Origin: Myxococcota bacterium | Lineage (GTDB): Bacteria > Myxococcota_A > UBA9160 > UBA6930 | Reading direction: 5' to 3' | Assembly: GCA_965223705.1 (NCBI GenBank) | Contig: OZ245015.1 | Location: forward strand, 4,352,001-4,416,000 | DNA length: 64,000 nucleotides | In this document: positions 1-64,000 of the stretch, piece by piece | Numbering within the stretch: position 1 is the first letter of the stretch | Layout of the letters: every line of letters begins with the position of its first letter | Made by a program: the position numbers and the translations under genes | The notes under the pieces: generated by a model | Told to the model about the DNA's origin: nothing | The model's input: only the letters and a program-made list of their open reading frames with translations | Database searches by the model: none

Positions 1-1057
1 ATTGGGTGGCGACGAGTTCACCGTGTTTCTTCCGAACGTCACGCGCCGAGGCGACGTCGAACGCATTGCAAAGCGCCTGCTGCAATCGCTCGGGCGCCCC
101 ATCGAAATCGATCACCGCGAGGTCCTCGTCACCGTGAGCATCGGAATCGCGATGTTCCCATCGCACGCCGAAGACGCGGAGACCCTCCTGCAACACGCCG
201 ATAGCGCGATGTACTTCGCGAAGGACCGCGGGCGCAACAACTACCAGTTCTACGACGACTCCATGGGAACCGAAGCGCTTCGGGGCCTGCTCCTCGAGTC
301 GAATTTGCGGCGCGCCCTTCCGGAAGGCGCGCTCTCGGTGGCGTATCAGCCCCGGATCCGCGTGAGCGACGGAACCGTGTGCGGAGCCGAAGCGCTCATG
401 CGGTGGAACGACAGCGAGCTCGGGAAAATCGCCGCGAGCGAGTTTATTCCCGTCGCCGAAGAGTCCGGGCTGATCGTGCCGCTCGGCAGTTGGATCTTCG
501 AAACGGTCTGCGAGGAGAAGAGTCGGCTCAATGCCGACGGTGCACCGCCGATCCCGCTATCGGTGAACGTCTCTCCTGCCCAGTTCGTGCGAGACGACGT
601 CGAGTCGATGGTCACCCACGGTCTCCGGCATCACAACATCGAGCCCTCCCAGATCGAAATCGAGATCACCGAGAGCCTCCTCATGCAGCAGGATCAGAGC
701 GTCGCGAACGCACTTCACACCCTGCGATCGATCGGAGTCCGGATCGCGCTCGACGATTTCGGCACGGGCTACTCCTCGCTTTCCTACCTGACGCAGTTTC
801 CGATCGACACGCTCAAGATCGACCGTTGCCTCGTCCGCGATGTCCACAGCGACCCCAATTCTCGCGGCATCCTTCGAGCGCTCATCGAGATGGGACACAG
901 CCTCGGTATGGTGGTCGTAGCCGAAGGCGTCGACTGTATGGAGCAGTACGAGATCTTGAAGAAACTCGGGTGCGATGAGGCCCAGGGGTTTCTGTTTAGC
1001 CAAGCCGTTCCGATCAACGACTTCAGACACCTGCTGCACCACCGCTTCGACGACTAG
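1..1057 (+). CDS. GGDEF-EAL diguanylate cyclase/phosphodiesterase (5' end outside window)
   Basis: LGGDEF at the window edge, ADSAMY..K..GRN, AYQP, GAEALMRW, DDFGTGYSSL, LKID, AEGV. Confidence 0.95.
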   Translation, partial: LGGDEFTVFLPNVTRRGDVERIAKRLLQSLGRPIEIDHREVLVTVSIGIAMFPSHAEDAETLLQHADSAMYFAKDRGRNNYQFYDDSMGTEALRGLLLESNLRRALPEGALSVAYQPRIRVSDGTVCGAEALMRWNDSELGKIAASEFIPVAEESGLIVPLGSWIFETVCEEKSRLNADGAPPIPLSVNVSPAQFVRDDVESMVTHGLRHHNIEPSQIEIEITESLLMQQDQSVANALHTLRSIGVRIALDDFGTGYSSLSYLTQFPIDTLKIDRCLVRDVHSDPNSRGILRALIEMGHSLGMVVVAEGVDCMEQYEILKKLGCDEAQGFLFSQAVPINDFRHLLHHRFDD

Positions 1058-1887
1058 CTGCTGACGATCGGAGACAATCGATCGAGCTGTTGCGTATCCG
1101 CATCGATGCGGAATTGCCAATCGCTGGCGCCGTCGATCGGCGTATCGGTGCGACAGCGCACGACCGCGGCGATGCGTTTGACGGAAAACGGCGGGACGTA
1201 ACCGAGACGCAGTTCGATGAACCGGAAGCCGTCGGGCGGCGCGAGCGTGGCGCACTTGGTGCCGTCCCGGGAATACACCTCGAGCCTCGCCTCGCAGGTT
1301 TCCTCGGTCAGCAACACCGCCAACGTTCCGGTAGATGGGCAAACCTGGGTTTGCTCGACGGGCCCGCCGCACAAGACGGGACGCCCACCCCAATGAACCA
1401 GGGGTTTGTCCGGCTCAAAGGACACCGCCTCCCGAGCCATGGCGACCCGGGGTGCACCATTCTCTTCGTCGGCAAAATCCGCGAGGATCTCCTGCACCCG
1501 CGACTCGACGAAATGGACGAGTTCGCGAGCGTCGGGGGGCGGTTCGACCCGCTCGTCCGTGGGTTCAGCGAATTCTGCCGGACGATCCGAGCGGGCGAAG
1601 AAGAGCAGACCGAGACCCAGCACGCCTCCGGTGAGGAGTGCGAGCGGCAGGGTTTTCTCTGCGACGGCGGGGGCGAAACGCGCCAGCATGCCCGCGGAGG
1701 CCCAAACGGCGCACAGAGCGAAGGCCACGATGGCGACCAGGGTCGTCCAGGGAACTGCGCCGGTCTCGCTGGCCTCTTGCCGCCGATCGACGTCCCCGAG
1801 GGCCCGGTCGCCAGGCGTCGTTTGAGCGTAGGTCGACGGGGCTCGATGGGACGCGAGTGGTCGTTGGCAGTGGGTGCAGCGGTCCAC
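1054..1887 (-). CDS. Hypothetical membrane protein (two TM helices, N-terminal CxxC, C-terminal beta-rich domain)
   Basis: Two hydrophobic segments; fills the gap between convergent and divergent genes; start uncertain. Confidence 0.55.
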   Translation of the reverse strand: MDRCTHCQRPLASHRAPSTYAQTTPGDRALGDVDRRQEASETGAVPWTTLVAIVAFALCAVWASAGMLARFAPAVAEKTLPLALLTGGVLGLGLLFFARSDRPAEFAEPTDERVEPPPDARELVHFVESRVQEILADFADEENGAPRVAMAREAVSFEPDKPLVHWGGRPVLCGGPVEQTQVCPSTGTLAVLLTEETCEARLEVYSRDGTKCATLAPPDGFRFIELRLGYVPPFSVKRIAAVVRCRTDTPIDGASDWQFRIDADTQQLDRLSPIVSS

Positions 1888-1979
1888 GTCTCTGGATTCC
1901 TTCGCGGATCACATCGGCGGGCCAGAAGATCGACGTTAGGCGTGTCGTGAGCGTTAGACTGAGGGGCAGCGGAGGACCC

Positions 1980-3209
1980 ATGACGAACCAGAGCCAGCCG
2001 AAGCGAATCCTCGAAGGTGTTCGCGTACTAGACATGACCCAGTATCTCGCGGGAGCCGGCGTCACCCGGATGATGGCGGAGCTGGGCGCGGACATCACGA
2101 AAGTCGAGATTGCGCCGGTCGGCGATCCGGGGCGGCTCCTGCCCGTCGTCAAGACCGAGCGCAGCGGCTTTTTCGTCCAACACAATCGCGGCAAGAACAG
2201 CTTGTGTCTCGACTGGAGCAAGCCCGAGGCCCTCGAAATCATTCGAGAGTTGGCGGCGGAGTCGGATATTTTCTGCGAGAACTTCGGGCGCGGCGACATC
2301 CTCGAACGGAGAGGCCTCGACTACGCGTCGCTCAAGGCGATCAAGCCCGATCTCATCTACCTCTCGGTTTCCGTCTTCGGCCGTAAGAGCCCCTGGTCGC
2401 AGAAACCCGGTTACGACTACGTCGCCCAAGCGGCGTCGGGGATCATGCACATGGCGGGCGAGCCCGACCGCCCGCCCGCCATGGTCTGGAGCGCGTTGGG
2501 TGACACCAACGCCGCCGTACACGGCTTCGGTTCCTTGGGCTACGCGTTGTTCCATCGCGAACGAACCGGCGAAGGACAGTACATCGATCTCGCGATGACG
2601 GATTGCCTGTTCCACTTCCACGAGGGCGCGCTCGAAGCACACCATCTGACGGACGGCCAGTTCGTCCCGAAACGATTCGGCGCGCACCACCAATTGGTGT
2701 TCCCGGCGGGCACGTTCAAGAGCCCCGACGGCTACATCGTGCTCCTCGCGCTCGACCTCCAATGGGAGAACGTGTGCAACTGCCTAGGGCGCCCGGACCT
2801 CATGACCGATCCGCGGAGCAAGACCATGGAAGCGCGCGCCGAGCACCGCTTTGAGTTGGTCGAGATCATCGAGTCGTGGATGGCGACTTTCGACAACGAC
2901 GAGGCGATCCTCGAGGAGCTCGAAAAGCATCGCGTTCCGGCGGCGCCGGTGCTTGCGCCGACCGACGCGTTGGACCATCCGCATTTCAAGGCTCGCGATA
3001 TGGTGCGCTGGGTGAAGGACCCGATCCTCGGTGAGATCCCGATCCCGGGGTTCCCGTGGAAGTTCAGTTCGCAGCCGACGCTACCGGACATCACGGCGCC
3101 CCTCCTCGGAGAACACAACGGGCAGGTCCTCCGTGACCGGCTGGGCTACGACGAGGCGAAGATCGCCTCTCTCGCCGACTCGGGCGTCCTGCACAGCAAA
3201 GACGCGTGA
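1980..3209 (+). CDS. Family III CoA-transferase (CaiB/BaiF)
   Basis: LEGVRVLDMTQYLAG, ELGADITKVE, NRGKNSLCLD, GYDYVAQAASG, APLLGEHN; GGAGG before ATG 1980. Confidence 0.95.
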   Translation: MTNQSQPKRILEGVRVLDMTQYLAGAGVTRMMAELGADITKVEIAPVGDPGRLLPVVKTERSGFFVQHNRGKNSLCLDWSKPEALEIIRELAAESDIFCENFGRGDILERRGLDYASLKAIKPDLIYLSVSVFGRKSPWSQKPGYDYVAQAASGIMHMAGEPDRPPAMVWSALGDTNAAVHGFGSLGYALFHRERTGEGQYIDLAMTDCLFHFHEGALEAHHLTDGQFVPKRFGAHHQLVFPAGTFKSPDGYIVLLALDLQWENVCNCLGRPDLMTDPRSKTMEARAEHRFELVEIIESWMATFDNDEAILEELEKHRVPAAPVLAPTDALDHPHFKARDMVRWVKDPILGEIPIPGFPWKFSSQPTLPDITAPLLGEHNGQVLRDRLGYDEAKIASLADSGVLHSKDA

Positions 3210-3239
3210 TTCGAGAGCACGCGACGTAACCGGCGGGCG

Positions 3240-3788
3240 ATGGAGCGAGCGGCGCCCGGCGGACTTCTCTTCCTCATCGTGTTCGGCGCCGCGGTTCAAG
3301 CCGACGGCAGCCCGAGTGGCGTCTTGCGCCGACGGGTCGCTGGAGCGGCGCGCGCGGGGGCAGTGAACCCCGACGCGCGCTTCATCGTCACCGGCGGCGT
3401 CGGTCGGCACGAGCCCGCGGAAGCCCTTGTCATGGCCGAGCTGCTCCGCACGAACGGCGTGCCCGACAACTGCATCCTGGTCGAACCCGAGAGCCGCGAC
3501 ACACTGGAATCCGCGATCCGCTGCGCCGACCTCGTCGCGCGACACTGGATCCCGGGGAGTCGGGTGCTGTCGTGTTCGAGCCCGTACCACAACGTTCGCT
3601 GCGCCGTGCTCTTGCGCGCACTCGGGATTCCGGCCGAGCGTGCGCCCATGCCGAGCGATCGGCCCCACGTGAGCGCCAGGAAACTCGCCTATCAGCTGTT
3701 ACGAGAATGCGCGGCGTTGCCCTGGGACGCAGCCCTCGTGTTCGGCATGCGGCTCGCCGGTCGCGCCCGGCGACACGATCTCCACTAG
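3240..3788 (+). CDS. YdcF/DUF218 (ElyC/SanA-like) family protein
   Basis: IVFGAAV, IVTGGVG, EALVM..LL..GVP..ILVE..SRDTLESA, S..YH..R. Confidence 0.8.
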   Translation: MERAAPGGLLFLIVFGAAVQADGSPSGVLRRRVAGAARAGAVNPDARFIVTGGVGRHEPAEALVMAELLRTNGVPDNCILVEPESRDTLESAIRCADLVARHWIPGSRVLSCSSPYHNVRCAVLLRALGIPAERAPMPSDRPHVSARKLAYQLLRECAALPWDAALVFGMRLAGRARRHDLH

Positions 3789-4876
3789 TCGAACGTGAGC
3801 ACCGTCCGAGTCACCTCGCCCGCCTCCATCGCTCGGAACGCTTCGCCTACGCGATCGAGGGGCTCGTGCCGCGTCACCATCGAATCGAGATCGAGACGAC
3901 CCTGGCGGTACAATTCGAGGTAGCGCGGCGCATCCATCGTGAACCGATTCGATCCCATCATGCACCCGATGATGCGCTTCTCGAGAAAGAAGTGCCCCGC
4001 GTTGACCGACACGTGCTCCCCCACCGGAATGGCACCGACGAGAATCGCCGTGCCGTGGGGAGCCAAGCAATAAAATGCCTGCTCGAGCAGCTTCGGCACG
4101 CCGACGGCTTCAAAGGCAAACTCGGCACCGCCACCCGTCATCTTCTTGATGAGCTTCACCGGATCGCCGGAAGACGGGTTGATCGTATCCGTCGCCCCGA
4201 ACTTCTTCGCGCTCTCGAGTTTCTCGTCGAGAAGATCGACCGCGATGATCTGCCTCGCACCGGCGATCTTGGCGCCCTGGATGACGGAGATCCCGACGCC
4301 GCCCGCACCGAATACGACGACCGAAGAGCCGGGGGTCACCTTCGCAGTATTGAGCGCCGCACCCACACCGGTGGTGACGGCACAACCGACGAGCGCCGCC
4401 CGATCGAGCGGAATGTCTTTGTCGATCTTCACCACCGCGCGGTTGTGCAACAACATCGCTTCGGAGAACGCCGCGAGATCCGCGAACTGGTGAATCGTCT
4501 CGTCACCCTGGCGGATGCGGGGCGTGTCGCCCTCTCCGCGTTGGCAAGCGCCGCGATCGATGCACAAGTGGGGACGCCCCTGGACGCACTGCGTGCAGCC
4601 GCCGCAGAAGAGCGAGGTGCACGCGATCACGTGGTCGCCAGGGGCGACGTTGCGCACGCGCTCGCCGACCGCCTGCACGACGCCCGCGGGCTCGTGGCCG
4701 AAGATCGCGGGACGCGGGGACGGGATCGCTCCGTGTAAGGCGTGAAGATCGCTATGACACACGCCGCAGGCGGCGGTCTTGACCAACACCTCGTCGGGAC
4801 CGGGCTCCGCGAGCTCGACGTCTTCGATGGTTAGGGGTTGGTGTTTTTCGCGATAGACCGCGGCCTTGACCTGCAT
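3785..4876 (-). CDS. Zn-dependent alcohol dehydrogenase (class III-like MDR)
   Basis: GVCHSD, GHEPAG, CxxCxxC..C structural Zn site, GCAVTTG, GAGGVG. Confidence 0.95.
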   Translation of the reverse strand: MQVKAAVYREKHQPLTIEDVELAEPGPDEVLVKTAACGVCHSDLHALHGAIPSPRPAIFGHEPAGVVQAVGERVRNVAPGDHVIACTSLFCGGCTQCVQGRPHLCIDRGACQRGEGDTPRIRQGDETIHQFADLAAFSEAMLLHNRAVVKIDKDIPLDRAALVGCAVTTGVGAALNTAKVTPGSSVVVFGAGGVGISVIQGAKIAGARQIIAVDLLDEKLESAKKFGATDTINPSSGDPVKLIKKMTGGGAEFAFEAVGVPKLLEQAFYCLAPHGTAILVGAIPVGEHVSVNAGHFFLEKRIIGCMMGSNRFTMDAPRYLELYRQGRLDLDSMVTRHEPLDRVGEAFRAMEAGEVTRTVLTFD

Positions 4877-4983
4877 GGTGCCTCCAACCGCCGACGGGGC
4901 GGCCTTCGTATTCTACGCCGCCGGAAGCCGCGACGGCTAGAGGCACCCGAAAAAGATGGGGGGCCGAGGAGCCTTGATCGGCG

Positions 4984-5241
4984 TCAGTTGCCCGCTTTGA
5001 TCGCGTTGCCCTGCTTGTCTTTGAAGTTGCCGATCGCGATCATGATGAAATCCACCATCGCCCAGATACCGAGACCGCCGAAGGTCAAGAGCTGAAGCAG
5101 CCCCGTCCCGATCTTTCCGACGTAGAATCGGTGAATGCCGAAAGCGCCCAAGAAAAAGCACAGCAGCAGCGCGGGAACGAAACCCTTCTCGCTGACTCCC
5201 ATCTCCATTGTCGAATCAGCCGTCGTCACACTTGCACTCAT
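4984..5241 (-). CDS. TM2 domain membrane protein
   Basis: LLCFFLGAFGIHRFYVGKIGTG..LLTFGGLGIW..VD. Confidence 0.9.
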   Translation of the reverse strand: MSASVTTADSTMEMGVSEKGFVPALLLCFFLGAFGIHRFYVGKIGTGLLQLLTFGGLGIWAMVDFIMIAIGNFKDKQGNAIKAGN

Positions 5242-5585
5242 GCGTTTTCACTCCTCATCGTGGGGGAAGGGGCGGCGCGCAAACGCTGTCCCGGGTAAGC
5301 GACCAGGCGCCCCTGGCCATCTCGAAAGCTTCCGGTCAGCAGCTCGTAGGTCACCCACAGCGCGTGGATGCCGTCGATCGCGAGAAACGTCGCTCCGAGG
5401 ATCGTCTCCCCGACGGCGAAGCACCCGATCCAACCGATCGTGAGACCGAGATCGAGCAACCCCAGTCCGTAACGCCCCAGGTAGAAATGCTGGGCGCCGC
5501 AGAAACCGAACAGCGCGGAAATGATCACCGCAGTTCCGTAGTTCTTCGGCGAAATTCTGGGATCTCGGTCGCGAACCGCTTCCAT
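5238..5585 (-). CDS. TM2/NINE domain membrane protein (second, divergent copy)
   Basis: SPKNYGTA...FGFCGAQHFYLGR; ATGA overlap with the downstream TM2 gene. Confidence 0.8.
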   Translation of the reverse strand: MEAVRDRDPRISPKNYGTAVIISALFGFCGAQHFYLGRYGLGLLDLGLTIGWIGCFAVGETILGATFLAIDGIHALWVTYELLTGSFRDGQGRLVAYPGQRLRAAPSPTMRSENA

Positions 5586-5753
5586 AGTGAATGGCTTATC
5601 GACCCGTGCGTCGCCGCGGCTGAACTCGAAATGAAATGCTGATTTGCAACCTGCCTACGGTGTGCGGGTCACCTTCCGGCCCGTGCCCACAAACTGCGCC
5701 CCGGGCTCACACGGCTGTGGATTCGTACCTGGCCGAAGGCCTAAGCTCCCAGG

Positions 5754-8342
5754 ATGCCCGGGCCCTCGCGAAAGCCCTCGCGAAAGTTATGGAAGGGCTT
5801 AGGCCTCCTCCTCGCGATTCTCGTTTTAGGGTTTCTCGCCGCGATTCCCCTGGTCGTCCGGCACTACGCTTCCGCCGAGTATGTCGAAGGCCGTCTCTCC
5901 GACCTGTTGGGTCGCCAGGTGACCGTTGCGCGTGTGGGCCTGAGCTTCCGACCGGACTTGCGGGTGCGTGCCCAAGGCATCGTGCTCGAGCCCGACTTAC
6001 ACGTGCGCGCCGTCGAACTCGCCCTGAAACCTGTTCCGCTCCTTTCCGGACGCTTGGAAGCGCGCCGCGTGATCTTCGAAGGCGTGCGCGCGGAGCTTCC
6101 CCTCGACGACGGAACGGACCGCCCCGAGGTGCAGCTTCGAGCCTGGCGGCTCACCCCGCTGTTCGAGTTGCCCGCTCTTTCGTTCGAGGACAGCGAGTTC
6201 ACGCTTGCGAGCACAGAACGCCCGAACGTCATGATTCATTTCGACGTTCTGTCCCTCGACCCCGTACGGCCGAATCTTCCCGCCGGCTTGAGCGCACGCG
6301 GTGAATTGCGAACCTCCGATTCCGCGAGCCCGTTTGAGGTCGAAGCACAGCTCGACTCGATCGGCGCGGAAGAGCCGCTGGGTTCGCAGCGCGGGGCTTT
6401 CTCCCTTGCGCTGCGAAACTTTCATGCGACGGAGCTGAAAGCACATTTTGCCGACGTTCTCGGTCGCGATTGGCGGGCGGATCCAATCGATCTCAGTGTC
6501 GAGGGCCGCTACGAAAACGGTTCGCTGCCCGATACGGAACTGTCGCTTCGACTCGCTAAAGGATCGATCCGCAGCGGTGCGGCGCGGATCGATGGGCCGG
6601 GTACTCTTCGCGCGACGGTCTCCTGGGACGGCGCCGAGGCGAAGTTTCGGGACGTCGTGCTGCAGACTGCCGGAGTGCGCTTCCGCGATCACCGCTTTCG
6701 ATCGGTGCGAACTCGAATCGATTGGGACGGCACTTGGCTCGACATCGGCAATTTTTCCGCCGACGCCTACGTCGGGAGCCTCGGCCTCACCGGCTCGGAC
6801 TACCGCATCGGACGCTGGGCGCGTCCCCTAAAGCTCGAGGTCAAGAACGTCGACGCGCTCGAGATGGACGGCCGCATCCGTTTTTCGCAGGCGACGGAAA
6901 AAGGCGGCATCCCGAGCGTCGAAGAAGCGGACGTGCGAGGGCTCACTCTTCGCGACGTTCGCGGAGAACTCGATGCCGGGAGCGGCGCGCTGCTGCCCGC
7001 GCGAGTCGATCGCGTTACCTGGGAATCGCCCGCAGAAGGCGAAAAACGCGTTCTACAGCTCGAGGGCTCCGTCGACGACGGCAACCTCCGTTTCGATGCT
7101 CGGGTCGAAGCGGCCGGCCCGGGCCAAGAGCCCGTCTACGACGTCGTCCTCGACGTCGACGCAATGGACCCGAGCCGCGTTCGCCTGGTCTGGGAGGACT
7201 TCGTCGACGCGGGAGTCGTCGAGACGCGTGTCGCCGGGAAGATCCACATCTTCGAATCACCCGCGGACGGCTTTGTATGCGACATCGACCTCCGACAACA
7301 CGACGGCATCACCGAGGTCTTTGGGATCCGGCTCGAGGAAGCGGCCCGTTTTTCCGGTCGTCTCGTGAAGCGACGAGACGGCCCCATGGAACTCACGGAC
7401 GCCAAAGCGCGCTCCGAGCGCGTTCACTTCGAAGGGTACGAAGGAGACGAGGCCAGTGCGGCCTTTCGATGGGACCCGTCGGGTTTGACCTTCGACCGGT
7501 TGACGTTCAAGGCCTACGGGGGCGCGTGGGATCTCGCCGGTACGACGACCCTCGACGCGTCGCCGCACATTCGAGCGACCGGCTTTTTTGAAGATGTTCG
7601 CATCGAAGCACTGCGGGCGTCCGACGGCGCGGGCGGCTCTGCGATGCGGTTGGGCGCGCGCGGCGACATCGAGTTGGTGTGGCACCCGAAACAGCGCACG
7701 TTCGAAACCCTCTCCGGTCGCGGAGACGTAACGGTTGCCGACGGCGCAACGCCGGGGCAGAAACTCCTGGCCGCGGTCGCCGGCGGTCTTTTGAAAGCGC
7801 TACCGGTCGTGGGCCGCGCGAGAACAATGGTGGACCCGGAAACAGAGAATCCCATCCATCACGGACGCGGTTCGTACGAGGTGCGGAACGGGCGCCTCCA
7901 GTTTGACGCCGTCGAGCTCGCCACCGGCGACTACGATCTCGTAGGCACGGGCTCCCTCGCACCGAGCGGCGATCTGGAATTCCGGGGCGATCTGACACTG
8001 ACGCGCGCCGGGGTCAGCAAGACCACACAACGGCTGACGGCGCCGGTCCCGTTCAAAGAGGCTTTTCGGTTGCCGGCCGTACCCGTCCAGCTCGAGGGAT
8101 CGCTCTACGATTGGGACTCGATTCGCGCGCGAGCGGATATGAAAGCGGTCCCGGTGGCGACCTTGCGCGGCATTGTCGGCCTACCGGCGCGCGCCGGTTC
8201 GATCGTCCGAGACGCGGGAAAAGCCGCGCGACGCATGGGAGAAGCTGCCGCAGGCGTCGTCACAGGGGGCGGAGCTGCCCCCGAGGGCAACCCCAAAACG
8301 GAAGAGCCCGCTTCGGGTGATCCCGAGGCAGACAAGCAGTAG
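5754..8342 (+). CDS. AsmA-like protein
   Basis: Single N-terminal TM anchor, long beta-rich body, YGG motif, AsmA-like C-terminus (GSL...PVQLEGSL). Confidence 0.75.
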   Translation: MPGPSRKPSRKLWKGLGLLLAILVLGFLAAIPLVVRHYASAEYVEGRLSDLLGRQVTVARVGLSFRPDLRVRAQGIVLEPDLHVRAVELALKPVPLLSGRLEARRVIFEGVRAELPLDDGTDRPEVQLRAWRLTPLFELPALSFEDSEFTLASTERPNVMIHFDVLSLDPVRPNLPAGLSARGELRTSDSASPFEVEAQLDSIGAEEPLGSQRGAFSLALRNFHATELKAHFADVLGRDWRADPIDLSVEGRYENGSLPDTELSLRLAKGSIRSGAARIDGPGTLRATVSWDGAEAKFRDVVLQTAGVRFRDHRFRSVRTRIDWDGTWLDIGNFSADAYVGSLGLTGSDYRIGRWARPLKLEVKNVDALEMDGRIRFSQATEKGGIPSVEEADVRGLTLRDVRGELDAGSGALLPARVDRVTWESPAEGEKRVLQLEGSVDDGNLRFDARVEAAGPGQEPVYDVVLDVDAMDPSRVRLVWEDFVDAGVVETRVAGKIHIFESPADGFVCDIDLRQHDGITEVFGIRLEEAARFSGRLVKRRDGPMELTDAKARSERVHFEGYEGDEASAAFRWDPSGLTFDRLTFKAYGGAWDLAGTTTLDASPHIRATGFFEDVRIEALRASDGAGGSAMRLGARGDIELVWHPKQRTFETLSGRGDVTVADGATPGQKLLAAVAGGLLKALPVVGRARTMVDPETENPIHHGRGSYEVRNGRLQFDAVELATGDYDLVGTGSLAPSGDLEFRGDLTLTRAGVSKTTQRLTAPVPFKEAFRLPAVPVQLEGSLYDWDSIRARADMKAVPVATLRGIVGLPARAGSIVRDAGKAARRMGEAAAGVVTGGGAAPEGNPKTEEPASGDPEADKQ

Positions 8343-8406
8343 GATAATGGGCGGAGGCATGCGGAAGGGCGGGATCCCCACTCGCGCCGATTCGCGGAGA
8401 ACCCTC

Positions 8407-8814
8407 ATGAAAGCTGTTGCGAGCACCCTTGCTGTCCTTCTCCTCACGGCGATCGCCACCCCGACCTGGGCAGGCGGGTACCGACACCACTGGGGCCACC
8501 ACCATCATCATCGCCACCACTACCACGACTACGGCGCGGTCCTGGGCGCCGTCGGCGCGGGCATCCTCATCTACACGATGGGCCGGATTCACGGAAACCA
8601 CGCCCGCGATCGGAGTGAGGCGAGCGTCTCTCCCGTCGCTTACCCCGCGGACGGCCAGAGCCTGCACGAGCAAGATCGAGATCGTTACGAATGCCACCGA
8701 TGGGCCGTCGACGAGTCCGGGTTCGACCCGACGCGGAGCCGGCGCGGCGACGCCGACACGTACCACCGGGCAATGACGGCCTGCCTCGAAGCACGCGGCT
8801 ACGTCGTACGCTGA
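8407..8814 (+). CDS. Secreted His-rich glycine-zipper protein with C-terminal DRYECHRWA...RAMTACLEARGY domain
   Basis: Signal peptide, HHWGHHHHHRHHYH tract, GAVLGAVGAG, two-Cys C-terminal motif. Confidence 0.75.
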   Translation: MKAVASTLAVLLLTAIATPTWAGGYRHHWGHHHHHRHHYHDYGAVLGAVGAGILIYTMGRIHGNHARDRSEASVSPVAYPADGQSLHEQDRDRYECHRWAVDESGFDPTRSRRGDADTYHRAMTACLEARGYVVR

Positions 8815-8871
8815 CGAAAAAAGGGCCGAGGTATAGTTCCTCCACCGTTCGGTGAAGGAGAAGCGGCCCTC

Positions 8872-10032
8872 ATGCTTTTTGACCTGACCGATGAGCAACA
8901 GCTCATCATCGATACCGTTCGCAAGTTCGTGGATGAGGAGGTCGCTCCGGTAGCCAGCGACCTCGACCACAAGGACGAGTATCCCCACGCACTCGTCGAT
9001 CGGGTCAAAGAACTCGGCCTGTTCGGGACGACCATTCCCGAGGAATACGGCGGGATCGGCCTCAACTACCTGACCTACGCCATGATTTGCGAGGAGCTCG
9101 CTCGCGGCTGGATCTCCATGCCGGGCTTGATCAACTCGCACCTCATGATGGCCTACATCGTTCGCATGTTCGGAACCGAAGCACAGAAGCGCCACTGGCT
9201 GCCGCGGTTCGCGAGCGGCGAAGCGCGTGGCGGACTCGCTCTATCGGAATCCGACGCGGGGACCGATGTGCAGGCGATTCGCACGACGGCGCGCCGCGAC
9301 GGCGACGAGTACGTGATCAACGGCTCCAAGATGTGGATCACGAATGCCCGCTACGGCAACTCATTCGCTCTGTTGGCGAAGACCGACACGACCGCCGAAA
9401 AGGCCTATCAGGGCATGAGCATGTTCATCATCGAGAAAGGTGGGCCGGGCTTTACCGTGAGCCGCGATATTCCGAAGCTCGGCTACAAGGGCATCAAGAC
9501 GTGCGAGCTCACGTTCGAAGACTTTCGCGTGCCGGCCGCGAACCTGGTCGGCGAGAAGGAAGGTGCCGGCTTCAAGTACGTGATGAGCGCCCTCGAAACC
9601 GGTCGCATCAACGTCGCTGCGCGCGGCGTCGGAGTCGTTCGCGCGTGCTTCGAAGCGTCGATCCGCTACGCGCAACACCGCAAGACCTTTGGCAAACCCA
9701 TCGGCGAGCATCAGCTGATCCAGGAAAAGTTGGCCGACATGGCGACGAACCTCGAAGCCGCCAGACTCCTCACGTACAGCGCCGCCCGCGCCAAGGATCA
9801 GGGCGCGCGGGTGGACCTCGAAGCCGGCATGGCGAAGCTCTTCGCGAGTGAGGCGGCGATGAGCGCCGCACTCGAAGCGATGCGATTGCACGGCGGCGTC
9901 GGGTATACGCTCGAGTTTCCCATCGAGCGCTATTTCCGAGACGCTCCGCTCCTCATCATCGGAGAGGGCACGAACGAGATCCAAAAAACCGTGATCGCGC
10001 GCCAGCTCCTCAAGAAGCACGCCGTATCGTGA
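8872..10032 (+). CDS. Acyl-CoA dehydrogenase
   Basis: ALSESDAGTD, INGSKMWITN, LETGR, RKTFGKPI, AGMAKLFASE, HGGVGY, IGEGTNEIQ. Confidence 0.97.
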   Translation: MLFDLTDEQQLIIDTVRKFVDEEVAPVASDLDHKDEYPHALVDRVKELGLFGTTIPEEYGGIGLNYLTYAMICEELARGWISMPGLINSHLMMAYIVRMFGTEAQKRHWLPRFASGEARGGLALSESDAGTDVQAIRTTARRDGDEYVINGSKMWITNARYGNSFALLAKTDTTAEKAYQGMSMFIIEKGGPGFTVSRDIPKLGYKGIKTCELTFEDFRVPAANLVGEKEGAGFKYVMSALETGRINVAARGVGVVRACFEASIRYAQHRKTFGKPIGEHQLIQEKLADMATNLEAARLLTYSAARAKDQGARVDLEAGMAKLFASEAAMSAALEAMRLHGGVGYTLEFPIERYFRDAPLLIIGEGTNEIQKTVIARQLLKKHAVS

Positions 10033-11240
10033 ACCCTCCGGCGCCGCTGCCGCTAGCGGGCGTGCGGATCCTGGCTCTCTCGTCTTTCGGGGCCGGCCCG
10101 TGGGCCACGATGCTTCTGGCCGATCTCGGGGCCGATGTCATCAAAATCGAAGACCGAAAGCGCGGCGGCGATACGTCGCGCAGCGTGCCACCGCTTTGGG
10201 AAGACCAGGACGGCGACTCGCTGTACTTCCAGGCGATGAACCGCAACAAGCGATCGCTCTCCCTCGATATTCGAACCGAACGCGGACGCGAGATCTTCGA
10301 GAAGCTCGTCGCGGTTTCCGACGCCGTCTACAACAACTTGCGCGGCGACCAGCCGGAAAAACTCCGGCTTCGCTACGCGGATCTCGCATCGATCAATCCG
10401 AAAATCGTGTGTGCTAGCTGCTCGGGTTACGGAACCGAGACATCGCGCGCGGCGGAGCCCGGCTACGACTTCGTCGTTCAATCCGTGACGGGCTACATGT
10501 CGCTCACGGGTGAGCCCGACGGTCCGCCCGCGCGCGCGGGTGTTTCGGTGATCGATTTCGGCGGGGGCACGCTCTCCATCGTCGGCCTCCTTGCGGGGCT
10601 GGTTCGTGCGCGGGAGACCGGTCGCGGCGGCGACGTCGAAACGTCGCTCTACGAGGGCGCGCTGTCGATGCTCAACTACTTGGCGGCCTGGAACCTCAAC
10701 CTGGGTATCAATCCAAACCGCTTGTCGCGTTCCGCCCACCAGAGCATCGTGCCCGTCCAGACCTTCCCGACCGCGGACGGCTGGATCTTCGTGATGTGCA
10801 TGAAGGACAAGTTTTTCGACGCGCTGTGCGACAAACTCGGTCTCCCTGAGCTGCCCACAGATCCGAAGTTCGAAACCCTCGCGCAACGCTTCGAGCATCA
10901 GCAAGAGCTCTTGCCCCAGCTCGAAGCCGTCCTCAAAACACGATCGACCGATCAGTGGCTCGCGACGTTGCGGCCCGAAGTGCCGTGCGCGCCCGTCAAT
11001 GATCTAGCTTCGGCGCTCCGCGATCCGCTGATCGAAGAACTCGATGCGATCTGGGAAGTCGAGCACCCCGAACGCGGGACGCTGCGCGAGATCGCCTGCC
11101 CGGTTCGACTGGCTGACACGGAGCCGCTTCCCCGGCGCGCAGCGCCGGGGCTCGGCGAACATTCCGAAGAGATCCTACGCGGTCTGGTCGGTCTTTCGGC
11201 TGACGAGATTCGCGCGCTACGCGACGACGACGTCGTCTAA
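10029..11240 (+). CDS. Family III CoA-transferase (CaiB/BaiF)
   Basis: PLAGVRIL, LADLGADVIKIE, NRNKRSLSLD, GYDFVVQ, APGLGEH; GTGA overlap with acyl-CoA dehydrogenase. Confidence 0.95.
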   Translation: MNPPAPLPLAGVRILALSSFGAGPWATMLLADLGADVIKIEDRKRGGDTSRSVPPLWEDQDGDSLYFQAMNRNKRSLSLDIRTERGREIFEKLVAVSDAVYNNLRGDQPEKLRLRYADLASINPKIVCASCSGYGTETSRAAEPGYDFVVQSVTGYMSLTGEPDGPPARAGVSVIDFGGGTLSIVGLLAGLVRARETGRGGDVETSLYEGALSMLNYLAAWNLNLGINPNRLSRSAHQSIVPVQTFPTADGWIFVMCMKDKFFDALCDKLGLPELPTDPKFETLAQRFEHQQELLPQLEAVLKTRSTDQWLATLRPEVPCAPVNDLASALRDPLIEELDAIWEVEHPERGTLREIACPVRLADTEPLPRRAAPGLGEHSEEILRGLVGLSADEIRALRDDDVV

Positions 11241-12604
11241 CCGCCGCCGGCACGCGACAGCGTGTCGTCGAGCGCTTGGCCGACGCGCGACACGATTTCG
11301 TCGATCTCGAAATCCTGAACGATCAGGGGCGGCGCGATGACGAGGCTTCGCCCCGCCGGCCGGGTGACCACCCCTTTGGCCAACAGCGACTCGTACGCGA
11401 GTTCCATGAGGGCGTCCGCATCGTCGTTGATGATCTCATCGTTTGCGTCCCGTCGTAGGAAATCGACACACGCGCCGAGCCCGACATTGCGCACGTCACC
11501 CACCAGCGGGTGATCCGAAAACTGCCCGAGGCCTTCTCCCAACCTCTCTCCCATGCGTCGCGCGTGTTCGACGAGATTGTCGCGCTCGATGATCTCGATC
11601 ACCTTGAGGGCCGCGGCGGCGCCGACGGGATGGGCGGCGAACGTCGCCGCGTGCGCCAACGTGCCCACTTTTTCGGACCCGGAATCCAGCGCCGCGTAGA
11701 GATCTTCGCCGAGCACGAACGCCGAAAGCGGGAAATACCCGGACGTTACGCCTTTGGCGATCGTCATGTGATCGGGGTTCAGGCCCAATGTCTCGGTGCC
11801 GAAGAGGTTCCCAGTTCGCCCGAAGCCCGTGACGACCTCGTCGATCAGAAGGTCGGCACCGTGCTCCTTGAGGACGCCCTGAAGCGCGGGAAAGTATTCG
11901 CGCGGCGGTACTTTGAATCCCGACGAAAAGCTGATCGGCTCGGCGATCATCGCCGCGATGCTTCCCTCGGGTTCCCGCTCGATCAGCTCCCGCAACTCCG
12001 CCGCGCGACGGGTTGCGAAGTCCGCGCCGGTTTCGCCGGGCGCGCGCTCGCCGTGATAGTCAGCTTGGCCGACGTGACGAAAGCCTTCGAGGGGGAGACC
12101 GAATTCTTCGTGGTGCCCCCCGGTGACACTCGCGGAAGCCAGGGTGCCGCCGTGGTAGCTGCCGTGGCGACCGATGATGGTCTTTCGTCCGGGCTCGCCT
12201 CGCGCTACCGCGCCGAACCGCATGAGCTTGATGGCGTAGTCGATGGCCTCGGAGCCGGAGACCGCGAACACGACGTGCGCGTTGTGCACCGGAACGATCT
12301 CCACCAATTTTTCGGCCAACTCGAGCGACGTCCTACTCGTCCGGTTCATTCCACACACGAAGAACGGCAGTTCCCGGTACTGGGCCGCGATGGCGTCGAT
12401 CAATTCTTCGTTCTGGTAACCGAGTGCTGAGACATAGAACGACGAGGTCGCTTCGATGTATTCCCGCCCCTCCGTATCGTATACATAGATGCCTTTCCCG
12501 CTCTCGATCACGCGGGTGATCGCGCTCGTATTCTCCGAAACGCGTTGGAAGCCGATCAGCAGCGGAAGGCGCTCGTCATCCAACATCGGTTGAGGTGTGG
12601 CCAC
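11237..12604 (-). CDS. Class III (omega) aminotransferase
   Basis: GKGIYVYD..GREYIE, SGSEA, SYHG, DEVVTGFGRTG, AKGVTSGY (PLP Lys). Confidence 0.95.
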   Translation of the reverse strand: MATPQPMLDDERLPLLIGFQRVSENTSAITRVIESGKGIYVYDTEGREYIEATSSFYVSALGYQNEELIDAIAAQYRELPFFVCGMNRTSRTSLELAEKLVEIVPVHNAHVVFAVSGSEAIDYAIKLMRFGAVARGEPGRKTIIGRHGSYHGGTLASASVTGGHHEEFGLPLEGFRHVGQADYHGERAPGETGADFATRRAAELRELIEREPEGSIAAMIAEPISFSSGFKVPPREYFPALQGVLKEHGADLLIDEVVTGFGRTGNLFGTETLGLNPDHMTIAKGVTSGYFPLSAFVLGEDLYAALDSGSEKVGTLAHAATFAAHPVGAAAALKVIEIIERDNLVEHARRMGERLGEGLGQFSDHPLVGDVRNVGLGACVDFLRRDANDEIINDDADALMELAYESLLAKGVVTRPAGRSLVIAPPLIVQDFEIDEIVSRVGQALDDTLSRAGGG

Positions 12605-12614
12605 GGAGTCTCCT

Positions 12615-14417
12615 TCAGCGCGCGCTCTCGAGCGACGCGCGCCTTCGTTTCGTTGCAGACTGATCGACCGAAAGCGTCTCGTCTGCGATAGAGCCCGAGA
12701 ACTCGACCCCGTAGACCTCGTTCGCTTGATCGATCGAAACGTAGCTTTCGATCACGTCTTCGAGCACGGCGGCGGGATCGCGCTCGAGCGGATCCCCGTA
12801 GCCACCACCCGCGACTTCGAGTCCCGACAACCACTGGTGCTTTCGCAGTTCGATCTGTCCGACGCTCGGCGCCTCCGAGCGATTGCCGTGTTCGTCGACA
12901 ACAAACATCCGACCCACGTTGCCGTCGCCACCGCCTCGGACACCGCGCGGCGGATTGACTTGGCCGTCGGCGGCGAATACGACCGTCATCGGGTGGTGAC
13001 TCGGTCCGTACGTGAGCTGCACGCCCGGCGCACCGCGGTGCGTGCCGGGGCCGCACGCGTCTTGCGTCAGGCGGATTTCTCTAAAGTGGATCGGATAACT
13101 CAGCTCGTTGATTTCGACGCTGTCGCGGTACATCAAGCCGGCGACCACTGGAATACCGTACGTGATCCAGCCATCCGAGTCCGGTGAACCCGGTCCGCCG
13201 TTGTTCCCGATGATGAGTTGGTTCACGTACGGATGATCGTCGTGACGCGCGTCCTTTCCCGAGATCACGCTGAAGCCTGCCCCCATGCCGATCCCGCCCT
13301 CGGCGAGGCCGTGGCCGGGGCCGAGATCGGCGAGTGCCGCTTGCACGTTGTTCAGCAAGCGCTCCGAAATGTTCGTGGTCGCGACCGAGCAGCTGTGCGG
13401 AAACTCAGGGATTCCGATCGCTGCACCTTCGCGCAACTTCATTCGAATGCACCGATAGGAACCGCCGTTGCGCGGGATATCGGATGGCAGACAGTTGTAG
13501 ACCCCCGCCACCGAGTTGCTGATCGAGCACGCGTGGGACAGATTGAGCCCGTTCTCCATGTTGTCGATGTTCGAAGTCAGATCGATCTCGATCACGCCCT
13601 CTTTCGGGTCGACCACGAGCCTGACGCGAACGGGGATGCCATCGGGAAGTAGCGGCGGCATCGGGTCGTGAAAGCTCTCGCGCGAAATCTCGGCTCCCGG
13701 AAGGTCGGCAATCGCCTGGCGCATACGCACTTCACTGTAGTCGAACCACTCTTTGATGAACTGCTTGATCGTCGCCTTCCCGTACTTGCGAAAGATGTCG
13801 TGGATCCGCTTTTCACCGGTTCGTGCGGACCCGAGCATCGACAGAAAATCACCGTGCCAATAGTCGGGCACGCGGATCCGCCGCTGACACATCCGGATGA
13901 TGTCATCGATCATCTCGTAGTCGCGCTGTACGCGGACCGCCGGGAAGATCAACGCCCCTTCTTCATAGACGTCTTTCGCCGCGGCGTGATAGGTCGTCGG
14001 AAGACTGTTACCGATGTCCGCTTGGTGAGCCTTTGCGCAAACGTTGAACAGATGTTCGCCTTCCCAGAACACAGGAACGATGATCGTGTGGTCCGCGGGA
14101 TGGGAGTTCCCCGCGTAGGGGTCGTTGTGTAGATAGGCGTCGCCCGGAGCGATGTCGTCGTGAAACTCACACATGGCGGCGCTCTGAAGGTTCAAGCCGT
14201 AGGTGTGCGCCGGCAAGCCCTCGGCCGTGGCAAAGAGCTCGTTGTCTCCCGTTGTGATTCCACAGGAAAAATCGCGCGCGCTGTTGATCACCGCGGAACG
14301 GCCGGTGCGGAGCATGGTGTTCGTCATTTCGCGCACGACACCGTCGAAACGGTTCGCCAACACGGCGAGCAACATCGGAGAGAGCGCCTCGGTACCTACC
14401 TTGAGATCACCGTCCAT
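12615..14417 (-). CDS. Hydantoinase B/oxoprolinase family subunit
   Basis: RTGRS..I..ARDFSCG, NDPYAGNSHPAD, KAHQADIG, EEG, GGGYGDPLERD. Confidence 0.93.
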   Translation of the reverse strand: MDGDLKVGTEALSPMLLAVLANRFDGVVREMTNTMLRTGRSAVINSARDFSCGITTGDNELFATAEGLPAHTYGLNLQSAAMCEFHDDIAPGDAYLHNDPYAGNSHPADHTIIVPVFWEGEHLFNVCAKAHQADIGNSLPTTYHAAAKDVYEEGALIFPAVRVQRDYEMIDDIIRMCQRRIRVPDYWHGDFLSMLGSARTGEKRIHDIFRKYGKATIKQFIKEWFDYSEVRMRQAIADLPGAEISRESFHDPMPPLLPDGIPVRVRLVVDPKEGVIEIDLTSNIDNMENGLNLSHACSISNSVAGVYNCLPSDIPRNGGSYRCIRMKLREGAAIGIPEFPHSCSVATTNISERLLNNVQAALADLGPGHGLAEGGIGMGAGFSVISGKDARHDDHPYVNQLIIGNNGGPGSPDSDGWITYGIPVVAGLMYRDSVEINELSYPIHFREIRLTQDACGPGTHRGAPGVQLTYGPSHHPMTVVFAADGQVNPPRGVRGGGDGNVGRMFVVDEHGNRSEAPSVGQIELRKHQWLSGLEVAGGGYGDPLERDPAAVLEDVIESYVSIDQANEVYGVEFSGSIADETLSVDQSATKRRRASLESAR

Positions 14418-14432
14418 GTCGGTCCTCCGCGA

Positions 14433-16526
14433 CTACCCCTGGTCCCACGAAATCACGTAGCTTCCGGCGGCGCTCAGTTGCGCCCGGGCACCGGGAGGTA
14501 AAACAATCGTCGTCGTCGCTTCCTCGACGATCGCCGGCCCGTCGATGACATCGCCGAGTTTGACGGAATCGCCTCTCAGGATTGCTGTAGGCCGGGTTTC
14601 ATCCAGATCGAACATCGCGTCACGCACGCCTAGAGACCCTCCGACGACTTCTTGACCGTCCGCTCGGTGACTCGACTGCGGCAGATGAACCGCGAGGCGT
14701 CCCGTCCAGTTCAGGAACTCGATCGGAGAGTTGCGATCCTCGACACTGAAGATGCGGCGGTGGTTCGCATGAAACGCCTCGATCAGCTCGTCGACTTGTC
14801 GATCGGAGTCGAGCCGGTTTCCCCGGAGCGTCACGGGGATATCCCACACCTGCGCCGCGTAGTGTGCATCGACGCGATACTCGATCGAGTGATCGGTAAA
14901 ACCGCGCGAGGAGAGCTGCTTCGCGAAACCCGTAAGCTCTTCCTCAATCGCCTGCAGCCCCGCGTTGACCGCGTCGCGATCGAAGTGGTCCGATCGCGTC
15001 GGCACCGTGGTCGTCGCTTCGGTCTGAATGTCGGAGAATTGCATGCCACAGGCGGACAACACACTCGCCGTCCGCGGAATAATGACGTTGCGACACTTGA
15101 GCTCTCGCGCGATGGGCATGATCCCGAGGCCTGCAGCACCCCCGCCGGCGACGACGACCGTTTCGGCTGGATCGATCCCTTCGCTGACGGTGATGTCTTT
15201 GATCGCGTTGATCATCGTTTCGTTCGACACGGCGAAGACGGAGTAGGCCGCAGCGGAGACGCTGATTCCGAGCGGTTCGGCGATCGTCGCGAGCGCTGCT
15301 TTCGCCGCCGCTAAATCGAGTTTCATACGACCACCGAGAAAGTAGTCGGGATCGATATAGCCGAGCACCAACGCCGCGTCGGTGACCGTCGGATCTTTAC
15401 CGCCCATGCCGTAGCAAGCCGGGCCGGGGTTCGCGCCCGCGCTCTCGGGCCCCACCTTGAGGAGCCCAGCAGAGTCGAGCCAGGCGATCGAGCCGCCGCC
15501 AGCACCGACGCTGCGAGCGTCTACGGCCGGAATGCCCAACATGTGGCCGGTGAAACGCTCGCCCAACCAGGTTTCCTGGGTGATTGTGATGTTGCCGTCT
15601 CGCACCAGGCTGACATCAAACGTGGTGCCGCCCGTGTCGACGACGAGCACCGATTCGGCCTTGCCCTCGAGCTCCGCATAGCGCCGACCCGCCACCGGAC
15701 CCATGGCCGGCCCGGAGCGAACCGTATGGATGGGTTTTGCGACGACGCTTTCGACGTCGAGACAACCGCCGATGGTCGTGCTGACCAGGATTTCGCCCGC
15801 GTAGCCTTCCGCGCGCAGATCTTCTCGCAAATCGTTCAAGTGCGACTGCATGAGCGGCTTGATCGAAGCATCGATGGCGACGGACGACGCGCGCCGGTAT
15901 TCGCGCAAGATCGGATTGAGCTGATGGCTCAAGGTGAACGCCACACCCGGGAGCTCCGACGCGATCAGTTCGCCGAGGCGGATCTCGTGCGCGGGATTGG
16001 CCGTCGCCCAGAGGAGCGAGACCGCGCACGCTTCAAAGCCTCGCTCCCGGATCTCCGCCAACACGCCTCGCGCCTGCCGTTCGTCGAGCGGGGTGTAGAC
16101 GTCGCCTTGTGCGTCCATTCGTTCGTCGATTTCGAACGTGTAGCGACGCGGGACATAGGGCTTCGGGAACGGCTTCGAGAAATCGTGCGGGTCGAACTTG
16201 CCGCCCTCGCGGAGGACCAGCACATCGGGAAATCCAGCCGTCGTGAGAAAGGCCGTCTTGGCGACGTTCCCGGTGACGATCGCGTTGGTTGCGCGTGTCG
16301 TTCCGTAGACGAAGAGCTCGGCGTTGGCCAGCACATCGGCGAGTGACAAGCCGAGCTCCCCTGCCGCGGTTTCAAGGGCGGCCTTCAGCCCATTGAAGAT
16401 GCGATCGCGGGTGGTTAGGGCCTTCCCGATGGTGAAGCGACCGCTCGCGTCGGCGATCACCACGTCGGTGAACGTGCCGCCCGTGTCGACGCTGATCCGC
16501 CAGCCAACGGATGATTGTTGATCCAT
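14433..16526 (-). CDS. Hydantoinase/oxoprolinase A (ATP-binding) subunit
   Basis: VDTGGTFTD, GTTRATNA, SGPA, DTGGTTFDVS, GAGGGSIAW, GPESAGANPGPACYG. Confidence 0.95.
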   Translation of the reverse strand: MDQQSSVGWRISVDTGGTFTDVVIADASGRFTIGKALTTRDRIFNGLKAALETAAGELGLSLADVLANAELFVYGTTRATNAIVTGNVAKTAFLTTAGFPDVLVLREGGKFDPHDFSKPFPKPYVPRRYTFEIDERMDAQGDVYTPLDERQARGVLAEIRERGFEACAVSLLWATANPAHEIRLGELIASELPGVAFTLSHQLNPILREYRRASSVAIDASIKPLMQSHLNDLREDLRAEGYAGEILVSTTIGGCLDVESVVAKPIHTVRSGPAMGPVAGRRYAELEGKAESVLVVDTGGTTFDVSLVRDGNITITQETWLGERFTGHMLGIPAVDARSVGAGGGSIAWLDSAGLLKVGPESAGANPGPACYGMGGKDPTVTDAALVLGYIDPDYFLGGRMKLDLAAAKAALATIAEPLGISVSAAAYSVFAVSNETMINAIKDITVSEGIDPAETVVVAGGGAAGLGIMPIARELKCRNVIIPRTASVLSACGMQFSDIQTEATTTVPTRSDHFDRDAVNAGLQAIEEELTGFAKQLSSRGFTDHSIEYRVDAHYAAQVWDIPVTLRGNRLDSDRQVDELIEAFHANHRRIFSVEDRNSPIEFLNWTGRLAVHLPQSSHRADGQEVVGGSLGVRDAMFDLDETRPTAILRGDSVKLGDVIDGPAIVEEATTTIVLPPGARAQLSAAGSYVISWDQG

Positions 16527-16572
16527 GGGCTACCTCGAGGGCCCATTACAGCACAATTTTCTGGGCCCTGAT

Positions 16573-17631
16573 CTAAGCGCCGACCTCGGGATAGTGCGTC
16601 GCCATATTCTCGGGGTAGCTGCGGGCGAAGTAGTTCCAGAGTTGCTCGCCGTAGACCGCGGGCCGATGGCGCGATTGCATGTCCCCGACGCCGGCCTCGT
16701 TTTCCTCTTTTCGCGCCATGAAGCCCGCTCCGGCGTGTCGCGGACTCGCCGCCACCGCTCGGGCGAACTCTTCCGAGAGCGGCAGCGGCGAAAGCGGCGT
16801 GTCGAGAGACGGCCCGTGGAAGTAGCCGGCCGAATAGCGCGTTTCCGTCGTAATCACCCGATGGGGCGTCGCGACGAAGTAATTGCCCGTCATTCCCTGC
16901 AGCATTTCACCGAGGTTGATCACCAGCCCGTCGGGGACGGTCTGAACGGGTACCCAGCTCCCGTCGCTCGACTCGATCTGAAGCCCCGGAGTCGGACCGG
17001 GCGCGAGGATGGTGAGAAAACCCGTGTCGTGGTGCGCGTTGACGCCGGCTCCGCCGGCGGGAGTCGCCGGGTAGCGAATGAGTTTCGTAAGCGACATCGA
17101 CTCGCCTTCGAAAAGATCGTTCAAATAGCCTTCGTCGAGGCCCAGCCCGAGCGAAAAGATCGCCATGAGTTCTCGCGCCAGCGCGTCGCATCGGGAGAAC
17201 CAGGCCTCGACGTGCGCCTGAAAGCCCGGAAGCACGTCATCCGGCAGCCACTGATTCGGGCCGAGCAAACGGAGATACGAAGGCGTCACATCGGGCGGGC
17301 GCGCGGGATTCTCTGTCCAGAGGTCGACCTGCTCTCGGATATCGGGGCGCCCGTTCGTGTATTCGGCCCCGAGGTCTTCCCAGCCCCGAAAGTGTCGCGA
17401 GTACCGCTTGTCGATCCGCGCCTTTTGCTCTCGGGGAAGCGCGAACAAGCGCTTCATCAGATCGAAGGTCTCCGCGAGAAACTCCCGGGAAATGCCGTGA
17501 TTCGTGACGATGAGAAAGCCCACGTGGTGGCAGATCTCGCGGACTTCGTCCGCGAGATTCGCCCGGTCGGCGGGAACTCCCCGCCAGCGGCTGAGATCCA
17601 CCACCGGAACCTTTGCTGCGTCCTCTGCCAT
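16573..17631 (-). CDS. 2-oxoglutarate/Fe(II) dioxygenase (isopenicillin N synthase family)
   Basis: VPVVDL, GFLIVTNHGI, HHDTG (HxD), HRV, RYS; start set at MAEDAAK. Confidence 0.92.
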   Translation of the reverse strand: MAEDAAKVPVVDLSRWRGVPADRANLADEVREICHHVGFLIVTNHGISREFLAETFDLMKRLFALPREQKARIDKRYSRHFRGWEDLGAEYTNGRPDIREQVDLWTENPARPPDVTPSYLRLLGPNQWLPDDVLPGFQAHVEAWFSRCDALARELMAIFSLGLGLDEGYLNDLFEGESMSLTKLIRYPATPAGGAGVNAHHDTGFLTILAPGPTPGLQIESSDGSWVPVQTVPDGLVINLGEMLQGMTGNYFVATPHRVITTETRYSAGYFHGPSLDTPLSPLPLSEEFARAVAASPRHAGAGFMARKEENEAGVGDMQSRHRPAVYGEQLWNYFARSYPENMATHYPEVGA

Positions 17632-17680
17632 GCGTCTTAGTCTAGTCGAAGAAGGATCGCCGGGCGGCCCCGTGCTCCCG

Positions 17681-18835
17681 TTAGCGCTGCCGTTGTGCTT
17701 CCTCCGCACCGCGCAGCGATATCCGTACCCGCTCGGGGTTGATATCGACGATGGACAGGTCATTGGGCTTCTTCACATCGTCCACGGACACCGAGAAGGT
17801 CCTTCGACCGAGTCTCGCGAGGTAGGCGTCGATCTCGACGGAGACGCCGTCCTGTTCCGTGAGCAGAAAATCGCGCCGCTGCCCCCGCAGCTTCACTTCG
17901 AGCGTGCCGGGCTGCACCGACTCGAGGACGAGATCGTCGGGGAGATTGTTGATGCGAACCGAGGCGGTGACCGTCGCTTCGTGAAGATCTGAGCCGAACA
18001 CAAAGAGAACCCACAACGCGACCGATCCGGCGATCGCGAACAGCGCGTCTCTCCGGCCGTACCACCAGGGCGCGGCCTCGTCGGACTCATCGTCGTCGGC
18101 CCCGCGAAGCTCCAGTGCGAGATCTTCGGGGCGGGACAACACGCGCAGCTGACCACCGCGTGCCACCGATACCGTCCCGCGTTCCTCAGAAACCGCGATG
18201 CAGATCGCGTCGCAACGTTCGGAGAGCCCCAGAGCGGCTGCGTGTCGTGTGCCGCCCGCGCCGAGCTCTGCGTGATTCCCGGAAAGCGGCAGGTGGATTG
18301 CGAAGCGCTCGACGACGTCTCCGCGAATCAGCACCGCGCCGTCGTGCCCCGGCGAGCTCGCATCGAAGATCGACAGCAGCAAGGGCTCGCTGAGCCGGCC
18401 CGCAAGACGCACCCCGCCTTCGAGGTAGCGGTCGAGCGTCTCCTCCCCGGGAAGAACGATCAGGGCTCCCGTACGCGTGGACGCAAGGCGCGCGACCGTC
18501 CTCACGAGTGAATCGTGAGCCTCGTCGTCGACGGGCGCCTGAGTCTGCCCGGGGCGGAACCTGCCGAGTTGTTCAAACACCCGCCGCAAGTCGTCTTGAA
18601 AGACCACGACGAGTATCAAGACGAGCACCGCGAAAAACGCCCGGAGAATCGAAGCCGTGACTTCGAGCTCCAACCTCGTCGCGAAGAAGTAGATCGCTCC
18701 GAGGACCGCGAGCCCGACGACAGCCGCCCGGGCGTGCGTCGCCCGCATGTAGCGGATCAGTAGCCAGCCGAGCGCCGCAACGATCGCGATGTCGAGGACG
18801 TCGAGCCAACCAGGTATGGGGAACCAAACAGGCAT
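17681..18835 (-). CDS. Membrane diadenylate cyclase (CdaA/DacA, DisA_N) fused to a C-terminal YbbR-like domain
   Basis: LDVLDIAIVA, three TMs ending VVVFQDDLRR, TGALIV, HDGAV, GTRHAAALG, VSEERGTVS, then TM plus V.V.LRG beta domain; start set at MPVWF. Confidence 0.88.
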   Translation of the reverse strand: MPVWFPIPGWLDVLDIAIVAALGWLLIRYMRATHARAAVVGLAVLGAIYFFATRLELEVTASILRAFFAVLVLILVVVFQDDLRRVFEQLGRFRPGQTQAPVDDEAHDSLVRTVARLASTRTGALIVLPGEETLDRYLEGGVRLAGRLSEPLLLSIFDASSPGHDGAVLIRGDVVERFAIHLPLSGNHAELGAGGTRHAAALGLSERCDAICIAVSEERGTVSVARGGQLRVLSRPEDLALELRGADDDESDEAAPWWYGRRDALFAIAGSVALWVLFVFGSDLHEATVTASVRINNLPDDLVLESVQPGTLEVKLRGQRRDFLLTEQDGVSVEIDAYLARLGRRTFSVSVDDVKKPNDLSIVDINPERVRISLRGAEEAQRQR

Positions 18836-18858
18836 AGAATCAATCGCCGGATTCGGTG

Positions 18859-20163
18859 CTAGATCTTCGACATCAGCAGAGTCGCTATACCGAGGAAACT
18901 GAAGAAGCCCACCACGTCGGTCACGGTCGTCAAGATGATAGACGAAGATTGGGCCGGGTCCTGGCGCAGTGCAGTGAGAACCATCGGGATCACCGCACCG
19001 GACAAGCCCGCCAACGTCATCGACAACACCATCGAGAGCCCGATGACGAGACCGAGGCCCCATGATTGGCTCCAGAAATAGACGGCTACCGAGGTGGTCA
19101 ACGCGACGGCCACCCCGTTTCCCGCGCCGGCGAGCATTTCCTTCGCGGAGACTTTGAGCCAGTGCCGTGTGCGGACCTCCCGCAAGGCCAATCCCCGCAT
19201 CGTCACGGCAAGCGCCTGTGCACCCGTATTTCCAGATTGGCCGGCCACGACGGGAAGGAGGACTGCAAGCGCTGTCACAGTCGCGATGGTCTCTTCGAAG
19301 AGACCGACCACCGTCGCGGCGAGAAAGGCGGTGAGTAAGTTGACTTGCAGCCAAGGCAAGCGTTTCCGAATCGCGAACAGCGGCGAAGAGAGGGCACGCT
19401 CTTGGTCGCTGGCGCCGACCATGGTGATCGCACTGGCCAGTGCCCGCTCTTGGGCTGCCTGTACGAGCTCTTGTTGGCGCAGCACCCCCATGAGACGACC
19501 GTCGATGTCGACGACCGGAAGGCTGCCGACGCGCTGCGCTTCGAAGGTTTGAACGATCTCATCGCGGGAAGCTACGACGGGCACGCTGACCGGCGTGCCT
19601 CTCACCAGACTGTCGAGCCTCACGCCATCCTCGGCCAGTACGATCGATTCCAGGGGAACGGATCCCTGAAGCACACCGTCGGCGTTGACAACGAAGACAT
19701 CTTGATCGCGACGGCTTCGAAAAGTCTTCAACCGTTTCACCACATCCTGTGTGGAGGCATCCGGTCGGAAGCTCGTCGCCCGCGGATCCATCAGGGAGCC
19801 GGCGGTTTCGGGCGGGTACTCGAGTAGCGCACGCAGCTCCTCGGCCAGATCGTGATCGAGGACCTCGAGGCAGCGTTCCAGCTCATCGGGGTTGAGTCGC
19901 GCGAGCATCGCGGCCGCTCGGTTCTGGCTCAACGCCGAAAGAACCTCGCGCCGACCGGTTTCCGAGAGGCTTGCGACAATCCGGGAGGCGCGGTCCGGAG
20001 TCAGTCGCCCGATCACAGGCAGCATGACCGCCGCGCCGAGGGTCTCGAGAAAGGCGGCAGATTCGGCATCGTCGCCCGTTTCGATCAGCCGGGCCGTGGC
20101 GTCCGGCTCGGCGATCGCGAGGAGCGAGGCCAACGCGCGATCCGCGTTCTCCGAATCAGGCAC
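18859..20163 (-). CDS. mgtE: Magnesium transporter MgtE
   Basis: YPPETAGSLM, CBS pair, KRLPWL, LPVVAGQSGNTGAQ, DPAQSSSIILTTVTDVVG; GTG start overlaps upstream stop. Confidence 0.93.
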   Translation of the reverse strand: MPDSENADRALASLLAIAEPDATARLIETGDDAESAAFLETLGAAVMLPVIGRLTPDRASRIVASLSETGRREVLSALSQNRAAAMLARLNPDELERCLEVLDHDLAEELRALLEYPPETAGSLMDPRATSFRPDASTQDVVKRLKTFRSRRDQDVFVVNADGVLQGSVPLESIVLAEDGVRLDSLVRGTPVSVPVVASRDEIVQTFEAQRVGSLPVVDIDGRLMGVLRQQELVQAAQERALASAITMVGASDQERALSSPLFAIRKRLPWLQVNLLTAFLAATVVGLFEETIATVTALAVLLPVVAGQSGNTGAQALAVTMRGLALREVRTRHWLKVSAKEMLAGAGNGVAVALTTSVAVYFWSQSWGLGLVIGLSMVLSMTLAGLSGAVIPMVLTALRQDPAQSSSIILTTVTDVVGFFSFLGIATLLMSKI

Positions 20164-20986
20164 TTCGGTCCCCTTCTCCAGCCGAGCCGGCAAATGCGTC
20201 GAGCAACCCGCGAGCTCCTGCGGAAATGATCTCGCCGATGGCCGCGCCCGCGTCGGCGTCCTTGCCGCGCCGTGCGAGGAGCGACGCTTCGAGGTCGCGA
20301 AGCGTTCGGTAGCGAATCGCCCCCAAGTATTCTCCGCCCACGTCGACGACCGGCAGAGCGTGCACGTCCCTCCAACCGGGATGCGCCACGACGGCCGCCC
20401 GGTCGGCGGTTGCAGCGATTCGGTGCGGAGCATTCACCATGAGCTCGGCGATTGGCGTGTCCGGATCGGCGAGAAACAGCTCCCGCAAGTTGAGCGCACC
20501 GACCAGGCGCTGCTCTTGATCGACGATGTAGAGGTTGTACCGAGTGGCCTTGGGGTCTTCTCGAACTCTTGCGAGGGCCTCTCCCGCCGTCAAGCCGTGT
20601 GCCAACGCGAGAACATTGGGATCGAGAAGCGCTCCCGCGGTTCCCTCGCGAAATCGCAAGAGCCCGCGGACGTCTCGTTCGGTCTTGCGCGGGAGAAGGC
20701 GCAGCAGCTCGTCGCGTCGCCCGTCGGACATGCGACGAAGCAAGCGTGCGCAAAGCTCGATGGGAAGCTGCTTGAGCAAGCCCGCCACTTGCTCCGCCCG
20801 GAGTTCCGCAAGTGCCGCCGTCGCGTGATGAGGAGACAGTCGGCGCAAAATACCGATCGCACTCTCGGGCTCGAGGCGAGCCAGGATTTCGGTGGTCTCG
20901 CCGGGAGAGAGCCGTTCGAGTGCGAGGGTGGCACGCTCCGGGAAGGTGTTGAGCAATTGATCCGCCAGGCGTCGCGTGAGCGTCAT
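20156..20986 (-). CDS. Soluble MgtE-N + CBS-pair protein (no TM domain)
   Basis: Helical repeat N-terminus, FREGTAGALLDP, LYIVD..RLVG, LPVVD; no hydrophobic segments. Confidence 0.85.
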   Translation of the reverse strand: MTLTRRLADQLLNTFPERATLALERLSPGETTEILARLEPESAIGILRRLSPHHATAALAELRAEQVAGLLKQLPIELCARLLRRMSDGRRDELLRLLPRKTERDVRGLLRFREGTAGALLDPNVLALAHGLTAGEALARVREDPKATRYNLYIVDQEQRLVGALNLRELFLADPDTPIAELMVNAPHRIAATADRAAVVAHPGWRDVHALPVVDVGGEYLGAIRYRTLRDLEASLLARRGKDADAGAAIGEIISAGARGLLDAFAGSAGEGDRSA

Positions 20987-20997
20987 GACCCCTCTCC

Positions 20998-21828
20998 TCA
21001 GCGCAAAACGACCCGCTCGAGAAGGTGAGCGTTCGGCACACTCCACACCTCGTCGTCGCTGCGCACCAAGGTATCGACGGCCCCGACCCTCTCGACCAGC
21101 CCGCGGCGGCCATCGATCTCGACGGCCGTGTTTTCGGGAAACGATTGCTTCATGAAATGACCCGCGAGGATATGCGTAATGAGTGGCCTCGCACCGAGAG
21201 CGAACGCGAGTCCGACGGCAAGGCCCGCTGCCCCCACCATGACCGTGAGCGGAAGAACGAAGACCTCGACCGCAATGCCGAGCTGCTCGGCGGCGATCGC
21301 GAGCATCAATCCGACCACCGCGATCTGCGCCATGAACCCGAGTCGCGGTGCGGAGAGCAAACCCGCGGCCGCGGCGCCCGAGCTCACCAAAGTCGCGACG
21401 AATCGCCCGAGGACGAGCCCGCCCAGGCCGATCAGCGCCGCGCCGATCACGTTGGGGATGAAGGCGATCAGCCGATCGATCGTGGTGGTCACCGCCTTGA
21501 GGCCGAGCGTTTCAACCGCCGACAACAAGAATGTAAGCATCACGAGCCAGAACAGCAGACGAGCGACGATCTCCGAGAAACTGAGGTTCAGCCCGGCGCG
21601 ATCCAGAAGATCGGCGATCTTGAGACGCGCCGCGGCGCGGTCGAGCCCGAGGGCGCGCAGGCCGCGACCCGCCACCATCTCGAGTCCGCTCGAAACGAGC
21701 CACCCCAACGCGAAGATCAGCACGGCCCCGACGAGGTTGGGAAGAAAGGCCGCCACGTTTCCGCCGAGCTCAGAAAACACATGGACAAGAACCTCGCGCA
21801 GCGCGTCGAGGTTGAACAGTTCGCTCAT
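20998..21828 (-). CDS. Small-conductance mechanosensitive channel-like protein (TM-helix repeat/CmpX type)
   Basis: Repeated AFLPNLVGA / AFIPNVIGA units, GLAFALGA..LI.HILAG, C-terminal MscS beta domain ending VPN. Confidence 0.82.
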   Translation of the reverse strand: MSELFNLDALREVLVHVFSELGGNVAAFLPNLVGAVLIFALGWLVSSGLEMVAGRGLRALGLDRAAARLKIADLLDRAGLNLSFSEIVARLLFWLVMLTFLLSAVETLGLKAVTTTIDRLIAFIPNVIGAALIGLGGLVLGRFVATLVSSGAAAAGLLSAPRLGFMAQIAVVGLMLAIAAEQLGIAVEVFVLPLTVMVGAAGLAVGLAFALGARPLITHILAGHFMKQSFPENTAVEIDGRRGLVERVGAVDTLVRSDDEVWSVPNAHLLERVVLR

Positions 21829-21872
21829 CGTCTCTCTCCTTGTTTCAGGAAACTTTGGGGCTCGGTGTCGGC

Positions 21873-22895
21873 TCAGGTGAGCTCTGTCTCATCGGTCAAC
21901 TCCTCGTGAAAGCTCTCGACCGAATCCGCGACCCGCTCCGGCACGTCGAAGAACGCGACGTGAAAGAGAGCGTCCCCCTCGTTGACGAGGGGAAGCTCTG
22001 TCCGACCGATCACGACACCCGCGTGCGTCGCCTTGACGATGACTTCTTCCGCGCCCAACGGGTCCGCGATGACTCCGAGCTGATCCCCGGGTTCGACTGC
22101 GGCGCCCAACTTCAAGCGCTCGCGCAGGATCCCGCTGTCCGGCGCGCGAACCCACTTACTGGCCTGCGCGACGAACGGCCGCCCGACGCCCTTGCTCCGC
22201 GGCGGCTTGACCATGCCCAGGGCGCCCATCACGCGCAGGGTGCCGTAGGCGCCCGCTTGGATGGGGGCTTCGTCAAAGCGGAGCGCTTCTCCCCCTTCAT
22301 AGAGGAGCATGGGAATGCCCCGGTCGACCACCGCTTGTCGCAACGAGCTGTCGCGGAGGGTCGCGTTCACGACGACGGGAACTCCAAAAGTCCTGGCCAG
22401 ACGCTCCGTCTCGGCATCGTCCAAACTGGCTCGAATTTGCGGCAAGTTCGAGCGGTGCACGGCCGCCGTGTGGAGATCGATCCCATGCGTCGATCCTTCC
22501 ACCACTTCGGAGAGAAACAAGTGCGCGAGTCGAGACGCGAGCGATCCCTGAGGCGATCCCGGAAACGAGCGGTTCAGATCTCTCCGATCGGGCAAATAGC
22601 GGGTCAATCCGACGAAGCCGTAGAGGTTCACGATCGGAACCGCGATGAGCGTACCGCGCAAGGCACGGAGGCTCCGATGGGCGAGGACGCGACGAATGAT
22701 CTCGACGCCGGCGATTTCGTCACCGTGCACCGCGGCGCACACGAACAAACGGGGACCCGGCTCCCGACCGCACACCACTTCTACCGGGAGCGCGACTTGG
22801 TTCCCGCTCACCCGTTTCGCGAGGGGTATTTGAATCCGTTTCCGCTCGCCGGGCCCGATTCGCTCGCCGGCGAGAAGAACCTCGGGATCAGGCAC
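21873..22895 (-). CDS. Succinylglutamate desuccinylase/aspartoacylase (M14) family peptidase
   Basis: AAVHGDE, DLNRSFPG, IDLHT, YEGGE, C-terminal barrel-sandwich hybrid. Confidence 0.93.
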   Translation of the reverse strand: MPDPEVLLAGERIGPGERKRIQIPLAKRVSGNQVALPVEVVCGREPGPRLFVCAAVHGDEIAGVEIIRRVLAHRSLRALRGTLIAVPIVNLYGFVGLTRYLPDRRDLNRSFPGSPQGSLASRLAHLFLSEVVEGSTHGIDLHTAAVHRSNLPQIRASLDDAETERLARTFGVPVVVNATLRDSSLRQAVVDRGIPMLLYEGGEALRFDEAPIQAGAYGTLRVMGALGMVKPPRSKGVGRPFVAQASKWVRAPDSGILRERLKLGAAVEPGDQLGVIADPLGAEEVIVKATHAGVVIGRTELPLVNEGDALFHVAFFDVPERVADSVESFHEELTDETELT

Positions 22896-23352
22896 GTCGT
22901 GCCCTTCCCCTCTTTGCTTTCTTTTTCGGAGCCTGAACCATCCGGCGGCTCGGGTCGATCAGGAAGGGCCCCGACAGCGCGGTCCGTCCCAGGAGCATGC
23001 GGTGGATCATCTTCCCGCGATTGACCAGGCTGAGATCGACGTCGCGCTCGACGGGCCCGAGTCTGATCCGCGTTCGAACGAAATAACGAGTCTCGGTTTC
23101 TCCGTTGCTCGAACGGACGCGTGAACGCCTCAGAACGCGTGCGGTCACGTGCACACGTCGATCTCGTCGCTCTCGATGGAGGACAACGTCGAATCGAATC
23201 CGCCCGCGCGGAAGCTCGACCACGTTTTCGACGTGGAGGGCGCTTGAGCGGGCGCCGGTATCCACCTTTGCGCGGAGCTTCTTGATGTTCCAATCGGGCA
23301 GGTCGACGTACTCGGTCCACCCAATGAGGACGGGCTCGTCGTCCGATCTCAT
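22888..23352 (-). CDS. RimK-associated retropepsin-like protease (RimB / putative ATP-dependent zinc protease family)
   Basis: IGWTEYVDLP, AKVDTGARSSALH, VRSSNG...R, MLLGR; ATGA overlap with rimK stop. Confidence 0.9.
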   Translation of the reverse strand: MRSDDEPVLIGWTEYVDLPDWNIKKLRAKVDTGARSSALHVENVVELPRGRIRFDVVLHRERRDRRVHVTARVLRRSRVRSSNGETETRYFVRTRIRLGPVERDVDLSLVNRGKMIHRMLLGRTALSGPFLIDPSRRMVQAPKKKAKRGRARRA

Positions 23353-24581
23353 TCGCTGGGCACCGGATCCGACGACTCGCGAGCGTTCGGCGCCTTTCGC
23401 TTGCGTACCTTCCGACGGGGCTTGGGCGCGAGCCCGCGTAGAGTGAGCATCTTCCCGAAGCAGAACAGGGTGTCCCCGGCCAGGATCTCGCGGTCGTTTC
23501 GCGGGTTCGGAATCGAGACACTGCCTCGCTGGATCGTCAGGATCACCACGTCGAGACCGCGCAGGCCGGATCCTTTGACGGTTTTCCCGCACAGGTCCGA
23601 GCGCGGATCCACGGGGATCTCCATAACGCCGTACCCGCTCTGTAGTGTGAGGCGCTGGCGAATGTCGATGTCGGGGAACAGGACTTCTTGCTCGATCAGG
23701 GAAATGATCTCACCGGCCACGTCGATTCCCGTCGCCGTTTCGATCCCCTCCAGACCGGGGGACGAGTTGACTTCCATCAACATCGGACCGTCGTTGCCTT
23801 CGAGGAGATCGACGCCCGCAACGCGGAGCCCCATGACCTGCGCTGCGTTGACCGCCACGCGCTCGTATTCCTCGTCCAGGGTGACGACCTCGGCAGAACC
23901 ACCGCGGTGGATGTTGCTGCGGAACTCATCGCCTTGCGCCTGGCGGCGCATCGCCGCGACGACACGAGAGCCCACGACGAAGGCGCGGATATCCCGACCT
24001 TTGCTCTCCTTGACGAATCGCTGCAGCAAGACGCTCATCTTCGCGGGCCCCGAGAGGGTTTCGATGATGGCCTCTGCCACTTTCGTCGAATCCGCGAGGA
24101 TCACCCCGACACCTTGGGTGCCCTCGAGAAGCTTGATCACCACGGGCGGCCCGCCCATACGCTCGATGCCCGGGAGGATCTCCGAGGTGTGCCGAACGAA
24201 GAGTGTCGTAGGAAGGCCGATCTTGTGGCGACTCAAGGCCTGGAGTGCGCGAAGCTTGTCGCGAGAAACCGTGATCGCGTGAGAGGGGTTCACGCAGAAG
24301 ACGCCCATTTGTTCGAACTGGCGGACGACGGCGGTCCCGAACGCCGTGATCGAAGCGCCGATTCGAGGGATCACCGCGTCGTATTGCGAGAGCCTCTTGT
24401 TCTTGAAGTAGAGGTGCGGGCGACTGGTCTCCACTTCGATCGTGAAGGAGAGCGGGTTGAGTACCTTCGCCTCGTGCCCCCGTTGGGTCGCCGCCTCTTT
24501 GAGGCGACGCGTGCTGTAGAGACGCGGCCCACGTGAAAGGATCGCGATCTTGAGAGAGTCGGCCTCTTCTCTCGCAGCCAT
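23349..24581 (-). CDS. rimK: RimK-family ATP-grasp alpha-L-glutamate ligase with C-terminal TrkA-C (RCK_C) domain
   Basis: YSTRRLKEAA, IPRIGASIT, SRDKLR, KLLEGTQGVGV, FRSNIHRGG, EVNSSPGLEGIE; then SDLCGKTV..SGLR..DV.ILTIQRG..IPNP....ILAGD.L. Confidence 0.93.
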   Translation of the reverse strand: MAAREEADSLKIAILSRGPRLYSTRRLKEAATQRGHEAKVLNPLSFTIEVETSRPHLYFKNKRLSQYDAVIPRIGASITAFGTAVVRQFEQMGVFCVNPSHAITVSRDKLRALQALSRHKIGLPTTLFVRHTSEILPGIERMGGPPVVIKLLEGTQGVGVILADSTKVAEAIIETLSGPAKMSVLLQRFVKESKGRDIRAFVVGSRVVAAMRRQAQGDEFRSNIHRGGSAEVVTLDEEYERVAVNAAQVMGLRVAGVDLLEGNDGPMLMEVNSSPGLEGIETATGIDVAGEIISLIEQEVLFPDIDIRQRLTLQSGYGVMEIPVDPRSDLCGKTVKGSGLRGLDVVILTIQRGSVSIPNPRNDREILAGDTLFCFGKMLTLRGLAPKPRRKVRKRKAPNARESSDPVPSE

Positions 24582-24716
24582 AACCACCCCACCGTGAAGA
24601 GCACGAGCACCGTCTTGCTCGCTCTTCGTGTCATATACCAGGTTTCCGACGGGATGGGAAAGGGATGACGGTCCGCCCAGGCGTCTCAGAGCTTGTATTG
24701 TCTCGCGACGAGGCGA

Positions 24717-25796
24717 ATGGAGACTCGCAAGATGGACAGAGAAACGCTCACGTGGGCCGGAATCGCGCTGTGTCTCGTTCAGTCCGGAATGTTTTCGGGA
24801 CTGAATCTGGCGCTTCTGGGTCTCAGCCGTCTTCAGTTGCAGGTCGAGGCAGAGTCGGGAGATCCTGCGGCGTCCCGAGTCCTGGCTCTCCGTCAGGATT
24901 CGAACTTCCTACTCACGACGGTGCTCTGGGGCAACGTGAGTGTGAACTGTCTACTGACCCTCCTGTCGGACTCGGTCCTCTTCGGCGTCGCTGCCTTCGC
25001 GTTTTCGACCTTCGGCATTACGATCGTCGGAGAGATTCTTCCCCAGGCGTATTTCTCGCGAAACGCCATGCGCGTCGGTGCGGCGCTGACGCCCTTCGTC
25101 CGCTTCTATCAGTGGGTTCTCTTTCCAGTCGCAAAACCCACCGCTCTCCTGCTCGACGCGTGGCTCGGCGAGGAGGAAATCTCCTACTTTCGCGAGCGCG
25201 AACTCCGCGAGGTGATCCGTCAACATATGTTGGCGGAGGACGCCGACCTCGAAAGCCACGAGGGTCTGGGTGCCCTCAACTTCCTCGTGATGGATGACCT
25301 CCCGATCGGTCAAGAGGGAGAGGCCGTCGATCCGGCTAGCGTCATCTCGCTCCCTGTCGCCGTGGACTTGCCGGTCTTCCCTTCGATCCGTCGGGACGCG
25401 GAAGACCCCTTCTTGAAGAGGGTCGAACAAAGCGGCCACAAATGGATCGTCATCACGGATACCGAAGAACAGCCCCGCCTCGTACTGGACGCGGATGCTT
25501 TTCTGCGCGAGGCCCTGTTCGGTACGGGTGAGCTCGATCCGTACTCGTTTTGCCATCGACCCATCGTCGTCGACAACGCGCGCGTCCCCCTCGGTGTCGC
25601 GATCCGACGACTCCATGTCGAGCCGGAGCACAAAGAAGACGACGTTATCGACCAGGATCTGATTCTCGTCTGGGCCGATACGCGTCGAATCGTCACGGGA
25701 GCGGATTTACTCGGGCGCCTCTTACGCGGGATCGTCCGCAAGCGTCGAGCGTCGCAGGCACAACGGGCACCCGTGCTGGCCGCCCCGTCCGAGTAG
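24717..25796 (+). CDS. DUF21/CNNM-family membrane protein
   Basis: SGMFSGLNLALLGLS, LLTTVLWGNV, GEILPQAYF, FPVAKP; degenerate CBS-like C-terminus. Confidence 0.88.
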   Translation: METRKMDRETLTWAGIALCLVQSGMFSGLNLALLGLSRLQLQVEAESGDPAASRVLALRQDSNFLLTTVLWGNVSVNCLLTLLSDSVLFGVAAFAFSTFGITIVGEILPQAYFSRNAMRVGAALTPFVRFYQWVLFPVAKPTALLLDAWLGEEEISYFRERELREVIRQHMLAEDADLESHEGLGALNFLVMDDLPIGQEGEAVDPASVISLPVAVDLPVFPSIRRDAEDPFLKRVEQSGHKWIVITDTEEQPRLVLDADAFLREALFGTGELDPYSFCHRPIVVDNARVPLGVAIRRLHVEPEHKEDDVIDQDLILVWADTRRIVTGADLLGRLLRGIVRKRRASQAQRAPVLAAPSE

Positions 25797-25809
25797 GCCC
25801 GCAGACCCG

Positions 25810-26685
25810 TCAGAGGTACATCCCGACGCCTTCCCCCGGCTTCGTCGGAGGCGGCGCCTCGGCGCTACGCCCGGCGAGCATCTCTTCGTGGGTCACGCCG
25901 CCGAACATCTGCTTCAAGCGATCGTCCCATGTGTCGGCTGTCGAAGCGACCATCTCGATCGCGAAGCGGAGCTCTTCTTCCCTGAATTCAGAGCCGAGAA
26001 TGCTCTCGTCAAACCAGATCGAGCGATTCTCGGGATCGAGTGCAAAACGGCCGAACATCAGTCCGAAGTTGAGTCTCGCGAGGAAGAGACCGAGCTCGGG
26101 CGTGACGACGACACCGACATTGGTAATCGCGAAGACGCGAATCACCACGCGCCCATTCGGCATGGCGCGGGGAGCGACCATGAGGTGGACCCCGGCCATG
26201 GGAACGACGTAGTCGCCATCGTTGTCCTTGTCCGGTCGTCGCCCGAGGATCTCCGCAACGACGCTTTCGATCCGGACTCGCGCGAGGGCGAGCTTCTTCT
26301 TCGCTTCGTGCTCGAGTTTGCGGCTGCCGTGTGCGATGTCGAGTTTCAATTCGGGCTTTTCGCCAAAGACCTCCACCAGGAGTTGTGTCAGCTGATCCAC
26401 CGCGGCTTCGGCCTCGGGCGCGGCTTTCGTCCAGGGGTTGGCCGCGTTGGCCGGATCCTCGGAACTGAATCCGCGCTCCCTCAGAGCACGCCGCACGTCC
26501 GCGTCGAGCTCGGGCACAGATCGAGGGCGCCCCGGCACCGAGACCTCGAGCCCGCCGTCCTCCCGGCGGTTGATCTCCGCGACATGAAGCGGACGCCCCG
26601 ACGGGACCACGGCGATGAAATCAAGCGGTTCGAGCGCCTCGACCTCGGCAATCAGAAAGGCTGTCGCGACGGAAGGATCGGCCAT
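25810..26685 (-). CDS. YbjN/T3SS-chaperone-fold domain protein with an extra N-terminal domain
   Basis: C-terminal DNDGDY...VIRVFAITN..LARLNFGLMFGRF...ADTWDDRLKQMFGG is typical of YbjN/CesT-like folds. Confidence 0.65.
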   Translation of the reverse strand: MADPSVATAFLIAEVEALEPLDFIAVVPSGRPLHVAEINRREDGGLEVSVPGRPRSVPELDADVRRALRERGFSSEDPANAANPWTKAAPEAEAAVDQLTQLLVEVFGEKPELKLDIAHGSRKLEHEAKKKLALARVRIESVVAEILGRRPDKDNDGDYVVPMAGVHLMVAPRAMPNGRVVIRVFAITNVGVVVTPELGLFLARLNFGLMFGRFALDPENRSIWFDESILGSEFREEELRFAIEMVASTADTWDDRLKQMFGGVTHEEMLAGRSAEAPPPTKPGEGVGMYL

Positions 26686-26697
26686 TTCGTTCTCTCC

Positions 26698-26937
26698 TCA
26701 CGGGGTGCCGGTCGTGGGAGGCACCGGCAAAGGGTGGGCCTTTCGATGGCGGTGACCAACGGCCGCCAGCGCCCAGCCCACGCCGGCGCCGGCCAGGAAG
26801 ACCCCGAGAACCAGGAGCGATCGAGACATCTCGACCTGCCAAAACAGGAACCGGACCTCGACCACTTCGACGTTCTGAGCCGTGAAGATCGCCAAAATCA
26901 GTGCCGCCGCCGCGGCGAGGCTCAACTTCCATCCCAT
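26698..26937 (-). CDS. LapA/DUF1049 family small membrane protein
   Basis: IFTAQNVEVVEVRFLFW..MSRSLL...G; AGAGGAG RBS. Confidence 0.85.
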   Translation of the reverse strand: MGWKLSLAAAAALILAIFTAQNVEVVEVRFLFWQVEMSRSLLVLGVFLAGAGVGWALAAVGHRHRKAHPLPVPPTTGTP

Positions 26938-26963
26938 ACGGGCTCCTCTGACGTCGATTGGTT

Positions 26964-26979
26964 TGCAACGCTTGTGCCG
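26964..26979 (-). promoter_or_regulatory. Sigma54 (-24/-12) promoter upstream of the LapA-family gene
   Basis: Minus strand CGGCAC-AAGCG-TTGCA, correct GG-N10-GC spacing, about 27 nt before the ATG. Confidence 0.7.
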
Positions 26980-27136
26980 AAGTGAGCTTGTGGCAAACGA
27001 CCTCGCCTTGGGGCTCGATGTACCCGTTACCTCGGTTTGCCACGGCTGCGAACAAAACGAGGGGCTCGCGTGTCCGCTACTCTGCACGATTCGTTCGGCG
27101 CGACGACCCCGCTGAACGAACTTCCCCCGGGGCCCC

Positions 27137-28972
27137 ATGTTCCTTCGAGCGCGCGGTTTGGCAATCTTGATTGCGGTGCCGTTGTTCGCTGCGACCTCGA
27201 TCACCGGGGCAGGTGCCGCGGAGGCACCGCCGATCCGCAATGTCCGAGAGATCATCTGGCGCGGGGCCGAAGCAGTACCCGTCGGTGAGCTCGAAGAAGC
27301 GATCTTGACGACCCGAGCGAGCCGCCTTCCGTGGGTGGAATCGCGCCCTTTCGAAGAGGACGTCCTCGACGGGGACGTCCATCGTCTCCGGAGCCACTAC
27401 CGTCAGCAGGGATTCTACGAGGCCGAGATCGGCGCCACCGTGGAAGCGGTGGGAAAAAGCCGGGTTCGCGTCGTCTTCGACATCGAGGAAGGTGAACCCG
27501 TCAACCTCACAACCTTTGATTTCTCCGTCTCCGAAGTGATTCCGGAGTTGTCCGAAACCTCCCTGCGAGAAGGGCTAGCCCTCAAGGTCGGCGAGATCTT
27601 CAGCGTCGCGCGCTACCGCAAGAGCCGAGATCGCATTCTCAACCGGCTGGCCGACGTGGGATATCCGGCTGCGCGCGTTCAGGGCGGGGCGGATGTCACG
27701 CTCGAAAACCGCGAAGCCGTGGTGCGTTGGTTGGTGCACCCGGGGCGCCGGGTCCATCTCGGCGATTTTTCTGTCGAGGGACTCGAGCGAGTCGAACGCG
27801 AGCTCCTCCTGCGGGAGTTGCCACTCCGAGAGGGCGAGCTCTATTCGCGTAAGCGGATCCGAGACGCCCAGCGCGCCTTGTACGACCTCGGTCTGTTCGC
27901 CTCCGTAGCGATCGAAGCGCGGAGCCCCGGGAAAGGCGGGACGAACAACGCTTCGTGGCCGGTCGAGATACGCGTCAAGGAGCGCGAACCGCGCTCCATC
28001 CGTTTCGGCTTGGGCTACGGAACCGACGATCGCCTCCGCGCGCGCGGGGAGTGGCAACATCGAAACTTCCTCGGCGGCCGTCGCTCTCTTGCGCTCGAGG
28101 GAAAGGTCTCGTCTCTCATCCAAGGCTTCGAAGCCACCTTCGTCCAACCCCGCTTCATCGATTGGGACACGGACCTGACCCTCGATCTCCAGTTCGCCCA
28201 AGAGACGACGCCGGCCTTCGACAGCGAGGGGGTTGCCCTGGGCTGGTCGGTCGAGCGGCCGATTTTCGAGAAAGTGACTGTCCGCGGCGGCCAGCGTTTC
28301 GAGCTTCAGAAGGTGACGGAAATCGAAGCTGACGATCCACTCGTCTCCGGCGATGAGGACGAGTCGTTTCGTTTGAGCGTGCTGCAGTTCGGTTTGCGCC
28401 GGGTAGACGTCGATTCCGTGGTCGATCCTCGTCGGGGCACCTGGCTCGACCTCACGCTCGAGCCGTCGCTCAAAGCTTTGGGCTCGGAAGTCGACTACGT
28501 GCGGTCCGTCCTGGACGTTCGGGGTTACACGCCCGTCGGCCCCATGGTCCTGGCAGCCCGCATGCGGCTCGGCGCCCTCGAACCGCTGCGCGACGACGGC
28601 GCTGGCGCGGTCCCCGTCTTCAAGCGCTTTTTCTCCGGCGGCAGTGCGTCCGTGCGTGGCTTCGATCTAGACCGTCTCGGCCCCCTCGACGACAACGAAG
28701 ATCCTATCGGCGGTCTGACCGTCGCAGAGGTCGGGGTTGAGCTGCGTTTCCCTCTGTGGAAACAACTCGGCGGTGTGTTGTTCACCGACGCCGGCCAAGT
28801 GAACCGTCGCTCCTTCCACCTGGGCGGTAGCGAGTTCTTCTACTCGACGGGTGTCGGCTTCCGCTACGCGACGCCGATCGGTCCTCTCCGCGTCGACCTC
28901 GCCCAGATCCTCAACCCGCCCTCGGGTATCCAGCCCTTCCGCATCCATTTCTCGATCGGACACGCGTTTTGA
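27137..28972 (+). CDS. TamA/BamA (Omp85) family outer membrane protein
   Basis: Signal peptide, POTRA-like repeats, RFFSGGSASVRGF, GFRYATPIGPLRVD, terminal IGHAF. Confidence 0.92.
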   Translation: MFLRARGLAILIAVPLFAATSITGAGAAEAPPIRNVREIIWRGAEAVPVGELEEAILTTRASRLPWVESRPFEEDVLDGDVHRLRSHYRQQGFYEAEIGATVEAVGKSRVRVVFDIEEGEPVNLTTFDFSVSEVIPELSETSLREGLALKVGEIFSVARYRKSRDRILNRLADVGYPAARVQGGADVTLENREAVVRWLVHPGRRVHLGDFSVEGLERVERELLLRELPLREGELYSRKRIRDAQRALYDLGLFASVAIEARSPGKGGTNNASWPVEIRVKEREPRSIRFGLGYGTDDRLRARGEWQHRNFLGGRRSLALEGKVSSLIQGFEATFVQPRFIDWDTDLTLDLQFAQETTPAFDSEGVALGWSVERPIFEKVTVRGGQRFELQKVTEIEADDPLVSGDEDESFRLSVLQFGLRRVDVDSVVDPRRGTWLDLTLEPSLKALGSEVDYVRSVLDVRGYTPVGPMVLAARMRLGALEPLRDDGAGAVPVFKRFFSGGSASVRGFDLDRLGPLDDNEDPIGGLTVAEVGVELRFPLWKQLGGVLFTDAGQVNRRSFHLGGSEFFYSTGVGFRYATPIGPLRVDLAQILNPPSGIQPFRIHFSIGHAF

Positions 28973-31900
28973 AACGAGCGTTGCGTCTCATCGGCTGGTC
29001 GGCGCTGGGTTTGCTCTTGATCGCATCCGGCGTCCTCGGCGCCGTTGTAGGCGTCGCTCATGGCTGGCAGCGGGACCGACTGCGCGGCTTCGTCGAAGCG
29101 CGCCTGACGGATGCCCTCGGAGAACCGGTGCGGTTCGACGCGCTCGAGGGGGTGCTCTACCGAGAGATCGGCGTGACAGGACTCGAAATCGGTCCCGCCG
29201 ACGCACGTATCGCCGCCGTCTCACGCGCACGTCTTCGATGGAACGCGTCCGCTCTTCTTCAAGGCCGCGTCGAAGTGTCCGAACTGATCATCGAGGAACC
29301 CCGGGGACGACTGGGCGGCGGCGAGTCTTTCTTGGACGGAGGCGACGATGAACCGGAGGCGGGTGGGGAGCCTCCTTTCGCGTTGCACATCGAGACAGCG
29401 ACGATCCGTGGCGGGCAACTCGAGTGGGCCCCGGACGCCGACCGTCGCGTCCTGGTTCGCGGCGACTTGGCGATTCGCGATCTGTCGGTCGACGCCGATG
29501 GATTCGCCGCAACCGGAGTAGACGCCGAGGGCACTGTCGAAGATCGCGCTCGCCGCCGGGTCGCTTTTTCAGTTCGGGGCGCATGGCAGCACGACGCCTG
29601 GCGGCTCGACGAATTTCAGGCGCACGGCGCGGGCTTGGCGGCGTCGGGCCAGGGCCGAGGAGACACCCTCGTCGTGGAACAGCTTCACGTCGCGATGGAC
29701 GTGACTTCGCTCGGAGAGCTCCTCGAGCTGGCAGGCGTTTCCGCGGACGTTTCGATCGGTTCCCTCAAAACCTCTCTCAACCTCGGCGGACCTTGGTCCG
29801 CGTTGGGCGGCGCTGTCACCCTCCGCGCCGACGATATCGCCGCGGGTGGCAGGCGCTGGGAATCGTTACGCCTCGAGGCCAAGAGTTCGGGGCCCTCTCG
29901 CTTCATCTTCGACGAACTGAGCTTGCGCGGCGGTCCACTCGCGGGGACGGTCGCGCCCGGCGCGACGGCACGGTTCGACGAGACGCGCATCGCCCTCGAG
30001 GGATTCGATCTCTCGTTCGACGGCGGCGGCAAGTTGCTGCTGCGCGAGCTCGCGTTCCCGAGATCGGCCGCGACACCGGACGCTCTGATCGCGCACCCCG
30101 GCTTTGGCGGAGACCTACGCGCGGAGCGTTTGCGCCTAGAAGCTTTCGCGCAACTTCTCCCGCTGGACGGAATCGATCTCGCCGGCGTCCTGACCGCGGA
30201 TCTCCGGTTCCGAGGAAACGCGTCGGGCTTCCTCGCTGCCGGCGTCGCCGGACTCGAGGACGGAGCGTTCGCCGCGCCGACTGCCCGGGCGCAGAAGGTG
30301 TCTGCCGAGGTTCGTTTCGGCGAGGCGTTGGGCCCCCTCGCCGGGCGGCTCCGCGCGTCGCTCGGGGGCATCGAGAGCGACGGCGCACCACTCGGCGAGA
30401 TGGTGTTCGACGTCGCATTCGACGAGCGGGCCCGCTTCGAGGTATCGGACCTCCGCTGGAAGACAGACGCGATAAGCGTCGCCGCTGAACCCGGGAGCCG
30501 GTTCAATCTCACGGGAGATCATGTCGTACTCGACACCCTGACGCTGCACTCCGGAAGCCAGCGACTCGTCGCGCGGGGGCGTCTCAGCCAACAACGTTTC
30601 TCCGACCTCGTCATCGAGCTCCGCCGTCTGGATCTGCCCTGGCTGCGGGACCTGATGGCGGGTTTTGATCTTGCACTCGAGGATGAAACCCTCGCGGGAA
30701 CGCTCACGGGAAAGGTCCACCTGAACGGACCCCTCACCGACCCCTCGGTCCGCGGCGAACTTCAGGGCGATCGGGTCGTGCTCTCGGGAGTCGCTTTCGA
30801 CAGGGTCGATGCCACGGCGGTGTCCGTGGCAGAGACGGTTGAACTCGAAACCGCTTGGATGGTTGACGGGCGTCGGGCCCTGGAACTCGCCGTCCACACG
30901 TCTCGCGCCGATCTTCGTCGCGACCCTTCGAGCCTCTTGGCCTTCCCCGCGACGCGCGTTGACGTCGTCTCGAGCGAGTTCGATCTCGCTTCCGTGCAAG
31001 CCTTCGCCCCGGCTTCTGTCGAGGCGATCGGAGGTCGCCTCACGGTCGACGTCTCGTTGCGCGGAGGAGATCCCCCCACGGTCATCCGCGGCACTTTTGC
31101 GTTGGAGGACGGCTCGCTCAAGCTAGCCGGGGTCGAACAAGCGGCGGCGCCGATCGCGTTGTCGGGCACCGCCAACGTGCGTGGCATCGTTGTCGAGAAG
31201 CTCGCGATCGGACCGGAAGGTGCCCGCTTACAGGGACACCTCGGGTTGGGTTGGCCCGGCACCGAGTCCGACGCACTCTCGGGAGAGCTCCGCTTGGCGG
31301 GCTACACCTTGCGCTGGCCCGGCATCGCGAAGGGAAAGCTCGAAGGTGTCCTGTCGCTTTCGGGCCGGGTGCGGGCGCCCGTTGCAGCGGGGAACCTCGT
31401 GCTCTCGGAGGTCGCCATCCGTCTCCCGGAGACCGGCGCCGCGGAATTGAAGGAGATCCGTGTGCGGAGTGGCAGCCCGGACGACACCGCGCTGTCCTAT
31501 CGCGAGGAGGAGGAAGCGTCACCACTTGACCCGGTGGCCCTCGATCTCGACGTTGAACTCAAAGCCAACTCGTGGGTGCGCGGCCGGGGGGTCGAGGCCG
31601 AGATCAAGGGCAATGTCGATGTCAAGAAGCGACCGGGCGGGGAGTTCACCTACGCAGGCGTCCTACAGACCGTGCGGGGCACCTATGAGATCTACGGTCG
31701 CCGTTTCCAGATCCAGAAAGCGCAAGCGCGGCTCGACGGCGGGAGTGAATTGGACCCGATCTTGAACGTCCGAGCGCTGCACCGAGTTCGCGCGATGCGA
31801 ATCTTCGCTCTCCTCGAAGGTCGACTATCGGATCCCCGACTTCGCTTTGAAAGCGAGCCCAACCTGACCGAAACGGACATCGCTTCGTACTTGATCTTCG

Positions 31901-32256
31901 GCCGACCGTCGTCCGAAGCCGGCGCGCGAGATCAGGCTGTCCTGCAGAACGCCGCAGCGCAAATTGGTGCCGGGCTCGCGGGAAACGAACTCGAGCGGGT
32001 TCTGGGTCGACGGCTTCCGATTGACCTCATCGATTTGCGTTTTGAAGACGGCGAGGATCAAGACAAGGAGCTCGCGGTAGGAGTCGGAAAGTACGTCGGT
32101 GAGCGCACGTTCCTTCGCTATGACCGGCGCTTCGGTCGCGAGCCGGTCGATGAGATTCGCGCTGAGTATCGACTCACGCCGCGCTGGAGTGTCGAGAGCT
32201 CCGCAGCGAGCGATGGCGAAGCCAGTGCAGATATTCTCTTTCACCTCGATTACTGA
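28969..32256 (+). CDS. TamB (DUF490) translocation/assembly module protein
   Basis: N-terminal TM, long beta region, GTYEIYGRRF, DPILNV, SEP.L...DIASYLIFG, VGKY; 4-bp overlap with tamA-like gene. Confidence 0.88.
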   Translation: MKRALRLIGWSALGLLLIASGVLGAVVGVAHGWQRDRLRGFVEARLTDALGEPVRFDALEGVLYREIGVTGLEIGPADARIAAVSRARLRWNASALLQGRVEVSELIIEEPRGRLGGGESFLDGGDDEPEAGGEPPFALHIETATIRGGQLEWAPDADRRVLVRGDLAIRDLSVDADGFAATGVDAEGTVEDRARRRVAFSVRGAWQHDAWRLDEFQAHGAGLAASGQGRGDTLVVEQLHVAMDVTSLGELLELAGVSADVSIGSLKTSLNLGGPWSALGGAVTLRADDIAAGGRRWESLRLEAKSSGPSRFIFDELSLRGGPLAGTVAPGATARFDETRIALEGFDLSFDGGGKLLLRELAFPRSAATPDALIAHPGFGGDLRAERLRLEAFAQLLPLDGIDLAGVLTADLRFRGNASGFLAAGVAGLEDGAFAAPTARAQKVSAEVRFGEALGPLAGRLRASLGGIESDGAPLGEMVFDVAFDERARFEVSDLRWKTDAISVAAEPGSRFNLTGDHVVLDTLTLHSGSQRLVARGRLSQQRFSDLVIELRRLDLPWLRDLMAGFDLALEDETLAGTLTGKVHLNGPLTDPSVRGELQGDRVVLSGVAFDRVDATAVSVAETVELETAWMVDGRRALELAVHTSRADLRRDPSSLLAFPATRVDVVSSEFDLASVQAFAPASVEAIGGRLTVDVSLRGGDPPTVIRGTFALEDGSLKLAGVEQAAAPIALSGTANVRGIVVEKLAIGPEGARLQGHLGLGWPGTESDALSGELRLAGYTLRWPGIAKGKLEGVLSLSGRVRAPVAAGNLVLSEVAIRLPETGAAELKEIRVRSGSPDDTALSYREEEEASPLDPVALDLDVELKANSWVRGRGVEAEIKGNVDVKKRPGGEFTYAGVLQTVRGTYEIYGRRFQIQKAQARLDGGSELDPILNVRALHRVRAMRIFALLEGRLSDPRLRFESEPNLTETDIASYLIFGRPSSEAGARDQAVLQNAAAQIGAGLAGNELERVLGRRLPIDLIDLRFEDGEDQDKELAVGVGKYVGERTFLRYDRRFGREPVDEIRAEYRLTPRWSVESSAASDGEASADILFHLDY

Positions 32257-32271
32257 AGGAAGCCACGATCC

Positions 32272-33561
32272 ATGCGAGCGCGCGATCGTTTCCGGCTGTT
32301 GACCAGCGGCGTTGTGATGCTACTCGCTGCGGTGACTCGCGGTGAAGTCGATTATCCGATCGACGACGCCTACCTCGCCACGGTCATCGGAACGCCGCGC
32401 GACGCTCAAGCTTCCGTGCCCACGAAGGTCCCGCTCGAGGTTCACTCGATCGTGCGTTTCCCCGCTCGGACAGTGCCCCGGGTGTTCTGGGCGAAAGGTC
32501 TTCGTGTCGGTGCATCAAAGCAAGAAGGCCCGGCGCCGCTGGCGTTTGTCGTGGCCGGGACCGGGGGAAACTGGCGCGACAGGAAGGTGAGTTTTCTTCG
32601 GCAGGCGCTCTACGGAGCGGGATTTCACGTCGTGGCCTTGCCATCGCCGATGCACGATTCCTTCGTCACCGCGGCCTCCGAGAGCAGTACCCCCGGCTGG
32701 CCCCCCGCGGATGCCGAGGATTTGGTCGCGACGATGGAACTCGCCCGAGGCGAGATCGAAAAGGATGTTCCCGTTCTCGGAACTGTACTGGTCGGCTACA
32801 GCCTCGGCGCAACGCAGACGGCTTTTGTGGCTGCTCTCGACGCCCGCGAGAAACGATTGGGCCTCGAGCGGGCGTATCTCATCAACCCCTCGGTACGACT
32901 CTTTTCCTCTGCCGTCGTGATCGACGGTCTCTTCGACCGCGCCTTCCCCGACGGCGAGGAGAGCGTGAGCGCGCTTGTCGCGCAGGGTCTGCGCGAAGTG
33001 GCGGCCTATATCCACGGCCCGGCACGGCGCGGTCACCTGGGCTCCGAGTTCGTCCTGGCAGGTGTCGCCGAGGCGGCTGCGCCCGGTGAAATCCGTGGGG
33101 CCATTGCGGCCGCTTTTCGTCTCATGGCGGCCAACCTGAGTTTTTCGGTTGACCTCGTTACCGCGAAAGGTCGGATCGTTCCTCCGGACAACCGTTTGAC
33201 CGTGGGAACGCCGCTCGCACCGTATTTCTCCGAATCGCTTACTTGGTCGTTCACGCGCTATCTCGACGAGGTTCTCGTTCCCTATTGGCGGGCGAAGGAC
33301 GGCCTTTCGCGGGACGACCTCATTCACGGGGCCGGGCTGTTGCCGCTTCGGAGTTGGCTCGAGCAGGCGGACCACGTGGCGGTCACAACGAACGAGGACG
33401 ACTGGATTCTCGAAACCGAAGACCTCGCCTTCTTGAGGGAAACGTTCAAAGATCGGATCACCGTCCGAGCCAACGGCGGTCACTGTGGGAACCTGACGTA
33501 CGCTCCCCTCATTGCGGAGATGCTTCGTTTCGTTTCAGAACCGTGGGCAGAGCGCCGGTGA
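32272..33561 (+). CDS. Secreted alpha/beta hydrolase (MlaA-associated type)
   Basis: YLATVIGTP, AGTG, GYSLG nucleophile elbow, NEDD, GGHCGN. Confidence 0.75.
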   Translation: MRARDRFRLLTSGVVMLLAAVTRGEVDYPIDDAYLATVIGTPRDAQASVPTKVPLEVHSIVRFPARTVPRVFWAKGLRVGASKQEGPAPLAFVVAGTGGNWRDRKVSFLRQALYGAGFHVVALPSPMHDSFVTAASESSTPGWPPADAEDLVATMELARGEIEKDVPVLGTVLVGYSLGATQTAFVAALDAREKRLGLERAYLINPSVRLFSSAVVIDGLFDRAFPDGEESVSALVAQGLREVAAYIHGPARRGHLGSEFVLAGVAEAAAPGEIRGAIAAAFRLMAANLSFSVDLVTAKGRIVPPDNRLTVGTPLAPYFSESLTWSFTRYLDEVLVPYWRAKDGLSRDDLIHGAGLLPLRSWLEQADHVAVTTNEDDWILETEDLAFLRETFKDRITVRANGGHCGNLTYAPLIAEMLRFVSEPWAERR

Positions 33562-34253
33562 GTCGTCGAAGGCGCGCACTTTGGCTGGTCGCTTTCTTCT
33601 GGGCGACGCTCGGAGCGGCGGCCGAGGCAAGCCCGTCGGCGAGGCGGCCTCTCGCGAAGTGGGATCCCATCGAGCCGGCGAACCGCCGGATCTACCACTT
33701 CAACGTGTGGCTCGATCGTCGGATCCTGCTACCCGCGCTCGATATCTACCAGCGAGTTCCGCAGCCGCCGCGTACCGGCGTGAAGAATTTCTTCGCCAAC
33801 TTGGAAGAGCTACCGACCTTGGTCAACAGCCTGTTGCAAGGTTCTCCTGAGAAAGTTGCGACGACGGCAGCCCGGTTTGCGGTGAACTCCACCGTCGGGG
33901 TTGGCGGACTCTTTGATGTCGCGACGCGCCTCGGCCTGCGCCGCTACTCCGAGGACTTGGGTCAAACACTGGGTCGCTACGGATTCGGCGCGGGACCGTA
34001 CTTGGTACTGCCCCTTTTTGGCCCATCTAGTTTGCGAGACAGTTTCGGTCTGGTGGGAGACAGAAGCCTCCGCTGGTTGGTCGGCGTGGTCACGGTCGAT
34101 GACCTGAATACGGCTTTCTCGGTTTCATCCCCTCTCGAGGCGGTTTCACGTCGAGACAGCACCGACTTCCGCTATGCGGAACTCGGCCCATTCGAATACG
34201 AGCTCGTTCGCTACACATTTCTTGAATATCGCGCGGCGCTCGTCGGGGAGTAG
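33558..34253 (+). CDS. MlaA/VacJ family protein
   Basis: DPIEPANRRIYHFN..LDR, NFFANL, NSTVGVGGLFDVA, EDLGQTLG, GPYLVLPLFGPSSLRD; GTGA overlap. Confidence 0.92.
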   Translation: MSRRRRALWLVAFFWATLGAAAEASPSARRPLAKWDPIEPANRRIYHFNVWLDRRILLPALDIYQRVPQPPRTGVKNFFANLEELPTLVNSLLQGSPEKVATTAARFAVNSTVGVGGLFDVATRLGLRRYSEDLGQTLGRYGFGAGPYLVLPLFGPSSLRDSFGLVGDRSLRWLVGVVTVDDLNTAFSVSSPLEAVSRRDSTDFRYAELGPFEYELVRYTFLEYRAALVGE

Positions 34254-34337
34254 CCGCCGGCGAGTCAAATTGTCTCAACGTGAGGCGCGGCGGCGCAAGT
34301 CCGATCCGTGAAACGACCTCGAGCGGTCGCCGTGTTT

Positions 34338-34353
34338 TGGCACTTGTCTTGCG
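34338..34353 (+). promoter_or_regulatory. Sigma54 (-24/-12) promoter upstream of the DAACS symporter
   Basis: TGGCAC-TTGTC-TTGCG matches the consensus TGGCAC-N5-TTGC. Confidence 0.7.
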
Positions 34354-34366
34354 TTTTCTGCGGCGC

Positions 34367-35749
34367 ATGGCGAGACCGCATCCCCTCGAACTGATTCGTC
34401 TCACGTCGCTCCGTCGACTGAGCGGGTCACTCGAGCATTTGGTCGAAACCCACCTCTGGGCTCGGGTCCTTGTCGGCCTCGTCTGTGGGATCGTCGTGGG
34501 CGTCCTGTTGGGACCGACGACGGGCTTCGTTCCATCCTCGGTGGCTGTTCCCCTCGCGAGCTGGATCGCGCTTCCCGGCGCGCTCTTTCTCGCCTTGGTC
34601 CAGATGATCGTCGTGCCGCTCGTGTTTTCGTCCGTCGTCCGTGGGTTGGCAGCCGGCGAGAACGTCGAACAGCTTCGGGAACTCGGCGTCACCGGAGGTG
34701 CCTTCTTCGTCGTCACGACAGTCGTCGCTACGGCGCTAGGACTGGGGTTGGCGCTGCTGATTCGCCCGGGTGACTTTCTCGACGCCGCGCAGGTGCGTGC
34801 CGCCATGACGGCGGAGGTCGCGCTCCCGTCGGAAGTGCCGACACCGCCTGGAATCAACCAGCTCCCGGACGTCGTCGTCGATCTCCTTCCCACGAACCCA
34901 CTCGCCTCGATGGTCGGCGGCGAAATGCTGCAGGTGATTCTCTTCGCCGTCGTCGTCGGCGTCGCTCTCGTCAACCTCGTCCCGGAAAAGTCGGCTCCGC
35001 TTTTCGACCTCCTCGGCTCTCTTCAAGAGGTTTGCATGAAGGTCGTCGCCTGGGCGATGCGGCTGGCTCCCCTTGCGGTGTTCGGACTCGTCGCACGGTT
35101 GACCTCCACCGTGGGCATCGAGGTGTTGGGCGGAATGGCCGTGTATGTCTTGACCGTCTTGCTGGGCCTCGCGCTGATGATGGGGCTGTTCGTCGCCGTG
35201 TCGGCGTTGATCGGAGGGATGGGACCGAAGGCATTCCTCTCGGCGACGCGCGAGGTCGTTCTGCTCGCGTTCTCGACCTCGAGTTCTGCCGCGGTCATGC
35301 CGCTTTCGATCCAAACCGCGGAAGAAAAGCTCGGTGTCCGCGCTTCGATCGGCCGTTTTCTCATCCCGCTTGGCGCGACCGTCAATATGAATGGCACGGC
35401 CCTCTATCAGGGAGTCGCGACCGTCTTCCTGGCGCAAGTCTTCGATGTATCGCTCGGTATCTTTGGACTGCTGCTCGTGGTCGTCACCGCCGTCTCTGCT
35501 TCGATCGGATCACCTGCCACACCGGGGGCTGGAATCGTGATCCTTGCGATGGTCCTCGAGGGCGCGGGAATCCCCACCGCAGGCCTGGCACTGGTCCTGG
35601 GCGTCGACCGAATCCTCGACATGAGTCGAACGGCCGTGAATGTGACGGGGGACCTCGCAGCTTGTCTCGTCGTACAGAGGTGGACCCAAGACGAGAAGCC
35701 AAAAGCGGAAGGCCACTCAAACCAGCGGGTTGAGATCCTCGGCCCCTAG
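34367..35749 (+). CDS. Dicarboxylate/amino acid:cation symporter (DAACS, GltP/GltPh family)
   Basis: AFSTSSSAAVMP, PLGATVNMNGT, GVDRILDMSRTAVNVTGD. Confidence 0.95.
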   Translation: MARPHPLELIRLTSLRRLSGSLEHLVETHLWARVLVGLVCGIVVGVLLGPTTGFVPSSVAVPLASWIALPGALFLALVQMIVVPLVFSSVVRGLAAGENVEQLRELGVTGGAFFVVTTVVATALGLGLALLIRPGDFLDAAQVRAAMTAEVALPSEVPTPPGINQLPDVVVDLLPTNPLASMVGGEMLQVILFAVVVGVALVNLVPEKSAPLFDLLGSLQEVCMKVVAWAMRLAPLAVFGLVARLTSTVGIEVLGGMAVYVLTVLLGLALMMGLFVAVSALIGGMGPKAFLSATREVVLLAFSTSSSAAVMPLSIQTAEEKLGVRASIGRFLIPLGATVNMNGTALYQGVATVFLAQVFDVSLGIFGLLLVVVTAVSASIGSPATPGAGIVILAMVLEGAGIPTAGLALVLGVDRILDMSRTAVNVTGDLAACLVVQRWTQDEKPKAEGHSNQRVEILGP

Positions 35750-35891
35750 GAGCGCCCGCCGGCTGGCTTCGACGACCGGTTGTATGCGCGCAACGGCCGC
35801 GGGCAACTCCTCGCGCTGCCGAATGCGATCTTCCCTGGCCACCGCCAAATTCATATCTCCTCATCGGGTCCGCGCGATCGAAGGAGCTCCC

Positions 35892-35968
35892 TGGCGCCCC
35901 GGGCAGGACTCGAACCTGCGACCCGCTGCTTAGAAGGCAGCCGCTCTATCCAGCTGAGCTACCGGGGC
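35892..35968 (-). tRNA. tRNA-Arg(UCU)
   Basis: Minus strand GCCCCGG-TA-GCTCAGCTGGATAGAGC-G-GCTGC-CTTCTAA-GCAGC...GGTTCGAGTCC...CCGGGGC-G-CCA. Confidence 0.97.
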
Positions 35969-35991
35969 ATACCGAGAGGCTAGCCGAATCG

Positions 35992-36105
35992 GGGTTTGAC
36001 ACGTCCCGGCGAAGGGCAGAGCCTGGGTTTGACACGTCCCGGTGAAGGGCAGAGCCTGGGTTTGACACGTCCCGGTGAAGGGCAGAGCCTGGGTTTGACA
36101 CGTCC
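35992..36105 (+). repeat. Tandem repeat: three 33-bp units plus a 15-bp partial unit (GGGTTTGACACGTCCCGGYGAAGGGCAGAGCCT)
   Basis: Units at 35992-36024, 36025-36057, 36058-36090 and partial 36091-36105; one C/T difference between units. Confidence 0.97.
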
Positions 36106-36122
36106 GCGTCCTCGGGTAGTGT
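36095..36122 (+). promoter_or_regulatory. Sigma70-like promoter for tRNA-His
   Basis: TTGACA (36095-36100), 16-nt spacer, TAGTGT (36117-36122), about 16 nt before the tRNA. Confidence 0.6.
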
Positions 36123-36137
36123 CGATTGCCTCTGTGC

Positions 36138-36215
36138 GGTGGGTGTAGCTCAGTTGGTTAGAGCGCCAGATTGTGGTTCTGGAAGTCGGGGGTTCGAATC
36201 CCCTCATCCACCCCA
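36138..36215 (+). tRNA. tRNA-His(GUG) with encoded G-1
   Basis: G-GTGGGTG...CCAGA-TTGTGGT-TCTGG...GGTTCGAATCC...CATCCAC-C-CCA; C73 discriminator. Confidence 0.97.
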
Positions 36216-36232
36216 CGGAGAGGCCGCACCGC

Positions 36233-38278
36233 TCACTCGACGCGACGTACCGCGGCCGCCTTCGCCACCATCTCGAGCAGCTCACTCGGCCGGAAGGGCT
36301 TGGGTAGGTAGCTGCAAGCGGGGATCGGCGTGGCGTCAGCTCCGCCGAGACGGTCCGGGTAGCCGGAGACCAGGACGACGGGCACGTCGGGTTGTTCCGC
36401 ACGCAGGCGCCGCGTGAGTTCCACTCCGTTCATGCGCGGCATCACGATGTCGCTCACCAGCAGATCGATCGGTCCGACTTCGGCGAGACGCTCGAGCGCC
36501 TCGACGCCGTCGCTCGCCTCGACGACGCGATAGCCCGCCGTGCGCAGCGCTTCGCCCGCGAGTTCGCGCACTCGGGTCTCGTCCTCGACCAGGAGAATCG
36601 TGAGTGTCGACACCGGCGAAGCGCGCGTCGGTACGCTTTCCGCCGGGGTCGACTGGGGTACCCGGTAGGGGAAATCGATCTCGAACGCGGTGCCGGCGCC
36701 CGGTGCGCTCTCCACCGTAATTTCCCCGCTCATCTGCCGCACAATGCCGAACACCGCGAACAAGCCGAGCCCACTTCCAGCGCCGGGGTCCTTGGTCGTG
36801 AAGAACGGGTCGAAGGTTCGGCGCCTCACTTCTTCGTCCATCCCGACTCCGTCATCGCGGATTGTCAGAGTGACGCGCGGAGAGCTGGGGACGGCGGTCG
36901 CTCCGCGTCGGATACGCACGTCGATCTCGACCCGCCCGCCGTTCGGCATCGCGTCCCGGGCATTGAAGATCAGATTGAGGATGAGTTGCTCGATCTGGCC
37001 GTGGTCTCCGAGGATCCAGGCCGCTTCGTCGGGAACCGAGATCGCGACCTCGTTCTCACCGCCCATCAAACGCCGGAGCACATTCGACATGTCGAGCACT
37101 TCGCGGCCGAGGTCGATGGCCTGGGGATGCCCGACATGCTGTGCGCGAAACGCCAACATTTGCCGGATCAGCGTGCTCGCTCGCTCGGTGGCGGTCTGAA
37201 TCTCCGCGGCTGCCCTTCGGGTCGACCCGACCTCGACGTCTCGGGTCCGCAACAGCTCGGCGTAGCCCGAAATCACGGTGAGGACGTTGTTGAAGTCATG
37301 AGCGACTCCGGCCGCCAGCGTGCCAACCGCTTCCATCTTTTGGGAGTGCAGCAGTCGGTCGTGAAGGCGGCGAACTTCCGTGATGTCTTCGAGAGAGCCT
37401 GCGATCCGAATGACTTCGCCGCGCTCGTCGCAAACCGGGAAGCTCCGAACGCGCACCACCTTCTCGCTGTCTGACGACGAGCAGATACGACACTCGAAAT
37501 CTCGCGACGCCTCTGCGAGCGGGTCTGCAATGCTTCGCTCGACCGACGCGCGATCGTCGGGATGGACTTTTTCAATGAAGCGTTCCGCCCGGTAGTCCGC
37601 TTCCGACGCGGTAATTCCCACAATCTGTTCGAGGGTGCGGTTCGCGTAGAGAAGCTTCTCGCCCGTGCCATCGGCGAGAAAAATTCCCGTGCTGAGATGG
37701 TCTGCGAGCTCGCGAAGCCGAGCATCATTCTCCTCGCGAAGCCGGCTCGCTTGGTTGCGTTCCGCGATGTCCTCGAAGACCGCCTGCCCGCCGACCAGTC
37801 GACCCCTCTTTCCGAGAGTCGGGGCGAGGTGCACCCGCATCTCTACGGGACGCCCCCAATACGTGGTCCACGCCGCCTCGAAACTCACGGGCCTGAGTTC
37901 TCTGCGCACGTAAAGAAGCGCTTCCCTCGCCGCCGGCTGCGAGAAAAGTTTCGAATCCTGGATGCCGACGCGAAGCGCGGCGCTGGCGCCCGGTGCGCCC
38001 ATCATCTCGAGCAGTGCGGGGTTCGCGTAGCAGGGGCGCAGCTCCTCATCGCAAAGTGCTACGCCGAGGGGCATCGCGTCGAGAACCTGGGGATCGACGA
38101 GTCCTCGGGTCGGACGGCTGTTGCTTCTGGAGGCGGCCACGACCGAAATCGCCGCCGCCGCGACAGCGGAGAAACTGAGCCAGAAAGCGCCCGCGACCGC
38201 CGCGACAACGGCGGTCACGGCCAGCCCCGCAGCGGCTGCGCCGAACGGCCATCGACCGTACTGGTGGTGTTTCTCCAC
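36233..38278 (-). CDS. Membrane-anchored PAS hybrid histidine kinase/receiver
   Basis: Two TMs, two PAS domains (VHPDD), SQKMEAVGTLAAGVAHDFNN, NARDAM, PFFTTK..G.GLGL, REC (VEDE, SDIVMP, KPF); GTG start inferred. Confidence 0.92.
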   Translation of the reverse strand: MEKHHQYGRWPFGAAAAGLAVTAVVAAVAGAFWLSFSAVAAAAISVVAASRSNSRPTRGLVDPQVLDAMPLGVALCDEELRPCYANPALLEMMGAPGASAALRVGIQDSKLFSQPAAREALLYVRRELRPVSFEAAWTTYWGRPVEMRVHLAPTLGKRGRLVGGQAVFEDIAERNQASRLREENDARLRELADHLSTGIFLADGTGEKLLYANRTLEQIVGITASEADYRAERFIEKVHPDDRASVERSIADPLAEASRDFECRICSSSDSEKVVRVRSFPVCDERGEVIRIAGSLEDITEVRRLHDRLLHSQKMEAVGTLAAGVAHDFNNVLTVISGYAELLRTRDVEVGSTRRAAAEIQTATERASTLIRQMLAFRAQHVGHPQAIDLGREVLDMSNVLRRLMGGENEVAISVPDEAAWILGDHGQIEQLILNLIFNARDAMPNGGRVEIDVRIRRGATAVPSSPRVTLTIRDDGVGMDEEVRRRTFDPFFTTKDPGAGSGLGLFAVFGIVRQMSGEITVESAPGAGTAFEIDFPYRVPQSTPAESVPTRASPVSTLTILLVEDETRVRELAGEALRTAGYRVVEASDGVEALERLAEVGPIDLLVSDIVMPRMNGVELTRRLRAEQPDVPVVLVSGYPDRLGGADATPIPACSYLPKPFRPSELLEMVAKAAAVRRVE

Positions 38279-38413
38279 GGCCCCCCCGCGTCGACGGGAG
38301 CATAGTGGTCGGTGATTCCGCCGGGTAGCGCCCCCCGGGGAAAAGAAATACTTCAGGAACCGAAATCCGGCGTCCGGCGCTACACTTCGCCGTCGAGTTG
38401 CAGGAGCCCCCAA

Positions 38414-38656
38414 GTGAATCGAATCCGCGCCGCACGGGAAGCCCGAGGCTGGAGCCAAGACCATTTGGCGCACCAAGCCGGTGTCGCGTCACGGACCATC
38501 CACTCGATCGAAAAGGGAAAGAACTGCCGCCAGGCGACCAAGCGGAAGATTCTCGCGGCGCTGGGCGTCGCCTGGGAGTTGCGAGACGAATACTTCCCCC
38601 GCCCGGTTCGCGTCGCCCCCCCGAGCGCTTCCGAGCGCACGGCGCGCTCGGCCTAA
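38414..38656 (+). CDS. Small XRE-family HTH transcriptional regulator
   Basis: NRIRAAREARGWSQDHLAHQAGVASRTIHSIEKG; AGGAG before GTG. Confidence 0.88.
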   Translation: MNRIRAAREARGWSQDHLAHQAGVASRTIHSIEKGKNCRQATKRKILAALGVAWELRDEYFPRPVRVAPPSASERTARSA

Positions 38657-38706
38657 GCGCTCCGCTGGCGACGACGGTCCGCCTCGGGTATCACCGCCCT
38701 ACTCGC

Positions 38707-38783
38707 GCGCCGGTAGCTCAGCTGGATAGAGCATCAGGCTTCGAACCTGAGGGTCGGGGGTTCGAATCCCTCCCGGCGTGCCA
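38707..38783 (+). tRNA. tRNA-Arg(UCG)
   Basis: GCGCCGG-TA-GCTCAGCTGGATAGAGC-A-TCAGG-CTTCGAA-CCTGA...GGTTCGAATCC...CCGGCGT-G-CCA. Confidence 0.96.
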
Positions 38784-38812
38784 CGCAGATCCCACGTGAC
38801 AACGAACCCCCC

Positions 38813-39633
38813 TCACCGGAGGACCGATTTCTGGGTCCCGGCGCCCTTTGCGGCTTGCTTCCAAAAATCGAGCGAGCCGTGCTCGAGGAGCTCGCGACCG
38901 CACTCGGCGAGGGCTTCGTACGCGGCGAGGTAGAAGCCACTACCCACGGAAACCCGCGCGACTCCGAGGGCTGCGAGCTCTGGCACCTTCGGCGTGTTGG
39001 GAAGCACGAGGACATTGAGCGGCGCCCCCGCTTCGCCCGCCGCTCGCTCGATTTCGGCCGGATCCGAGAGACCCGGCGCATACACGACGTCGGCGCCGGC
39101 CTTCGCGTACGCAACCAATCGGGTCAGCGTGTCATCGAAGGACGTGCGCCCGTGCAGGTAGTTCTCGGTCCGGGCGGTCAAGATGATCCGGTGCTCGGCG
39201 TCCCGGGCCGTCGCCGCGGCGGCGGCAATGCGCTCCACCGCGAGATCGATCGGGTATCTCCAATCGGGTCGTCGGCTCGACCGGAATAGTCCTCGACCGA
39301 GCAACCGGCGAGGCCGGTCGCTGCAGCGAGGCGGACGTTCGCAGCCACTTCCTCCGGCGCGTCGGCGAAGCCATTCTCGAAATCCGCGTTGACAGGCAAC
39401 GGTGTCGCCTCCACCAGCTCCGCCGCGTGGGCGAGCACTTCGTCGCGGCTCAAGCCGTAGTCCGAACGGCCGAGGCTACCCGCGTAGCCCGCGCTGGTGG
39501 TCGCAAGAGCCCGATACCCGAGCGATGCCAAGAGTTTGGCACTTCCAGGATCCCAAGGATTCGGCATGAGTAGCGGATCGCCTGGGCGATGAAGTTCGAG
39601 AAAAGCCGCCGCGCGGTTCTTCGCTTCGGTCAT
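38813..39633 (-). pseudogene. Isocitrate lyase/PEP mutase family gene, frameshifted near 39257-39261
   Basis: N-half PNPWDPGSA, ATTSAG, NADFENGF, SVED in one frame; C-half LAVERI, LTARTEN, GADVVYAPG, RVSVG in another. Confidence 0.88.
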
Positions 39634-41714
39634 GGGTTGAGCTTCTCGGATGCGTCCTTCTCGTCGTGATCGGGGGCCGGGGATCCGGCCGTTCCATCGA
39701 GCAGCGCGCGGATTCGCTGCGCCAGCTCCGAGGCGGTAAATGGCTTTGCCAAGAACCCGGTGTCCGGACGGTCGATTGAGGTAGGCCAGAGAGCCTCTCC
39801 GTCGTGCCCCGAAACGAACAACACCGGGAGGTCATTCCGGATATCGCGAACCGCCGACGCCAGCTGAGGGCCCGACATCGCAGGGAGGGCGACGTCGGTG
39901 AGCAGAAGATCCACCGCGTCGGGCGCGTCGCTGAAGGATTCGAGAGCCGGCTCCGCGGCGTCTTCAAAAAGCGACTTGTATCCCAAGTCGGCCAGACGCT
40001 GGACCAGGAGATCGCGAACGGTGCGATCGTCTTCCACGAGCAAGATCGTCTCGCCGGAACCGCGCGGGACCGCGGTATCCACCGCTCGGACGACCGAGGT
40101 AGCGGCGTCGAGCTGCCTGGGAAGGTAAACCTCGACGACGGTGCCCTCGCCCTTTGCCGTTCGAAGCGCGACCGCCCCGTGGCTCTGCTCGACGATTCCG
40201 TACACCGACGCCAAGCCGAGACCGTTCCCACCCCGGTCGCGCTTGGTCGTGAAGAAGGGTTCGAAAGCTCGGGCTTTCGTAGTCTCGTCCATCCCGATTC
40301 CGTCGTCGGCGACCTCAAGGCAGACGTAGTCCCCAGGCGGGATCCCCAGACTGGCTCCCCGATCCGCGTCCACCGGTGCATTGCGACAAGACAGATGAAT
40401 CGAGCCGCCGGATTGGGTGGCGTCGCGGGCGTTGGCAACGAGGTTCAAGACAATTTGTTCGAGCTGACTGATATCGACCTCGATGGTTCCGAGCTCGTCT
40501 TCTGGCTGGGTGATGGTCAGGCGGCGGTTCCCGAGCGCCGCCAGCATCGACTCGCGTTCGGCGAGAAACACGTCGAGGCGTACCGGGGTGAGTTCTCGCG
40601 ACTGCTGCTGTCCGAACTCGAGGAGGCGATTGGTGAGATCCCGAGCGCTATCTACCGCACGCCGAATCTCGGCACTCGCCCGGGGATTCATCGGCGCCTC
40701 GGCGTAGCTGCCGATCACGGTCAGGAGGTTGTTGAAATCGTGGGCCATGCCCCCGGCGAGCGTCCCCAAGCTCTTGAGGCGCTGGGCGTCGATCAGCTGA
40801 TTGCGCTCGTTCTTCTCGCGCGTAATGTCGCGCAGCCCGACCGCCCGCCGGAATCCGCCGCTCGCACTCTCGTAGGCCCGAAACAAATTCGCTTCGACCC
40901 AAACCCAGTGGCCATTGCGATGGCGAATGCGAAATTCGGTGCGCGCGCTGTCCTCCGCTTCGTAGGCCGCGCGAACGAGGCGCCCGATAGAGGGAAGATC
41001 GTCCGGGTGCAGGAACTCGCGGGCTCGCCAGTTACGCTGGGCGAGTTCCTCGGGCGCGTAACCCGCCAGCTCACCGACGTTGGGGCTCGAGTGGGTCATC
41101 GCGTCCAACGGATCGCCCCGGGTGGCTTTGAACTCGAGAATGTGAAGCGGACCCTCGGCAATGCTCTGGAACCGCTTTCGGTGGTCCGCCAGTGCTTCGC
41201 GCTCGGCGAGCATAAACGTCTCGGCCGCGAGGAGAGCGATGCATTGGCACCCGACGATCGCGATGGGAGCCAAGTGCTCCGCGACCGACAGGTTCGCCAA
41301 CCCTTCAGATCCGGCGACGAGAGCGAGGGCGATCAGTGCCATGACGGTCCACCGAAGCACACCGCCCGGAGCCGACAGCAGGAGGGCCGCCACGGGAACC
41401 ATCACCAACACGTAAAGCGACGGCTGACCGGTGGCGACATTGTGACCGGTCACAATCACGGTAAATGCGGCCAGAAAGAGCGTCGTCGCGCGATCCAGCG
41501 GGAGGAACCAAAAGCAGACGACGAGCGGGACCAAGGCGAGCCGCATCAAGAAGCTGGGGAGAGCGTCTTCGGGCTGGACGATGAGCGGCGCGAGAAGCAC
41601 GGAGCTCAAGACCCAGACGCCGAATGCCACGAACAGCGTCCGTGCGCGCCGCTGCTCATCGGGGTCGGCGGTCCGATGAGCCCGCGGCAGGAGGCGATCA
41701 ATCCAGGCGACCAT
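39630..41714 (-). CDS. Multi-TM PAS hybrid histidine kinase/receiver
   Basis: Several TMs, PAS (LHPDD, GHWVW), LGTLAGGMAHDFNN, NARDA, PFFTTK, REC (VEDD, TDVALP, KPF). Confidence 0.92.
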   Translation of the reverse strand: MVAWIDRLLPRAHRTADPDEQRRARTLFVAFGVWVLSSVLLAPLIVQPEDALPSFLMRLALVPLVVCFWFLPLDRATTLFLAAFTVIVTGHNVATGQPSLYVLVMVPVAALLLSAPGGVLRWTVMALIALALVAGSEGLANLSVAEHLAPIAIVGCQCIALLAAETFMLAEREALADHRKRFQSIAEGPLHILEFKATRGDPLDAMTHSSPNVGELAGYAPEELAQRNWRAREFLHPDDLPSIGRLVRAAYEAEDSARTEFRIRHRNGHWVWVEANLFRAYESASGGFRRAVGLRDITREKNERNQLIDAQRLKSLGTLAGGMAHDFNNLLTVIGSYAEAPMNPRASAEIRRAVDSARDLTNRLLEFGQQQSRELTPVRLDVFLAERESMLAALGNRRLTITQPEDELGTIEVDISQLEQIVLNLVANARDATQSGGSIHLSCRNAPVDADRGASLGIPPGDYVCLEVADDGIGMDETTKARAFEPFFTTKRDRGGNGLGLASVYGIVEQSHGAVALRTAKGEGTVVEVYLPRQLDAATSVVRAVDTAVPRGSGETILLVEDDRTVRDLLVQRLADLGYKSLFEDAAEPALESFSDAPDAVDLLLTDVALPAMSGPQLASAVRDIRNDLPVLFVSGHDGEALWPTSIDRPDTGFLAKPFTASELAQRIRALLDGTAGSPAPDHDEKDASEKLNP

Positions 41715-41718
41715 ACCG

Positions 41719-42528
41719 TTAGATTAGCTCGTCGCCGTGGCTGCCCGCGGTGCCGCGAAAGACACCCCGTGCGGGCAGGGCGAGGATCTCGAAGGTATTC
41801 AAGGAGCGACCAATGCCGGGAAGTCCCGTATCGATGCGAGAGACCGACGTGCTCTCGCCGAAAGAGCCAAGCCAGCGGTCCCAGATCGAGAAAATGGTGC
41901 CGTAGTTCGTATTCAGCAGCAGATTCTCACGGCTGTGGTGCCGACGGTGAAGCGCGGGCGTCACAATCATACGCGAGAGAATCCGTTCGAGCCTTGCGGG
42001 CAGGTTGATGTTTCCATGCTCCCAAAGGTTGGCCAGGCCGAAGAGCAACTCGAAGGCCAAGATTCCTGAAACGGGAGCGCCGAGGGCCGCGACGGCAAAG
42101 AGGCGCAGAGGAAGCGCAAGCAAGAGCTCGCCTGGGTGGAAGCGAAGGGCCGTCGTGACGGTGTAAGCCGGGTCCGAATGGTGCGCTTGGTGAAAGCGCC
42201 ACAACAACGTCACTTGGTGGTTGGCCCGATGCCAGGCGTACGAAACAAAGTCGATGCCGACGATTGTGACCACTACCCCGAGCCAGGAAGGCGCGGCGCC
42301 TTGATTGAGGAGACCGAAGCCCGCACGGCTTGCCCAGTCTGACGCGGCGCAGGCGCATCCCGCGCAAACGGCTCCAAGAATGATCGTGTTAAGGGCCCCC
42401 AATCCACCGTTTGCTCGCCAGCTGCCGAGGAGCACGCGGTGCGGTCGCATGTGTTGCAAGCCCACTGCCGACGCAAATGCGAACCCGAGACCAATCGACT
42501 TCGCGATCTGGTACTCCGCCTCGGTCAT
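41719..42528 (-). CDS. Sterol desaturase/fatty acid hydroxylase family
   Basis: His boxes HRANH, HQAHHSD, RFHPGE, HRRHHS, NYG..SIWDR. Confidence 0.92.
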   Translation of the reverse strand: MTEAEYQIAKSIGLGFAFASAVGLQHMRPHRVLLGSWRANGGLGALNTIILGAVCAGCACAASDWASRAGFGLLNQGAAPSWLGVVVTIVGIDFVSYAWHRANHQVTLLWRFHQAHHSDPAYTVTTALRFHPGELLLALPLRLFAVAALGAPVSGILAFELLFGLANLWEHGNINLPARLERILSRMIVTPALHRRHHSRENLLLNTNYGTIFSIWDRWLGSFGESTSVSRIDTGLPGIGRSLNTFEILALPARGVFRGTAGSHGDELI

Positions 42529-42572
42529 AGGCGGCTTAGGGTACTCGATTTCGTGTAGGATCAATCAGCCGG

Positions 42573-44228
42573 CTAGCAGCACCCCGAGGAGCACGATGCC
42601 GCGCTCGGTCGGTACGAGCGCTCGGACACTCCGGAAGAGCCGCCCAACTCGCTCGCCGTCGGAGCGCTTGCTGTCGCAGTGCTCGCGCGCTTTCCGTGGC
42701 CCGCCGTCTCGACGCCTCGCGTCGCGATGTGGAAGTCACTGTCGCCGACCGAAAAGTCGATTTCGATAGCGTCATCGCCTACCGAACGCCAACGGGGGTA
42801 GGGTTCATCCTCACAGAAAACCCGAACGTTACGAGCCGACGCCAGCTGAGTCACGCGGAACGAGGAATCGCTTCCGCGTTTTGAAGGCGTCGCCGCATAC
42901 GTGGTCACGTGAAGCTCGCCAGTCTCGTGTTCGTTCCACGCGCGAGAAATACCGACGGTCGGATAGTCGACTCCCTCGAGCGTGGGCTCCTGGAACCGAC
43001 GCGCATGGTCTGGATTGTTGAAGACCCGCCGCCAGGAGCCCGGTTCGCCCGCTTCACTGAGCATCAGAAGAGAAGCGAGCTGTCCGCGGGGCCAGTCTTC
43101 TCCCGTTCCGAACCAGTACCCGAAGCGGGAATTGTCCTCCCCGAACTGACGCGGTTCCGAAATTCGATCGATGCACTCGGCCAAGCGTTTCTCAGTGGTG
43201 TCGTCGCCCACTTCTCGTGCGACAAGATGGCCGATTACCAGCAAGCGCGGGTCGAGCGATGCGAGCACCGGCTTGGCCGGATCACTCCAACCCACCAAGC
43301 GCGCGCCTTCTCGGTACAGAAACTCACCGAACTCCGGGTGTTGCGGCAACACGTAGGGTGTGATCAGCAAAGCGGCGAGCCCGGAGGCCTGCCCTGGGAA
43401 CTGGCAGAGAACTTCTTCGAGGGGGTCGTAGTAGAGCGGAAAAGAAGCGAGCCCACCCTTCGAATCGAGCTTCAGGTAATGCGCCTTTGCGAACTCGACC
43501 CAATCGTCGTAGACACCGTGGAAAGCATTGCCCGAAACCTGATCGTAGAGTTTGAGACCCAACCCGGCCGACGAGACACAGGCGGGCCAGATCTTCGTGT
43601 TCTCGCAGTGCGGCCCCTGCGGTCGATCCTTCCACTGCGCGTTCAAGAACTCGGCGATCCGATAGTGCGTCCACTCGAAGGTCTGCTCGCGATAACCGGC
43701 GACCCGAAACGGCGCTTCCCATTTTTCATCGCCCGCGACGTAGCGGTAGATCGACAACAGCAGGTTGAACCAACCGCGAAAGAACAGGTTTCCGTCGGAG
43801 CCGATGGGGTCGGGCTGAAGCCCCCACGGTTCGACGCCGTTGCCCGTCCAGCCGGGCGGGTCGTACCGGCCCTGCAAGTGCGGGGGTAGGTACGCCAACC
43901 ACTCCGGCGGGTAGTCGGCTTGATGCGGGTCGTGACCGATCAACGTGAGCCAATCAACGGCGGCCCAGAAACTCGTGTGCCGGCCGACCAGCTCGTCGGC
44001 GATTCGGGTGTACACCTCGCGCCACGCGGGCGTTCGATCGGCGAGGACGGGAAGGATGTAGCTCGTCTCCGCGAGATCGAAGCGCGGGAAGCTGCACATC
44101 GGCGCCGTGCTCGTCTGATCCCACCAAGGATGAGGCGAACCCTCGGTCGACCAATCGTCTTCCGTTGTCGCTTTGTCCCATAGAAAGCGGAGCCAGCCCT
44201 GAACGCGAGGCGCGATCGCTTCGACCAT
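42573..44228 (-). CDS. Linalool dehydratase/isomerase (Ldi)-like protein
   Basis: DPI...GNLFFRG and GPHCENTKIWPAC resemble the Ldi DP..ENIMYKG and CE-x7-C segments; Cys-rich tail SCSSGCC. Confidence 0.6.
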   Translation of the reverse strand: MVEAIAPRVQGWLRFLWDKATTEDDWSTEGSPHPWWDQTSTAPMCSFPRFDLAETSYILPVLADRTPAWREVYTRIADELVGRHTSFWAAVDWLTLIGHDPHQADYPPEWLAYLPPHLQGRYDPPGWTGNGVEPWGLQPDPIGSDGNLFFRGWFNLLLSIYRYVAGDEKWEAPFRVAGYREQTFEWTHYRIAEFLNAQWKDRPQGPHCENTKIWPACVSSAGLGLKLYDQVSGNAFHGVYDDWVEFAKAHYLKLDSKGGLASFPLYYDPLEEVLCQFPGQASGLAALLITPYVLPQHPEFGEFLYREGARLVGWSDPAKPVLASLDPRLLVIGHLVAREVGDDTTEKRLAECIDRISEPRQFGEDNSRFGYWFGTGEDWPRGQLASLLMLSEAGEPGSWRRVFNNPDHARRFQEPTLEGVDYPTVGISRAWNEHETGELHVTTYAATPSKRGSDSSFRVTQLASARNVRVFCEDEPYPRWRSVGDDAIEIDFSVGDSDFHIATRGVETAGHGKRASTATASAPTASELGGSSGVSERSYRPSAASCSSGCC

Positions 44229-44788
44229 CAATACTCCGGTGCCCGCTGACCCGCGGCGACCCGAATCAACAAGAGCTTCGCTCGTTGCCGAGCCGCCGCC
44301 GACCAATTCGGATCGAGATCCGCCGCTGCCGCTTCTCGCGTGATCGACCGCGCAGCTTCGATGTCGTCACGCGGCCGGACGTACGCGCCGGGAAAGCGAT
44401 CCGGCTGCCGACGAAGCCGGGCCAACGGATTGGCCGCATCGATTCTCCCGAGGAACCACACGAAGAGCATCAGGTTGCCGTCGAGCCGGGCTGCTTTTCG
44501 CGACATCCCGTCGAGCAAGCGCTCGATGCCCTTCGAGGAGAGAAGAACCGCGAGCGCGTCGGAAGACGTTTTGAACCAGAGCCGCAAATCGGAATCGGAA
44601 GCGGCCCCCGACTCCGACACCATGGCCCGCGACACACTGCGGAACTGGCGAGCCACGCCGTCGTCTGTCTCGATCGTCACAGTCCGATCGGCGGAGAGCG
44701 CCGCGCGAAACGCGGGGCGGCTGCGACTCGCGTGCGTCAACAGCGCCCCGAGGGCGAAGAGCAGCGATCTGAGGACGAGACGGGCCAT
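44228..44788 (-). CDS. Hypothetical protein with SCP2/sterol-carrier-like N-terminal fold
   Basis: TVTIETDDG.ARQF...DLRLWF...ARLDGNLML; TGATG coupling to the Ldi-like gene. Confidence 0.5.
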   Translation of the reverse strand: MARLVLRSLLFALGALLTHASRSRPAFRAALSADRTVTIETDDGVARQFRSVSRAMVSESGAASDSDLRLWFKTSSDALAVLLSSKGIERLLDGMSRKAARLDGNLMLFVWFLGRIDAANPLARLRRQPDRFPGAYVRPRDDIEAARSITREAAAADLDPNWSAAARQRAKLLLIRVAAGQRAPEY

Positions 44789-44821
44789 ACCGTATGTTGA
44801 CAGAGGCGCCGTCGGTGCGCC

Positions 44822-45604
44822 TCACCCCATCAACCCGGGGTTCGCGCCACCGTCGATGGTGATGTTGGCGCCGTGGATAAAAGCGGCTCGAGGCGAAGCG
44901 AGAAACAGGGCGAGATCCGCCACTTCTTTCGGTTCGCCCGCGCGCCCGAGTGGTGTCATATTGCGGAGCGTTTCTTCGCGTGAGCCCCCGCCCGGCGCCA
45001 ACGTGTCGAGAAACAGCAGAAGCCGCTCGGTCAAGATCGGCCCGGGATTGATCCCCACCACGCGGACCGACGCTTCTGCCCCCTCGTCCGCCAGCGCTTT
45101 CGTAAAGTGATTGAGGGCAGCGTTCGCGGCGCCTCCCACCATGTACCCGGCAACCGGCCGCAATCCGCCGGTTCCGATCACATTCACGATCACGCCCCCT
45201 CCCTGTGTCTTCATGATGGGGAGCACGGCTCGCGCCATCCGCATGTAGCCGAAGAACTTGAGCGTCCAATCTTCGAGCCACGCTTCATCGGTAATCTCGA
45301 GAAAGCTTCCAGGTCGTGCGCTGCCGGCGTTGTTAATCAGAATGTCGATGCTACCGAAGCGGTCCCGAACGCTTTCGGCGACCCGGAGAATGTCGGCACC
45401 TTGTGTGAGATCCGCCGCGATACCCAACATGTTGTCGCGACCGCGGCCCGGTGCAGCGGCGATCGTTTCGTCGATCCCCTCCTGCCCGCGGGCGCAAATC
45501 GCGACCGACGCGCCTTCTTCGACGAATCCCCATGCCGTAGCGCGTCCTATTCCTTGACTCCCGCCGGTGACGAGCACCACTTTGCCTTCGAGACCGAGTT
45601 GCAT
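44822..45604 (-). CDS. Short-chain dehydrogenase/reductase
   Basis: VTGGSQGIG, DILINNAG, INPGPILT, PLGRAGEP.EVA, IDGG; YxxxK not canonical (GGAANAAL). Confidence 0.9.
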   Translation of the reverse strand: MQLGLEGKVVLVTGGSQGIGRATAWGFVEEGASVAICARGQEGIDETIAAAPGRGRDNMLGIAADLTQGADILRVAESVRDRFGSIDILINNAGSARPGSFLEITDEAWLEDWTLKFFGYMRMARAVLPIMKTQGGGVIVNVIGTGGLRPVAGYMVGGAANAALNHFTKALADEGAEASVRVVGINPGPILTERLLLFLDTLAPGGGSREETLRNMTPLGRAGEPKEVADLALFLASPRAAFIHGANITIDGGANPGLMG

Positions 45605-45670
45605 ACGTCCTCCTAAACGCTCGCGCCCCACCGCGCGCTATGCTTTAACGCAGCGACCAGGGAGATCACA

Positions 45671-46183
45671 ATGCCGCTCCGATTCGCCGAAGGCGACGTT
45701 TTTCCCGAATTCGAACTCGAGGATCACCGAGGTCAAAAGATCACGTGCGATTCCCTGATGGATGGCAAGCCGACGATCCTCGTTTTCTTCCGCGGCCCTT
45801 GGTGACCCAAGTGACAGGTCCAACTGCAGGAACTGGTCGAGTTCCACCGTCGCACCGCTGTCGCCTACTGCCAAATCGCCGCTATCTCGGTCGATCCGCC
45901 CCGAGTTTTAGAAGCGTTTCGCGCCGGCCTGGGCGCGCCTTTCACGTTCCTGTCGGATCAAGAGCTCACGCTTACCGACGCCCTCGGGATTCGCGAAACC
46001 ACGGATCAACGCCACGGGCCTCTGCCCGTCCCGATGACCTTTGCCCTGCTGCCAGACCGACAAATTCATCGGGTCTTCAACGGTTGGTATTTCGTCGGGC
46101 GCCCGACTCCTGAGGAACTCCGCCAGACGATTCGTCAGCTGGTGGATGCAACGGTTTCTGATCTGGATTTTCGAGGCGACTAG
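45671..46183 (+). CDS. AhpC/TSA-type redoxin, predicted selenoprotein with UxxU motif (two in-frame TGA); not in the ORF track
   Basis: GGAG RBS plus ATG 45671; GDVFPEFELEDHRG...ILVFFRGPW-TGA(45803)-P-K-TGA(45812)-QVQL...AISVD...FTFLSD...PMTFAL...GRPTPEELR; otherwise open to TAG 46181. Confidence 0.85.
45829..45845 (+). promoter_or_regulatory. Candidate bacterial SECIS hairpin
   Basis: GGAACT-GGTCG-AGTTCC, a perfect 6-bp stem with G-starting loop, beginning 14 nt after the second TGA. Confidence 0.6.
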
Positions 46184-46215
46184 TTCGCCCGTTCCGAACG
46201 CAACGAGGAGCTCTC

Positions 46216-46632
46216 ATGGCGAATCGATCGATGACGGGGAGATGTCTATGCGGCGCTGTGACGTTCTCAGCCGAAGACGTCGAGCCGCATATTCACGCGT
46301 GCCACTGTGGCATGTGCCGACGCTGGTCCGGCGGTCCGGGCATGGCCGTCTCGGTGGGTTCGATCTCCTTCACCGGCGCAGACGAGCTCAGAACCTACGA
46401 CTCGTCGGAATGGGCGGAGCGCGGATTCTGCGGCGTGTGTGGCAGCAACCTCTTCTACAGGCTGAAAGAACAGGATCGGTACGTGGTTTGGAACGGCGCG
46501 CTGGATGATCCGACAGACTTTGAGCTCACCGGCGAGATCTACATCGATGAAAAACCGAGCTCCTACGATTTCGCCGGAGACCACCCGCGTCTCACCGGGC
46601 AAGAATTCTTGAAATCGGTGGGCATGGCCTGA
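46216..46632 (+). CDS. GFA (glutathione-dependent formaldehyde-activating/CENP-V) family protein
   Basis: GRCLCGAV, CHCGMCRR, ERGFCGVCGS. Confidence 0.93.
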   Translation: MANRSMTGRCLCGAVTFSAEDVEPHIHACHCGMCRRWSGGPGMAVSVGSISFTGADELRTYDSSEWAERGFCGVCGSNLFYRLKEQDRYVVWNGALDDPTDFELTGEIYIDEKPSSYDFAGDHPRLTGQEFLKSVGMA

Positions 46633-46680
46633 CTCGACGCTGGTAGCACCCAGTAGCAGACTCCGAGTACCTTCCTCGCC

Positions 46681-48981
46681 ATGAAAAGCAGCGCCCTCGT
46701 CACGCACTGGGGTCCGTTCGTCGTGGAAGCCGACGGAGACCGCGTCGTCTCGGTCCGCGGGCACGCTTCGGATCCCGACCCGTCGCCGATCGGTCAGTCT
46801 CTTCAACAAGCGACGGATTGCCGCGTCGAACGGCCGTCGATCCGACGCTCTTGGCTCGAAGACGGGCCCGGCGCGCGCACGGAACTACGCGGACGCGAGC
46901 CCTTTGTCGAGGTCAGCTGGAACGAGGCACTCGATCTCGTCGCGGGCGAGCTCGCGAGAGTTCGCGACGTCTACGGCCATACGTCGATCTACGGGGGGTC
47001 CTACGGCTGGTCGTCCGCGGGCCGCTTCCACATGTCCTCGGGCCAGATCACGCGTTTCTTCCGCATGTTCGGTGGCTGCACCGATGCGTGGGGGACGTAC
47101 TCTTCGTCCGCCGCGTCGGGGATCATTCCGTATGTCTTGGGGATCTCGTACCTGCAGGGCGTCGCCCAGCAGAGCTCGTGGTCGACGATTGCGGAGCACA
47201 CGGATCTCTTCGTGAGCTTCGGTGGATTGCGACTCACGAACACGCACGTGACGTACGGTGGCCAGGGACCCCATCACACGCGTGAATGGCTCATGCGTGC
47301 GCGCGATTCCGGTGTTTCGTTTCTCAACATCGGCCCGTTGCGGGACGATTTCGAGCCCGACCTCGGCGCGCGGTGGGTCCATCCGATCCCCGGCACGGAC
47401 GTCGCACTCATGGCGGCGCTTATTCACGCGTTGGTCGACGAGGGTCTCGCCGACCGCGCGTTTCTTCTCCGCCATTGCGTCGGCTGGGAACGTCTCGAGG
47501 CCTACATCCTGGGCACAACCGATGGAACGGCGAAAACCGCCGAATGGGCAGCAGCGATTACGGGGCTCGAAGCCGACGCGATTCGCGAGCTCGCACACGA
47601 AATGGCGAGCCGTCGGACGCTGATCAACCTCACCCTCGCCGTGCAGCGACAGGACCACGGGGAACAGAGCTATTGGATGGGCATCGCACTGGCCGCGGCT
47701 CTCGGCCAGGTCGGGCTCTCGGGCGGTGGGGTTGCGTTCACTTTCGGCGCCGCTGGCAATGTCGGAGCGGGTCAGACCCGCGCACGCGTGCCGGGGCTCC
47801 CGGTGCCCAAACCGGTTCCCGACATGACGACGATTTCGGTATCGCGCGTGGCGGAACTTCTGGAAGCGAATGGTGAGACCTTCCGCTGGAACGGTCGAGA
47901 AGACGTCTACCCGGACACCCGCCTCGTGTACTGGTGCGGCGGAAACGTGTTCCATCACCACCAAGATCTGAACCGCCTCCTTCGAGCGTGGCAACGCCCC
48001 GAGACGATCGTCGTTCACGAACCGTTCTGGACGCCCACCGCGAAACGCGCCGACGTCGTCTTCCCTGCGACGACGCCGCTCGAGCGCAGTGACCTCGGAG
48101 GTGGCGAAACCTTGCTGGCGCTGTCGCAACCCGTGCTCGAGCCGTATGGCGAAGCGCGTGACGACTACGCGATTTTTCACGGCCTCGCCGACCGGCTGGG
48201 TTTCGGAGAAACGTTCTCCGAAGGGCGGACCGCCGAAGAGTGGGTACGCCACCTCTACGAAGAATTTCGCAGCAACAACGAAGCCGCTCCGCCTCTCGAG
48301 CTGGCGCGCGAACAAGGCACGTTGCAGCACCGACATATGGCGCGGATGGGGGAGCCCTCACAGACCTTCCTCTCCGCCTTCCGCGCCGACCCGATCGCGA
48401 ACCCGCTCCCCACGCCGTCGGGTCGGATCGAGCTCTATTCCGAGACGATCGCCGGCTTCGGTTACGCCGATTGTCCCGGGCACCCCATCTGGCTTGAACC
48501 CTACGAACGGTTGGGTACGCCCGCCGCGGAACGTTTCCCGCTCCACCTGATCTCCAACCAACCAGCCGGGAGGTTGCACGGCCAGTACGACCACGGCGAG
48601 GTCAGCCAAGCGACGAAGGTCGCGGGCCGCGAGCCATGCCGCCTCCACCCGGATGACGCCGGTGCCCGCGGCATTCGAGACGGCGACGTCGTTCGTCTGT
48701 GGAACGACCGCGGCGCCTGCCTTGCCGGAGCGGTGCTGTCCGATGCTTTGATGCCAGGCGTTGTGCAGCTCAGTACCGGCGCGTGGTTTGACCCCGATGA
48801 GACAGGGCTTTGCAAACACGGAAACCCCAACGTTCTGACGCGCGACAAGGGCACCTCAAAGCTTTCTGAAGGCCCGAGCGCGCACACGTGCCTTGTGGAG
48901 GTCGAGCGTTTCGACGGCGACGTCCCGGCTGTGACGGCGTTCGATCCGCCCGCGTTTGCGAAGCGTTCCGCCCGACCGTGA
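46681..48981 (+). CDS. Bis-MGD molybdoenzyme, BisC/TorA/DorA S/N-oxide reductase type, cytoplasmic
   Basis: THWG, RG.EPFVEVSW.EA, YGGSYGWSSAGRFH, TYS (Ser ligand region), GGNVFHHHQD, HGNPNVLT.DKGTSKL; no Tat or Fe-S motif. Confidence 0.92.
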   Translation: MKSSALVTHWGPFVVEADGDRVVSVRGHASDPDPSPIGQSLQQATDCRVERPSIRRSWLEDGPGARTELRGREPFVEVSWNEALDLVAGELARVRDVYGHTSIYGGSYGWSSAGRFHMSSGQITRFFRMFGGCTDAWGTYSSSAASGIIPYVLGISYLQGVAQQSSWSTIAEHTDLFVSFGGLRLTNTHVTYGGQGPHHTREWLMRARDSGVSFLNIGPLRDDFEPDLGARWVHPIPGTDVALMAALIHALVDEGLADRAFLLRHCVGWERLEAYILGTTDGTAKTAEWAAAITGLEADAIRELAHEMASRRTLINLTLAVQRQDHGEQSYWMGIALAAALGQVGLSGGGVAFTFGAAGNVGAGQTRARVPGLPVPKPVPDMTTISVSRVAELLEANGETFRWNGREDVYPDTRLVYWCGGNVFHHHQDLNRLLRAWQRPETIVVHEPFWTPTAKRADVVFPATTPLERSDLGGGETLLALSQPVLEPYGEARDDYAIFHGLADRLGFGETFSEGRTAEEWVRHLYEEFRSNNEAAPPLELAREQGTLQHRHMARMGEPSQTFLSAFRADPIANPLPTPSGRIELYSETIAGFGYADCPGHPIWLEPYERLGTPAAERFPLHLISNQPAGRLHGQYDHGEVSQATKVAGREPCRLHPDDAGARGIRDGDVVRLWNDRGACLAGAVLSDALMPGVVQLSTGAWFDPDETGLCKHGNPNVLTRDKGTSKLSEGPSAHTCLVEVERFDGDVPAVTAFDPPAFAKRSARP

Positions 48982-50060
48982 CACGCGTCGTCGGATTCTT
49001 TTCGAAGCTGCTGCTGCTGGCCTTTTCGCTGGCCGTCGCCCTCGGCGCCACCGAGCTTCTTCTCCGAGCGGCGTGGCGTGGCTACTACGACAAGAACGTG
49101 CCCATCCCCCGTTTCGAGCCGCACGAAACGCGCGGCTACGAGAACGCCCGAGATGCGGAATACCGCCAAGGGAAACCCGAATGGGTGATGCACGTGCGCA
49201 CGAATTCACTGGGGTTCCGCGGTGGAGAGCCGCGAGACGAGAAGCTACGCATCCTCGCCGTGGGCGACTCGTTTACTTTTGGCTACGGCGTCTCCGAAGA
49301 CGAGACATGGACCACGCTTCTCGACAGGGCGCACGAGGAGGTCGAGGTCATCAACGCGGGCGTACCGGGTTACGGGACGGCGCACGAGCTGCTTCTTCTC
49401 GAAGAGCACGGTCCCACGCTCCGCCCGGACATTGTTCTTCTCGCGTTCTTTTGGAACGACGTTCTCGACAGCTACCACGCAGAGATTCCGCGCTTCCGGA
49501 CGGAAGGGGGGGAGCTCATTCGAGAAGTGCCCGCGCCCGACGCGGTAGCGAGCAAGCTCAGAACACGTCGCAGCAAGGAGCGTCTCCTCGCGAGGAGTTA
49601 CGCGTATCGCTTCTTTTCCGACCGCGCGAAAATCGCGCGCTTTCGATTGCGTCAGTGGTTTGGAATGGGCGATATCCACTCGTTCGGTACCGATCGCAAG
49701 GTCTTCGAGGAAGCCTGGGCGCTACAGGAAGCGCTGCTTCGAGCGTTCGCCTCCGCTTCCCGCGAGATCGGGGCGAAGCTTCTACTGATCGTCATCCCCG
49801 ACCAGGTTCAAGTACACACGGAGTGGCGCGTCGCCGGCGCCGGTGGGCTCGATCTCGACATCCAAGATCGCCTGGGAGAGATCGCGTCAAGCCTCGAGAT
49901 CGAAACGCTCGATCTACTTCCCGGGCTCAACGCCGCACGAGGCGATTCACCGCTCTATTTTCGCCAGGATCGACACTTGACAGCGTTGGGAAATCGCATC
50001 GTGGCGGAGCTGGTTCGCTCTCGACTCGAAGACGAGGCCTGGTGGCCGGTGTCTCGTTAA
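48978..50060 (+). CDS. SGNH/GDSL hydrolase with N-terminal TM
   Basis: TNSLGFR, VGDSFTFG, INAGVPGY, FWND, DRHL..GN; GTGA overlap. Confidence 0.88.
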   Translation: MTRVVGFFSKLLLLAFSLAVALGATELLLRAAWRGYYDKNVPIPRFEPHETRGYENARDAEYRQGKPEWVMHVRTNSLGFRGGEPRDEKLRILAVGDSFTFGYGVSEDETWTTLLDRAHEEVEVINAGVPGYGTAHELLLLEEHGPTLRPDIVLLAFFWNDVLDSYHAEIPRFRTEGGELIREVPAPDAVASKLRTRRSKERLLARSYAYRFFSDRAKIARFRLRQWFGMGDIHSFGTDRKVFEEAWALQEALLRAFASASREIGAKLLLIVIPDQVQVHTEWRVAGAGGLDLDIQDRLGEIASSLEIETLDLLPGLNAARGDSPLYFRQDRHLTALGNRIVAELVRSRLEDEAWWPVSR

Positions 50061-50114
50061 CGCTCCCGAATTTCCGTACCCGAGCCGGCGGTGAAAAAGA
50101 GCGCCGACGCTCGA

Positions 50115-51584
50115 CTAATCGAGGGGTTTGGTTTCGAACGCGTCGTCATCGGACGCCGTCGTGGCTTCGGTAAACGCATCCATCGAATCCGGCCACTGCG
50201 TTACGAGTCGTCCGGAAGAGCCGGCTCGATAGTAGAAGTCATTACCGCAGTCGAACTGCCAGACGTCGATGGCGTTGATGTCCGCCTGCAGTTTTTCGTT
50301 GAAAGCCGCGAGAAACTCCGGCCGGAGATCCATCCAGGCCAGCCGTTCGTTCTCCAAGCGCTCGAGCTTGCGAACGATGTATTCGCACTGCCTCTCGAGC
50401 ATGAACAGAATGCAGCCCTGATTGGTATTCGGCCCGTAGAGCATGAACAGGTTCGGGAAACCCGACGTCGTCATCCCCAGATAGGCTTGGGGGCCGTCGT
50501 TCCAAGCTTCGCGAAGGGGTTGGCCACCGCGGCCCGTCACGTCAAGCGCTTGCAAGTAGGTCGTCGTCTCGAAGCCCGTCGAGTAGATGATCACGTCGAC
50601 GTCGCGACTTTCATCACCCTCGACCGTCTCGATGCCCGTCGGGGTGATGCGCTGGATCTTGTCGGTCAGAAGCTCGACGTTGTCTCGATTGAACACGGGG
50701 TAGTAGAGGTCGGAGAAAAGCGGGCGCTTACAGCCGAACGGATGATCCGGGGTGAGCTTGCGACGAACTTCGGGATCGCGCACTTCTTGTAGCCGCTCCA
50801 TTCCCGCGGCTTCGATCTCGCCCAACGTCTTCTTGTCCTTGAACGTGGCCAGCGTGTTCCACACATCGTAAATCTGCTGCCTGCTCTCTTGCAGCGCGTC
50901 GGGATCGGCGCGGAACTTCTCGAGCTCCTCTTCCGTGTAGGGCGTGTTCGGCTTGGGAACGACCCAGTTGGCCGTCCGTTGGTACAAGTGAAGTTGGCCG
51001 ACGTCCTTGGCGATTTCGGGGACAAACTGGATCGCGCTTGCGGCAATACCGATCACGCCGACGCGCTTGCCGCGCAGATCGACGTCGTGGTTCCAACGCG
51101 CGGAATGAAACCATTCGCCGCGAAAATCCTCGATCCCCGGGATGTCGGGCATCACGAGGTTGTTGAACATTCCGAGGGCACTTACAGCGATGCGAGATTC
51201 GTAGCGGTCGCCGCTCTCGGTGGTCACCGTCCAGCGCGCTTGTTCGTCGCTCCACGAAGCCGCCTGCACACGTGTTTCAAAGCGGATGTGGTCACGGATT
51301 CCGTACTTGTCGGCGATGTGATTCAGGTACGCGAGAATCTCCTCCTGGCCTGAGAACGGCCGCGACCAGTTGGGATTCGGCTCGAAAGAAAACGAATACA
51401 GGTGGGACTGCACGTCGCACTCGGCACCCGGATACCGGTTCCAGAACCACGTTCCACCGACGCCGGTGCCTTTCTCCAAAATGACGAAATCGTCGATACC
51501 GGCTTTCTTGAGCTGCACCCCCATACAAAGGCCGGCCGATCCGGCTCCGATGATGACGACGTGGTGGGCGTGCTTCTGTGTCAT
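50115..51584 (-). CDS. Flavin-containing (Baeyer-Villiger type) monooxygenase
   Basis: GAGSAG, GGTWFWNRYPGAECD, FRGEWFHSARW, STGF, FPNLFMLYGPN. Confidence 0.95.
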   Translation of the reverse strand: MTQKHAHHVVIIGAGSAGLCMGVQLKKAGIDDFVILEKGTGVGGTWFWNRYPGAECDVQSHLYSFSFEPNPNWSRPFSGQEEILAYLNHIADKYGIRDHIRFETRVQAASWSDEQARWTVTTESGDRYESRIAVSALGMFNNLVMPDIPGIEDFRGEWFHSARWNHDVDLRGKRVGVIGIAASAIQFVPEIAKDVGQLHLYQRTANWVVPKPNTPYTEEELEKFRADPDALQESRQQIYDVWNTLATFKDKKTLGEIEAAGMERLQEVRDPEVRRKLTPDHPFGCKRPLFSDLYYPVFNRDNVELLTDKIQRITPTGIETVEGDESRDVDVIIYSTGFETTTYLQALDVTGRGGQPLREAWNDGPQAYLGMTTSGFPNLFMLYGPNTNQGCILFMLERQCEYIVRKLERLENERLAWMDLRPEFLAAFNEKLQADINAIDVWQFDCGNDFYYRAGSSGRLVTQWPDSMDAFTEATTASDDDAFETKPLD

Positions 51585-51695
51585 GATGATCTCCTCGCTC
51601 GACGGCCGTCTAGCCTATCAGATCCGTCCTCGCGGGGCTGAAACCGGAGAGCGAAGTCGGGCATAAGGTCCCCAGACGTTCGCCGGAACGAGCCG

Positions 51696-52505
51696 ATGGA
51701 ACGAACCAAAGAGCTCCCGTTAACCGCACACACCGGATTTTGGCTGACCTTGGCCGTCGCCGCGGCTGGGGCGGCGGTCATCTGGTCGATGTGGGAGTCG
51801 CTCACGCTACTCCTGGCGCGCGTCGAGTTCGCGCTCGCTTCTACGGTCCCCGAACACTGGATCGGCAATGCGGCTTGGTACAGCCTCCCCGTGTTGGGCT
51901 TCTTCGCGGGGCTGCTCGCGAGTATCTCCCCCTGCATTCTTCCCCTCGTGCCGCTCAACGCGGCATTTATCGGAGCCGCAGAAGCGACGGGACTGCGGGC
52001 GGTGCTGATCTCCGCGCGGTTCGTGCTGGGCGCGGCTCTCGCGCTGGCGATCCTCGGGCTTTTGACCGACCTCGCGGGGACGCTCCTGGTCGAGCAACGC
52101 GGCTTCGTTCTCCTCGCGGCGGGACTCGCGCTGCTCCTCTTTGCAGCGGCTCTGCTCGAGCTCGTGTCCTTGCCTTTCTCCGGGGCCTCCCTGTTCGCCG
52201 ATCGTCCACTCGGCCCGGTCGCGGCCGGTGCGGCATTCGCCCTGGTGACGACGCCGTGTGCCAGCCCACTTCTCGGAGGTCTCTTGACCGCGGCTGCGGC
52301 GAGCGGCGCTGCGGGGCTGACCTCGCTTGCGATGCTCTCCTTTGCCGTGGGCTACACCGCGCTGGTGTTCGTCGCTGGAGTATTCGGTGGGCAAGCCATC
52401 GAACGGTTGCGCCGTCGGTCGTACGTCGGCGCGCGCGCCTTGGGAGCCGCCGTGCTCGGCTTCACGGGCCTGGCCTTCCTCGTTTCCGGGATTCGTTGGT
52501 TCTAA
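51696..52505 (+). CDS. CcdA/DsbD-beta transmembrane disulfide-reduction protein
   Basis: GLLASISPCILPLVP and TPCASPLL; multiple TMs. Confidence 0.88.
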   Translation: MERTKELPLTAHTGFWLTLAVAAAGAAVIWSMWESLTLLLARVEFALASTVPEHWIGNAAWYSLPVLGFFAGLLASISPCILPLVPLNAAFIGAAEATGLRAVLISARFVLGAALALAILGLLTDLAGTLLVEQRGFVLLAAGLALLLFAAALLELVSLPFSGASLFADRPLGPVAAGAAFALVTTPCASPLLGGLLTAAAASGAAGLTSLAMLSFAVGYTALVFVAGVFGGQAIERLRRRSYVGARALGAAVLGFTGLAFLVSGIRWF

Positions 52506-52517
52506 GGACGGGGCGCT

Positions 52518-52737
52518 ATGAAGTCATTCGAATCGCTTTTTCTCATGAGCCTCTTCCTCCTTTTGCTGATCTCGTCGAGCGCACAGGCCGTCGACCCGGT
52601 CTACTCCAACTGGCGCGGTCCGGCCATCACCGGCGCCGACCCGGTCGCCTACTCCACCGAAGGGGAAAGCCGCAGACATTCCCGGTCACATCAACAAAGC
52701 GGATCGGAACTGGTCCGCGAACCTCAGAGGGGATTGA
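52518..52737 (+). pseudogene. YHS-domain family protein, internally deleted and frameshifted
   Basis: Signal peptide plus AITGADPVAYSTEG (family N-terminus), joined at about 52665 in the +1 frame to ADIPGHINKADRNW (family C-terminus). Confidence 0.72.
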
Positions 52738-53467
52738 ACCGAGCGTGCATCCAGTTCGCTCGTCGCGGCGTGAATCGACACTGGACGTCTCGCACCGCGA
52801 GTGCGATCCGTGCGAGCAGCCGATCTCGGACCGTCGGTGCTCTCGGACGGGTCACTGCCTCGCCGCAGGCGGTACACGGCTCGTCCTGCTCGTAGGTCCC
52901 GTAGGGATTCCCGGCCCGCTCCATCAGCCACGCCGACAAAGCGTTGGTTCCCAACTCGGATTTGCCGACGAAAGCGACCTCCGACGCCCGCATCGACCCG
53001 AAAAGATCGCGCAGACGCGCCTCATCAAAGCTATTCACGTGGCCCCAAGGTGGGTTTGTCGCTCCACAAGCGGCGCAGGTGGTGCAACCGTGGCGGATAT
53101 CCTGACGAAACGGAACGCCGACCAGTAGTTCTCCACGCGTCACGCGCGCCAATTCGCTGCAGGCGTCGTAAAGACCGGGCTCGGGAACGTGTTCGAGCAC
53201 CTCAGCGCACAGGACGAAGTCGAATGTCCGGTCGGGGAACGTCAGGTTTGTGACATCGCCCGCGACACAGCGGATCTTATCGCCGTCGATCTCGGGCTCT
53301 ACGAGATCAAGCGCCCACACTTCTTCGAAGCGCTCTGCCAGAATCTTGGCGAAAAAACCATCCCGCGCCCCGACGTCGAGAGCGACGCGGCCGGTGGGAA
53401 AACGTTCCGATAGGTGCGCTGCTCGCTCGCGCTCGGTCGCTGATGCCCGGTACTTGTCGGCGTCCAT
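52724..53467 (-). CDS. Class I SAM-dependent methyltransferase with Cys-rich C-terminus
   Basis: ALDVGARDG, FDFVLCAEVLEHVP, CAAC/CTAC motifs; start set at MDADKY. Confidence 0.82.
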   Translation of the reverse strand: MDADKYRASATERERAAHLSERFPTGRVALDVGARDGFFAKILAERFEEVWALDLVEPEIDGDKIRCVAGDVTNLTFPDRTFDFVLCAEVLEHVPEPGLYDACSELARVTRGELLVGVPFRQDIRHGCTTCAACGATNPPWGHVNSFDEARLRDLFGSMRASEVAFVGKSELGTNALSAWLMERAGNPYGTYEQDEPCTACGEAVTRPRAPTVRDRLLARIALAVRDVQCRFTPRRANWMHARFNPL

Positions 53468-53543
53468 AGCAGTCCTACACCTGTGATAGCTTCCGGGCTC
53501 GCCTGAGCCAACCTCCAAAGTTTTTCTCGGAGACACCATCAAA

Positions 53544-55070
53544 GTGGCAGCGGCACGTAGCGGGCACGCCTGGCAAACCGCGAAGAACATTGTTTCGAGC
53601 TGGGGCGCCATGTTCGCCGTTGCCATGATCAGCTTCTTCCTGTCTCCGTTCATTGTGCACCGCCTGGGAAACGAAGCTTACGGTGTCTGGATTCTTCTCT
53701 ACTCAATCGTCGGCTACTTGGGGTTGCTCGACCTCGGCGTTCGCAGCGCGGTCACGAAATACCTCGCCACGTTGTACGCGACCGAGCAGCACGAGGAGGC
53801 GAACCACATCGCTTCGGCGGCCTTGGCGCTCTTCGCCGCGGCCGGTTTCTTCGCCGTCCTTTCGACGTTCGCGCTCGCCCAGGTCGGCCTCGGGTGGTTT
53901 GACGTCTCACCTGAGCTCCTAGGCGCCGCCCGCCTCGTGCTTCAGCTGGGTGGCTTGACCGTGGCGAGCGCGATCATCGGCGGTGTGTTCGGTGGCATTG
54001 TCGTCGCCCGTCAACGCCTCGATCTGCTGAACCTCGTGAGCCTGATCCATGAGATTGTTCGCGCGGCTGCCATCGTCTTCGCGCTCTCCGATGGAGGCGG
54101 CATCGTCGCGCTCGCCGTCATCCAGCTCCTGACCTCTCTCTCGCTGGGATTGGTGACGTTCGCCCTGAGCCGACGGGTCTATCCCGAAGTGAAACCATGG
54201 CGTTTCCAGTTTCGTCGCGACCACCTTCAAACGGTGTTGTCCTTCGGCTTTTTCGCGACGCTGCTCCACGCTTCGACGATGATCGTGAACTACACCGACT
54301 CCCTCGTAATCGGCGCGTTCCTGCCCATCAGTATGATCACGTTCTTCGCGATCAGCGCGAACCTCGTCGAACAAGCGCGCAACCTGTCGGCCGGTATCTC
54401 GCGATCCGTGTCGCCGGTCGCGAGTGCCCTCGACGTCGAACGAGATCGCTCTCGTGTGGGACAGGTGCTTCTCTCGGGAGCTCGCCTCTCGAGCCTCGTC
54501 TGCTTTCCGATCGTCGTGACGTTTCTATTGCGTGGCCACTCGTTCATCGGACTGTGGATGGGGGAGGAATTCGCGAAACCGGCGGGCGATGTGCTGTTCG
54601 TCCTCGCCCTGGGGCTGTGGGTGTATGCGGGCTTCCACGTCTGTGTCGCCATCATCATCGGGATCGATGAGCACCGGGGGTTGGTGCCGGCGTTCATCGC
54701 CGAGGCAATCTGTAACGCGGTGCTGAGCATTTTGCTGGTCGAGCACTACGGCCTGCTCGGGGTCGCTTTCGGGACCCTGATACCTCGCGCGGTGATGTCT
54801 TTAGCGTTCGGCCCGCTGTACACCCGCCGCGTCGTCGGCGTTCCCGTTCGTCGCTATCTGGGCGACGTCGTGCTTCGGCCCACACTCTCGATGGCGTTCT
54901 TCGCGGCGGCCACGTGGGCGACCGAGCGATACTTCCCGGCGGCGAACCTCGCCGTCTACTTCGCGCAAGTCGCCGTCGCCTGCCCACTCGCGCTCGTGGG
55001 CGCCTGGGCGATGTGCTTGACGGCCGAAGAGCGCGCCCAATTGCGCGGGCTCGTCCGACGCAGCGCCTAG
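53544..55070 (+). CDS. Oligosaccharide flippase (Wzx/MOP family)
   Basis: PFIVHRLG.EAYGVW, LLDLGV, TDSLVIG, many TMs. Confidence 0.88.
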   Translation: MAAARSGHAWQTAKNIVSSWGAMFAVAMISFFLSPFIVHRLGNEAYGVWILLYSIVGYLGLLDLGVRSAVTKYLATLYATEQHEEANHIASAALALFAAAGFFAVLSTFALAQVGLGWFDVSPELLGAARLVLQLGGLTVASAIIGGVFGGIVVARQRLDLLNLVSLIHEIVRAAAIVFALSDGGGIVALAVIQLLTSLSLGLVTFALSRRVYPEVKPWRFQFRRDHLQTVLSFGFFATLLHASTMIVNYTDSLVIGAFLPISMITFFAISANLVEQARNLSAGISRSVSPVASALDVERDRSRVGQVLLSGARLSSLVCFPIVVTFLLRGHSFIGLWMGEEFAKPAGDVLFVLALGLWVYAGFHVCVAIIIGIDEHRGLVPAFIAEAICNAVLSILLVEHYGLLGVAFGTLIPRAVMSLAFGPLYTRRVVGVPVRRYLGDVVLRPTLSMAFFAAATWATERYFPAANLAVYFAQVAVACPLALVGAWAMCLTAEERAQLRGLVRRSA

Positions 55071-56794
55071 CGGGACAGCGCGAAAGCGATCACGGTGTCC
55101 CCCTGCGGAGAACCCAGGTAGGGGTGGCCCGAAGCGGCGACGGCGACGAACTGGCGTCCTTCGATGGCGTAGCTCACCGGCGGAGCGTGGATTCCGGCCC
55201 CGCACGAGAAACTCCACAAGCGGTCGCCGTCCTCGGCGTCGAAGGCATTGAACGTTCCGTCCGATTCTCCCATGAAGACGAGGTTCCCAGCCGTCGCCAG
55301 CACGCCGCCGATGAGCGGCTCTTCCGTCTTCACTTGCCAGCGGATCCGCCCATTCCCACGTGTGTCCACCGCGCTCAGGGTCCCCCAGCTCGGGGCGTCG
55401 ACATCGGGTTCCGTCAGAATGAATTCCCGACGCGGACCGCCGCCTTCCCAGACGCGTTTCACGAAGCGGGTCGGCTTGTGTACAGCCGGGATGTAGAGCC
55501 ACCCATTCTTCGTGTTGTAGGAGACCGGTGACCAGGACGCCCCGCCGAACGATCCCGGCGAAATGGTGATCCCATCGATGGTGGGCTCGGAAAACATCAA
55601 CTTTTGCGGAACCAGGGGATCGGACTTCCAGAGGAGCTCGCCCGTCTCTCGGTGATGGGCGTAGAACCATCCCGTCTTTCCCGCGACGCCCACCGCGGGA
55701 ATGGACGCCTCACCACGGTTCCAATCGAAGAGAACGGGTGTGCTGGCTACGTCGTAGCCCCAAACGTCGCGCGGCACTTGCTGGTAGTGCCAACGGACTT
55801 CTCCGGTCGCTGCGTCGAGTGCCACGAGAGAGCTCGCGTAGAGGTTGTCTCCGGGTCGGAGGTCGGGAACGTCGTTGGGCGAGGCATTGCCGGTCCCGAC
55901 AAACAGCAACCCGCGCTCGGCATCAAACGCCGGGGTTCCCCAGGTGGAGCTGCCGCCCCGGAGATACGCCTGCCCAAGGGTCGGCGCGCTCTCCCGTTCG
56001 GCTTCGGTGTTTCGCGGGAGCGTAAAACCGTCGGGTGTCGTCGAGCTGAACGCTCCTTCCCAACCTTCGTTTTTCGTCGTGTAAAACCGCCACCGCTCTT
56101 CGCCCGTAGCTGCATCGAACGCGGCGACGAATCCTCGGCGGCCTCCAAACGAATCGAGTTCCGGTGGGCGATCCGAGCGCACGCCGGTTCCGAGGTTGTA
56201 ATAGAGGCCGTAACCCGCCAAGGTCGTTCCGACGATGACGGAGTCGCCGACGACCGTCGGCGCCATCTTCGCCGAAAGGCGGTCGAGGTTCGCGGCGATG
56301 GTTTCCGCTTGGGCCGGCGGCACTTCTGCGAGCTCGCCGGGACCGGGGGCCGCGATCACGCGATCCCAGAGGATTTCTCCCGTTTCAAAGTCGAGGGCGA
56401 TCAGACGACCATCGTTCGTCGCCTGATAGACCCGCTCCCCTTGTCTCGCCGCACCCCGATTCGTTCCGCGATTTCGCGGATGGTCGCTGCGCGGTATGTG
56501 GTTGTAGCGCCAGAGGGGGTTCCCCGTGGCCGCATCGAGTTTGACGACGTCGTTGCCCGGCAGGGTCAAGATCATGGCCGCGTCTGTGACGATGGGCTGC
56601 GCTTGGATCGGACCGATGCTTCCGGATTGGTAGACCCACGCGGGAACCAGGCCGCGGACGGAATCGCGGTCGATCTGGGTAAGCCCTGAAAACCGATGGT
56701 TCGCGTGCCCGTTCCCGAAACTCGCCCACTCTTCGGCGGCGACCCGGGCCGACAACGCGAGGGCCAGCAGCCCGATGACCCCGTACTTCGTCAT
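55067..56794 (-). CDS. PQQ-binding beta-propeller dehydrogenase-like protein (secreted, divergent active site)
   Basis: Signal peptide, RFS.LTQI, repeated ALDAATG..W, GTGN, RPGDNLY, WHYQ..P.DVWGYD, ATAGNLVF. Confidence 0.88.
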   Translation of the reverse strand: MTKYGVIGLLALALSARVAAEEWASFGNGHANHRFSGLTQIDRDSVRGLVPAWVYQSGSIGPIQAQPIVTDAAMILTLPGNDVVKLDAATGNPLWRYNHIPRSDHPRNRGTNRGAARQGERVYQATNDGRLIALDFETGEILWDRVIAAPGPGELAEVPPAQAETIAANLDRLSAKMAPTVVGDSVIVGTTLAGYGLYYNLGTGVRSDRPPELDSFGGRRGFVAAFDAATGEERWRFYTTKNEGWEGAFSSTTPDGFTLPRNTEAERESAPTLGQAYLRGGSSTWGTPAFDAERGLLFVGTGNASPNDVPDLRPGDNLYASSLVALDAATGEVRWHYQQVPRDVWGYDVASTPVLFDWNRGEASIPAVGVAGKTGWFYAHHRETGELLWKSDPLVPQKLMFSEPTIDGITISPGSFGGASWSPVSYNTKNGWLYIPAVHKPTRFVKRVWEGGGPRREFILTEPDVDAPSWGTLSAVDTRGNGRIRWQVKTEEPLIGGVLATAGNLVFMGESDGTFNAFDAEDGDRLWSFSCGAGIHAPPVSYAIEGRQFVAVAASGHPYLGSPQGDTVIAFALSR

Positions 56795-56864
56795 ACATCC
56801 TCCCACGCAATCGATACACCGAGCCTTCTAGCGCGTTCTACGGCCAGGTGCGAAGGTTCGGGCG

Positions 56865-57458
56865 TTGGACGACTACTACGCCCCGCACCCGACGCGTCGA
56901 CTCGACGAACCCCTGGTACTCGCCGGCCAGGTCGGTTCGGGTGTCGCGCAGATCGGCCGGGCGATGGCCGCCCGCACGGGGATCCCGTTTTCCGACGTCG
57001 ACCGGATGGTCGAGAACGCCGTCGGCCACTCCCTGCCCCACCTGCTCTCAAAGCGCGGCCTCGGAGTTCTCGTTCACGAGAGTCTCTACGCACTCGATCG
57101 CGCGCTGACGCGACGCCCGCCTGGGATCGTCATTCTGGGCAGCGCGGCCGTGACACAGGAACAGTTGCAACCGTTTCTCGATCGGGCCCGCTTTGTCTTC
57201 GTGACGCGCCCGAAGGAAGTGCTCTTTCGACGTGTGCGAGCGCAGCTCGAGGCCAACCCGGGCAGTCTGTTTCAATTTCAGCTGGCCGAACCGCGCGCTG
57301 TCTCGGATCTCGAGCCACTCCTCGCTGCCCGCGATTCCACCCTGCGGCACGCCCACGCAGTCGTCGAGGCTGGAGACCGACACGCCAATGAGATCGCGAC
57401 CGAGCTCCTCGGCGCTCTCGATCGCTTCTTGGGTGTGGTATCGCTCGCCGACCCCTAG
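56865..57458 (+). CDS. Shikimate kinase-like protein with degenerate P-loop
   Basis: LVLAGQVGSGVAQIGRAMA..G.PF.DVD..VE...G, R..L, LLAAR; TTG start. Confidence 0.65.
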   Translation: MDDYYAPHPTRRLDEPLVLAGQVGSGVAQIGRAMAARTGIPFSDVDRMVENAVGHSLPHLLSKRGLGVLVHESLYALDRALTRRPPGIVILGSAAVTQEQLQPFLDRARFVFVTRPKEVLFRRVRAQLEANPGSLFQFQLAEPRAVSDLEPLLAARDSTLRHAHAVVEAGDRHANEIATELLGALDRFLGVVSLADP

Positions 57459-57625
57459 GCCTTGCTCCTACGCGGACAGGCCTTTTGCTCGCTTTCAGAA
57501 CAAGGGCAGTTGGCGCCGACGCCGCCGCATGAGCCTTTGAGACTCCGACCGGTGAGCAGCACGCCGCCAGACATGGCGAAAACGGTGATCGCGAAGACGA
57601 CCAGGGTGGCGATGAGGAGTTCCAT
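57455..57625 (-). CDS. nqrM: Na+-NQR maturation factor NqrM (DUF539)
   Basis: TM followed by AMS.GV...RSLKGSCGG and further Cys; directly after apbE; GGAGG RBS. Confidence 0.85.
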   Translation of the reverse strand: MELLIATLVVFAITVFAMSGGVLLTGRSLKGSCGGVGANCPCSESEQKACPRRSKA

Positions 57626-57638
57626 GTGAGCCTCCGAA

Positions 57639-58751
57639 CTATTCGGGCAGCAGGTGCGGTGCGAAGGCTTCGGTGAACTGCACCTCGAAGCCATCCGACG
57701 CGCGGGTCATCAAGTACGCCGCGAGCCCCAGACGTGAAGCCAAAGCGTAGCCCTCATCCGGCCCCAAGACCGACAGTGCCGTAGCCCACGCATCGGCCCA
57801 CATGGCCTCGGCGTGTAGCACTGTCACGGAGGCCAAGGCGTGCGTGACCGGGGCCCCGACCCGGGGGTCGATGGTGTGGGAATAGCGCTGACCGTCTCGC
57901 TCGTAGAAGTTCCGATAGTCCCCTGAGGTAGCCATGGCCATGTCGCGCAGCACCACGACGCGATGGATGCTGAAACCCGCCGCCTCGGGAGTTTCGATCG
58001 CCACCCGCCAGTCGCGTCCGTTTCTGTGCTGCCCCTCCGCCCGCAGCTCGCCGCCGATTTCCACGAGGAAAGCGGTGTGACCGAGGTCGGCCAACCCGCG
58101 CGCCACTTCGTCGACGGCGAACCCCTTGGCCAGCGCCGAGAGATCGCAGGACAGCTCCGGAACCGTCTTCCGGACCGTCCCGGCGCTTCCGTCGATTTCG
58201 AGTTTCTGGTAGCCGGTTCGCTCGCGCAGGCGCGTGCGTTCGAGCGGGTCGGGGACGCGGGGCGAAGCCGACGGACCAAAACCCCAGGCCTCGACCAGAG
58301 GGCCAACGGTGACATCGAAGGCGCCCCCCGAAGCGTCGCTCACGACGCGCGCCGCCTCGAAAACGCGCAAGGTCGCGGGCGTAGCGGCAAAGGGCTCTGT
58401 CGAACGAGAAGCGTTGAAGCGCGACAGCTCGGAATCGTCTCGCCACGTCGACATCGCGGCGTCCACCGCCGCGATGCGAGCCTCGATGGATTCCTGCGCT
58501 TGCGCGACCGCGCTCTCATCGAGCTCTCCAGCGATCTTGACACTCCACGTCGTGCCGAGCGCGGCGCCGCGAAGCTCTTCGACCGGACGCTCTGGACGAG
58601 CGCCGTACAAGCGAATCGTGGCCGCGGCGAGCACCAGGAGCAGCACACCGAGAACGATCCGCGCGCGAAGCGGGAGTGGCGTGTGGCGAGGAGACGACCC
58701 CGGATTGTCCGTGCTCAGATGAAGAGGAGACTTCGGACTACCCGAAGTCAT
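57639..58751 (-). CDS. apbE: FAD:protein FMN transferase ApbE (start uncertain)
   Basis: [70 protein letters not shown]. Confidence 0.93.
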
Positions 58752-59961
58752 CGAAGGCGATGTTCTCCGGCTCGACACCCAAGTCATCGAGCATGTTCTG
58801 CACCGCTTCGTTCATCATCGGCGGACCGCACAAGTAGTACTCGCAATCTTCGGGAGCGGGATGATCTTTCAGATAGTTGTCGAGGAGGACTTGATGGATG
58901 AAACCGGTGTAGCCCTCCCAGTTGTCTTCCGGAAGCGGCTCGGAGAGGGCCAAGTGCCACTTGAAGTTGTCGTTCTCTGCCTGGATCGTGTCGAAATCCT
59001 CGACGTAGAAGGCCTCTCGGAGACTCCTGGCTCCGTACCAGAAGCTCACCTTGCGATCCGTCTTGATTCTCCGGAACTGATCGAAGATGTGGGAACGCAT
59101 CGGTGCCATCCCGGCGCCACCACCGACGAAGATCATCTCTTTGTCGGTGTCCTTTGCGAAGAACTCTCCGTAGGGGCCCGAAATGGTGACTTCGTCGCCG
59201 GGCTTCAGGTTGAAAATGTAGGAGGACATGATTCCGGGAGGCACGTCCGGTTGCCGCGGCGGCGGCGATGCGATCCGGACGTTGAGCATGATGATGCCCT
59301 TCTCCTCGGGGTAGTTCGCCATGGAATACGCGCGTTCTTCGGCTTCATCGACCTTGGACACGTAGCGCCAGAGATCGAAGGTGTCCCAATCCGGGCGATA
59401 CTCCTCGGGAATATCGAAGGTCTTGTAGCTGACTTCATGAGGCGGGCATTCGATCTGGATGTATCCGCCGGCTCGGAAGGGAACTTCTTCGCCCGGAGGA
59501 AGCTCCAGGATGAGCTCTTTGATGAACGTCGCCACGTTGTCGTTCGAGCGCACCTTGCAGACCCACTTCTTGACGTCGAGGACCTCGGGCTCGACCTCGA
59601 TCCGCATGTCCTGCTTGACCTTGACCTGACACGAAAGCCGGACACCTTCCCGCGCTTCGCCCCGTGAGATGTGAGAAAGCTCCGTCGGGAGAATCGAGCC
59701 GCCGCCCTCGATCACTTTCAGGGTGCAGACGCCGCAGCTGCCTTTTCCGCCGCACGCCGAGGGCACGAAGATCTGACTCGCCGCGAGGGTTCCGAGCAGT
59801 GTGCTCCCACTTCGGGTCGTGATCGTCTTGTCGGGGTCTCCGTTGATCTCGATCTTCACCTCGCCGCTCGGCACGAGCTTCGCCTTGGCCGCCATCAGGA
59901 CCAATACGAGAACCAAGATGACGACCACAAAGCCGACGACGCCAAAAAGAACGGTGGTCAT
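58738..59961 (-). CDS. nqrF: Na+-translocating NADH:quinone reductase subunit F
   Basis: [47 protein letters not shown]. Confidence 0.97.
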
Positions 59962-59976
59962 TGTTATCTCCGCCTT

Positions 59977-60588
59977 CTAGAGCTGGATTCCGGAGAAGGC
60001 CATAAAGCCGATCGACATCAATCCGACGACTAAGAACGTGATGCCGAGACCGCGGAGCGGTTCGGGAACATCGCTGTACTTGAGCTTCTCGCGGATCGCC
60101 GCGAGCGCCATGATGGCGAGCGCCCAGCCGATACCCGAGCCCAGTCCGAAGACGGTCGATTCACCCAAGGTGTAATCGCGCTCGACCATGAAGAGCGACG
60201 CTCCCAAGATCGCGCAGTTGACGGCGATCAGCGGCAAGAAGACGCCCAGCGCGTTGTAGAGCGCAGGCACGTAGCGGTCGAGGGTCATCTCGACGATTTG
60301 CACCGTCGCCGCAATCGTCCCGATCAACGTGAGGAACGACAGAAACGAAAGATCGAGATCCGGCAGACCCGCCCAGGCGAGCGAACCCGGCCGGAGCAGC
60401 TTCTCGGTGAGGAACTGGTTCAGTGGCGTCGTCACCGCCAGCACGAAGATGACGGCGGCGCCGAGCCCGATTGCGGTTTCGACCTTTCTCGAGACGGCTA
60501 GGAAGGAGCACATCCCGAGAAAGAAGGCCAAGGCCATGTTCTCAACGAATATGGCCTTCGTGGCTAGGCTCAAGTAGTGCTCCAACAT
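59977..60588 (-). CDS. nqrE: Na+-NQR subunit E
   Basis: [30 protein letters not shown]. Confidence 0.97.
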
Positions 60589-61216
60589 GGAACTCCTCCT
60601 CGACTTGATCGGTCTTCCAGCTGCGCACCGCCCAGATGAAGCAGCCGATTAAAAAGAACGCCGCGGGCGCCAACACCATCAATCCGTTCGGTTCGTACCA
60701 ACCGCCTTCGGTCACGGGCTTGAGCACCGTCATGCCGAACACCTTGCCCGAACCGAATAGCTCGCGAAGGAAGGCGACAACCATGAGGATCAGGCCATAG
60801 CCCAGGCCATTGCCCAGGCCGTCGATGAGCGAAATCCGCGGCGCGTTTTGCATGGCAAAGGCTTCCGCGCGACCCATGATGATGCAGTTCGTGATGATCA
60901 ATCCGACAAACACCGAGAGTTGCTTGCTGACGTCATAGACGTAGGCCTTGAGCACCTGGTCGGTGATGATCACCAGCGAAGCGATGATCGTGAGCTGCAC
61001 GATGATGCGGATGCTCGACGGGATGTAGTTCCGGATCGCACTTACAGCGACGTTCGACGCGCACAACACGAAGATCACCGCGAGGGTCATCACGAACGCG
61101 GTTTCCATCTTCGTCGTGACGGCCAGCGCGGAACAGATGCCCAGCACTTGGAGCGCGATGGGATTGTTGTTGAAGAGCGGATCGAGCAGCGCGTCCCGAT
61201 CTTTCACGGCAGCCAT
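60542..61216 (-). CDS. nqrD: Na+-NQR subunit D
   Basis: [34 protein letters not shown]. Confidence 0.97.
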
Positions 61217-61999
61217 CTAGATTCCCCTCTCGGCGCGGAACTGATCGAGGTATGCACCGAAACCATTGTCGCCGAGCCAAAACGCCAACGTGTGGCTGAC
61301 CCCGCGACTCGTGATCGTCGCGCCCGACAAACCGTCGACATAGAACGGATCGGCATCGGGCGGCCCCGCTCGGCCCTTCTTTACGCGGATCGCGACGTCA
61401 CCGTTCTGGTCGAAGGCCTTGCGCCCTTTCCAGAGCGCCTTCCAGCGCGGATTGTCGACCTCGCCACCCAAGCCAGGTGTCTCGCCGTGCTCGTAGAACG
61501 TGATCCCTTGGATCGTCTGCACATCAGCGCCGAGGGAAATGAAGCCGTAGAGCGTCGACCACAGGCCTTTGCCGTGGATCGGCAGAATCAGGGCCTCGAC
61601 TTCGCCGTCCGAACCTTTGACGTGGTACACCGACGCCTTGTTGGGAACCCGCCTGACCTTGGCGAGATTCTCCGGTGCCTCGCGGCTCTGATCCGGATCC
61701 GCAGCTGCGGCGCGCTGGTCGAACTTGGTCTTGTCGACCGTCTCGTCGTAGTTGCCGGTCGCCAGATCGACGATGTGCTGCTCGATGTTGCGCTCGAACC
61801 GGCCCGAGATTTCGGCGTCGGGCAAGCGCTCGCCGTCGCCCATCAATCCCGCGAGGGCGAGGACCTTCTTCTGGACGTCGAGCAGCTTGTTGCGCTCTTG
61901 ACGCTCTTTCAGCGATACGGCCGAGGTGGCGACGAAAACCGAGCAGACGCCGCACACGGCGAGTGCGAAAAGGACGATATAACGCGAACTATGCTCCAC
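61217..61999 (-). CDS. nqrC: Na+-NQR subunit C
   Basis: GKGLWSTLYG, HGETPGLGGEV, VDGLSGATITS (FMN attachment). Confidence 0.97.
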   Translation of the reverse strand: MEHSSRYIVLFALAVCGVCSVFVATSAVSLKERQERNKLLDVQKKVLALAGLMGDGERLPDAEISGRFERNIEQHIVDLATGNYDETVDKTKFDQRAAAADPDQSREAPENLAKVRRVPNKASVYHVKGSDGEVEALILPIHGKGLWSTLYGFISLGADVQTIQGITFYEHGETPGLGGEVDNPRWKALWKGRKAFDQNGDVAIRVKKGRAGPPDADPFYVDGLSGATITSRGVSHTLAFWLGDNGFGAYLDQFRAERGI

Positions 62000-63206
62000 T
62001 GCGCGCCAACCTCCGATTGATGTTCGCGCTCACGATGAAGTGATCGATCAACGGCGCGAACATGTTCATGAACAGGATCGCCAACATCATGCCTTCCGGG
62101 TACGCCGGGTTGATGACGCGGATGAGAACCACGAGGACGCCGATACCGAGCCCGTAATAGAACCGGCCCGCGGGTGTGTAGGCCGACGAGACCGGATCGG
62201 TGGCCATGAACGCCATACCAAAGGCCCAGCCGCCGAGCACCATGTGCCACCAGAAGGGAATCGCGAACATCGGGTTGCTCGCCGAACCCAAGGCGTTGAG
62301 CAGCCCTGAAAGGAGGATCGTCCCGAGCGTCACGCCGGCGACGGTTTGCCAGGACCCGACCCGCGTCAGCAACAAGATGCCCAGGCCGAGGAACGCACAC
62401 AGGGCGGAGGTCTCCCCCATCGAGCCGGGGATGAAACCGAAGAACGCGTCGCTAAAGCGTGCGCCTTCGAGCGCCCCTTCGGTCACTGCGGCCTGCGCGA
62501 GCAATGTGGCACCGCTGAACGAATCGACGCCGAGGAAATCCGCGGCGATCCACGGCTGATCGCCGCTCATGTACGCCGGGTACGCGAAGAACAGGAAGGC
62601 GCGTGCCGTCAGGGCCGGGTTGAGGAAGTTCATGCCCGTGCCGCCAAACACTTCTTTGCCGAAGACCAACCCGAAGGCCATACCGAGCGCGACCATCCAG
62701 AGCGGGATCGTCGGCGGCAGCGTCAGGGGCAACAAGAAGCCGGTCACGAGGAAGCCCTCGTTCACTTCGTGCCCGCGGATCATCGCGCTCCCGATTTCGA
62801 CGATGGACCCGACGATGAAACCGACGGTCAGTATCGGCACGAAATAGAGCGCGCCGAAAATCGCGCACAAGACGACGTTGCTCGGGTTGTACCAGAGGCC
62901 GAGCCCTTCGTAGAGCGACGTCTGCCACGTGTCGAGCGGCGCGGCACCCATGGCCATCGCGTTCATCGCTTGAAAGCCGGTGTTGTACAGGGCGAAGATC
63001 ACGCACGGTTGAAGCGCGATCACCACCGTGATCATCATCCGCTTGAGATCCATGCCGTCGCGAACGTGTGGCGCGGTGCGCGTCACATGTCCAGGCGTGA
63101 ACATCGCCGTGTCGTGGGCTTCCCAGAGCGGATAGAACTTCTCAAGCGGCCCGCCCTTCTGGAAGAGCGGATCGGCCTTGTCGTGCAGGTCGCGGAGAAA
63201 CTGCAT
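61989..63206 (-). CDS. nqrB: Na+-NQR subunit B
   Basis: HVRDGMDLKRMM, KEVFGGTG.NFLNPAL, FSGAT, GSMGETS, FMATDPVS. Confidence 0.97.
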   Translation of the reverse strand: MQFLRDLHDKADPLFQKGGPLEKFYPLWEAHDTAMFTPGHVTRTAPHVRDGMDLKRMMITVVIALQPCVIFALYNTGFQAMNAMAMGAAPLDTWQTSLYEGLGLWYNPSNVVLCAIFGALYFVPILTVGFIVGSIVEIGSAMIRGHEVNEGFLVTGFLLPLTLPPTIPLWMVALGMAFGLVFGKEVFGGTGMNFLNPALTARAFLFFAYPAYMSGDQPWIAADFLGVDSFSGATLLAQAAVTEGALEGARFSDAFFGFIPGSMGETSALCAFLGLGILLLTRVGSWQTVAGVTLGTILLSGLLNALGSASNPMFAIPFWWHMVLGGWAFGMAFMATDPVSSAYTPAGRFYYGLGIGVLVVLIRVINPAYPEGMMLAILFMNMFAPLIDHFIVSANINRRLARSGA

Positions 63207-64000
63207 CAGCCTTCTTTCTCAATCATCTCGAGGTTCTTGCGCAGGAGCGGCCCGTAGTCGGTCTTTCCCGGACAGACGAACGAGCAAAGCGCCAAGTCTT
63301 CCTCTTGGAGCTCGAGCGCTCCGAGTTTCTCCGCCTGTTCGACATCGCCCACGACGAGCGCCCGCAGGAGATACGTCGGCTGGATGTCGAGAGGCATCAC
63401 GCGCTCGTACATGCCGATCGGCACCATCGCGCGCGGCGACCCGTTGGTCGTCGTCGTCATCGGGAAGCGTTTGCCCCGGAAGAGCCGCGACAAATAGATC
63501 GGTGCGGACGAGAAAGCGTTCCACCCCGGTGTCAGCCAGCCGAGGAACACCCGCTCGCGACCTTCTCGCAGAACAGAGAGTTGGTTGTGGAACCGGCCCA
63601 GGTAGCCGAACACGTCGCCTTGCGCGGCCTTGCCGGAAAGAACGGAGCCGGCGATCAGGCGAACGTCGGCGCCGTCGGGGACACCGCCGGCGAGCTCCGC
63701 GATGTCGGCCCCGAGCCGGGTGTGCACCAGCATCGGATCCGTGACGGCGGGCCCGCCGATCGAAACGACACGCGAGACGTCGAGGACGCCGGTCCGGAAC
63801 AGACTTCCGGTCGCCATGACGTCCTGGTAGCCAATCGCCCAAACCGTCTTGCTGCGGCTCACGGGATCGACTTTGTGAATGTGGTAGCCCGCGGTCCCGG
63901 CGGGGTGCGGGCCCTTGAAATGCTCGACGGTGACATCGGCGGTGACGTGCTCCGGAATCTCGGAATCCGCGTGGACACACAAGTACGTCGCCCCGTCGGT
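63206..64000 (-). CDS. nqrA: Na+-NQR subunit A (5' end outside window)
   Basis: GPHPAG, GSVLSG, NGSPRAMVPIG.YERV.PLDI, LEL.EED.ALCSFVCPGK. Confidence 0.96.
   Translation of the reverse strand, partial: TDGATYLCVHADSEIPEHVTADVTVEHFKGPHPAGTAGYHIHKVDPVSRSKTVWAIGYQDVMATGSLFRTGVLDVSRVVSIGGPAVTDPMLVHTRLGADIAELAGGVPDGADVRLIAGSVLSGKAAQGDVFGYLGRFHNQLSVLREGRERVFLGWLTPGWNAFSSAPIYLSRLFRGKRFPMTTTTNGSPRAMVPIGMYERVMPLDIQPTYLLRALVVGDVEQAEKLGALELQEEDLALCSFVCPGKTDYGPLLRKNLEMIEKEG

What the first reader, a model, noticed from the sequence alone, without database searches (positions are those of the whole stretch)
45671..46183. Hidden redoxin gene with a double-selenocysteine UxxU active site (W-U-P-K-U)
Seen in sequence: GGAG RBS, ATG at 45671 and a 170-codon frame to TAG 46181, interrupted only by two TGAs at 45803 and 45812 (TGG TGA CCC AAG TGA CAG). 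Translation: MPLRFAEGDVFPEFELEDHRGQKITCDSLMDGKPTILVFFRGPW*PK*QVQLQELVEFHRRTAVAYCQIAAISVDPPRVLEAFRAGLGAPFTFLSD...PMTFALLPDRQIHRVFNGWYFVGRPTPEELR. Established: this is the AhpC/TSA thioredoxin-fold pattern (F.RG.WCP.C), and both TGAs sit exactly on the two Cys positions. TGA encodes Sec in bacteria with SelABCD. UxxU (diselenide-forming) motifs are rare, with SelL as the classic example. Inference: two independent nonsense mutations hitting exactly the two catalytic codons while the rest stays intact is unlikely, so this is probably a two-Sec selenoprotein that gene callers miss. From memory, close relatives carry CPK[D/E] rather than CxxC, which would make the second Sec more unusual; this needs checking.
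Basis: partly seen in the sequence, partly recalled or inferred. Interest (0 to 1): 0.93.

Follow-up and report, generated by a model that had tools for sequence, protein, structure and literature searches.

The report
Two-selenocysteine redoxin gene missed by annotation
This is very probably a real gene for a small redox protein whose two active-site residues are both selenocysteine, read from two nearby TGA "stop" codons; the type is rare but already catalogued, and gene finders cut it short every time.

Summary
ATG 45671 to TAG 46183 is a 170-codon frame broken only by TGA at 45803 and 45812 (W-U-P-K-U). It is an AhpC/TSA-fold protein. The genome has selA, selB, selD and tRNA-Sec, and three other Sec redoxin genes.

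Orthologues at 59-72% identity in six other genomes and 26 metagenome loci all keep both TGAs (UPKU; one UGKU). None has Cys at either site. The frame after the TGAs is under strong purifying selection.

A 6-bp hairpin at 45829-45845 has an invariant G-U in its loop. It is paired in 99% of cells across 32 sequences, with two compensatory pair changes. It starts 14 nt after UGA2 and 23 nt after UGA1. It is the likely single SECIS for both codons.

The UPKU clade may be sister to them rather than nested among them, so descent from a CxxC ancestor is as likely.

Reviews already list PF00578 "Prx-like thiol:disulfide oxidoreductase, UxxC/UxxU, 1-2 Sec", and SelL is a known UxxU protein. This scan also found the same kind on other DNA (e1-2138069). 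It is a new member of a known kind, and public protein sets hold it only as truncated fragments. Its function is untested.

The parts
45660..45664 (+). Shine-Dalgarno-like GGGAG, 6 nt before the start codon
   Evidence: Read. The two same-genus orthologues have GGAGG at a similar distance.
45671..46183 (+). Coding sequence of the two-Sec redoxin (170 aa plus TAG), AhpC/TSA thioredoxin fold
   Evidence: AlphaFold2 model with mean pLDDT 92.6. Best Foldseek PDB matches are Bcp4 3hjp (TMq 0.82), BcpB and ResA. The start M-[PA]-L is shared by the 24 aligned orthologues.
45803..45805 (+). UGA1 = Sec45. It occupies the position of the N-terminal Cys of a Trx-type CxxC, directly before helix 46-62.
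   Evidence: The column is invariant in 32 distinct sequences.
45812..45814 (+). UGA2 = Sec48. It occupies the position of the second Cys of CxxC (the peroxidatic Cys position of Prx), and is D/E in the nearest non-Sec relatives.
   Evidence: The column is invariant in 32 distinct sequences.
45829..45845 (+). Candidate bacterial SECIS hairpin GGAACU-GGUCG-AGUUCC. The stem is 45829-45834 with 45840-45845, and the loop is 45835-45839 with invariant G45836 and U45837.
   Evidence: 99.0% of 192 cells are paired. Two pairs show compensatory changes (AU to GC in 3 sequences, CG to UA in 5). The slid controls pair 21-55%. RNAalifold predicts the same six pairs. Synonymous codon identity is raised at codons 44-58.

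Best explanation
The gene encodes a cytoplasmic, stand-alone thioredoxin-fold redoxin of the AhpC/TSA superfamily. Both active-site residues are selenocysteine (W-U45-P-K-U48).

Shown here: the frame, the conservation of both UGAs, coding constraint after them, a conserved hairpin with covariation, and a complete Sec machinery.

Inferred decoding: SelB carrying Sec-tRNA(Sec) binds the single hairpin at 45829-45845 and delivers Sec first at UGA1, where the loop begins 29 nt downstream. Three codons later it delivers Sec at UGA2, where the loop begins 20 nt downstream. The 20-nt spacing matches the 17-21 nt seen in this genome's single-Sec genes.

Inferred chemistry: Sec45 sits at the N-cap of helix 46-62 and acts as the attacking selenolate. 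Sec48, in the first helical turn, resolves the intermediate into an intramolecular diselenide. The protein would thus cycle as a diselenol/diselenide oxidoreductase of very low potential. Pro121 is invariant and aligns with a Pro of ResA. This points to a thiol-disulfide-oxidoreductase mechanism rather than a peroxiredoxin one. The substrate and the reductant are unknown.
For: The frame and both TGAs are confirmed.

Sec machinery in the genome: selA 486 bits, selB 320.7 bits, selD 269.6 bits, all over their cut-offs. tRNA-Sec scores 78.2 bits and has anticodon tca. TGA ends 36 of 68 long frames in the window, so it is an ordinary stop here. The genome has three more Sec redoxin genes: one UPYC and two TPGU.

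Orthologues: six other genomes at 62-72% identity all carry UPKU. Two of the six loci repeat the two. Among 80 kept metagenome loci, 25 are UPKU and 1 is UGKU among intact orthologues that cover the site, and none has Cys there.

Selection: dN/dS after the TGAs is 0.058. 78 of 170 columns are invariant in 7 genomes, and most of them lie after the TGAs.

Hairpin. The only 2 unpaired cells of 192 lie in the two broken copies.

Fold: pLDDT 92.6, with helix 46-62 starting directly after residue 45. Best structural matches are Bcp/PrxQ and ResA. In the ResA alignment, P121 aligns with the Pro of P-T-T-F, and P121 is invariant in 53 sequences.
Against: There is no direct evidence of Se incorporation or of expression.

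Rfam has no matching SECIS family for this stretch. The hairpin has only 6 bp. Folding of the window sequence alone is unremarkable (z = -0.50).

The compensatory changes sit in codons that also change amino acid (L55F, F58L), and the sequences are related, so the shuffle control overstates the support.

UGA1 lies 9 nt further from the hairpin than any single-Sec gene examined in this genome (three genes only).

Two lineages carry broken copies, so the gene is dispensable in some organisms.

No gene neighbour is conserved that could suggest a partner or substrate.
Confidence: 0.85

Rival explanations
1. It is a pseudogene: a former CxxC redoxin gene inactivated by two nonsense mutations.
For: Gene callers treat it this way. 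Public protein sets hold only C-terminal fragments: all 120 listed proteins are 97-123 aa. Decayed copies do exist: L084/L086 have TAA at codon 54, and L101/L102 have three frameshifts.
Against: Both TGAs are kept in 7 genomes and 26 intact metagenome loci at 59-72% identity, with saturated synonymous sites and dN/dS 0.058 after the TGAs. No other stop or frameshift occurs in those copies. The real pseudogenes look different: they carry extra lesions and broken hairpin pairs.
Confidence: 0.01
2. The UGAs are read through, but not as Sec at one or both sites. Possibilities are near-cognate Trp or Cys insertion, or Sec at UGA2 only, given the long spacing of UGA1 from the hairpin.
For: UGA1 is 23 nt from the stem, against 14 nt for UGA2. 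The three single-Sec genes of this genome have loops 17-21 nt after UGA, against 29 nt for UGA1. No Se data exist.
Against: If Cys or Trp served at position 45, TGY or TGG variants should appear among orthologues, and none does in 32 distinct sequences. The flanking relatives have U or C at this position. As I recall Zhang and Gladyshev's bSECISearch model, it allows 16-37 nt between UGA and the apical loop, which covers both codons. As I recall Shchedrina et al. 2007, whose text I could not read, it reports one SECIS for two Sec in bacterial SelL.
Confidence: 0.05
3. It is a Sec-type peroxiredoxin, a peroxidase with Sec48 as the peroxidatic residue, and not a Trx-like oxidoreductase.
For: Sec48 aligns with the Prx peroxidatic position (TxxU against UxxC in the table). 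The best fold matches include Bcp4, BcpB, PrxQ and AhpE. NCBIfam gives a weak match to thiol peroxidase PRK09437, 39.3 bits against a cut-off of 140.
Against: The Thr of the Prx T-x-x-C motif is replaced by Sec45. The position three residues before the T-F strand, where I recall the catalytic Arg of Prx, holds the invariant Pro121, as in ResA. The nearest relatives lack any Cys or Sec at position 48.
Confidence: 0.15

Closest known systems
Prx-like thiol:disulfide oxidoreductase selenoproteins (PF00578; UxxC, UxxU; 1-2 Sec), as listed in the tables of PMC9312934 and PMC13188914 (passages seen)
   Same: It matches PF00578 above the cut-off. It has the R-G-x-W-U-P-x-[CU] active-site context. It has a UxxU motif with two Sec. 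It is predicted from sequence only.
   Different: In the tree, the UPFC and UPYC selenoproteins of related genomes fall outside a clade with SH-aLRT 100. That clade holds the UPKU group together with the C-P-[KR]-[DE] proteins. The reviews give no sequences or details for their UxxU members, so I cannot tell whether this subfamily is what they list.
SelL, the UxxU diselenide selenoprotein of fish, invertebrates and marine bacteria (Shchedrina et al. 2007, cited through the passage in PMC2397514; original not readable), and NCBIfam NF040769 'SelL-related redox protein'
   Same: It is a Prx-like thioredoxin fold with a UxxU motif. NF040769 is the best NCBIfam match.
   Different: It scores 41.1 bits against a cut-off of 120, so it is not a member. 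No match in the genome reaches the cut-off. The GOS 'Prx-like 2' sequences, the UxxU-bearing family of that paper, have a different active-site context (F-T-U-G-T-C). The string UPKU does not occur in the two GOS supplementary files held.
Uncharacterised AhpC/TSA-family proteins with C-P-[KR]-[DE], some fused to a C-terminal cold-shock domain
   Same: These are the closest full-length homologues at 36-49% identity. They form one clade with the UPKU group, and share R41, G42, P46, K47 and P121.
   Different: They have Cys in place of Sec45 and Asp or Glu in place of Sec48. Many are longer, at 184-329 aa. No function is known for them either.
ResA/TlpA-type thiol-disulfide oxidoreductases (PDB 1st9, 1su9, 3c71)
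   Same: They are the best match by sequence among solved structures (E = 2.4e-7) and among the best by fold (TMt 0.82-0.88). The CxxC aligns with UPKU, and the Pro before the T-F strand is shared.
   Different: As I recall, ResA is membrane-anchored and extracytoplasmic. Here the domain starts at residue 7, which leaves no room for a signal peptide or anchor. Identity is only about 20%.

Membership tests
Bacterial selenoprotein gene (SelB/SECIS-dependent UGA recoding) | In-frame UGA conserved among orthologues and aligned with Cys or a redox residue in homologues | tested here: met
   Both UGAs are invariant in 32 distinct sequences. Position 45 is C or U in relatives. Position 48 is C in UxxC/CxxC relatives and D/E in the nearest ones.
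Bacterial selenoprotein gene (SelB/SECIS-dependent UGA recoding) | Stem-loop shortly downstream of the UGA with G/U in the apical loop (model recalled from the bacterial SECIS literature) | tested here: met
   A 6-bp hairpin at 45829-45845 is 99% paired, has 2 covarying pairs and has an invariant G-U in the loop. The loop begins 20 nt after UGA2 and 29 nt after UGA1. Rfam holds no matching family.
Bacterial selenoprotein gene (SelB/SECIS-dependent UGA recoding) | selA, selB, selD and tRNA-Sec in the same genome | tested here: met
   all are over their curated cut-offs, and ARAGORN finds tRNA-SeC with anticodon tca.
Bacterial selenoprotein gene (SelB/SECIS-dependent UGA recoding) | Selenium actually incorporated | not testable with these tools
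   This needs 75Se labelling or mass spectrometry.
Prx-like thiol:disulfide oxidoreductase selenoproteins (PF00578, UxxC/UxxU) | PF00578 domain with Sec at the first position of a Trx-like xxC/xxU motif | tested here: met
   PF00578 scores 76.5 bits against a cut-off of 26. The motif is W-U-P-K-U.
Prx-like thiol:disulfide oxidoreductase selenoproteins (PF00578, UxxC/UxxU) | Groups with the UxxC members in a tree | tested here: not met
   The UPFC and UPYC clades lie outside the SH-aLRT-100 clade of UPKU plus CPK[DE] (quick tree of 137 rows). The review family is defined by domain and motif, not by a tree, so this does not exclude membership as the reviews define it.
SelL-related redox protein (NCBIfam NF040769) | Score at or above the curated cut-off of 120 bits | tested here: not met
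   41.1 bits. The genome search gives 24.8 bits at this locus.
Peroxiredoxin (Prx/BCP) | P-x-x-x-T-x-x-C motif and a catalytic Arg (features recalled) | tested here: not met
   Sec45 stands where the Thr would be (TxxU against UxxC in the table). The invariant Pro121 stands three residues before T-F, where I recall the Arg. PRK09437 scores 39.3 bits against a cut-off of 140.
ResA/TlpA/DsbE extracytoplasmic thiol-disulfide oxidoreductases | N-terminal signal peptide or membrane anchor; family score over the cut-off | tested here: not met
   The domain begins at residue 7. ResA PRK03147 scores 23.6 bits against 170, and DsbE scores 16-18 bits against 123-359. No signal-peptide predictor was run.

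The most novel reading that the evidence does not exclude
This may be an obligate diselenide redoxin family. No sequence seen, in seven genomes and about 30 metagenome loci, has Cys at either site. It is sister to, or derived from, a monothiol C-x-x-[D/E] family rather than from the classical UxxC Prx-like selenoproteins. Its two UGAs, 9 nt apart, would be decoded through one minimal 6-bp SECIS at two different spacings. If so, it is a distinct, unnamed selenoprotein family with chemistry that Cys cannot replace, such as a very low-potential couple or a selenium-specific ligand site. It would also be a natural bacterial system for studying how SelB serves two closely spaced UGAs.
Probability: 0.3. 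Interest if true: 0.65.

Novelty: new member of a known kind. Interest (0 to 1): 0.5.

Why it matters
Annotation is the practical point. This widespread family appears in public protein sets only as C-terminal fragments named hypothetical protein, redoxin or peroxiredoxin: all 120 best entries are 97-123 aa. The active site is missing from every one of them, and counts of selenoproteins in these lineages are too low.

Biologically, UxxU proteins are rare. This subfamily gives a well-sampled bacterial case with strict conservation of both Sec residues, a simple SECIS with covariation, and close C-x-x-[D/E] relatives for comparison. That makes two questions testable: what a diselenide couple does that a disulfide or selenenylsulfide cannot, and how one bacterial SECIS serves two UGAs at different distances.

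Tried and rejected
- **Rfam.** Scanning 45600-46250 at E up to 10 gave only a chance match to a viral stem-loop on the other strand.
- **Single-sequence folding.** Folding 45795-45880 alone gave no signal (z = -0.50). The support for the hairpin comes from the alignment.
- **Conserved neighbours.** None was found. Flanking genes differ from locus to locus: SDR, GFA and a molybdopterin oxidoreductase here; ABC-F and luciferase-like, exonuclease, cupin, alanine racemase, TauE, enoyl-CoA hydratase, GST, NifU-rhodanese and HIT elsewhere (26 flanking ORFs from 14 loci plus 4 from the window).
- **Expression.** No RNA holder is listed among the public runs. The four holders are from one study, are kept as contigs and may be the source of this DNA. 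They add little independent support.
- **Alternative genetic code (TGA as sense).** Rejected, because TGA ends 36 of 68 long frames in the window, and one orthologue, L084/L086, ends on TGA itself.
- **Independent translation of the C-terminal part.** Rejected for this genome, because there is no in-frame start codon between codon 49 and codon 122.
- **Direction of change at position 48 (D/E to Sec, or Cys to Sec).** Not resolved. The free quick tree gives a three-way fork. The tree with all D/E forms held together is 26.6 log-likelihood units better, with p-AU 0.86.
- **Shchedrina et al. 2007.** The paper could not be read. What I say about its content is recalled, or taken from the passage in PMC2397514.
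- **Not used.** A complex prediction and the protein atlas were not used.

Full report
**1. The observation**

The window carries GGGAG at 45660-45664 and ATG at 45671. A 170-codon frame runs from there to TAG 46181-46183. Its only interruptions are TGA 45803-45805 and TGA 45812-45814, in the context TGG TGA CCC AAG TGA CAG. Read with TGA as U, the product carries F-F-R-G-P-W-U-P-K-U. It matches Pfam AhpC-TSA at 2.3e-21 (76.5 bits, cut-off 26) and Redoxin at 1.6e-14. Table 11 gives no in-frame ORF of 50 aa or more after the second TGA. The first in-frame start codon after it is ATG at codon 122.

**2. Can this organism insert selenocysteine?**

- The genome is 4.56 Mb in 2 contigs and 95% complete.
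- selA scores 486 bits, selB 320.7 bits and selD 269.6 bits, each over its curated cut-off.
- A tRNA-Sec scores 78.2 bits, and ARAGORN reads it as tRNA-SeC with anticodon tca.
- TGA is an ordinary stop here: it ends 36 of 68 stop-to-stop frames of 300 or more codons in the window.
- Three further redoxin genes have one in-frame TGA at the catalytic position. One is R-G-V-W-U-P-Y-C, and two are peroxiredoxins with T-P-G-U.

**3. Are both TGAs conserved?**

*Related genomes.* A read-through search of 61 related genomes found full-length orthologues in the two genomes of the same genus. They are about 71% identical and both carry UPKU.

*Genome collection.* A scan returned six full-length orthologues at 62-72% identity, all UPKU. 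Two of them repeat the same-genus pair, so the total is seven genomes including this one. The record titles name a Deltaproteobacteria MAG, a MAG titled uncultured Spirochaetales bacterium, two Myxococcota MAGs, an unclassified bacterium and a SAR324 MAG.

*Metagenome contigs.* The scan found 394 relatives and kept 80.

- Among orthologue-level loci covering the site (55% identity or more), 25 are UPKU and 1 is UGKU.
- Two near-identical loci (L101/L102) are UGRU. They are broken by three frameshifts.
- Two identical loci (L084/L086) are UPKU with an extra TAA at codon 54.
- Four more orthologue-level loci are partial and do not reach the site (L095, L096, L104, L105).
- No sequence has Cys, or any other residue, at either position.

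*Phylum sample.* In an even sample of 400 other genomes of the phylum, the orthologue was found in 3, all of one family. Both matches that cover the site have two TGAs. It was not found in the 10 sampled genomes of the window's own family outside its genus. The distribution is therefore patchy.

**4. Is the downstream part coding?**

- Between the two same-genus orthologues, dN/dS is 0.050 before the TGAs and 0.058 after them.
- Against the window copy, synonymous sites are saturated (pS about 0.8). pN is 0.17 after the TGAs and 0.41 before them.
- In the seven-genome alignment, 78 of 170 columns are invariant. Most lie after the TGAs, including the long runs H-G-P-L-P-V-P and G-R-P-T-P-E-E-L-R.

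The pseudogene reading does not survive these results.

**5. SECIS**

I aligned 75 nt, starting 3 nt before UGA1, from all 32 distinct sequences. Thirty-seven were found and five were exact duplicates.

- A 6-bp hairpin lies at window 45829-45845: GGAACU, loop GGUCG, AGUUCC. It is paired in 99.0% of 192 cells.
- Two pairs keep pairing through changes on both sides: A-U to G-C in 3 sequences, and C-G to U-A in 5 sequences.
- Sliding the 3' partner by 1-3 columns drops pairing to 21-55%.
- RNAalifold predicts the same six pairs, and no others, without being told.
- Loop positions 45836 (G) and 45837 (U) are invariant.
- The only two unpaired cells belong to the two broken copies.
- Among same-amino-acid pairs, codon identity is 0.66-0.75 at codons 44-58 and 0.41-0.46 elsewhere. 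That fits a constraint at the RNA level.

Caveats apply. The stem is short, the sequences are related, and the covarying bases lie in codons that also change amino acid. Rfam has no matching family, and the single sequence folds unremarkably.

The stem begins 14 nt after UGA2 and 23 nt after UGA1. The loop begins 20 nt after UGA2 and 29 nt after UGA1. In the three single-Sec genes of this genome, I read hairpin loops beginning 17-21 nt after the UGA (the third was read by eye from the printed sequence). UGA2 is thus at the usual distance and UGA1 is 9 nt beyond it. As I recall the published bacterial SECIS search model, it allows 16-37 nt, which covers both.

**6. Fold and active site**

An AlphaFold2 model built from a 53-sequence alignment has mean pLDDT 92.6 and pTM 0.89. 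Helix 46-62 starts directly after residue 45. Sec45 therefore sits at the helix N-cap and Sec48 in the first turn, as in CxxC thioredoxin-fold proteins.

- Foldseek's best PDB matches are Bcp4 (3hjp, TMq 0.82), BcpB, ResA and PrxQ/AhpE-type peroxiredoxins.
- By sequence, the best solved relative is ResA at E = 2.4e-7. Its C-x-x-C aligns with U-P-K-U, and its P-T-T-F aligns with P121-M-T-F.
- P121 is invariant in all 53 aligned sequences, as are R41, G42, L94 and D96.
- A Pro at this place is the hallmark I recall for thiol-disulfide oxidoreductases. Peroxiredoxins have their catalytic Arg there and a Thr where Sec45 stands.

I therefore favour a diselenol/diselenide oxidoreductase over a peroxidase. 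This is an inference. The domain starts at residue 7, which leaves no room for a signal peptide. Cys67 is frequent among orthologues but not invariant.

**7. Relatives**

*Representatives.* A full HMMER pass over 1.84 billion cluster representatives gave 3856 hits at E up to 0.001 and 8 at E up to 1e-30. The best hit is a 116-aa fragment covering residues 55-169. The 150 listed representatives gave 123 alignment rows covering the site: 62 CxxE, 45 CxxD, 8 CxxC and 8 others. The motif is typically R-G-x-[FWY]-C-P-[KR]-[DE]. Of 10 representatives scanned against Pfam, 3 carry a C-terminal cold-shock domain.

*Tree.* A quick IQ-TREE was built from 137 rows, with the two active-site columns removed.

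- All 32 UxxU rows form one clade (SH-aLRT 99).
- That clade lies inside a clade of 88 rows (SH-aLRT 100), together with the C-x-x-[DE] proteins.
- The UPFC/UPYC selenoproteins and the CxxC proteins fall outside it.
- Within the 88 rows the fork is unresolved.
- A tree that holds all D/E-type rows together is 26.6 log-likelihood units better than the free tree, with p-AU 0.86.

The UPKU clade may therefore be the sister of the D/E family. In that case both Sec codons could descend from the TGY codons of a CxxC ancestor by single-base changes. I consider that as likely as a D/E-to-Sec replacement.

**8. Annotation state**

In the 5.8-billion-protein collection, 261 proteins match at E up to 1e-20. 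The 120 best are all 97-123 aa and cover 57-71% of the query. Where they are named, the names are hypothetical protein, redoxin domain-containing protein or peroxiredoxin. No full-length form appears among them. Gene callers consistently start after the second TGA.

**9. What is known**

- Two reviews list [quoted passage not shown] among predicted prokaryotic selenoproteins (PMC9312934 and PMC13188914; passages seen).
- The GOS paper reports UxxU sequences in its "Prx-like 2" family (PMC2398784; passages seen). Its supplementary sequence file shows that family to be different (F-T-U-G-T-C with a hydrophobic N-terminus). The file holds no UPKU.
- SelL is described as a diselenide protein of fish, invertebrates and marine bacteria in a passage of PMC2397514. 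I could not read the original paper.
- NCBIfam's SelL-related model is the best NCBIfam match, but at 41.1 bits against a cut-off of 120.
- A full-text search for "UxxU" found 35 papers. Among the 25 listed I recognised five by title as selenoprotein papers. I read passages of three of them, and none describes this subfamily.
- This scan has already reported the same kind of gene on another genome (e1-2138069), with the same conclusion.

**10. Verdict**

This is a real two-Sec selenoprotein gene with a single SECIS, supported strongly by comparative evidence and not at all yet by experiment. It belongs to a catalogued kind, UxxU thioredoxin-fold selenoproteins of the AhpC/TSA superfamily. It is a distinct, strictly UxxU subfamily next to the C-x-x-[D/E] proteins. 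I rate it a new member of a known kind, with interest 0.5.

Noticed in passing
L084:605-1117 and L086:1501-2013 (metagenome loci): An otherwise intact UPKU orthologue carries an in-frame TAA at codon 54 (GAA to TAA). The change lies inside the 5' arm of the SECIS stem and also breaks one pair. Two contigs hold the identical sequence. It is probably a recent inactivation.
   Followed up: partly
L101:1441-2010 and L102:1-520: A diverged copy with U-G-R-U is split over three reading frames, and its hairpin has an A-A mismatch. It is a decayed pseudogene of the family.
   Followed up: partly
G000:C1:3486010-3486477 (L147), 3203687-3203980 (L150), 4048811-4049086 (L151): The same genome has three other redoxin genes with one in-frame TGA: a Prx-like R-G-V-W-U-P-Y-C and two peroxiredoxins with T-P-G-U. 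Each has a hairpin whose loop begins 17-21 nt after the TGA.
   Followed up: partly
P0004, P0007, P0027 (representatives of the C-P-[KR]-[DE] relatives): Some of the nearest non-Sec relatives fuse the AhpC/TSA domain to a C-terminal cold-shock (CSD) nucleic-acid-binding domain. That is an unusual pairing for a redoxin.
   Followed up: no
window 46216-46632 (+), 46681-48981 (+), 44822-45631 (-), 42573-44306 (-): The neighbours are a GFA-family protein, a molybdopterin oxidoreductase, a short-chain dehydrogenase and a distant linalool-dehydratase-like protein. The last belongs to a cluster already reported by this scan (e1-2089186). None of them is conserved next to the UPKU gene in other genomes.
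   Followed up: partly
G014:C1:1621351-1621833, G029:C156:319-795, L042: Other redoxin paralogues in genomes of the same family or order show two in-frame TGAs at 27-28% identity to the query. In L042 the active site is UPYC, so the second TGA lies elsewhere in the protein.
   Followed up: no
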